A stretch of DNA of 63,703 nt, counting the filler, from Octopus bimaculoides (taxonomy: Eukaryota), in NCBI RefSeq assembly GCF_001194135.2. It is 5 parts of 4 records of this genome, joined end to end, with 100 filler letters (N's around TTAATTAATTAA, not from the genome) between each part and the next. Parts side by side here need not be neighbours in the genome. Positions count along the whole stretch, not along the records: positions 1 to 9,683 come from NC_069010.1; 4 more parts are not named here. One strand, given 5' to 3'. Shown piece by piece: positions 1-63,703 of the stretch (positions are counted from its first letter, which is position 1; each line of letters opens with the position of its first letter). The notes under the pieces are model-generated. The model was not told the origin of the DNA. It did not search any database and was given only the letters and a program-made list of their open reading frames with translations. The translations under genes and the position numbers were made by a program.

Positions 1-2
1 CA

Positions 3-490
3 GATGTTGAGTGGAAAGATAGAGACAGTGTGTTGATGTTGAGTGGAAAGATAGACACAGTGTGTGGATGTTGAGTGGAAAGATAGAGACAGTGTGTAGA
101 TTTTGAGTGGAAAGATAGTCACAATGTGTAGATGTTGAGTGGAAAGATAGACACAGTGTGTGGATGGTGGAAAGATAGACACAGTGTGTGGATGTTGAGT
201 GGAAAGATAGAGACAGTGTGTAGATGTTGAGTGGAAAGATAGACACAGTGTGTAGATGTTGAGTGGAAAGATAGAGACAGTGTGTGGATGTTGAGTGGAA
301 AGATTGACACAGTGTGTAGATGTTGAGTGGAAAGATAGAGACAGTGTGTAGATGTTGAATGGAAAGATAGAGACAGTGTGTGGATGTTGAGTGGAAAGAT
401 AGAGACAGTGTGTGGATGTTGAGTGGAAAGATAGAGACAGTGTGTGGATGTTGAGTGGAAAGATAGACAATGTATGGATGTTGTATGGGT
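3..490. repeat. 32-bp minisatellite, about 15 degenerate copies
   Basis: Unit GATGTTGAGTGGAAAGATAGA(G/C)ACAGTGTGT(A/G) starts at 3, 35, 67 and onward; it decays after about 460 and is probably cut by the window start. Confidence 0.95.
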
Positions 491-620
491 AAATGGAAAA
501 AGTGTGTAAATGCTGAGTGAAAGGTTAAATTGATGGATGGATGGATGGTGCAGGCATTGAGTGGATAAAGAAATACAAAATATGTAGATAAATTTTAAAA
601 GAGAGTAACCCTAACCCTAA

Positions 621-665
621 TTTCAATTTTTCATTTGTTCACATTCTTTTTCATTTTTCTTCCAG
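621..665 (+). promoter_or_regulatory. Polypyrimidine tract and 3' splice acceptor directly before the STEAP ATG
   Basis: tttcaatttttcatttgttcacattctttttcatttttcttcCAG|ATG; AG at 664-665, ATG at 666. Confidence 0.7.
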
Positions 666-2072
666 ATGAATGGAATCGACGTCGCTTACAACAACAAACA
701 CATCATCGGCGTACTTGGCACCGGAGATTTTGCCCGAGCCATTACCAAAAGACTTATAATGTCTGGATACTCTGTGTATATGGGTAGCCGTTGCACTCAA
801 GACCACAAACTTGCTGAAAATGACAAAACACTCGAAGACGCCCATGTCGTGTCCAACCATACCTGTTTGACTCACACCGATATTAGAATATTAATCCTTG
901 CTGTCCCACATCATGCTATCTTTACAATTCTCCAGAACTACAAGGATTTTCTCACCGACAAGATCCTGGTCGATGTCTCCAACCGAACTGAATACGACGA
1001 AGCAGAGTCGCTTGCCGAAATCCTTGCTGATGGATTTCCCGAGGCAGATGTTGTCAAGGCCTTCAATACTCTCTCAGCGTACGCCATTGAAAGTGATTCT
1101 TTTGGTGGGAGTCGACGTGTTCTCATCGCTTCGAATAACAGAACTGCTTCGATGTCAATATCTGAACTTTGTCACGATATGGGATTTTCTACTTTAAACA
1201 TGGGGGGCTTAAGAAATGCCCGAGAGTTGGAGTGTCGGCAGTTGGTTTTGATGTCAGGCTGGGGTGTTCCTACGCTTTTCACGTTTGCTGTTTTCTTCTT
1301 CTGGTTTGCCATCTGTGCCATTGAGTTTGGGATATTTTTCGGTTCCCATCCAGAAATAAAAATTCCACTCGGTAACTTGCCGTTAAGTGCTCTGAACAAG
1401 CCAGTCTGTCTGACGGCCATTACACTTCTTGCTCTCTCTTATCTTCCAGGCTGTCTGGCTTCCTTTCTGCAGATTTGCCGTGGCACCAAATACAAATGCT
1501 TTCCTCATTGCATGGACCGGTGGTTGAAGTCCCGCAAGATGCTTGGACTCTTCGCACTTCTGTTCAGCTGTTGGCATGTCATGATCAGTGCCATTATCCT
1601 CTCCCCAGCCTCAATGCCAGAATGGTACCAACACAGTCACATCCATTTACCAACAAACACCACCAACTTTTCATTCGAACTTTCATCACGGATGAACTGG
1701 ATTGGTGAAACATCTATCAGTGTTGGCCTTCTCGGTCTCATCTCTATGAGCATTCTCGGTCTAACATCAGTGCCTTCAATTTCAGATACTCTAAACTGGC
1801 AGGAATGGCGATTTTTCCAATCCAAGCTTGGCTACATGACCCTATTCTTAATTACGGCCCATGTGCTTGTCATGGCTGTTCCCTTCTGGATCAAGGCGCC
1901 AGCATTCATTGCCATATCCATTCGCTTCTACTGCGTCCTGCTACCGGCTCTAGTATTCCTCATGAAATTTCTACTGTTAATTCCTTGTGTGGATCGCTAC
2001 CTTATGAAAATCCGTTCGGGATGGGAAAGGAGAAAATATCATACACATAACAATGGCTATGTTCACATTTAA
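666..2072 (+). CDS. STEAP: STEAP-family metalloreductase (STEAP2/3/4-like, 468 aa): N-terminal NADPH-binding F420:NADP-oxidoreductase-like domain plus 6-TM ferric-reductase domain; CDS in one exon
   Basis: Rossmann motif IGVLGTGDFA, GSR, DVSN and VVKAFN; TM-domain motifs YLPG, LQxxxGTKYxxFPxxxDxWxxxRKxLG and TSxPSxxxxLNWxEWxFxQSKLG; heme-ligand His304 and His399. All match vertebrate STEAP motifs as recalled; the paralog cannot be assigned. Confidence 0.95.
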   Translation: MNGIDVAYNNKHIIGVLGTGDFARAITKRLIMSGYSVYMGSRCTQDHKLAENDKTLEDAHVVSNHTCLTHTDIRILILAVPHHAIFTILQNYKDFLTDKILVDVSNRTEYDEAESLAEILADGFPEADVVKAFNTLSAYAIESDSFGGSRRVLIASNNRTASMSISELCHDMGFSTLNMGGLRNARELECRQLVLMSGWGVPTLFTFAVFFFWFAICAIEFGIFFGSHPEIKIPLGNLPLSALNKPVCLTAITLLALSYLPGCLASFLQICRGTKYKCFPHCMDRWLKSRKMLGLFALLFSCWHVMISAIILSPASMPEWYQHSHIHLPTNTTNFSFELSSRMNWIGETSISVGLLGLISMSILGLTSVPSISDTLNWQEWRFFQSKLGYMTLFLITAHVLVMAVPFWIKAPAFIAISIRFYCVLLPALVFLMKFLLLIPCVDRYLMKIRSGWERRKYHTHNNGYVHI

Positions 2073-2154
2073 GAAATATGCAAACAAACTGGACACAAAG
2101 GATATGTATGTCTACCTGCCAGTCTTTGCCCTCTATCTGTTTGTCTTTATCTTT

Positions 2155-2347
2155 TATCTTTTACTTGCCTCAGAAATTGGACTGCAGTCATGCTGGGACA
2201 CAGACCTGATGGGTTTAATCAAACAAATCGACCCTGGGACTTATTTTCAATTCTGGTATGATGAACTTCCACACAGCTTCTGTCTACCACATTCACTCAC
2301 AAGGCCTTGGTTGGCCTGGGGTTAAAGTAGAAGGCACTTACCCAAGG
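2155..2347 (-). mobile_element. Degenerate SINE family B copy (tail plus CORE-like part)
   Basis: Similar to the family B tail (ttttacttg..gactgcagtcatgctgg..aatcgaccctgggacttatt) and to the reverse complement of its ccttgggcaagtgt..ctactatagcc..ttgtgagtgga segment. Confidence 0.7.
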
Positions 2348-2700
2348 CAGACGCATGGCTGTGTCATAAGAAGCTTGCTTCCCAACCACATGTGTGGCAC
2401 CTTGGGCAAGTGTATTCTACTATAGCCTCGGGCCAACCAAAGACTTGTGAGTGGATTTGGTAGATGGAAACTGAATCCCGTCATATATATATGTGTGTGT
2501 GTGTGTGTATATGTTTGTTTGTATGTGTTTGTTCCCCTGCCATCACTTGACCACAAATGCTGGTGTGTTTATGTCCCCATAACTTAGGGGTTTGGCAAAA
2601 GAGATCAATAGAATAATTACTAGGTTTGCAAAGAATAAGTTCTGGGGTCGGTTTCTTTGACTAATACCCTTTAAGGTGGTGCTCCAGCTAGACCACTGGT
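2348..2700 (+). mobile_element. SINE family B (tRNA-like head, CORE-like segment, central TA/TG microsatellite, 3' tail)
   Basis: ggctgtgt..aagaagcttgcttcccaaccacat, then accttgggcaagtgt (resembles the CORE-SINE GACCTTGGGCAAGT motif), a microsatellite, and a tail ending ggtggtgctccagc. The B-box region is deleted. Many homologous copies occur in the window. Confidence 0.85.
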
Positions 2701-2769
2701 TTTAATTGATTAATATTAATTTCTACCCTCATTAATAAATTTTATATATATATATATATTTGGCTGTGT

Positions 2770-3102
2770 GCGTGTGTCTTTCCCCTGGACTGGCTCTTGT
2801 GCGGGTGGCACATAAGATGCACCATTTTGAGAGCGTGGCCGTTGCCAGTACCGCCTGACTGGCCTTCGTAGGATTTTCGAGCGAGATCGTTGCCAGTGCC
2901 CCTGGACTGGCTTGTGCGGGTGGCACATAAAAGACACCATTTCGAGCGTGGCCGTTGCCAGTATCGCCTGACTGGCCTTCATGCGGGTGACACGTAAAAG
3001 CACCCACTACACTCTCTGAGTGGTTGGCGTTAGGAAGGGCATCCAGCTGTAGAAACTCTGCCAAATTTAGATTGGAACCTGGTGTTGCCATCCGGTTTTA
3101 TC
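2770..3102 (+). mobile_element. SINE-like family D with an internal tandem duplication of about 110 bp
   Basis: cccctggactggct..gtgcgggtggcacataa..gagcgtggccgttgccagta..ctgactggccttc occurs twice, followed by gttggcgttaggaagggcatccagctgtagaaactctgcc, which is shared with 4763-4890 and 6907-7058. Confidence 0.8.
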
Positions 3103-3803
3103 NNNNNNNNNNNNNNNNNNNNNNNNNNNNNNNNNNNNNNNNNNNNNNNNNNNNNNNNNNNNNNNNNNNNNNNNNNNNNNNNNNNNNNNNNNNNNNNNNN
3201 NNNTATATACAAATTAAAAGGGTAAAGGATTATCAATTTATTAATTAATAAATCAATTAACAATTAACAATTTTTACCAAGCCCATCGGTATGAAAGCAC
3301 CATTATTGGTGGAGAAACTTATTTAAAAGCTCATATATATTTATAAATATAATTAAGGGATCAGCAAATATTTGCTTCACCATATACCGAAGTTCAGAAA
3401 TATATATATATATATACACACGCACACACAATTTGTCGTTTACTGTTCCATTAAGCTGAGATTAATAAAAAAAAAAGTACTCCATCCAATCAGAGATAAA
3501 TATATCATTTAATATATGCAGTTTATAAAATAAAAGCTGGAAATAGTTTCTTGCCATGGAGGTACTGAAACGAGGAAGATTTTTATGGTATGTGTTGTGT
3601 CTCCAAGCAGTCATGAAACTCTGGGCACATGGTTAATTCTATTTGTACCATGTCTCCAGCAGACTAATTTTCAAATAGAAAAAAACGCATTGCTAGAATG
3701 ATACACTGCCAACATTTATATTCATATATATATATATGTATAGAAAAAAAAAAAAATATATATATATACTTTATTTAAAAGCAGCAGAAATATAACAAAA
3801 AAA

Positions 3804-3845
3804 CCGTTACTCTGAGTTTCACGTTCCCGTTCATCGGACAGTTTT
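3804..3845 (-). ncRNA. Minimal type I hammerhead ribozyme motif (repeat family 3)
   Basis: Minus strand: AAAACUGU-CCGAUGA-ACG(GGAA)CGU-GAA-ACUC(A)GAGU-A-ACGGUUUU. 8-bp stem I, U4C core, GNRA-capped stem II, cleavage triplet GUA. Lies in a repeat (about 3765-4093) homologous to 53851-54085. Confidence 0.7.
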
Positions 3846-4200
3846 GTTAGAAATGAAGAAAGGATAACAATGCAATCGAAAGTAATATAAAATTTGAAAT
3901 TTAAAACACATGGATTCGTTTGATTGGTCGTTTCAATTAACAGTCAATGATGTGTAATTCACAGACCAAATAAATTTAATACAGATTCACCCTATTAAAA
4001 AAATATCGAAGAAAACCTTAAATAGAAAAATGGGCTCAAAATGCTACTCTTTTTTTCCACCTTGTTGCACATTTCATGTGCTTACTCCGGTATANNNNNN
4101 NNNNNNNNNNNNNNNNNNNNNNNNNNNNNNNNNNNNNNNNNNNNNNNNNNNNNNNNNNNNNNNNNNNNNNNNNNNNNNNNNNNNNNNNNNNNNNTATAAA

Positions 4201-4244
4201 GGCGAATACGTATTTTCTATACCTTGTGGTATTTCATTATGGCC
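4201..4244 (-). ncRNA. Hammerhead-like motif, repeat family 1 (probably inactivated copy)
   Basis: GGC-CAUAAUGA-AAUACC(ACAA)GGUAUA-GAA-AAUACGUAUU-C-GCC; G5 to A change relative to the 25126 copy. Confidence 0.6.
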
Positions 4245-4581
4245 AGTATGACAGACTTTAACAGACTGTTATATATATATGTATATCAATAATAATAATA
4301 ATAAAGATTATTGCAAAGTGCTATGGCATTACCTTTAATTCTTTTTCTATATACACGCCTTTACATAGACCTACACGTGTTTCAACTGCATTGATTAGTA
4401 ATTATTGCAATTACAACCCTACTATAAGACTGGTGCAGCTTCTTCAAGGTCTTTACTTAATATTTTTTGATTTAACTGTTTAAAGTTTTGTGTTTATCTA
4501 CTCTACACTGCATGATATAGAGTTGTTTGTTAAGTTAGACGCAAACTATCTTCAATACAAGTTTTGATTGAATGATCCCTT

Positions 4582-4890
4582 ATACTCTTTTACTCTTTTA
4601 CTTGTTTCAGTCATTTGACTGCGGCTATGCTGGGGCACCGCCTTTAGTCGAGTAAATCGACCCCAGAACTTATTCTTTTGTAAGCCTAGTACTTATTCTA
4701 TCGGTCTCTCTTTTGCCGAACCGCTAAGTTACGGGGACGTAAACACACCAGCATCGGTTGTCGTTAGGAAGGGCATCCAGCTGTAGAAACTCTGCCAAAT
4801 TTAGATTGGAGCCTGGTGTAGCCATCCGGTTTCACCAGTCCTCAGTCAAATCGTCCAACCCATGCTAGCATGGAAAGCGGACGTTAAACA
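4582..4890. mobile_element. SINE B tail (-, 4582-4762) fused to a SINE D 3' end (+, 4763-4890)
   Basis: The B tail ends at ccagcatcggttgtc and switches to gttaggaagggcatccagc..catgctagcatggaaagcggacgttaaac. Confidence 0.85.
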
Positions 4891-5626
4891 NNNNNNNNNN
4901 NNNNNNNNNNNNNNNNNNNNNNNNNNNNNNNNNNNNNNNNNNNNNNNNNNNNNNNNNNNNNNNNNNNNNNNNNNNNNNNNNNNNNNNNNNNNNNNNNNNN
5001 NNNNNNNNNNNNNNNNNNNNNNNNNNNNNNNNNNNNNNNNNNNNNNNNNNNNNNNNNNNNNNNNNNNNNNNNNNNNNNNNNNNNNNNNNNNNNNNNNNNN
5101 NNNNNNNNNNNNNNNNNNNNNNNNNNNNNNNNNNNNNNNNNNNNNNNNNNNNNNNNNNNNNNNNNNNNNNNNNNNNNNNNNNNNNNNNNNNNNNNNNNNN
5201 NNNNNNNNNNNNNNNNNNNNNNNNNNNNNNNNNNNNNNNNNNNNNNNNNNNNNNNNNNNNNNNNNNNNNNNNNNNNNNNNNNNNNNNNNNNNNNNNNNNN
5301 NNNNNNNNNNNNNNNNNNNNNNNNNNNNNNNNNNNNNNNNNNNNNNNNNNNNNNNNNNNNNNNNNNNNNNNNNNNNNNNNNNNNNNNNNNNNNNNNNNNN
5401 NNNNNNNNNNNNNNNNNNNNNNNNNNNNNNNNNNNNNNNNNNNNNNNNNNNNNNNNNNNNNNNNNNNNNNNNNNNNNNNNNNNNNNNNNNNNNNNNNNNN
5501 NNNNNNNNNNNNNNNNNNNNNNNNNNNNNNNNNNNNNNNNNNNNNNNNNNNNNNNNNNNNNNNNNNNNNNNNNNNNNNNNNNNNNNNNNNNNNNNNNNNN
5601 NNNNNNNNNNNNNNNNNNNNNNNNNN

Positions 5627-5935
5627 ATTTTGTTTAAAAGAGTTCCAACACTGTCTGTTTTTTATGTTTTATTTATATTCCTGCAGGACCAATGTGGGGT
5701 AAAGAATATGGAATATACAATATATAATATAATATACAATATATAGTATAAAATAAAATAAAATAAAAATGGATGGCACCATGAAAGAAAGTATTGAATG
5801 TAGATGAAATATTGAGTGTTCAATATAAAGGATCAAATATATAAATATAAATATATAAAGGCAACTCGAGTTTCAGGGCTATTTCCCTTCGTCATGGCCG
5901 GTATGACAGACTTTACACGTATATATATAAGAATA
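5627..5935 (-). mobile_element. AT-rich repeat family 1 unit of about 300 nt carrying a hammerhead (retrozyme- or Penelope-pLTR-like)
   Basis: Homologous to 4195-4275, 14690-14955 and 24925-25195 (aaaagagttcca..ctgtc.., atattgagtgttcaatataaagg); flanked by (TA)n and an N gap. Confidence 0.75.
5860..5899 (-). ncRNA. Minimal hammerhead with an 8-nt variant core (family 1)
   Basis: GGC-CAUGACGA-AGGG(AAAUAG)CCCU-GAA-ACUCGAGU-U-GCC; palindromic stem III, cleavage triplet GUU. Confidence 0.75.
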
Positions 5936-6599
5936 TACATTTCATGAATATAAATTAATTCATAATATTACAATATATTATTGATGTACACCATGTGCAT
6001 TTCTTCAAAGTCTCAGAAATAAGTGTGTATGTGTATTTTAACCCATAAACTGCTGGGATTTTGCTGTATGTAACACGAACTGCTGAGCCTATTTTGGGTA
6101 AAGGTCAACATCGGTCTATCACTCGAAAAAAATACTCAGTGTTTCTTAACAACTTCTGTGATTGGCTACACTGTTTCTGGGGTGAAACGGTATCGTGTGC
6201 ATACATTATACATCATCAAAATTAGGTCAGATTATGCCCTACTTCCGTGGCCACGCACGTGGCCTGTTGCACAGTCGTGGTGGCCACTGAGGTGGCCTAT
6301 CGCAGTTTATGGGTTAAATGACCAGCATTTGTCTATATTTTACAACAATTTATAAAATCAAACATGCCAACACCTGTCTTCTTTACGGACAGCAAAGTTA
6401 TGGTCTACTGCATACTATTACATAATATTGTAGTATTGTGTTGTATAATAGAGTTTATTGATATATGTATTTATATGTAATAAATCATGTATTTTTTCGG
6501 TCTGTTTTCCCAATAAATTTTGAAGAATATTTATTATATATCAAACATGTTTGAATTATGTTATATATTTTATATCAATGAATACAATTTTCATATCGT

Positions 6600-7250
6600 T
6601 TATCTCTTACTTGTTTCAGTCTTTGGCCATGCTAGAGCACTGCCTTCAAGAAATTTAGTTGAATGAATTGCCCTAAGTACTTATTTCTTGAGTAGGTGAG
6701 AAAACAGATGAAGAGAGGGAAAAAAAAAACCCAGAGAGAGTAACAAATGTGTCTGGATTATTGACTTCCCAACTACATGGTTCCGGGTTCAGTCCCACTG
6801 CATGGTACCTTGGGCAAGTGTCTTCTACTAAAGCTTCAGGCCGACTAAAGCCTTGTAAGTGGATTTGGTAGACAGAAACTGAATGAAACCCATCGTGTAT
6901 ATATATCATCATCATCATCATCATCATTTAACGTCCGCTTTCCATGCTAGCTTGGGTTGGACGATTTGACTGAGGACTGGTGGAACCCGAAGGCTACACC
7001 AGGCTCCAATCTGATTTGGCAGAGTTTCTACAGCTGGATGCCCATCCTAATGCCAACTACTTGTTTCAGTCATTTGACTGTGGCCATGCTGGAGCACCGC
7101 CTTTTAGTTGAGCTAATCGACCCCAGGACTTAATCCTAGTAAGCCTAGTACTTATNNNNNNNNNNGGGGGGGGGGGGACAAACACAGACACATACACACA
7201 CACACACCCAAACACATACATATATACAACGGGATTCTTTCAGTTTCTAC
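6600..7250. mobile_element. Nested SINE cluster: B tail (-), B head/CORE (+, about 6745-6905), D 3' end with (CAT)n tail (-, 6907-7058), B tail (-)
   Basis: Direct similarity to the other B and D copies; the D end sits in the microsatellite centre of a B copy. Confidence 0.8.
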
Positions 7251-7259
7251 ACCGGTCGT

Positions 7260-8040
7260 AGGAGTATGACATCTACCTGTACCACCTGATTGTTTATAAC
7301 ACTCGACTAGGCCGTATCTTACTCAACATTTGTCCAGTTTCGTATAGACTCGGTATGCCTCAGTAAGTCTCATGCAGCATAATCCCTGACCACCAAGATT
7401 CCTATAGGCTCGTCAATGTTTGTTGAGGTTCTTCCATGTTTCCATAGGTTTATCCAAGCAAGCTCAGGTACGTACTTCCTATTCAATTTTCGTAAAATCT
7501 CGTCGTGTCTCGTTCAGGTTCGTTCAGAAATGCTCAGCTTCGTATAAGGTTTCTCAGGTACACGCAGAGACATCCAATGTCGGCCAGACTCGTTTATGTT
7601 CGTATAGGCTCATCCACGTAACTCCAGGATCGTGTACGCTCGGTCAGCTTCACCCAGGTACATCGACATTGGTTCATATTTGTCCAGCTTCGTTAGGTCT
7701 CATCAATAATCATCCAGCCTCGTTGGGGTTCATCAGGGCCGGTCAAGTTTCGATTAGACTCGTCCTTGCTCGCCCACTCCCGTGTACAGATTACTATATG
7801 CTCGTTCGGAGTTGTCCAGCCTGGCCCAGGCTCGTCTAGTATCTCCCTGACTTGTCCAAACTTTATGCAATGTCACTTAGACTCGTCCAGTTTACCCTGT
7901 CTCTACTGATCATCTCTAAATTTCCTTCTGGCTTGTCCGAGTTTGTCAATGAACGTTCAATATCGTGCGATGGCGTCACAGCTCGGCCCTGCTCGTCCAG
8001 TGACGTCAGAGTACGTTCACAAACGTCCCAACTCATTCAA
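7260..8040. repeat. Highly degenerate short-period satellite (consensus near GCTCGTCCAG)
   Basis: Recurrent ctcgtccag, gttcgttcag, cttgtccag, gctcgtc and ctcatccac variants at roughly 10-20 nt spacing. Confidence 0.55.
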
Positions 8041-8166
8041 GTGTCTGTTAGGATAAACAGGAGAGAAAACTATATTTTTATATATTCATTTTATGTACGT
8101 CTTGGTATTTACTCCATCGTTTTTTAAGCTCCTAACGTATCTATTCGTTAAAATATAATTCGTCAG

Positions 8167-8573
8167 TTGTTGTTGGCACTCCGTCGCTTCCGACGTCGAG
8201 GGTTCCAGCTGATCCGATCAACGGAACAGCCTGCTCGTGAAATTAACGTGCGAGTGGCTGAGCACTCCACAGACACGTGTACCCTTAACGTAGTTCTCGG
8301 GGATATTCAGCGTGTGACACAGCATGTGACACAGTGTGTGACAAGGCTGACCCTTTGAATTACAAGCACAACAGAACCAGGAAGAAAGAGCGAGAGAAAG
8401 TTGTGGTGGAAGAGTACAGCAGGGGTTCGCCACCATCCACTACCGGAGCCTCGTGGAGCTTTTTAGGTGTTTTTGCTCAATAAACACTCACAACGCCCGG
8501 TCTGCGAATCGAAACCGCGATCCTATGACCGCGAGTCCGCTGCCCTAACCACTGGGCCACTGCGCCTCCACCT
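8167..8573 (-). mobile_element. Full-length SINE family A (tRNA-Arg-like head, (CAA)n tail) with 9-bp TSD
   Basis: Head GGAGGCGCAGTGGCCCAGTGGTTAGGGCAGCGGACTCGCGGTCATAGGATCGCGGTTTCGATTC with A and B boxes; TSD attcgtcag at 8158-8166 and 8574-8582. Confidence 0.9.
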
Positions 8574-8723
8574 ATTCGTCAGGAGCAGTACGAGGGAAAA
8601 GAATAGCGACGTGTCAAGCAATTTCTTCTTCGGTGTTCGATGGTATCCACCGGCTTACGAGAAGTATTCTCCTGGCAAAAGCACCCTTTCGATTTCCCTC
8701 ACTTTTATTTCAGTTTCAGATGT

Positions 8724-8785
<62 letters not shown>

Positions 8786-9683
8786 CTCGTTCCCTCCGCA
8801 GTACACATGATTATATCAATGGAGGCTTACCTTGTCCGTCCGTCTTATGATATTTGCTGCACGTCATTCGCCGTGTTATACTTTGTATCTGTTTCTTACT
8901 TTCTCTTGTTCTTCCTGTCTAGCTTTGTGCCCGTCACGAAGACAAGAACCTCTTCCTATTGCCTTAACCACTGCTGCTAATAAGAGAAACGTAACCAAAA
9001 GAAGCAACGTTCCAATAATTCTTATGATATTAACAGTCACCTTTGGGTTTCTGACATTTCTCGTTACACAATAGGGAAGATGTGCTTATTTCATGGAAAG
9101 GAACAACTGTTACATATCAATTTTCATGGACGACTAGGCACTTCTGATATCTCTCGGAATTCATTCTCAATTCCATTCGTCCTCACAAATTTTGAAGGGA
9201 AAAAAATCGTAGTATCAGGTCCCGTTGATAAAAGGGAAGCAACTCCTGCACTTTATCAGTTTAATCAAAGGGACGTAACTCTTACTACTTATTAGCAAAG
9301 AAAGGTAACTCTAGCCTGACTTGAATGCTATTCTGGGAGAAAAAAATGCAATCGAAAAAGAGAGCCTTCCATTTTCTTGCACATTCACCATCAAATGCAG
9401 GTGTATGAGCCGTTCCATTCATGTTCCGCTTAAATACGAAATCTAATCTTGTCTCCAGTGTTTTTTTTTTTTTTTTTCATGCACATGATGTGTTTCTATC
9501 TGTTTTTCAATTGTCGTAATCAAAACTTTTTATTGACCTCATAAAGGTGTTAAGGTCCCCTTCGTGAATAAACACTCAATTGAGGCTTCCTTTCGTTTTC
9601 TTTCTTTTTATCTACTGCTTATCCGGACTGGAGAAATATCTGAAGGGAGGAAGTTTTCGATTATTTATGTCTGATGTTCACAA

Positions 9684-9783
9684 NNNNNNNNNNNNNNNNN
9701 NNNNNNNNNNNNNNNNNNNNNNNNNNNTTAATTAATTAANNNNNNNNNNNNNNNNNNNNNNNNNNNNNNNNNNNNNNNNNNNN
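9684..9783. other. Assembly spacer N44-TTAATTAATTAA-N44 (the same 12-mer also lies within N runs at 27944, 45055 and 61864)
   Basis: Identical 12-mer with stops in all six frames, embedded in N runs four times; an artefact, not genomic DNA. Confidence 0.9.
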
Positions 9784-9830
<47 letters not shown>

Positions 9831-9986
9831 GATTTATATAAACACTCGCTGACACACACACCCGCGCTCACACATATTTACACTCATACACACACACACA
9901 TAATTTCTTTTCAACTTCGTCAATCGCACAGAAATCTGTATTTTTTCTGTCACTAAGTTGTAGGACTTGGTGAGTATGCATATGTA

Positions 9987-10033
<47 letters not shown>

Positions 10034-10505
10034 ATGTATGTGCATGTGTATGTCTGTGTGCCCGTATATAATTCGTTCATATGTCTTTTATGATTCTGTG
10101 CATGTCTACGTCATTTTAGATATGTGTATGTGTATACTTAATACCTCAATACATATATGCGTTTGTGTAAAATTCTCCATCTGTAAAGAATGTCAGCAAA
10201 TATCTTTTGGGGTTCCTGAAAAATTGCAGTTGCTCTATTTCGAAATCTGTTTATCTGAGAGAAAATGGTAAAAAAAAAAAAAGAAAAAAAAAAGAAATCT
10301 GCCATTCCACTTCTCCAGAAGCTGATAATTCCTTCCTCCCATCCATTTTTTTCCTAACACACATTTGTGTACACTAGCTGACTTATACCATTTAAACTCG
10401 ATCTATCTTTCTACCTACCTATCCGTCAATCTATCTATACATCTATTTATGTACAGATGTATGTATGTGTGTAGGTATGTATGAATGTATGTATGTATGT
10501 ATATA

Positions 10506-10540
<35 letters not shown>

Positions 10541-10677
10541 ATATATACATATACATATATACGTGCGCATGTATCTATCTATCTATCTATCTATCTATCT
10601 ACCTGTCTATCTTCACGCATACGCAAGTGTACATCTCTGTGTGTATGCGTATGCATGTATCTGATCTTGTATATATG

Positions 10678-10735
<58 letters not shown>

Positions 10736-11350
10736 CACGCATATTTACTCTTACTCTTACATATGCATACACTCATATATATACAAGGTTAGATACACAT
10801 ATACACACATAGAGATGTACACTTGCGCATAGGAGATGGAAAGATAGAAGAACGGAGGGGAGTGAGAGGGAAGAAGAAAGAGAGAAAGAGATAATGTCAT
10901 ACAAAAGATCAGATATGTGCAAATACGTGTGTGTGTTTGTGCACGTGCATATTCGTGTGTGTTTGTGTGTTCGTATGCGTTCTTGTCTAAAGATATACGT
11001 GTGATAAACGGGATTTAATCATCTCAAACCACAGGTTCGCTCGATCGGTCCTTCGGTGTGTTCTTCGGTCGACCGTACACATCATCGGAAGTTATCTCAT
11101 AAATATACTTCCAGCCATCCGTGTATATATATATATATATATATATANNNNNNNNNNNNNNNNNNNNNNNNNNNNNNNNNNNNNNNNNNNNNNNNNNNNN
11201 NNNNNNNNNNNNNNNNNNNNNNNNNNNNNNNNNNNNNNNNNNNNNNNNNNNNNNNNNNNNNNNNNNNNNNNNNNNNNNNNNNNNNNNNNNNNNNNNNNNN
11301 NNNNNNNNNNNNNNNNNNNNNNNNNNNNNNNNNNNNNNNNNNNNNNNNNN

Positions 11351-11501
11351 NATATATGTATATATACATATATATACATATACGTATATATAAGAATATA
11401 TATATATATATACATACATACATACATACATACACGTATATATAAGAATATATATATATATATACATACATACATACATACATACATACACGTATATATA
11501 A

Positions 11502-11536
<35 letters not shown>

Positions 11537-11627
11537 CATACATACATACACGAATATATAAGAATATATATATATATATACATACATACATACACGAATA
11601 TATAAGAATATATATATATATATATAT

Positions 11628-11690
<63 letters not shown>

Positions 11691-11700
11691 CATACATATA
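11351..11700. repeat. Compound TA/TACA minisatellite with a recurring cg(t/a)atatataagaata motif
   Basis: The motif recurs about five times, separated by (TA)n(TACA)n. Confidence 0.8.
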
Positions 11701-12409
11701 AATATGCATTTATATTTTAAATTAATGGGTGGATGCGCGTTAATTCATCCGAACAAACGTTGAATGATTATATAGACTTTCTTTGTTCGTTATCAGATAT
11801 GATATAGGACTGTATAATTGCATACAGCCAAATTATCACGCTAAAAATGGTAAATAATTGCCATTTTCTATTTTCTTTTGTGACAAACAGACAAATGTTC
11901 ATATAAGTTTAATGGCAACCATTTTAAATTGCGATATAACCAACATGTGTGTACTTTTAGCAATATAGATGTTGTCAGTACATTTGGATAGCCACGGCAA
12001 CTTTTATATCAAACGGAAATGTGAACCGATTTTCCAGTTTATGATTACTGAAAATTTAGAAAGTTTGTGCTGCCACTGGCATATCGAGAAGAGAAATTCC
12101 GAACTTAATTTTTTTGCAGGCCCAAACATTCATTGCCACTGACGGATTACGTGGTGCCAATTACTTAAATGTATTATATACATTTAATAGATTACACTCG
12201 CTAGCTCTAACTACTTTATCCCGAATATCGTCATATCTGTCGGTTTTATGCAGAATTTTACATTTATGTTACAGCTACTACTACTACTCCTACCACTGCT
12301 GCTGCTGCTGCTGCTACTACTACTTCTACCACCACTACCACCACCACCACCACCACCATTACTACTATTACTACTACTACTACTACTTATAATAATAACG
12401 ATATAATAA

Positions 12410-12665
12410 TTTCAAATTTTGGCACAAGGCCAAACAACAGCAACAACAACAATCCTTTCTCCTATAGGCACAAGGCCTCAAATTTGGGGGAGGGGGCCAG
12501 TCGATTATATCGACCCCAGTACCCAACTGGTACTTAATTTATCGACTCTGAAAGGATGAATAGCAAAGTCGACATCTGCGGGATTCGAACTGAGAACGTA
12601 GCGATAGGATACATACCGCTAAGCATTTCCTTCACCGTGCAAACGATTCTGCCAGAGCGCAGCCC
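12410..12665 (-). mobile_element. SINE family E (tRNA-like head; central segment resembling the Meta domain as recalled)
   Basis: Reverse complement reads ctggcagaatcgtttgcacg..aaatgcttagcggt..gttctcagttcgaatcccgcagatgtcgactttgctattcatcctttcagagtcgataaattaagtaccag; further copies at 18925, 28790, 35380, 45378, 45670 and 50490. Confidence 0.8.
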
Positions 12666-12774
12666 AAATAATAACAACAACAGCAACTACAATAATAATA
12701 ATAATAACAACAACAGCAACAACAACAATAATAATGACAACAACAACAACAATAATAATAATTATTATTATATT

Positions 12775-12998
12775 ACTCTGTCTTACTCTCTTTTACTTGT
12801 TTCAGTCATTCGACTGCGGCCATGCTGGAGCACCGCCTTTAGTCGAGAAAATCGACCCCAGGACTTATTCTTTGTAAGCCTAGTACTTATTCAATCGGTG
12901 TCTTTTTGCCGAACCGCTAAGTTACGGGAATGTGAACACACCAGCATCGGTTGTCAAGTGATGGTGGGGGGACAAACACAGACATACAAACACACACA
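12775..12998 (-). mobile_element. SINE B 3' half
   Basis: ttttacttgtttcagtcattcgactgcggccatgctggagcaccgcc..gacaaacacagacatac. Confidence 0.9.
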
Positions 12999-13313
12999 NN
13001 NNNNNNNNNNNNNNNNNNNNNNNNNNNNNNNNNNNNNNNNNNNNNNNNNNNNNNNNNNNNNNNNNNNNNNNNNNNNNNNNNNNNNNNNNNNNNNNNNNNN
13101 NNNNNNNNNNNNNNNNNNNNNNNNNNNNNNNNNNNNNNNNNNNNNNNNNNNNNNNNNNNNNNNNNNNNNNNNNNNNNNNNNNNNNNNNNNNNNNNNNNNN
13201 NNNNNNNNNNNNNNNNNNNNNNNNNNNNNNNNNNNNNNNNNNNNNNNNNNNNNNNNNNNNNNNNNNNNNNNNNNNNNNNNNNNNNNNNNNNNNNNNNNNN
13301 NNNNNNNNNNNNN

Positions 13314-13475
13314 AGAAGAAGAAGGAGGAGGAGGAGGAGGAGGAGGGGGAGGAGGAGGAGGAGAAGAAGAAGAAGAAGTAGAAGAAGGAAGAGGAGAAGA
13401 AGAAGAAGAAGAAGAAGAAGAATGTGGAGGAGGCGGAGGAGAAAAAGAAGCATGGTGATGATGATGATGATGAGG
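13314..13475. repeat. (GAA/GGA)n purine microsatellite
   Basis: Direct inspection; it explains the spurious poly-E/G/R ORFs. Confidence 0.9.
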
Positions 13476-13601
13476 ATTTCCTTTCTTTGCCACAGGGGCA
13501 TGTATGTCGACGACATCACAAGAACATTCTATAACTTGTGTGGGGGTTCCCATAAATGAAATAGAAATAAGATAGAAAAGAAAAGCCTGTGAAATGAGAT
13601 A

Positions 13602-13639
<38 letters not shown>

Positions 13640-13772
13640 ACATACATACATATATATACAGACGTATATACATATATATACATACGCGTTTATATATATA
13701 TACATATGTACATGTATAAATGCATACCAATGCACATACGTATATATTTATATATCTGTGTATATATTTGCA

Positions 13773-13846
<74 letters not shown>

Positions 13847-14382
13847 CTGACAGACAGAGACAGAGACAGACAGACAGAGACAGAGACACAGAGAGAGAGA
13901 TACAGAGAGAGAGAATGTGTGTATGTGTGTGTGTGGAAGTGAGAGAGAGATACGCACACACACATGCATGCATACATACTTACACACACACACACACGTA
14001 TATAATACTAGACAGATAGCTAGATATATAGTAAAATCTAGAAAGCTCCCAAAAGCTCACGCCTCATTCAACGTGCTTCCATTTTCGATTTAGTTTAATA
14101 ATATAATCCCCCACACTGAAATAATTCTATGACACAGCTCACATAAAAGAAGAAAACGTTATTATGTTATGTCATCAATTCATTGTATTATCTAAACTTT
14201 ACAGTGACCTCTACTGGACGTTTTTAGAACTAATTTCTACTACGGTCAGCTTATACAAATCGGGTTAATTGACTTGAATATGTGACTAGCAAGATCGCAT
14301 CTCATTAGATCCGTTATGATATTACGAAAGATGAAAATGATAAATCAGAGATGTTTTTTTCTCTCTTCTTTTTATTATGCAT

Positions 14383-14565
14383 AATAGGCGCAGGCGTGAC
14401 TTGTGTAGTTAAGAAGATCGGTCTGCAACCACGTGGTCTCGGGCTCAATTCTTTAGCGTGGAATTTGGAACATGTGTCTTCTACTACAGTCCTGGACCGT
14501 CTAATGCATTGTGAGTAACTTTGGTAGACAGAAGCTCTATGAATACCTGACTTACATATATATAT
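14383..14565 (+). mobile_element. Divergent SINE B 5' half
   Basis: ggcgcaggcgtgacttgtgtagttaagaag..caaccacgtggtctcggg..tgtgtcttctactacag..ttgtgagtaactttggtagacagaag. Confidence 0.65.
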
Positions 14566-14568
14566 ATG

Positions 14569-14601
<33 letters not shown>

Positions 14602-14647
14602 TCCCACACACACACACACACTCCCACTTCCACACGCTCACACTCAC

Positions 14648-14687
<40 letters not shown>

Positions 14688-14696
14688 GTTTGGATG

Positions 14697-14752
14697 TATA
14701 TAGGGACCTTGATGACTGCCATGAGGCAGGTAAGTATACTAGTCCTTATATA
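14697..14752 (+). ncRNA. Divergent family 1 hammerhead motif (repeat unit about 14690-14955)
   Basis: UAUAUAGGGAC-CUUGAUGA-CUGCC(AUGA)GGCAG-GUA-AGUAUACU-A-GUCCUUAUAUA; 11-bp stem I, 8-nt core, A13U change in GAAA. Confidence 0.7.
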
Positions 14753-15580
14753 TTCAATAGTCCTTATATACTAGTCCTTATATACTCAATATTTCATATA
14801 TTCAACAAGACATTCAATACTTCATTTCATTTTACTATTTATATTATATATTATATATTCTATATCCCACATTAATTTTATAAGAATATAAATAAAACAT
14901 AAAAAACAGACAGAGTTGGAACTCTTTTAAATAAATTATATATATATATATATATNNNNNNNNNNNNNNNNNNNNNNNNNNNNNNNNNNNNNNNNNNNNN
15001 NNNNNNNNNNNNNNNNNNNNNNNNNNNNNNNNNNNNNNNNNNNNNNNNNNNNNNNNNNNNNNNNNNNNNNNNNNNNNNNNNNNNNNNNNNNNNNNNNNNN
15101 NNNNNNNNNNNNNNNNNNNNNNNNNNNNNNNNNNNNNNNNNNNNNNNNNNNNNNNNNNNNNNNNNNNNNNNNNNNNNNNNNNNNNNNNNNNNNNNNNNNN
15201 NNNNNNNNNNNNNNNNNNNNNNNNNNNNNNNNNNNNNNNNNNNNNNNNNNNNNNNNNNNNNNNNNNNNNNNNNNNNNNNNNNNNNNNNNNNNNNNNNNNN
15301 NNNNNNNNNNNNNNNNNNNNNNNNNNNNNNNNNNNNNNNNNNNNNNNNNNNNNNNNNNNNNNNNNNNNNNNNNNNNNNNNNNNNNNNNNNNNNNNNNNNN
15401 NNNNNNNNNNNNNNNNNNNNNNNNNNNNNNNNNNNNNNNNNNNNNNNNNNNNNNNNNNNNNNNNNNNNNNNNNNNNNNNNNNNNNNNNNNNNNNNNNNNN
15501 NNNNNNNNNNNNNNNNNNNNNNNNNNNNNNNNNNNNNNNNNNNNNNNNNNNNNNNNNNNNNNNNNNNNNNNNNNNNNNNN

Positions 15581-15622
<42 letters not shown>

Positions 15623-15623
<1 letters not shown>

Positions 15624-15736
15624 GGGAGAATTTACGAAAAAAACAACAGACGAGGACAGGTGGTGTAAACAACAAAAGGATGTATTAGTTTAACGCTCGG
15701 GAATACAGAAAGTCTTTAACGTTTTGAGCTACGCTC
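15623..15736 (-). mobile_element. Repeat family 2 fragment ending in a truncated hammerhead-like motif
   Basis: Homologous to 32788-32925; the minus strand retains GAGC(GTA)GCTC-AAAA-CG-TT-AAAG, and the core is replaced by (GA)n. Confidence 0.6.
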
Positions 15737-16084
15737 TCTCTCTCTATATATATATATACCGATTGGTCGGTATACACTTAGTTGGGGCGCTCACAAGACC
15801 CTGACATCTAAGCTTCATACTGATTGATTAAATCAGAGTTCATTAGATCCAGCCTGCTGTAGGTTATCGGAGGATATTTAAAGCATAAATCCAAACATTT
15901 CACTACAGTTTCGATTGTGGAACACGACTGTCGCTGCCTAAATATGATGATTGCGTAATTCATGAAAGTACTAGTCCATTTCAATATTGTAAAATTGTAA
16001 AATTGTAAAAATTGCAAATAATAAAACGTCAAAATCGTTGGAATTTCATTGGTTAATGTTCTTTTATACACGATCATACAAACT

Positions 16085-16129
<45 letters not shown>

Positions 16130-16489
16130 CGTGAGAGAGTTAGAGGTTGGGGGTTCAACCCACTAAGAGATAGTATCTATCCAGTATACTGCTGGGAGGG
16201 TACCCAATTATTGCTACACTAGTGCTATACTAGGTGCAATCAATGGGAGAGGGTAAACGTGGAGGTTTTACCCAAAATTTATGTAACAATTAGAAAATGG
16301 AGGATAATATGCTGAACCCAACTACTTGCAGACGGTGCATCCATATATATATATATATATATATTCTTTTATTCTTTTATTCTTTCGCACGTTTCGACCC
16401 CAAGGTTGTGGCCATGCTATGGCACCGACATGGTTACCACCTTTTCAATGGCCAATCTTATGTGATTGACTTTTGCTGTCCTCTTTTGA

Positions 16490-16745
16490 GTCTCTTGCTT
16501 TGATATTGGTTTATCTGCGATCATTTGTTTGTGTGTATATATTTGCGTGTGTGTGCATATGTCTGTGTGTCTTTGTGTTGGTTTGTTAACGCTTCCGTAA
16601 CTTAGCGGCTCAGCAAAAGCGAGTGGTAAAATAGGTCTCAGACTTTGAGATATACAAGTACTAGAGTCGATTTGTTCAACTGAGACATTCTGAGGTGGTA
16701 CCACAGCATGGGTGCAGTCCAATGGCGAACACAATTCTAAAAAAA
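16490..16745 (+). mobile_element. Degenerate SINE B 3' half
   Basis: Microsatellite followed by ccgtaacttagcggctcagcaaaag..gagtcgatttgttcaactga..ggtggtaccacagcatgg. Confidence 0.65.
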
Positions 16746-17217
16746 AAAAAAAAAAGGTGTAGCGGAATGACATATCCAATGTGTCATCTTTCCTCAAATA
16801 CAGCAGTTGCGGTTTGGAGGTGATTTGGTGGTTTTTTCTAGCTGGGCGAAGGACCACATATAAGCTTCCTCGTCCTCTCCACTTTAGAAAGGGTTTCTTT
16901 CGTATTGACACTTATAGCCCTAGGACAGTTCTCACTGAGTAGAGCCGCAATTAATGAGATTGTAGCCATCGTACCATCTAGTGAGGACCGGATTAAGAAC
17001 CATAGAGATCCTAAATACTTACAGATTTTGGTGCCCCCTTATACATATAATTCGAAATATAAACAGTAATAAATCAGAAAATAAATTTTCTTTTTCCAAA
17101 CTGAAACAAACATAACAGTGTTTGTTTATTTACGTTTGTTGTAATTTGAATTTAGCATATGAGAACGTCTCATAAAGCGAGATTTATATATCTTAAATTT
17201 GCAGAGGAATTTGTAGT

Positions 17218-17293
17218 GGATAGTTTAGCTCAATCGGTCAAAGCATCGTGACGCGTAATCATCGGGATTTGAGTTCGTGTCCACAGCTAGCCA
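17218..17293 (+). pseudogene. tRNA-like sequence (anticodon loop CG-CGT-AA, Thr-like), head of repeat family H
   Basis: A-box tagctcaatcgg, B-box gagttcgtgtcc, imperfect acceptor and anticodon stems. The downstream body (cttttct..caaaata.ggatagtttatcctgttc..gctatatt..actttcaaagaa) is shared with 24690-24870. Confidence 0.5.
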
Positions 17294-17663
17294 CCTACAC
17301 TTTTCTCTGCAAAATAAGGATAGTTTATCCTGTTCAGGCTATATTATTAGCATTATTCTGCGATTGAGAATTTAAAATCACTTCTTTAACTTTCAAAGAA
17401 TAATGTTTATTTTTGTATACTTCCACTTTATTTATATTTGAAAAGTTTTCACCAATTTTTTAAACTGCAAAATCTTTGACCAGACCCTCAAAATTAATGC
17501 TACGTAACACATCTACTTCTATACTTAGGAGGGATTAGGCATTGGTCATGCGATAGTGTTATTACCAGAGTTATATTAAGACTCGTAAGCATTTAAAAGA
17601 TTTTAGTACTCTCATATATATGCAATTCGTAATACAAGCAATAATGAACCAGGAATAATGAAT

Positions 17664-18180
17664 CAGGATCGCGGTTTCGATTCCCAGACCAGGCGTTGTG
17701 AGTTGTTTATTGAGCGAAAACACCTAAAGCTCCACGAGGCTCCGGTGGCGAACCCTGCTGTACTCTTCTACCACAACTTTCTCTCGCTCTTACTTCCTGT
17801 TTCTGTTGTGCCTGTAATTCAAAGGGCCAGCCTTGTCACACTGTGTCATGCTGAATATCCCCGAGAACTACGTTAAGGGTACACGTGTCTGTGGAGTGCT
17901 CAGCCACTTGCACGTTAATTTCAAGAGCAGGCTGTTCCGTTGATCGGATGGACTGGAACCCTCGACGTCGTAAGCGAAGGAGTGCCAACAACAACAACAA
18001 CTGCTTGACAAGCAGTGTTGGTTCGTTTACGTCCCCGTAATTTAGCGGTTCGCAAAAGACATTGATGGAAAAAATGCCTGGTTTAACAAAAGGTACTGAG
18101 ATCGCTTCGTTGGACTAAAAATTCTTCAGGGCTTTGCCCCAGCATTGCCGCAGTGTAGTTACCAAAACATTAAAAAGACA
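17664..18180 (+). mobile_element. 5'-truncated SINE A (17664-18000) followed by a degenerate SINE B tail
   Basis: Matches 20524-20896 from aggatcgcgg to ggagtgccaacaacaacaacaa, then gtttacgtccccgtaatttagcggttcg. Confidence 0.85.
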
Positions 18181-18714
18181 AAAGACATAATCACAACAAC
18201 TGCATCCAACACCAATAAAAAAGTGATGATACTATTAAAATAATTCCTCTAATAATTCTGTAATATCAATGGGAACATTTCGAAGATAATATTGTAATGC
18301 GTTCATTATTATTACTCTAAACATCACTATCGTTTGGAGTTCGGAACCGTGAAACCTGTCAAATATTTCAACTTCAGCTAAATATCAAACACAAACACAG
18401 TCTCAGAGACAAATGCATGAATGAGTATACACACACACACACACACACANNNNNNNNNNNNNNNNNNNNNNNNNNNNNNNNNNNNNNNNNNNNNNNNNNN
18501 NNNNNNNNNNNNNNNNNNNNNNNNNNNNNNNNNNNNNNNNNNNNNNNNNATACACATATGTATATGTGTATGTATATATACTTTCAGGTGTTGTGTTGCA
18601 AATATTTTTCGGTGTGGTTGAATAGTATGAAACTGGACGAAGACGATGTTCTTGGTGCGCGAATGAGGGGAATGAAAGAAAACAACGCCAGCACTGTTAC
18701 CATTAATGGCACTA

Positions 18715-18925
18715 CTACCGGCACTACCACCACCACCACCACCACCACCACCAGTGCCACTACCACTACTATCACTATCACCATCACCAATACTACCTAA
18801 ACTAACACCACTACCACCACCACTGTCATTATCACAACCACCACCACCATCACGTCTTCTAACACCACCACCATGACCACTACCGCCACCACAACCACCA
18901 CCACTACCACCACTGTCATCACAAT
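18715..18925. repeat. (ACC/ACT)n microsatellite
   Basis: Direct inspection. Confidence 0.85.
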
Positions 18926-19594
18926 TATCCTGACTTCTGAATTTGAACTCACAACGTAGCGACGAGCGAAATACCGCAAAGCATTTCGTCCACTGTGCTT
19001 ACGACATATTGCCACATTCGTGGATTTTGTAGAATAGCTAAGAACGTGTGTGCACTGATTAAGAATAGCATGCCTAGCTGGAAAACGCGTCTTTCCAGTA
19101 ACAACCCGCATTTAGCCGAAGTAACAATCAAAAGAGGTATCTTCGAAAGAGCCCCTTGCTCACTTAATATTCCCTCTTTTTCCACAGCTTCATTCTTTCA
19201 AAGCCTTCTCATAAACTTCCCGTGCTTCATTTTCTCTCTTTCAAATCTCGAACAACACTGTGCAATCTCTTCCTCCATTCATCACGGTCTTGTGTCCTCC
19301 TCTCCTGATCAATGTTGGTAACGGTTAGTAGTTGAATAATATTCTTAAGGCGGCATTTTACTCACACGCAGCACTTTTAGAACTTGTCACTAATTCAGTT
19401 CTTAACCAAATTGAAAACTTTTAGCATTTTGAAAGAGGACTGGTCCCTAGCTACATTTTGGCATAATAGCATTGAGATTTGATCTGGTAGAATAAGTTTC
19501 ACATCAAAATTTGTAGCAAGGTTATAGGAGAGTAAGTAACGCCATCGATCAAGTTTAGATCTAAATAACTTTTTATTATTTTAGAAACAAAATA

Positions 19595-19815
19595 TATTGG
19601 GTTGTCCGGAAAGTTCGTACCGATTGATAGTAGCTTACCTTTCGACTTATTTGCCATGAAATCGCCTCAATTCTGGGAAGAGGGTATTTTCAAGTTAAAG
19701 GAAAGATGGAGACGTATTGTGCAACAAAATCGCTCATTAAAAATATAATGGCAAGTATTTATTGACCTTTTCCTTTCCTTTAAAAATCGACACGAACTTT
19801 CCGGACAACCCAATA
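19595..19815 (+). mobile_element. Mariner-derived MITE with TA TSD
   Basis: TIRs ttgggttgtccggaaagttcgt / acgaactttccggacaacccaa flanked by TA; the interior encodes FWEEGIFKLKERWRRIVQQN, a mariner C-terminal motif. Confidence 0.9.
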
Positions 19816-20130
19816 TTTATCTTAGCTTCAATGATAGAAGAAAACATGAAGAATTTTATAGTTTTGCTTCAATGCAACAAAAATTTATATAAAAAAATTT
19901 GTGGGGTAAAGTATGAAAAAAAGAAATATAAGGCAAAAAATTGGATTTAAGTATAATTAGCTATTTTTATTTTCAAGACAAATTATATTTTAATTAAGCT
20001 TAAATGATAGAGCTCAATTCGAGGAATTTCATGGTATCAATCTCATGCAATGAATTTTTAAAAGAAAAATATTGAGTGTTTGTTTCTCAAATTGGAGGGT
20101 GATAATATAATTCTATACTTCTTTTATGGT

Positions 20131-20387
20131 GGAAACGCGTGGCCTAGTGGTTAAGGTGTCAGTCCCATGATCGTAAGATTGTGGTTTCGATTCCTGGACC
20201 GGGCAATACGTTGTGTTCTTGAGCAAAACACTTCATTTCACGTTGCTCCAGTCCACTCAGCTAGCAAAAATGAGTAACGCTGCGATGGACTGGCGTCCAG
20301 TCCAGCTGGGGAACACATACGCCATTGAACCGGGAAACCGGGCTCATAAGCCTGGCTAGGCTTTAAAACGGCGCATTTATTTACTTA
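20131..20387 (+). mobile_element. SINE family F (tRNA head, CORE-like body, distinct tail)
   Basis: gcgtggcctagtggttaagg..ggtttcgattcc..gttgtgttcttgagcaaaacacttcatttcacgttgctccagtccactcagct..ctgcgatggactggcgtccagtccag; near-TSD tatactt(c)ttttatg on both sides. Confidence 0.8.
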
Positions 20388-20523
20388 TATACTTTTTTAT
20401 GAATATAGTTCTATAAGGGGACTTTTAATAACTGTCACCGGCGATAATGAGATCAGGAAAATTATCAACTACACCGCTAATTGCCACATTTGACACATTA
20501 TTAATTAGCTTAATAGCACAGCC

Positions 20524-20896
20524 GTGGAGACGCAATGGCCCAGTGGTTAGGGCAGCGGACTCGCGGTCATAGGATCGCGGTTTCGATTCCCAGACTGGGC
20601 GTTGTGAGTGTTTATTGAGCGAAAACACCCGAGGCTCCGCCAGGGGATGGTGGCGAACCCTGCTGTACTCTTTCTCCACAACTTTCTCTTACTTCCTGTT
20701 TCTGTTGTACCTGTAATTCAAAGGGTCAGCCTTGTCACACTCTGTATCACGCTGAATATCCCCGAGAACTACGTTAAGGGTACACGTGTCTGTGGAGTGC
20801 TCAGCCACTTGCACGTTAATTTCACGAGCAGGCTGTTCCGTTGATCGGATCAACTGGAACCCTCGACGACCTAAGCGACGGAGTGCCAACAACAAC
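20524..20896 (+). mobile_element. Full-length SINE A with 12-bp TSD
   Basis: TSD aatagcacagcc at 20512-20523 and 20897-20908; A and B boxes; (CAA)n tail. Confidence 0.92.
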
Positions 20897-21009
20897 AATA
20901 GCACAGCCAGGAAAAAAACATGGATTACATGGGAAAATGCGAAAAAAAGAAATAATATTCCTAAGATTATAAACTTGGAAAAGTTCAGAACAAGAATATT
21001 TTTACGATT

Positions 21010-21752
21010 ATTCTTTTATTTGTTGCAGTCATTTGACAGCGGCGATGCTGGAGCACCGCCTTTTAGTCGAAGAAATCGACCCCTCGACTTATTCTTTGTA
21101 AGCCTGGTACTTATTCTATCGGGCCCTTATCCTGAACTGCTAGATTATGTAGACGTAAACACACCAACATCGGTTGGCAAGCGATGAGTGGGGGGGGGAC
21201 CAACACAGACACACACACACGCACAAATATATAAAAAATATATATACGACGGGCTTCTTTCAGTTTACGTCTTCCAAATCTACTCACAAAGCTGTGGTCG
21301 GCCAGACACTCGCCTAAGGTGCCACACAGTAGAACCGAACCCGGAACCATGTGGTTGGAAAGCAAGATTCTTACCACACAGCCACTCCTTTGTATATATT
21401 ATCTTTTACTTGTTTCAGTCATCAGACTGCAGCCATGCTGGAGCACCGCCTTCAAGAGTTTTTAGGTGAATAAAACGACAGTACATTTTTATGCCTGGTA
21501 CTTATTCTATCCGTCTCTTTTGCCGAACAGCTAATTTACGTGGATGTAAACAAAGTAACACCGGTTGTCAAGCAGTGTTGGTAGATAAACACAGACGCAA
21601 AGATTTCCCCCATATATATTCCATCTGCTAAATCCACGCACAAGGCTTTGGTTGGCCCAAGGATATAGTAGAAGACACTTGCCTAAGATGCTACGCAGTG
21701 GGAGTGAACTCAGAACCATGTGGTTGGGTAACAAGCTTCTTATCACACAGTC
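21010..21752 (-). mobile_element. Two head-to-tail SINE B copies (about 21010-21387 and 21400-21752)
   Basis: Each runs from the tail (cagtc..gctggagcaccgcc) to the head (aaccatgtggttgg..cttcttaccacacagcc). Confidence 0.85.
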
Positions 21753-22457
21753 ACATTCATATTTATAGATATACGTGTGTGGCGGGTGTATGTGTGTGTG
21801 TGCTCGTGTGAGTATGTACCACCGCGCTACGAGACACCTCTACAAAGAATTTGTGCCATTGTTTAATGGTAAATACAGATATCAATAATGTACTTGTTAT
21901 AGATTGGTCTTCTCTCTCTGGAAAAACAAAACAAACAGATTCACCTACTTGAGAAATAGGGTGGCGAGGGAGAAGGGGTGATAGAGTGAGTACAACCACA
22001 ACAACGACAAAACCAATAATACGATAAATACAATAGTACAGAAATATTTATGCTGCGGTCATTGACACAGCACTTCTCGTATCAAGTTAGAAACGGCAGC
22101 AAAAACAACCCCCCCCCCCAGCTATAGTAATAATTATATCGACAACAACAACAACAATAATTAATCTAATAATGATGTTGATGATGATGACGATGATGAG
22201 GGCAATGATGACGATGATGATGATAATGTTAAAGAAGTAAATATTTACTCAATTAATTTTCGCGTTTTATGTATTTTTTTTATGTTATGTATCTATCTAA
22301 CTATCTATCCGTCTGTCTGTCTGTCTGTCTGTCCATGTATCTATCTAACTGTCTATCTGTCTGTCTATCTATATATATATATAAATAAAAAAGCACACAC
22401 AAATATACATATATACACGCATACAGTTATCTATATACATACGCACACACACATATA

Positions 22458-22490
<33 letters not shown>

Positions 22491-22736
22491 TATACACACA
22501 CGTACCTACATATATGCATATATACATATATATATATATGCATATATACCCACATATATGTATACATATACATATGTATATGTATATATACACATATATA
22601 TATATATATATATACACATATATATGTATATATATATATATATATGTATGAGAGGGAGAAAAACAGGAATCGATAGATAAACAGACAGATAAACAAGTAG
22701 ATAGATAGATAGATAAATAGATAGATAAATAGATAG

Positions 22737-22775
<39 letters not shown>

Positions 22776-22899
22776 TAGATAGATAGATAGATAGATAAAT
22801 AGGTAGAATGATTGAAATTTGAGTGTATGTTGTGTAACATTTTCACTATTCTTTTCGCATTCTACATCTTTGTTCTAGCATTGTCTTATTTTCGGTTGT

Positions 22900-22956
<57 letters not shown>

Positions 22957-23442
22957 ACTCTCTCACTTTCTCTCTCTCTCTCTCTTTCTCTCTTTTTTCT
23001 ACTTCCACACCTTTTTTCCTCTCAGTTTTTTTTTATGTTGGTACTGATGTTTTTGTTTAATCGTATGTGTCGATGCTGGTATTGAAGATTACGGCGATGA
23101 TGATGACAATGATGATGATGATGACGCTGTTCATCATCATCGTCATCATATATCAATATCATCAATATTATTGTGTTTATGTCCTCATACTTTCTTTAAG
23201 AAGCTATGAATTTAGGTGCATATAAACATACACACACACACACATACACACACACATACACACACACATACACACACACACACATATACACGCACACACA
23301 CACATACGCACACGCGCATCCAAACACACACATATATACACACATAGATACAAGCGTATCTAAAGAAAGAGACCACGATATTATGTAAATAGAGGAATTT
23401 ATCTGTAAAAATACGTGACACTTATTCGGATTCGGTAGCCAT

Positions 23443-23503
23443 GATAAAACTCCGAGTTTCGGATGCCGGGGTGGGAACCCACACCGCTATCTCTTCAGTT
23501 ATC
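23443..23503 (-). ncRNA. Type I hammerhead motif with canonical core and long stem II
   Basis: GAUAA-CUGAAGA-[GAUAGCGGUGUGGG UU CCCACCCCGGCAUCC]-GAA-ACUC(G)GAGU-U-UUAUC; perfect 5-bp stem I, cleavage triplet GUU. Confidence 0.75.
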
Positions 23504-23791
23504 CGGCCAATTGAAAATTCCTGTGAAAAATGACCGTTAAACGAAGGGAAATTACTGTGGTTGACCGTTATTAAGACAAAAGAGCTATAGACCCCTAAGT
23601 AAGGGGAGGGGGGTAAAGGTAAGGGAGTAGAAAAGTCTATAGTGTTCGCGTAAGCGAACCAATCCGTACATTCACCTATATATATATACTCAACCCCCAC
23701 CCTTGCTTGAAACACACACATTCTCACCCACATACTCGCCAAAAACTATATATGCATATACATATATATACCCGCATACACACCTATACAC

Positions 23792-23868
23792 CTGATGAGA
23801 AGGTTACAATTTTAATATCAAAGATCCCTATGGATCACACAGGTTGTAATCCTTTGAAACATATGTAG
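23792..23868 (+). ncRNA. Hammerhead-like motif with long stem II and weak stem I
   Basis: CUGAUGA-GAAGG UUACAA..(GAUCC CUAU GGAUC)..UUGUAA U CCUUU-GAA-ACAUAUGU-A-G; palindromic stem III, triplet GUA; only 1 bp of stem I is evident. Confidence 0.55.
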
Positions 23869-24448
23869 GAATAAAGTATGCAATTATAACATGCGTTTTC
23901 TCCAATCCTTAAATTCTTAAATATACTCAAATACCCAAAATTTCAAGGAGTTCCTGCCTTAAAAACAGGAGCTAACCACAGTTATTTTGTGTTATTTGCT
24001 ACATTGGTTTCTATTAACCCATTTATTCTATCAGAAGAATTTTTATTCATTAAGATANNNNNNNNNNNNNNNNNNNNNNNNNNNNNNNNNNNNNNNNNNN
24101 NNNNNNNNNNNNNNNNNNNNNNNNNNNNNNNNNNNNNNNNNNNNNNNNNNNNNNNNNNNNNNNNNNNNNNNNNNNNNNNNNNNNNNNNNNNNNNNNNNNN
24201 NNNNNNNNNNNNNNNNNNNNNNNNNNNNNNNNNNNNNNNNNNNNNNNNNNNNNNNNNNNNNNNNNNNNNNNNNNNNNNNNNNNNNNNNNNNNNNNNNNNN
24301 NNNNNNNNNNNNNNNNNNNNNNNNNNNNNNNNNNNNNNNNNNNNNNNNNNNNNNNNNNNNNNNNNNNNNNNNNNNNNNNNNNNNNNNNNNNNNNNNNNNN
24401 NNNNNNNNNNNNNNNNNNNNNNNNNNNNNNNNNNNNNNNNNNNNNNNN

Positions 24449-24608
24449 GAAAGAGTACAGCAGGGTTCGCCACCATCCCCTGCCGGAGCCTCGTGGAGCT
24501 TTAGGTGTTTTCGCTCAATAAACACCCACAACGCCCGGTCTGGGAATCGAGACCGCGATCCTATGACCGCGAGTCCGCTGCCCTAACCACCGGGCCATTG
24601 CACCTCCA

Positions 24609-24609
<1 letters not shown>
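24449..24609 (-). mobile_element. SINE A 5' half (cut by a gap)
   Basis: aagagtacagcagggttcgccaccatcccctgccggagcc..gggccattgcacctccac. Confidence 0.9.
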
Positions 24610-24648
<39 letters not shown>

Positions 24649-24887
24649 ATCTATATCTATATATACATATATATATTGAAAGATACAGATAAGGAAGGCC
24701 GCCGACAGACTTTTCTACCAAAATATGGATAGTTTATCCTGTTCGTGCTATATTTATTTGTATTCTCCTTCGTTTGAAAATAAAACTGTTTTCTTATCAC
24801 TATCTTTCAATGTATATCAACGCTTCTAAAGCAAACCTTGCTTGTTGACTTTCAAAGAAAGTTGAATTTAACATATGCATACATGTA

Positions 24888-24932
<45 letters not shown>

Positions 24933-25125
24933 TTATTAAAAGAGTTCCAGCTCTGTCTCTTTTTTATGTTTAATTTATATTCTTGTAAAATCAATGTGGG
25001 ATATAGAATATGGAATATATAATATATATAATATAAAAATGGATGGTACAATGAAATGAAATATTGAATGTCTTATTGAATTTATGAAATATTGAGTGTT
25101 CAATATAAAGGATTAAATATATAAA

Positions 25126-25169
25126 GGCAAATACGTATTTTCAATACCTTGTGGTATTTCATCATGGCC
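25126..25169 (-). ncRNA. Family 1 hammerhead motif (repeat unit about 24925-25195)
   Basis: GGC-CAUGAUGA-AAUACC(ACAA)GGUAUU-GAA-AAUACGUAUU-U-GCC; perfect 6-bp stem II and 10-nt palindromic stem III. Confidence 0.75.
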
Positions 25170-25637
25170 AGTATCTGACAGACTGTAACAGACTGNNNNN
25201 NNNNNNNNNNNNNNNNNNNNNNNNNNNNNNNNNNNNNNNNNNNNNNNNNNNNNNNNNNNNNNNNNNNNNNNNNNNNNNNNNNNNNNNNNNNNNNNNNNNN
25301 NNNNNNNNNNNNNNNNNNNNNNNNNNNNNNNNNNNNNNNNNNNNNNNNNNNNNNNNNNNNNNNNNNNNNNNNNNNNNNNNNNNNNNNNNNNNNNNNNNNN
25401 NNNNNNNNNNNNNNNNNNNNNNNNNNNNNNNNNNNNNNNNNNNNNNNNNNNNNNNNNNNNNNNNNNNNNNNNNNNNNNNNNNNNNNNNNNNNNNNNNNNN
25501 NNNNNNNNNNNNNNNNNNNNNNNNNNNNNNNNNNNNNNNNNNNNNNNNNNNNNNNNNNNNNNNNNNNNNNNNNNNNNNNNNNATATATATGGAGAAAAAG
25601 TGAAAGGGTTATAGTGAACTTGCCGTGAGGAGCAGAA

Positions 25638-25674
25638 TATCCAACGTTTCGAATTGAATCCTTCGTCAGGGGTA
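25638..25674 (-). ncRNA. Classic Penelope-type minimal hammerhead
   Basis: UACCC-CUGACGA-A-GGAU(UCA)AUUC-GAAA-CG-UU-GGAUA; matches the CUGANGA-A-stemII-GAAACGUH layout of PLE hammerheads. Confidence 0.7.
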
Positions 25675-25734
25675 GGGAAAAGAGAAGAAAAGGAGAAGAA
25701 AGTCAGAGTTTACATCCTCTCAGCTTTGAAAAGT

Positions 25735-25880
25735 GGCTGCAACTGGATACTATTGAGTGAGAAGGGTAGAGCGAACCAAACGTTCCTTCGGCGCTTCCTT
25801 TTGCGCGTACTAGGGCTTGGCATGAAGGAGATGCGGCCCTTAAACCCACTCGATGCAGTGCCTTATTGTGCACCTAAAAT
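25735..25880 (-). mobile_element. Inverted Penelope-like ORF fragment
   Basis: Minus frame reads ..PSTRKRKRRRNVWFALPFSLN, similar to the RxRxIxWFNPPYS motif recalled for Naiad-type PLEs. Confidence 0.55.
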
Positions 25881-27075
25881 AAAAGACATTTTAAGAAGTA
25901 CCCACAATACAACGGTGGAGGTAGGTTGTTCTTGCAAGGTGTATAATAACTGCCCCGTAAGGGGCCGATGCGAGGCTGAAGGAATAATCTATGAAGCTAC
26001 GGTGACACCAAGACCTGCTATCCGCATTACCAGCAATGTACCATCCAACAGCAATATTAGCAGATTAACCAGATCTAATGCCAGTACAATCGCTACAGCC
26101 AGAGATGATAACCAGTCCGTGACTAGTGTCACAGAGGACCTAACCGACGATAGAGATTCCAGCCCCGGACCACATGTTACAAACAGTACAATCGCCACAC
26201 CTAGAGATGACCAATCCAGGACCAGCGACACAGGTGAGTTATCCAGCGTTCCCAGTACCATCACTGATGACCAAACAATTATCATCGACACCGATGGGAT
26301 GACCGGCCCCGCACTATATGTTACCACCGGCCGCACCCGTACTAACGCCAGCAGCTACATTGCAAACAATATAACCAGTAGGGATAACCAAGGAGATAAC
26401 CCCGCCGGATCATTGCGCCGTATCGTCTGCGTTAGCAACGGCGTTACAAACGGCATCCCTAGGCCCTGAGCCTATCAGAGATATACCAGGAGTGTGAATA
26501 TAGCTACGTCCCAAGTCTGTAAATATATCGGATCAGCCAGTACATCTTTCAAACGTCGCTTCCGCAACCACCAGTCATCCTTAAAAAAGATGGTTTGTCA
26601 TGTCCATGGCCCGTCATGTGTGGCACCTCCAAAGATCAAGGGACACTATGTGATAGGTGAAAAATAACAGTTCGTCCAGGCTCATATATTAAAAAGAGTG
26701 ACCGTCGCAAAATCTGCTTCGCAGAGAGACTCAAGACTTTTAAGGACTATACTAAACCTGGAACGTTGAATAGTCGTAAAGAAGTATTTACTAAATGAGT
26801 CCACTTGAAGCGCTATCTAGTGGAAAATTGGATCTCCCCGTTTTGCCGGTTAGGCTTCTTCGGGTCTCTAAGGATTGTTTTATCCTCTGGTTCAGAGGAG
26901 ACAACCTGTCCTAATTAACGTTTTTATATATCAAGACTGAAATCTCGATATCTGTGCGTTTCATCAGGTCCGCGACGCAGAAAGTTTAAAACTTTTGTCG
27001 TTGTATACAGTTTGAGGAGCTGTCCACAAGGCTTTGGCTTTGTGCATATGAAACCTTTAGTAACTCTATGCGTCT
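25880..27075 (+). mobile_element. Degenerate Penelope-like element 3' part (Naiad-type GIY-YIG endonuclease plus terminal region)
   Basis: KIKDILRSTHN..GCSCKVYNNCPVRGRCEAEGIIYEATV, then in the same frame KYIGSASTSFKRRFRNHQSSL, and in shifted frames ARHVWHLQ and KICFAERL..TLNSRKEVFTK*VH; contains stops and frameshifts. Confidence 0.85.
27003..27071 (+). ncRNA. Degenerate hammerhead at the 3' end of the Penelope element
   Basis: GUAU-AC-AGU-UUGAGGA-[..CACAAG..UUUGUG..]-GAA-AC(CUUUA)GU-A-ACU-CU-AUGC; C3U change and damaged stem II base. Confidence 0.5.
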
Positions 27076-27124
27076 TCAAGGTTTTGTGATCGTGGGTCTC
27101 TGTGTGGCATATCTGAGAGGGCCA

Positions 27125-27620
27125 TTATGAAAAGTAGTGGTCACAAACAGTGCCTTGCGGAACACTACACACTATTTGCGTGTCATTGGAGGTGGCTCTA
27201 TTGGCTACTACTGTTTGAATTCTATCTTTCAGAAAGTCATACAGCCATTCTCCCAATTTCCCGACTATGCCGAGATCACGCAGTTTGTGACATATTCCAT
27301 GATCGGCCTTAACGAAAGCCTTTGCAAAGTCGAAATATCTCACACCCACATTTAAGAGGCTGAGCAGCTGTTTCAACACCCAGTCCTAGTGTTGTAAGAG
27401 CTGCGTCAGGCAGTTTGTTCCTGGTCGGAAACCATGTTGGGTGTCAGTCAGCAAGCCATTTTCCTCAAGGTGATTAGTCTTCTTCTAATTATCCGTTCTA
27501 TGACTTTACTGATGTACGAGGTTTGAGAGATAAATCTGTAGTTTCTGGCCTCTGTACTGGTGCCACCTTTATGGATGGGGCATATTTTCCCTTCTTTCAG
27601 CTTGCTTGGTAATTTGTTCT
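27125..27620 (-). pseudogene. CR1/L2-group LINE reverse-transcriptase fragment
   Basis: ICPIHKGG..NYRFISQTSYISKVIERI, QHGFR-like segment, YFDFAKAF.K.DHG, KLGEWLYDFLKDRIQTVV, SVPQGTV; frameshifted. Confidence 0.88.
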
Positions 27621-27999
27621 TTTATTTTTTATGTCCTTATATACATATATATATATATATAATCATAAATATATAGGGATTGACAGTAACCTGCTTCTCC
27701 AACATACTGAGAATTCAGAAATAGCAGTCAAAGAACTACTGATTTCAAAACTACAAATTATTACTCTAAATTGATAGCGATATTTCTGATACACACAGAA
27801 CAAAAAACAGTAGAGAAAAGTCAAAAAAACCACCTGCCTTTAGTTAATTTAGTACGATCGTTTCACAGTTAAGAGTAAAGAATACTCTATTCTGATCTTN
27901 NNNNNNNNNNNNNNNNNNNNNNNNNNNNNNNNNNNNNNNNNNNTTAATTAATTAANNNNNNNNNNNNNNNNNNNNNNNNNNNNNNNNNNNNNNNNNNNN

Positions 28000-28056
<57 letters not shown>

Positions 28057-28789
28057 CATCATCATGATCATCATCATCATCATCATTATTATTGTTATTG
28101 TTATTGTTATTAAGGCGGCGATCTGGCAGAATCGTTATTGTGCCGGACAAAAGGCTTATCAGCATGCATACATACATACATACATACATACATGCATACA
28201 TACATACATACAAACATACATACGTATATACATACATATATATACATACATACATACATACATATATACAAAATTTAGAAACAGTCACTGCAATATGGGA
28301 GGGTCTTTGTGTTTTTAATTATTTACATTTTTAATTATTTGAAGCTCCTGCATTTTGCTTGCTCTTAATTCGATAAAATCGTCTAGCGTCAAGTAATACC
28401 TTTTGGAACATACATTTCCCACGTTTTTTCTTTTTGTGTTATTTTCGAGTACCTAACTTATGTTTACTGTCTCCCTCTGATTCACAACACCAGTAAAATA
28501 ATATAGATTCATCTTCTAATCAATTGTAGTAATTTTTATTATTTTCAACATGGCCATCGGACGGAAAGGACATTACAAAAACTAAGGCAACTTACACTTT
28601 GTGGGTTAAACATTACATAAAACCGGAGAAGAAAAACAGCAATGATGGTGGGACTAAATGAGGTGCAAAGTATTATACATTATATATAACATACGTGAAT
28701 ACATGCATGCTGTTGTCCACTTGATAGAGGAGAGCATAAAACAAAGGCGAATTAAAGACATTCAAAATTCCTAGATCAACTTAACAGTT

Positions 28790-28965
28790 GGCTATATCGT
28801 CCCCGGTACTTGACCAGTACTTTGTTTTATTGAACCCGGAAGGATAAAAAACAAAGTTGGCCTCGGCAGGATTTTGCACTAAGAAGATAACAGGCCTTAA
28901 GAAACACAATAAAGCGTTATTTCCTATTCCCCAAAGATTCAGCCAATCCACCGATAATAGATATC
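28790..28965 (-). mobile_element. Degenerate SINE E
   Basis: ccagtactttgttttattgaacccggaaggataaaaaacaaagttggcctcggcagg. Confidence 0.55.
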
Positions 28966-30721
28966 TTCATAATAAAAATATCAGGCTGTGATTTTAAAAG
29001 AATTTGTTAATAATTCTGAATTCTTTCCTTCCAACATAAACTTTGAATTATGATATAATATAATAATAAAAATCCTTGTAAAATAGGACAAACGAAAGGC
29101 GAACTAATTTGTGGTGTTTTAGCTGCCTTTTTTTCTTTTTTTTTGCATTTACCATATTCGTTTGGCATAAATCTCAAGATTACAAGTCACAAAACTAACT
29201 AGATTAATAGTGCAGTTTCTTTAATAAATCTACTAAACATTTATTGCGTGTGTGGTTTAAANNNNNNNNNNNNNNNNNNNNNNNNNNNNNNNNNNNNNNN
29301 NNNNNNNNNNNNNNNNNNNNNNNNNNNNNNNNNNNNNNNNNNNNNNNNNNNNNNNNNNNNNNNNNNNNNNNNNNNNNNNNNNNNNNNNNNNNNNNNNNNN
29401 NNNNNNNNNNNNNNNNNNNNNNNNNNNNNNNNNNNNNNNNNNNNNNNNNNNNNNNNNNNNNNNNNNNNNNNNNNNNNNNNNNNNNNNNNNNNNNNNNNNN
29501 NNNNNNNNNNNNNNNNNNNNNNNNNNNNNNNNNNNNATATATATATATATATATATATATATAGCAATACATATATATATGCATTGATACATGTGGATAT
29601 ATACATTATATATATATACGGCATGAATATTATATATATATTACTATATAAATTATTATTATTATTATCATTATTATTATTATTATTATTACCATATTAT
29701 TATGAGATAATAATTCTGCGTTACTTAACCCGTCGGTAACGCTTTCACGTGATTAGAGAAAAAGAGAAGGAAAGAAAAGGAGAGAATAAAAGACGGACAA
29801 AGAAAAAGACGGAGAGTGAAGCGTCCATGATGGGGTAGGAGGGATATGGTATTTACTACGTCAATAAAAAATTTATTTGAAGGCAGTAATAGAGAAGAGA
29901 GTTAAAAATATAATTTAAGCATAGGGGTGATGTTCTGATGGTGAGGCTAAAGGCAGAGAGAGGCCGGGTGAGAAAGATGAGGCGGGGAGAGATGAAAAGA
30001 GAAAGGTGGTGGTGGTGTTGGTGGTGGAGGTGGCAGTGGTGATTGGATAGTGAAAAGTGTACTTTTTTTAATTGAACTACATTTTTTTAAATATTCCCTA
30101 TCACTTAACTCACGCGCATAAGTGCAATTCCGTGAAATTTTCACGCTTAATTACGTGGCAGATGTATGCAATTTAATTAAAGGTTGTATCATATGTACGT
30201 ATATTTCTTTTGTTCTTTGTTTATGGGGAAAATGGAAAAATAAGACCGAATATTTATTTCATGTGTGCCGTATATTAAATCTATAAAACTGTGCGTAGAG
30301 TATATAAAGTGAATATATAAGGTGCATTAACTAATCATGGTATTCCAATTTCTTTCTGTTATCAGTGAGTTGAGATGAGCGAGTATTTTCCATACAGACA
30401 CAACACAGGATTTTGGGGTAAAGTTTCCAAACATAACCCAATAGATTTACCATTAATTCTGTGAAATATTCAAGGGTCCCGCTAGTTATTATAAACGTAT
30501 ATATAATTTTAAAAAAACATGTATATGTATGTGTGTATCTGTATACCAGTATATATAAAGCCATATGTCTGTATACAGGTGCACGAATATAATACCATAT
30601 GATAGACGGCTCTATATAATGGTAGTCTTAATTAATGGTCACTCGAGAGCGAGAAAGACGGTTCTGTAATTTCTTCTTGAACAGCCCACCCCTCGGCAGG
30701 TTTGCCCACAGTCGATTTATT

Positions 30722-30933
30722 TACGAGGGTGTGCTGAAAAGTTCCTGGCTTTAAGAGTCTCACGAAAGGCCTGGTAGGAGGCCCAAATTTCCGAGCTCTT
30801 TTACAGAGCTTAGCAAAACTGAAGGACCGCTGTAGTAAGTGTGTGAATCTGTGAGAGGATTACGTTGAATAACATCATAATTAACTGATCCACTTACGCA
30901 AAGCCACGAACTTTTTAGTACCACCACACCGTA
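30722..30933 (+). mobile_element. Mariner-derived MITE
   Basis: Ends TAcgagggtgtgctgaaaagttcctggcttt / aaagccacgaactttttagtacc..cgTA; the interior encodes KLKDRCSKCVNL*EDYVE*, a mariner C-terminus. Confidence 0.82.
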
Positions 30934-31206
30934 CTTTGTTTTCTTTTTTTTACTAGAAGAGAGACAAACAGAAAACGAATTGACACCAGTATATGGCTGT
31001 TACATTATTTCTCGATTATGAAATGGTGAAAAATTAGGCTGAATTCAATTATATTTGAACAGCGAAAAACGTCAAAAGAGACACGGGAACACAATTTGCC
31101 AGACACTCTAATGATGAAGCTTTCTATAGAGATGACTTACAAATATGACTTCATTACATACATACATACATATATAATACATACATGCATATAGACATAT
31201 ATACAT

Positions 31207-31255
<49 letters not shown>

Positions 31256-31930
31256 NNNNNNNNNNNNNNNNNNNNNNNNNNNNNNNNNNNNNNNNNNNNN
31301 NNNNNNNNNNNNNNNNNNNNNNNNNNNNNNNNNNNNNNNNNNNNNNNNNNNNNNNNNNNNNNNNNNNNNNNNNNNNNNNNNNNNNNNNNNNNNNNNNNNN
31401 NNNNNNNNNNNNNNNNNNNNNNNNNNNNNNNNNNNNNNNNNNNNNNNNNNNNNNNNNNNNNNNNNNNNNNNNNNNNNNNNNNNNNNNNNNNNNNNNNNNN
31501 NNNNNNNNNNNNNNNNNNNNNNNNNNNNNNNNNNNNNNNNNNNNNNNNNNNNNNNNNNNNNNNNNNNNNNNNNNNNNNNNNNNNNNNNNNNNNNNNNNNN
31601 NNNNNNNNNNNNNNNNNNNNNNNNNNNNNNNNNNNNNNNNNNNNNNNNNNNNNNNNNNNNNNNNNNNNNNNNNNNNNNNNNNNNNNNNNNNNNNNNNNNN
31701 NNNNNNNNNNNNNNNNNNNNNNNNNNNNNNNNNNNNNNNNNNNNNNNNNNNNNNNNNNNNNNNNNNNNNNNNNNNNNNNNNNNNNNNNNNNNNNNNNNNN
31801 NNNNNNNNNNNNNNNNNNNNNNNNNNNNNNNNNNNNNNNNNNNNNNNNNNNNNNNNNNNNNNNNNNNNNNNNNNNNNNNNNNNNNNNNNNNNNNNNNNNN
31901 NNNNNNNNNNNNNNNNNNNNNNNNNNNNNN

Positions 31931-31962
<32 letters not shown>

Positions 31963-32649
31963 GATGGGTTGTATGCATGCATGTATGTATGTATATATAT
32001 ATATATACATATATATACACATATGTGTGTGTGCGTGCGTGTATGTGGGTGTGCGTGTGTGTATGTGTGTGTGCATATTCTATTCATATTGCCCTATGGA
32101 GCAACTCACGCGTGCCACTGATCGCGTAAATTAGTTTATGATATATGAGACACCGTATTTATAATGTAAAATATTTATGAGAGGTCAGACGACGGAAAAA
32201 TAATGGGAAAACAATACAAAATGATGTATATTTAGAGAAGAAATATATATATGTATATATTCAATACTCTCCTATATATATATANNNNNNNNNNNNNNNN
32301 NNNNNNNNNNNNNNNNNNNNNNNNNNNNNNNNNNNNNNNNNNNNNNNNNNNNNNNNNNNNNNNNNNNNNNNNNNNNNNNNNNNNNNNNNNNNNNNNNNNN
32401 NNNNNNNNNNNNNNNNNNNNNNNNNNNNNNNNNNNNNNNNNNNNNNNNNNNNNNNNNNNNNNNNNNNNNNNNNNNNNNNNNNNNNNNNNNNNNNNNNNNN
32501 NNNNNNNNNNNNNNNNNNNNNNNNNNNNNNNNNNNNNNNNNNATATATATATATATACTTAATCATATCAAAGGGAAATGGAAATTAATAAAAATTTTCA
32601 GTTCCAAGTGGCCTAGCGTATAAAAGTTTAGTCCAAAGACTATGAATTA

Positions 32650-32771
32650 CTCATAAGGTAGTGTATATTTAAATACATAAGAGGAATCCACTCATGGGAG
32701 TGGATTGTAGCGTAAGGGATCCCGTGAGTGGATTCCACTTATGTATTTAAATATACACTGTACCTTATGAG
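32650..32771. repeat. Foldback element with arms of about 50 bp (MITE-like)
   Basis: ctcataaggtagtgtatatttaaatacataagaggaatccactcatggga ... tcccgtgagtggattccacttatgtatttaaatatacactgtaccttatgag. Confidence 0.8.
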
Positions 32772-32787
32772 AATATATATATGTATA

Positions 32788-32925
32788 GGGAGAATTCACA
32801 AAAAAACAACAGACGAAGACAGGTGGTGTAGAAAACAAACAGATGTATTAGGATAACGCTCGGGAATTGAAAAAGTCTTCAGCATTTCGAGCCTACGCTC
32901 TTCCACAGAAAGGAACACAATGTAT
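32788..32925 (-). mobile_element. Repeat family 2 unit with a degenerate PLE-type hammerhead (32877-32912)
   Basis: CUUU-CUGUGGA-A-GAGC(GUAG)GCUC-GAAA-UG-CU-GAAG; the 15623 copy supplies the CG-UU-AAAG consensus. Confidence 0.55.
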
Positions 32926-32934
32926 TATAAGAGG

Positions 32935-32986
<52 letters not shown>

Positions 32987-33584
32987 CTATGAATGTATGT
33001 GCACGTACATGTCTTGCATATATAACAGTGCAAGTTGAAAAAAAATCAATTACGTTTATTCTTGCAGTGAGTAGACAAAACTGCTTCTTGATTTGTTTAA
33101 AATTTTAAATCTAATAAGAGTCAAATGACTACAATGAAAACGATTGATTGAAATTTTTGGAAAATATACAGGGTGATCGAAAAGTAACTCTTTATTGAAA
33201 AGTATCTCCCTATTTTAAAATACTAATAAATTATTTATTAATTGTAATTTTTTACAAAAAAATGCATACGAGAAGAAAGCTTTTAGTAAGAGGTTTTATC
33301 TATAGTTCTAAACACAAACACAAAAAATTTGAGTACAAATTACAATTAATAAATAATTTATGATTATTTTAAAAGTAATAATTTATTTAGCTTTATTGTA
33401 TGTTTTATGATATAGTGTTCTCTGGTTGCTCCGTATTGTGAGTTGGCGAGCAATAAACTACATCTTGTTACTCAAGATGCCGATATTTAAGTCAAATCGC
33501 TTAATCCCTGCAGTAACAATGTAACCTGCGAGGCAATAAATGTCTACAAATATGTCTGCCAAAAGGATATCTTTTATTTTTTAT

Positions 33585-34060
33585 CTTTCAGTTGTTTCGG
33601 TCATTAGACTGCGACCATGCTGGGGCACTTCTTTGAAGAATATTTAGTCGAATGAATCGACCGCAGTACTTGGTTTTCTTTTCTAAGCCTGGTACTTATT
33701 TTATCGGTGTCTTTTGCCGAACCGCTAATGTTACAGGAATGTAAAGCCACCAATAGCAGTTGTCAAGCGGTGGTGAGAGACAAACACACACACACACACA
33801 CACACAAACATACACATACACACACACATACACACGCACACGCACATACACACGCACACACACACACACATACACGCACACATATATATAAACACATACA
33901 CACCACGACGAGCTTCTTTCAGTTTCTGCATACCAAATCCACTGAGAAGACTTTGGTCGGTCCAAGGCTATAGTAGAAGACACTTGTCCAAGGTGTCATG
34001 CAGTGGGACTGAACCCGGAACCATGTAGCTAGAATCACGCTTCTTACCACACAGCAACGC
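33585..34060 (-). mobile_element. Full-length SINE B with an expanded central (CA)n
   Basis: Tail, microsatellite, CORE-like cacttgtccaaggt and head cttcttaccacacagc are all present. Confidence 0.85.
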
Positions 34061-34528
34061 CTGTGTCTGTATAGTCATCTTACTGCACATAAATCTTGAC
34101 TTAAATCTCTGTAGGTTACATACACCATTGGTGAACTGGAATTGGATGTCATCTTTTCTTTGTAGATCTTGAAATGCATTATAGCAAAAACGAGCGAAGA
34201 AAAAAAAGTCAGATACAAAATCCTTGTACACGACATACTGTATGAAAAAAGTACAATGCGTCTCCAGGTTCCTCTCTTGAGCGGGCAAGATCAACTATTT
34301 CGTTAAAGGTGAATGCGATGACTCCTATCATTTTATCCGGTATATCTAGTTTGGAGAGCACCATCTTAAAGTGCTCTCCAAAAACGGAAATGTACAAAAA
34401 CGCAATCAAATGTTTGCATTTATCAAGTCAACAAAAATACTTGATAATTATTCTTGTGCTCGTGTGTTTTTTCCTGAACCTAACGTAGACTGAAAATCCT
34501 GTCAAAAGTTCTCTACCATGATCTAAAG

Positions 34529-34775
34529 CAGCGTTTCTCAACCATTTTTGCCTGGAGACCCCTTTGATTCCGGTTTTACTCAAGTGTACTCCCATAGCCA
34601 TTTAATGTTTAAAAAATCCTATTATATTTTTAATTATCAAATATATTATAATTAAAAATTGTTAAAATATTCTATGTATTGTAGAAGTACAACCGATTTA
34701 CTGCACATAAAAATTTTAACAATAAAATCTTATATGGACCGCCAACAGCCATATGGCCCCGGTTGAGAACCACTA
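34529..34775. mobile_element. hAT (Charlie/Buster-like) MITE
   Basis: TIRs cagcgtttctcaacc / ggttgagaaccacta; the left flank atctaaag resembles the NTCTAGAN target. Confidence 0.75.

Positions 34776-63703: not shown

What the first reader, a model, noticed from the sequence alone, without database searches (positions are those of the whole stretch)
5627..5935. Family 1 repeat (about 300 nt) carries a hammerhead with a non-canonical 8-nt core, C-A-UGA-N-GA
Seen: GGC-CAUGACGA-AGGG(AAAUAG)CCCU-GAA-ACUCGAGU-U-GCC. All hammerhead elements are in register except one extra nucleotide between C3 and U4. The same insertion is present in all four family members, so it is not a copy-specific error. The rest of the unit is non-coding and AT-rich and of retrozyme size. 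Established: the canonical core is CUGANGA with a C3-G8 pair, and some natural core variants exist. I cannot say whether this one has been described. Inference: either a tolerated bulge that defines a new hammerhead sub-variant, or a deliberately attenuated ribozyme.
Basis: partly seen in the sequence, partly recalled or inferred. Interest (0 to 1): 0.85.

Follow-up and report, generated by a model that had tools for sequence, protein, structure and literature searches.

The report
Octopus hammerhead-like motif, one extra base
An AT-rich non-coding stretch of Octopus bimaculoides DNA carries, on its minus strand, a hammerhead-ribozyme-like motif with one extra base in the catalytic core; it is most likely a damaged relic of the ribozyme-bearing short retroelements common in cephalopod genomes, not a proven new ribozyme variant.

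Summary
The motif is real and reads exactly as described, but on the minus strand (window 5899->5860): GGC-C-A-UGACGA-AGGG(AAAUAG)CCCU-GAA-ACUCGAGU-U-GCC. It has type I topology, and one A sits between C3 and U4.

It is unlikely to be chance in this piece. A descriptor allowing one insertion anywhere in the core expects about 0.003 hits per piece. No hit of this quality appeared in 30 Mb of simulated sequence.

The family claim could not be checked. This piece, and about 188 kb of cephalopod DNA I could fetch, hold only this one copy. The unit runs into a 736-N assembly gap, and it is absent from the orthologous O. sinensis region.

Comparators support hammerhead ancestry. The same genome has a canonical-core type I hammerhead (CUGAUGA, 6-bp helix I) about 20 nt from the 5' end of a 221-nt element bounded by (TA)n tracts, the same layout as here. 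An Argonauta element has an 8-nt core (CUUGAUGA) and looks like a decayed copy of a canonical one.

Rfam finds neither the candidate nor the canonical control, so that negative result says little. Published natural insertions next to C3 cut activity by orders of magnitude.

Verdict: a hammerhead-derived module of a short retroelement, probably impaired. A functional "sub-variant" remains unproven.

The parts
5860..5899 (-). Whole hammerhead-like motif (type I topology), read 5899->5860: GGC-C-A-UGACGA-AGGG(AAAUAG)CCCU-GAA-ACUCGAGU-U-GCC
   Evidence: Single exact occurrence, with none in 200 shuffles. It is the only hit of the one-insertion descriptor in the piece.
5897..5899 (-). Helix I, 5' strand (GGC). 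It pairs with GCC at 5860-5862. Beyond that lie a 2x2 C/U internal loop and then three A-U pairs.
   Evidence: Read from the sequence. The MFE fold contains these pairs. Predicted pairing probability of helix I in the monomer is only 0.28.
5896..5896 (-). C3 of the core
   Evidence: Register of the motif.
5895..5895 (-). The extra A between C3 and U4. It makes the 5' core 8 nt long (CAUGACGA) instead of 7 (CUGANGA).
   Evidence: The alternative register (A at position 3 plus a bulged C in helix I) is no better.
5889..5894 (-). U4-G5-A6-C7-G8-A9 of the core
5875..5888 (-). Helix II, AGGG/CCCU (4 bp, A10.1-U11.1 at its base), with the 6-nt loop AAAUAG
   Evidence: Pairing probability 1.00.
5872..5874 (-). 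G12-A13-A14 of the core
5864..5871 (-). Helix III, ACUCGAGU. As a monomer it gives only 2 bp plus a UCGA loop. It is a perfect 8-nt palindrome (10 nt as AACUCGAGUU), so two copies can form an intermolecular helix.
   Evidence: the palindrome duplex is -10.7 kcal/mol, and the dimer MFE uses the 10-bp intermolecular helix.
5863..5863 (-). U17. The predicted cleavage site (GUU|G) lies between window 5863 and 5862.
   Evidence: Inference from hammerhead numbering. No cleavage data.
5860..5862 (-). Helix I, 3' strand (GCC)
5900..5919 (-). 20-nt 5' leader of the element (CGUGUAAAGUCUGUCAUACC). Its GUCAU can pair with AUGAC of the core to form a competing hairpin.
   Evidence: probability of the alternative hairpin 0.69.
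5920..5929 (.). (TA)5 tract directly upstream (in RNA sense) of the element; probable insertion-site microsatellite
   Evidence: The same layout is seen in L004 and L010.
5627..5859 (-). AT-rich non-coding body of the element downstream of the ribozyme-like motif; cut off by the assembly gap
   Evidence: The fold is not more stable than shuffles (z = -0.76).
4891..5626 (.). 736-N assembly gap that truncates the element. It could hide the 3' end or further copies.

Best explanation
The motif is the ribozyme module of a short, non-coding, non-autonomous retroelement of Octopus bimaculoides, of the kind described in animals as non-LTR retrozymes or Penelope-like-element derivatives. It is transcribed from the minus strand.

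As designed, such a type I hammerhead has a helix III too short to fold alone. Two copies on a multimeric or neighbouring transcript pair through the palindrome (here ACUCGAGU). Each then cuts after its N-U-H triplet (here GUU|G, between 5863 and 5862), releasing unit-length RNA.

In this copy the core carries one extra A between C3 and U4. Helix I has only three base pairs next to the core, and the base pair of helix II is A-U rather than G-C. I therefore think the ribozyme is catalytically crippled or dead: a relic carried along by the element rather than a selected variant. At this locus it is a solitary insertion with no visible partner.

Shown: the sequence, the register, the non-chance quality, the layout shared with a canonical element in the same genome, and absence from the O. 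sinensis orthologous region. Inferred: transcription, dimer mechanism, cleavage site and loss of activity.
For: - Motif and register.
- Not chance at the scale of this piece.
- Source is O. bimaculoides GCA_001194135.2 chromosome CM046630.1.
- The same genome (L004 20744-20786, minus strand) has a canonical-core type I hammerhead: UUCAGG-CUGAUGA-C-GAG(CAAAGA)CUC-A-GAAAC-AU-GUC|CCUGAA. It lies 22 nt from the 5' end of a 221-nt element bounded by (TA)n. A 5'-truncated second copy ending in (TA)n indicates retroposition.
- The candidate sits 23 nt after a (TA)5 tract.
- A canonical hammerhead in another cephalopod (L011) and an 8-nt-core one in Argonauta (L010) share the helix I sequence ACACUG/CAGU. 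The Argonauta copy has lost distal helix I pairs and has an all-A-U helix II, so it looks like decay of a canonical motif.
- In 188 kb of cephalopod DNA, hammerhead-like hits exceed chance: 2 canonical against 0.12 expected, and 2 with an insertion after C3 against 0.07 expected.
- The element is absent from the orthologous O. sinensis interval, which has different repeat insertions.
- Literature: metazoan type I hammerheads with a short palindromic helix III act as dimers (PMC4209133; PMC6765202). Retrozymes are 170-400-nt, low-GC units (PMC7229834). Natural insertions next to C3 nearly abolish cleavage (PMC3088659).
Against: - I could examine only one copy, so ancestry rests on one 40-nt motif plus architectural analogy. 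There is no sequence homology outside the motif to the canonical octopus element.
- No Rfam hammerhead model matches even at E<=10. However, the canonical control is also missed.
- The unit body is not predicted to be unusually structured, whereas retrozyme circular RNAs are described as highly self-paired.
- No tandem copy and no Penelope-like ORF is visible nearby.
Confidence: 0.55

Rival explanations
1. It is a working hammerhead sub-variant. The extra nucleotide between C3 and U4 bulges out of the uridine turn and is tolerated. Alternatively it is kept because it slows cleavage to a useful rate (attenuation), and the family propagates through self-cleaved, possibly circular, RNA.
For: - Every other core position and all three helices are in register.
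- C3 and G8 are both present.
- The palindromic helix III fits the dimer mechanism.
- A second element with an extra base at the same place exists in Argonauta hians (CUUGAUGA), so the class was seen twice in 188 kb against 0.07 expected by chance.
- Some natural core insertions (U13a, A6a, 2a/2b, an extra base after A9) retain at least some activity (PMC3088659).
Against: - There is no activity, expression or conservation evidence of any kind.
- The nearest documented insertions (2a/2b beside C3) reduce the rate about 425-fold in 4 M LiCl and need about 300 mM Mg2+. A6a is also poorly active.
- Helix I is weak (pairing probability 0.28) and a competing hairpin is favoured (0.69).
- The Argonauta case looks like decay of a canonical motif.
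- Canonical cores exist in the same genome.
- A shared insertion within one repeat family is a single inherited event.
Confidence: 0.15
2. It is a chance resemblance. An AT-rich repeat happens to contain UGANGA, GAAA and a few short complementary runs, and no hammerhead ever existed here.
For: - The relaxed C-N-UGANGA descriptor gives about 0.07 hits per Mb-strand, which is a few hundred in a genome of the size I assume for this octopus (about 2-3 Gb, from memory, not measured here).
- The finding was selected by a reader looking for such motifs.
- A different hammerhead look-alike (core CCGAUGA) in this same window sits inside the inverted repeat of a foldback element. It is shared by three copies in two species, yet is explicable by chance (0.15 expected per 188 kb).
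- No Rfam match.
- The fold is no more stable than shuffles (z = -0.04).
Against: - With the observed quality (4-bp G/C-rich helix II, perfect 8-nt palindrome) no hit occurred in 30 Mb of simulated sequence.
- The motif lies at the same distance from a (TA)n-bounded 5' end as the bona fide hammerhead elements in L004 and L010.
- The GC-rich motif is an island in 24%-GC sequence.
Confidence: 0.25

Closest known systems
Type I hammerheads of animal non-LTR retrozymes (Cervera & de la Pena 2020, PMC7229834), including the Schistosoma SINE-like Sm-alpha elements
   Same: Type I topology. Short palindromic helix III implying action as a dimer. Host unit of a few hundred nt, non-coding and low GC. 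Located in an invertebrate (mollusc) genome. A-rich 6-nt loop 2.
   Different: 8-nt 5' core (extra A after C3). A-U instead of G-C at 10.1-11.1. Helix I of 3 bp instead of about 6. GUU instead of the usual GUC. No tandem array visible, though the unit abuts an assembly gap. No evidence of circular RNA.
Minimal hammerheads of Penelope-like elements (Cervera & de la Pena 2014, PMC4209133; Lunse et al. 2017, not readable here)
   Same: Palindromic positions 15.2-16.2 and loop 3. Very low expected monomer activity. Next to a (TA)n tract, the preferred target reported for some Penelope-like elements (PMC8557442).
   Different: No Penelope-like ORF or pseudo-LTR nearby. No extra nucleotide between A9 and 10.1. 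No G10.1-C11.1 pair. The published core exceptions are the U3-A8 covariation and helix bulges, not an insertion after C3.
Saltern hammerhead variants HHmeta/HHphage with insertions 2a/2b (Perreault et al. 2011, PMC3088659)
   Same: Natural hammerheads with an insertion in the core immediately next to C3. This is the precedent that this region can carry extra bases.
   Different: In those variants the insertion is on the 5' side of C3 (between stem I and C3), is two nucleotides long, and comes from halophile viruses. Here it is one A on the 3' side of C3, inside the C3-U4-G5-A6 turn. The saltern variants were shown to be strongly impaired.
Canonical-core hammerhead element of the same genome
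   Same: Same species. Same layout: (TA)n, about 20-nt leader, type I hammerhead, then a non-coding body. Same helix II plan: 3 G/C pairs, a 6-nt A-rich loop, one flanking base on each side. Palindromic helix III.
   Different: That element has the canonical CUGAUGA core, a 6-bp helix I and a GUC triplet. It has no detectable sequence similarity outside the motif, and a different GC content and length (221 nt).

Membership tests
Hammerhead ribozyme (type I) | 5' core strand C3-U4-G5-A6-N7-G8-A9 (7 nt) | tested here: not met
   The sequence is C-A-U-G-A-C-G-A, 8 nt, with one extra A at window 5895. All seven canonical residues are present in order.
Hammerhead ribozyme (type I) | 3' core G12-A13-A14, the A15.1-U16.1 pair, and H17 not G | tested here: met
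   GAA at 5874-5872, A15.1 at 5871, U16.1 at 5864, U17 at 5863.
Hammerhead ribozyme (type I) | Three helices around the core, with helix I open-ended | tested here: met
   Helix I GGC/GCC (3 bp). Helix II AGGG/CCCU (4 bp). Helix III AC/GU as a monomer, or 8 bp as a dimer. Helices I and III are weak.
Hammerhead ribozyme (type I) | Match to a curated covariance model (Rfam hammerhead families) | tested here: inconclusive
   No hammerhead hit at E<=10 on 9.7 kb or on 201 nt. A canonical-core octopus hammerhead used as a control is also not detected.
Hammerhead ribozyme (type I) | [quoted passage not shown] | not testable with these tools
   No experiment or RNA-end data available.
Animal non-LTR retrozyme | Head-to-tail tandem repeats of a 170-400-bp unit, each with a type I hammerhead | tested here: inconclusive
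   Only one motif and no tandem unit in the assembled sequence. The unit runs into a 736-N gap.
Animal non-LTR retrozyme | Low-GC, non-coding unit that folds into a highly self-paired RNA | tested here: inconclusive
   Low GC and non-coding: met. Self-pairing is not above shuffles (z = -0.76), but the unit is truncated.
Animal non-LTR retrozyme | Expression as small circular RNA | not testable with these tools
   No transcriptome access.
Penelope-like element hammerhead (pseudo-LTR) | Location in a pseudo-LTR flanking an ORF with reverse transcriptase and GIY-YIG endonuclease | tested here: not met
   No such ORF in the window or in L001. The only gene is a STEAP4-like metalloreductase.
Penelope-like element hammerhead (pseudo-LTR) | Palindromic 15.2-16.2 and loop 3; an extra nucleotide between A9 and 10.1; a G10.1-C11.1 pair | tested here: not met
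   The palindrome is present. There is no extra nucleotide after A9 if A-U is counted as 10.1-11.1, and no G-C at 10.1-11.1. The criteria come from PMC4209133.

The most novel reading that the evidence does not exclude
A hammerhead core with one extra nucleotide between C3 and U4 (C-N-UGANGA) is a tolerated natural variant. It recurs in short retroelements of octopods: CAUGACGA in Octopus bimaculoides and CUUGAUGA in Argonauta hians. It cleaves as a dimer, perhaps at a deliberately low rate. No insertion at this position appears among the natural core variants in the papers I could read.
Probability: 0.12. Interest if true: 0.6.

Novelty: new member of a known kind. Interest (0 to 1): 0.3.

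Why it matters
If the reading as a relic is right, the value is modest. It documents that octopus genomes carry short hammerhead-bearing retroelements, both canonical and decayed. None of the papers I could search describes these for cephalopods, and Rfam models miss them.

If the extra base were tolerated, it would extend the known sequence space of the best-studied small ribozyme at a position (the C3-U4 step of the uridine turn) thought to be intolerant. Descriptor-based genome scans that demand CUGANGA would then under-count hammerheads.

Tried and rejected
1. Other copies in the piece and in the 21-kb record around it: none.
2. Degenerate motif scans of metagenome contigs (1 hit), prokaryote genomes (4 hits) and viral contigs (0 hits). 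The metagenome hit and the one prokaryote hit I read lie in GC-rich bacterial sequence without the rest of the motif, and the number of hits is about what chance predicts, so I treat all as chance.
3. Fishing for other copies through spurious ORFs. Exact look-ups of the two ORFs across the motif found nothing. One homology search with a chimeric six-frame translation of the unit also found nothing.
4. A last homology search with a transposon ORF from L004, meant to sample more O. bimaculoides DNA, returned nothing.
5. The orthologous locus in O. sinensis does not contain the element, so no orthologue comparison was possible.
6. Alternative registers (A at position 3 with a bulged C in helix I; shifted helix III) are no better than the insertion reading.
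7. The idea that the extra A exists to stabilise an inactive hairpin (GUCAU/AUGAC) was rejected. The competing hairpin is predicted equally with and without the A (0.69 against 0.71).
8. Inverted repeats around the motif, as in a foldback or MITE-like element: none. No tRNA-like head either.
9. A MAFFT alignment of the four cephalopod hammerheads was not in structural register, so I built no covariance model.
10. Lunse et al. 2017 (PMC5785218) and the supplements of PMC8557442 are not held. Text searches for the core string and for 'insertion between C3 and U4' found no description.

Full report
**What is there**

Window 5400-5626 is a run of N. Real sequence resumes at 5627; the gap spans 4891-5626, 736 N.

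In hammerhead numbering it reads as follows.

| Element | Sequence | Window position |
|---|---|---|
| Helix I, 5' strand | GGC | 5899-5897 |
| C3 | C | 5896 |
| Extra base | A | 5895 |
| U4 to A9 | UGACGA | 5894-5889 |
| Helix II with loop | AGGG(AAAUAG)CCCU | 5888-5875 |
| G12-A14 | GAA | 5874-5872 |
| Helix III | ACUCGAGU | 5871-5864 |
| U17 | U | 5863 |
| Helix I, 3' strand | GCC | 5862-5860 |

The predicted cleavage site is therefore between 5863 and 5862. I found no register that removes the extra base: the alternative is A at position 3 plus a bulged C in helix I, which is no better.

The surroundings are AT-rich (GC 0.24) and non-coding (ORFs of 55 aa or less).

**More than chance?**

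- A descriptor that allows one inserted base anywhere in CUGANGA, with helix I of at least 3 bp, helix II of at least 4 bp and helix III of at least 2 bp, finds only this site in the piece. It expects 0.003 hits per 8.7 kb on both strands.
- For the exact class C-N-UGANGA the relaxed rate is 0.07 per Mb-strand. With helix II of at least 4 bp and a perfect 8-nt palindrome there was no hit in 30 Mb.
- For this piece, then, it is not chance. Taking the genome as roughly 2-3 Gb (my recollection, not measured here), a few hundred relaxed hits are expected genome-wide, and the finding was picked by eye. I keep chance as a rival at 0.25.

**Where it comes from**

The intronless STEAP4-like gene at 666-2072 places the window in Octopus bimaculoides GCA_001194135.2, chromosome CM046630.1 (homologues). 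The window is the stretch between two gaps of that record.

**The family claim**

I could not test it.
- There is one copy in the piece and in the 21-kb record.
- There is none in a second O. bimaculoides locus, two O. sinensis loci, four Argonauta hians loci and one unnamed cephalopod contig, 188 kb in all.
- Three collection scans gave only hits that I attribute to chance, judged from the two I read and from their number.
- Two attempts to reach further copies through ORF translations failed, and so did a last protein search.
- The orthologous intergenic interval of O. sinensis has been remodelled by other insertions and lacks the element. The insertion is therefore lineage-specific or was lost there.
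- The left 'boundary' 5627 is only the gap edge.

**What the comparators show**

While sampling cephalopod DNA I found three informative motifs.

- *L004 20744-20786, minus strand, O. bimaculoides.* UUCAGG-CUGAUGA-C-GAG(CAAAGA)CUC-A-GAAAC-AU-GUC|CCUGAA. This is a canonical core with a 6-bp helix I and a palindromic helix III. It lies 22 nt from the 5' end of a 221-nt element bounded by (TA)n tracts. A second, 5'-truncated copy (89.5% over the 3' 105 nt, ending in (TA)n) lies at L001 4043-4147, the signature of retroposition.
- *L011 16376-16420.* ACACUG-CUGAUGA-GACUU(AAUA)AGGUU-GAA-ACAGCUGU-C|CAGUGU. Also canonical, and it follows tRNA-like A and B boxes. I recall the Schistosoma SINE-like hammerhead elements having this layout.
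- *L010 1410-1453, A. hians.* ACACUG-CUUGAUGA-UUUAU(UCAC)AUAAA-GAA-ACCGGU-C|CAGU. This has an 8-nt core with the extra base at the same place, in a ~230-nt element between (CT)n and (TA)n. It shares helix I with the canonical L011 motif, but it has lost the distal pairs and has an all-A-U helix II. I read it as a decayed copy.

The candidate has the same layout: (TA)5 at 5920-5929, a 20-nt leader, then the motif. Across the 188 kb, hammerhead-like hits exceed chance, with 2 canonical against 0.12 expected and 2 with an insertion after C3 against 0.07.

Together this makes hammerhead ancestry the best reading. It also shows that cephalopod genomes hold many such elements in various states of decay.

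**A caution from the same window**

At 3802-3843 (minus strand) lies AACUGU-CCGAUGA-ACG(GGAA)CGU-GAAA-CUCAGAGU-A-ACGGUU. This is a look-alike with U4->C, shared by two O. sinensis copies. It sits at the inner end of a ~45-nt terminal inverted repeat of a foldback-type repeat. Its substitution class is expected 0.15 times per 188 kb by chance. So 'all family members share it' is one inherited event, not independent evidence.

**Rfam**

No hammerhead model matches the candidate at E<=10, on 9.7 kb or on 201 nt. The canonical L004 motif is missed as well, so the negative result carries little weight.

**Is the variant likely to work?**

Structure prediction:
- As a monomer, helix II is solid (probability 1.00) but helix I is weak (0.28).
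- A competing hairpin, GUCAU/AUGAC, is favoured (0.69). It forms equally without the extra A (0.71), so the A is not explained by it.
- The palindrome gives a -10.7 kcal/mol duplex, and the dimer MFE uses a 10-bp intermolecular helix. This fits the dimer mechanism described for animal hammerheads (PMC4209133; PMC6765202).

Published natural core variants that I could read (PMC3088659; PMC4209133; the extra base after A9 from a title in a reference list):
- the U3-A8 covariation;
- A6C;
- an insertion after A6 (poorly active);
- U13a;
- U15.1-A16.1;
- an extra base after A9;
- two-nucleotide insertions 2a/2b next to C3 in saltern viruses. These cleave about 425-fold slower than consensus in 4 M LiCl and need about 300 mM Mg2+ to reach 0.13 per min, whereas removing the insertion restores near-complete cleavage.

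None of these is between C3 and U4, and text searches found no description of such a core. Lunse et al. 2017 could not be read.

On this basis I expect the extra A to be strongly deleterious. Helix I of only 3 bp, the A-U pair at 10.1-11.1 and the GUU triplet make this worse.

**Conclusion**

| Reading | Confidence |
|---|---|
| Hammerhead-derived module of a short non-autonomous retroelement (retrozyme or Penelope-dependent type), probably inactive; a solitary insertion next to an assembly gap | 0.55 |
| Active or attenuated sub-variant | 0.15 |
| Chance resemblance | 0.25 |

The remainder is unassigned. It does not meet the strict definition of a hammerhead core, so I do not file it as a bona fide ribozyme. 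It resembles one, and probably descends from one.

Novelty: a new, probably decayed, member of a known kind. Interest is low to moderate. The genome-wide family alignment and a simple cleavage assay would settle the question.

Noticed in passing
L004 20582-20802 (minus strand; O. bimaculoides CM046629.1), hammerhead at 20744-20786: A 221-nt element between two (TA)n tracts, directly after the (TA)n tail of a SINE-like repeat. It carries a canonical-core type I hammerhead (CUGAUGA, 6-bp helix I, palindromic ACAUGU helix III, GUC site). Rfam does not detect it.
   Followed up: yes
L001 4043-4147 (outside the window, same chromosome): A 5'-truncated copy (3' 105 nt, 89.5% identity) of the L004 hammerhead element, ending in (TA)n and lacking the ribozyme part. 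This indicates retroposition with 5' truncation.
   Followed up: partly
L010 1397-1627 (Argonauta hians BAAFZT010000009.1), motif at 1410-1453: A ~230-nt element between (CT)n and (TA)n with a hammerhead-like motif whose core is also 8 nt (CUUGAUGA). It shares helix I (ACACUG/CAGU) with the canonical hammerhead in L011.
   Followed up: partly
L011 16290-16420 (ENA ERZ21867824 ctg105184l, unnamed cephalopod): A canonical type I hammerhead (ACACUG-CUGAUGA-...-ACAGCUGU-C|CAGUGU) immediately downstream of tRNA-like A and B box sequences, a SINE-like layout.
   Followed up: partly
window 3802-3843 (minus strand); also L003 1168-1197 (+) and 1535-1564 (-): A second hammerhead look-alike with core CCGAUGA (U4->C), conserved in three copies in two Octopus species. 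It lies at the inner end of a ~45-nt terminal inverted repeat of a foldback/MITE-like repeat, and is probably chance.
   Followed up: partly
window 2-523: A 32-nt tandem repeat (16.5 copies, consensus AGATGTTGAGTGGAAAGATAGAGACAGTGTGT, strong G-over-C skew) just upstream of the STEAP4-like gene. The O. sinensis orthologue has a longer array of the same repeat.
   Followed up: no
window 666-2072 (+): An intronless 468-aa STEAP4-like metalloreductase gene (Pfam F420_oxidored and Ferric_reduct). It is 91% identical to O. sinensis and 75% to Argonauta hians, and is one of several paralogues in octopods.
   Followed up: partly
window 2144-3100, 4575-4889, 6765-7250: Several copies, in both orientations, of SINE-like repeats that are also abundant in O. 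sinensis. One type ends in a (TA)n-like tail.
   Followed up: no
window 3103-3203, 4095-4194, 4891-5626, 7156-7165: Four assembly gaps inside the piece. Two of them (4891-5626, and L001 3238-4011 outside the window) lie next to hammerhead-element copies.
   Followed up: no
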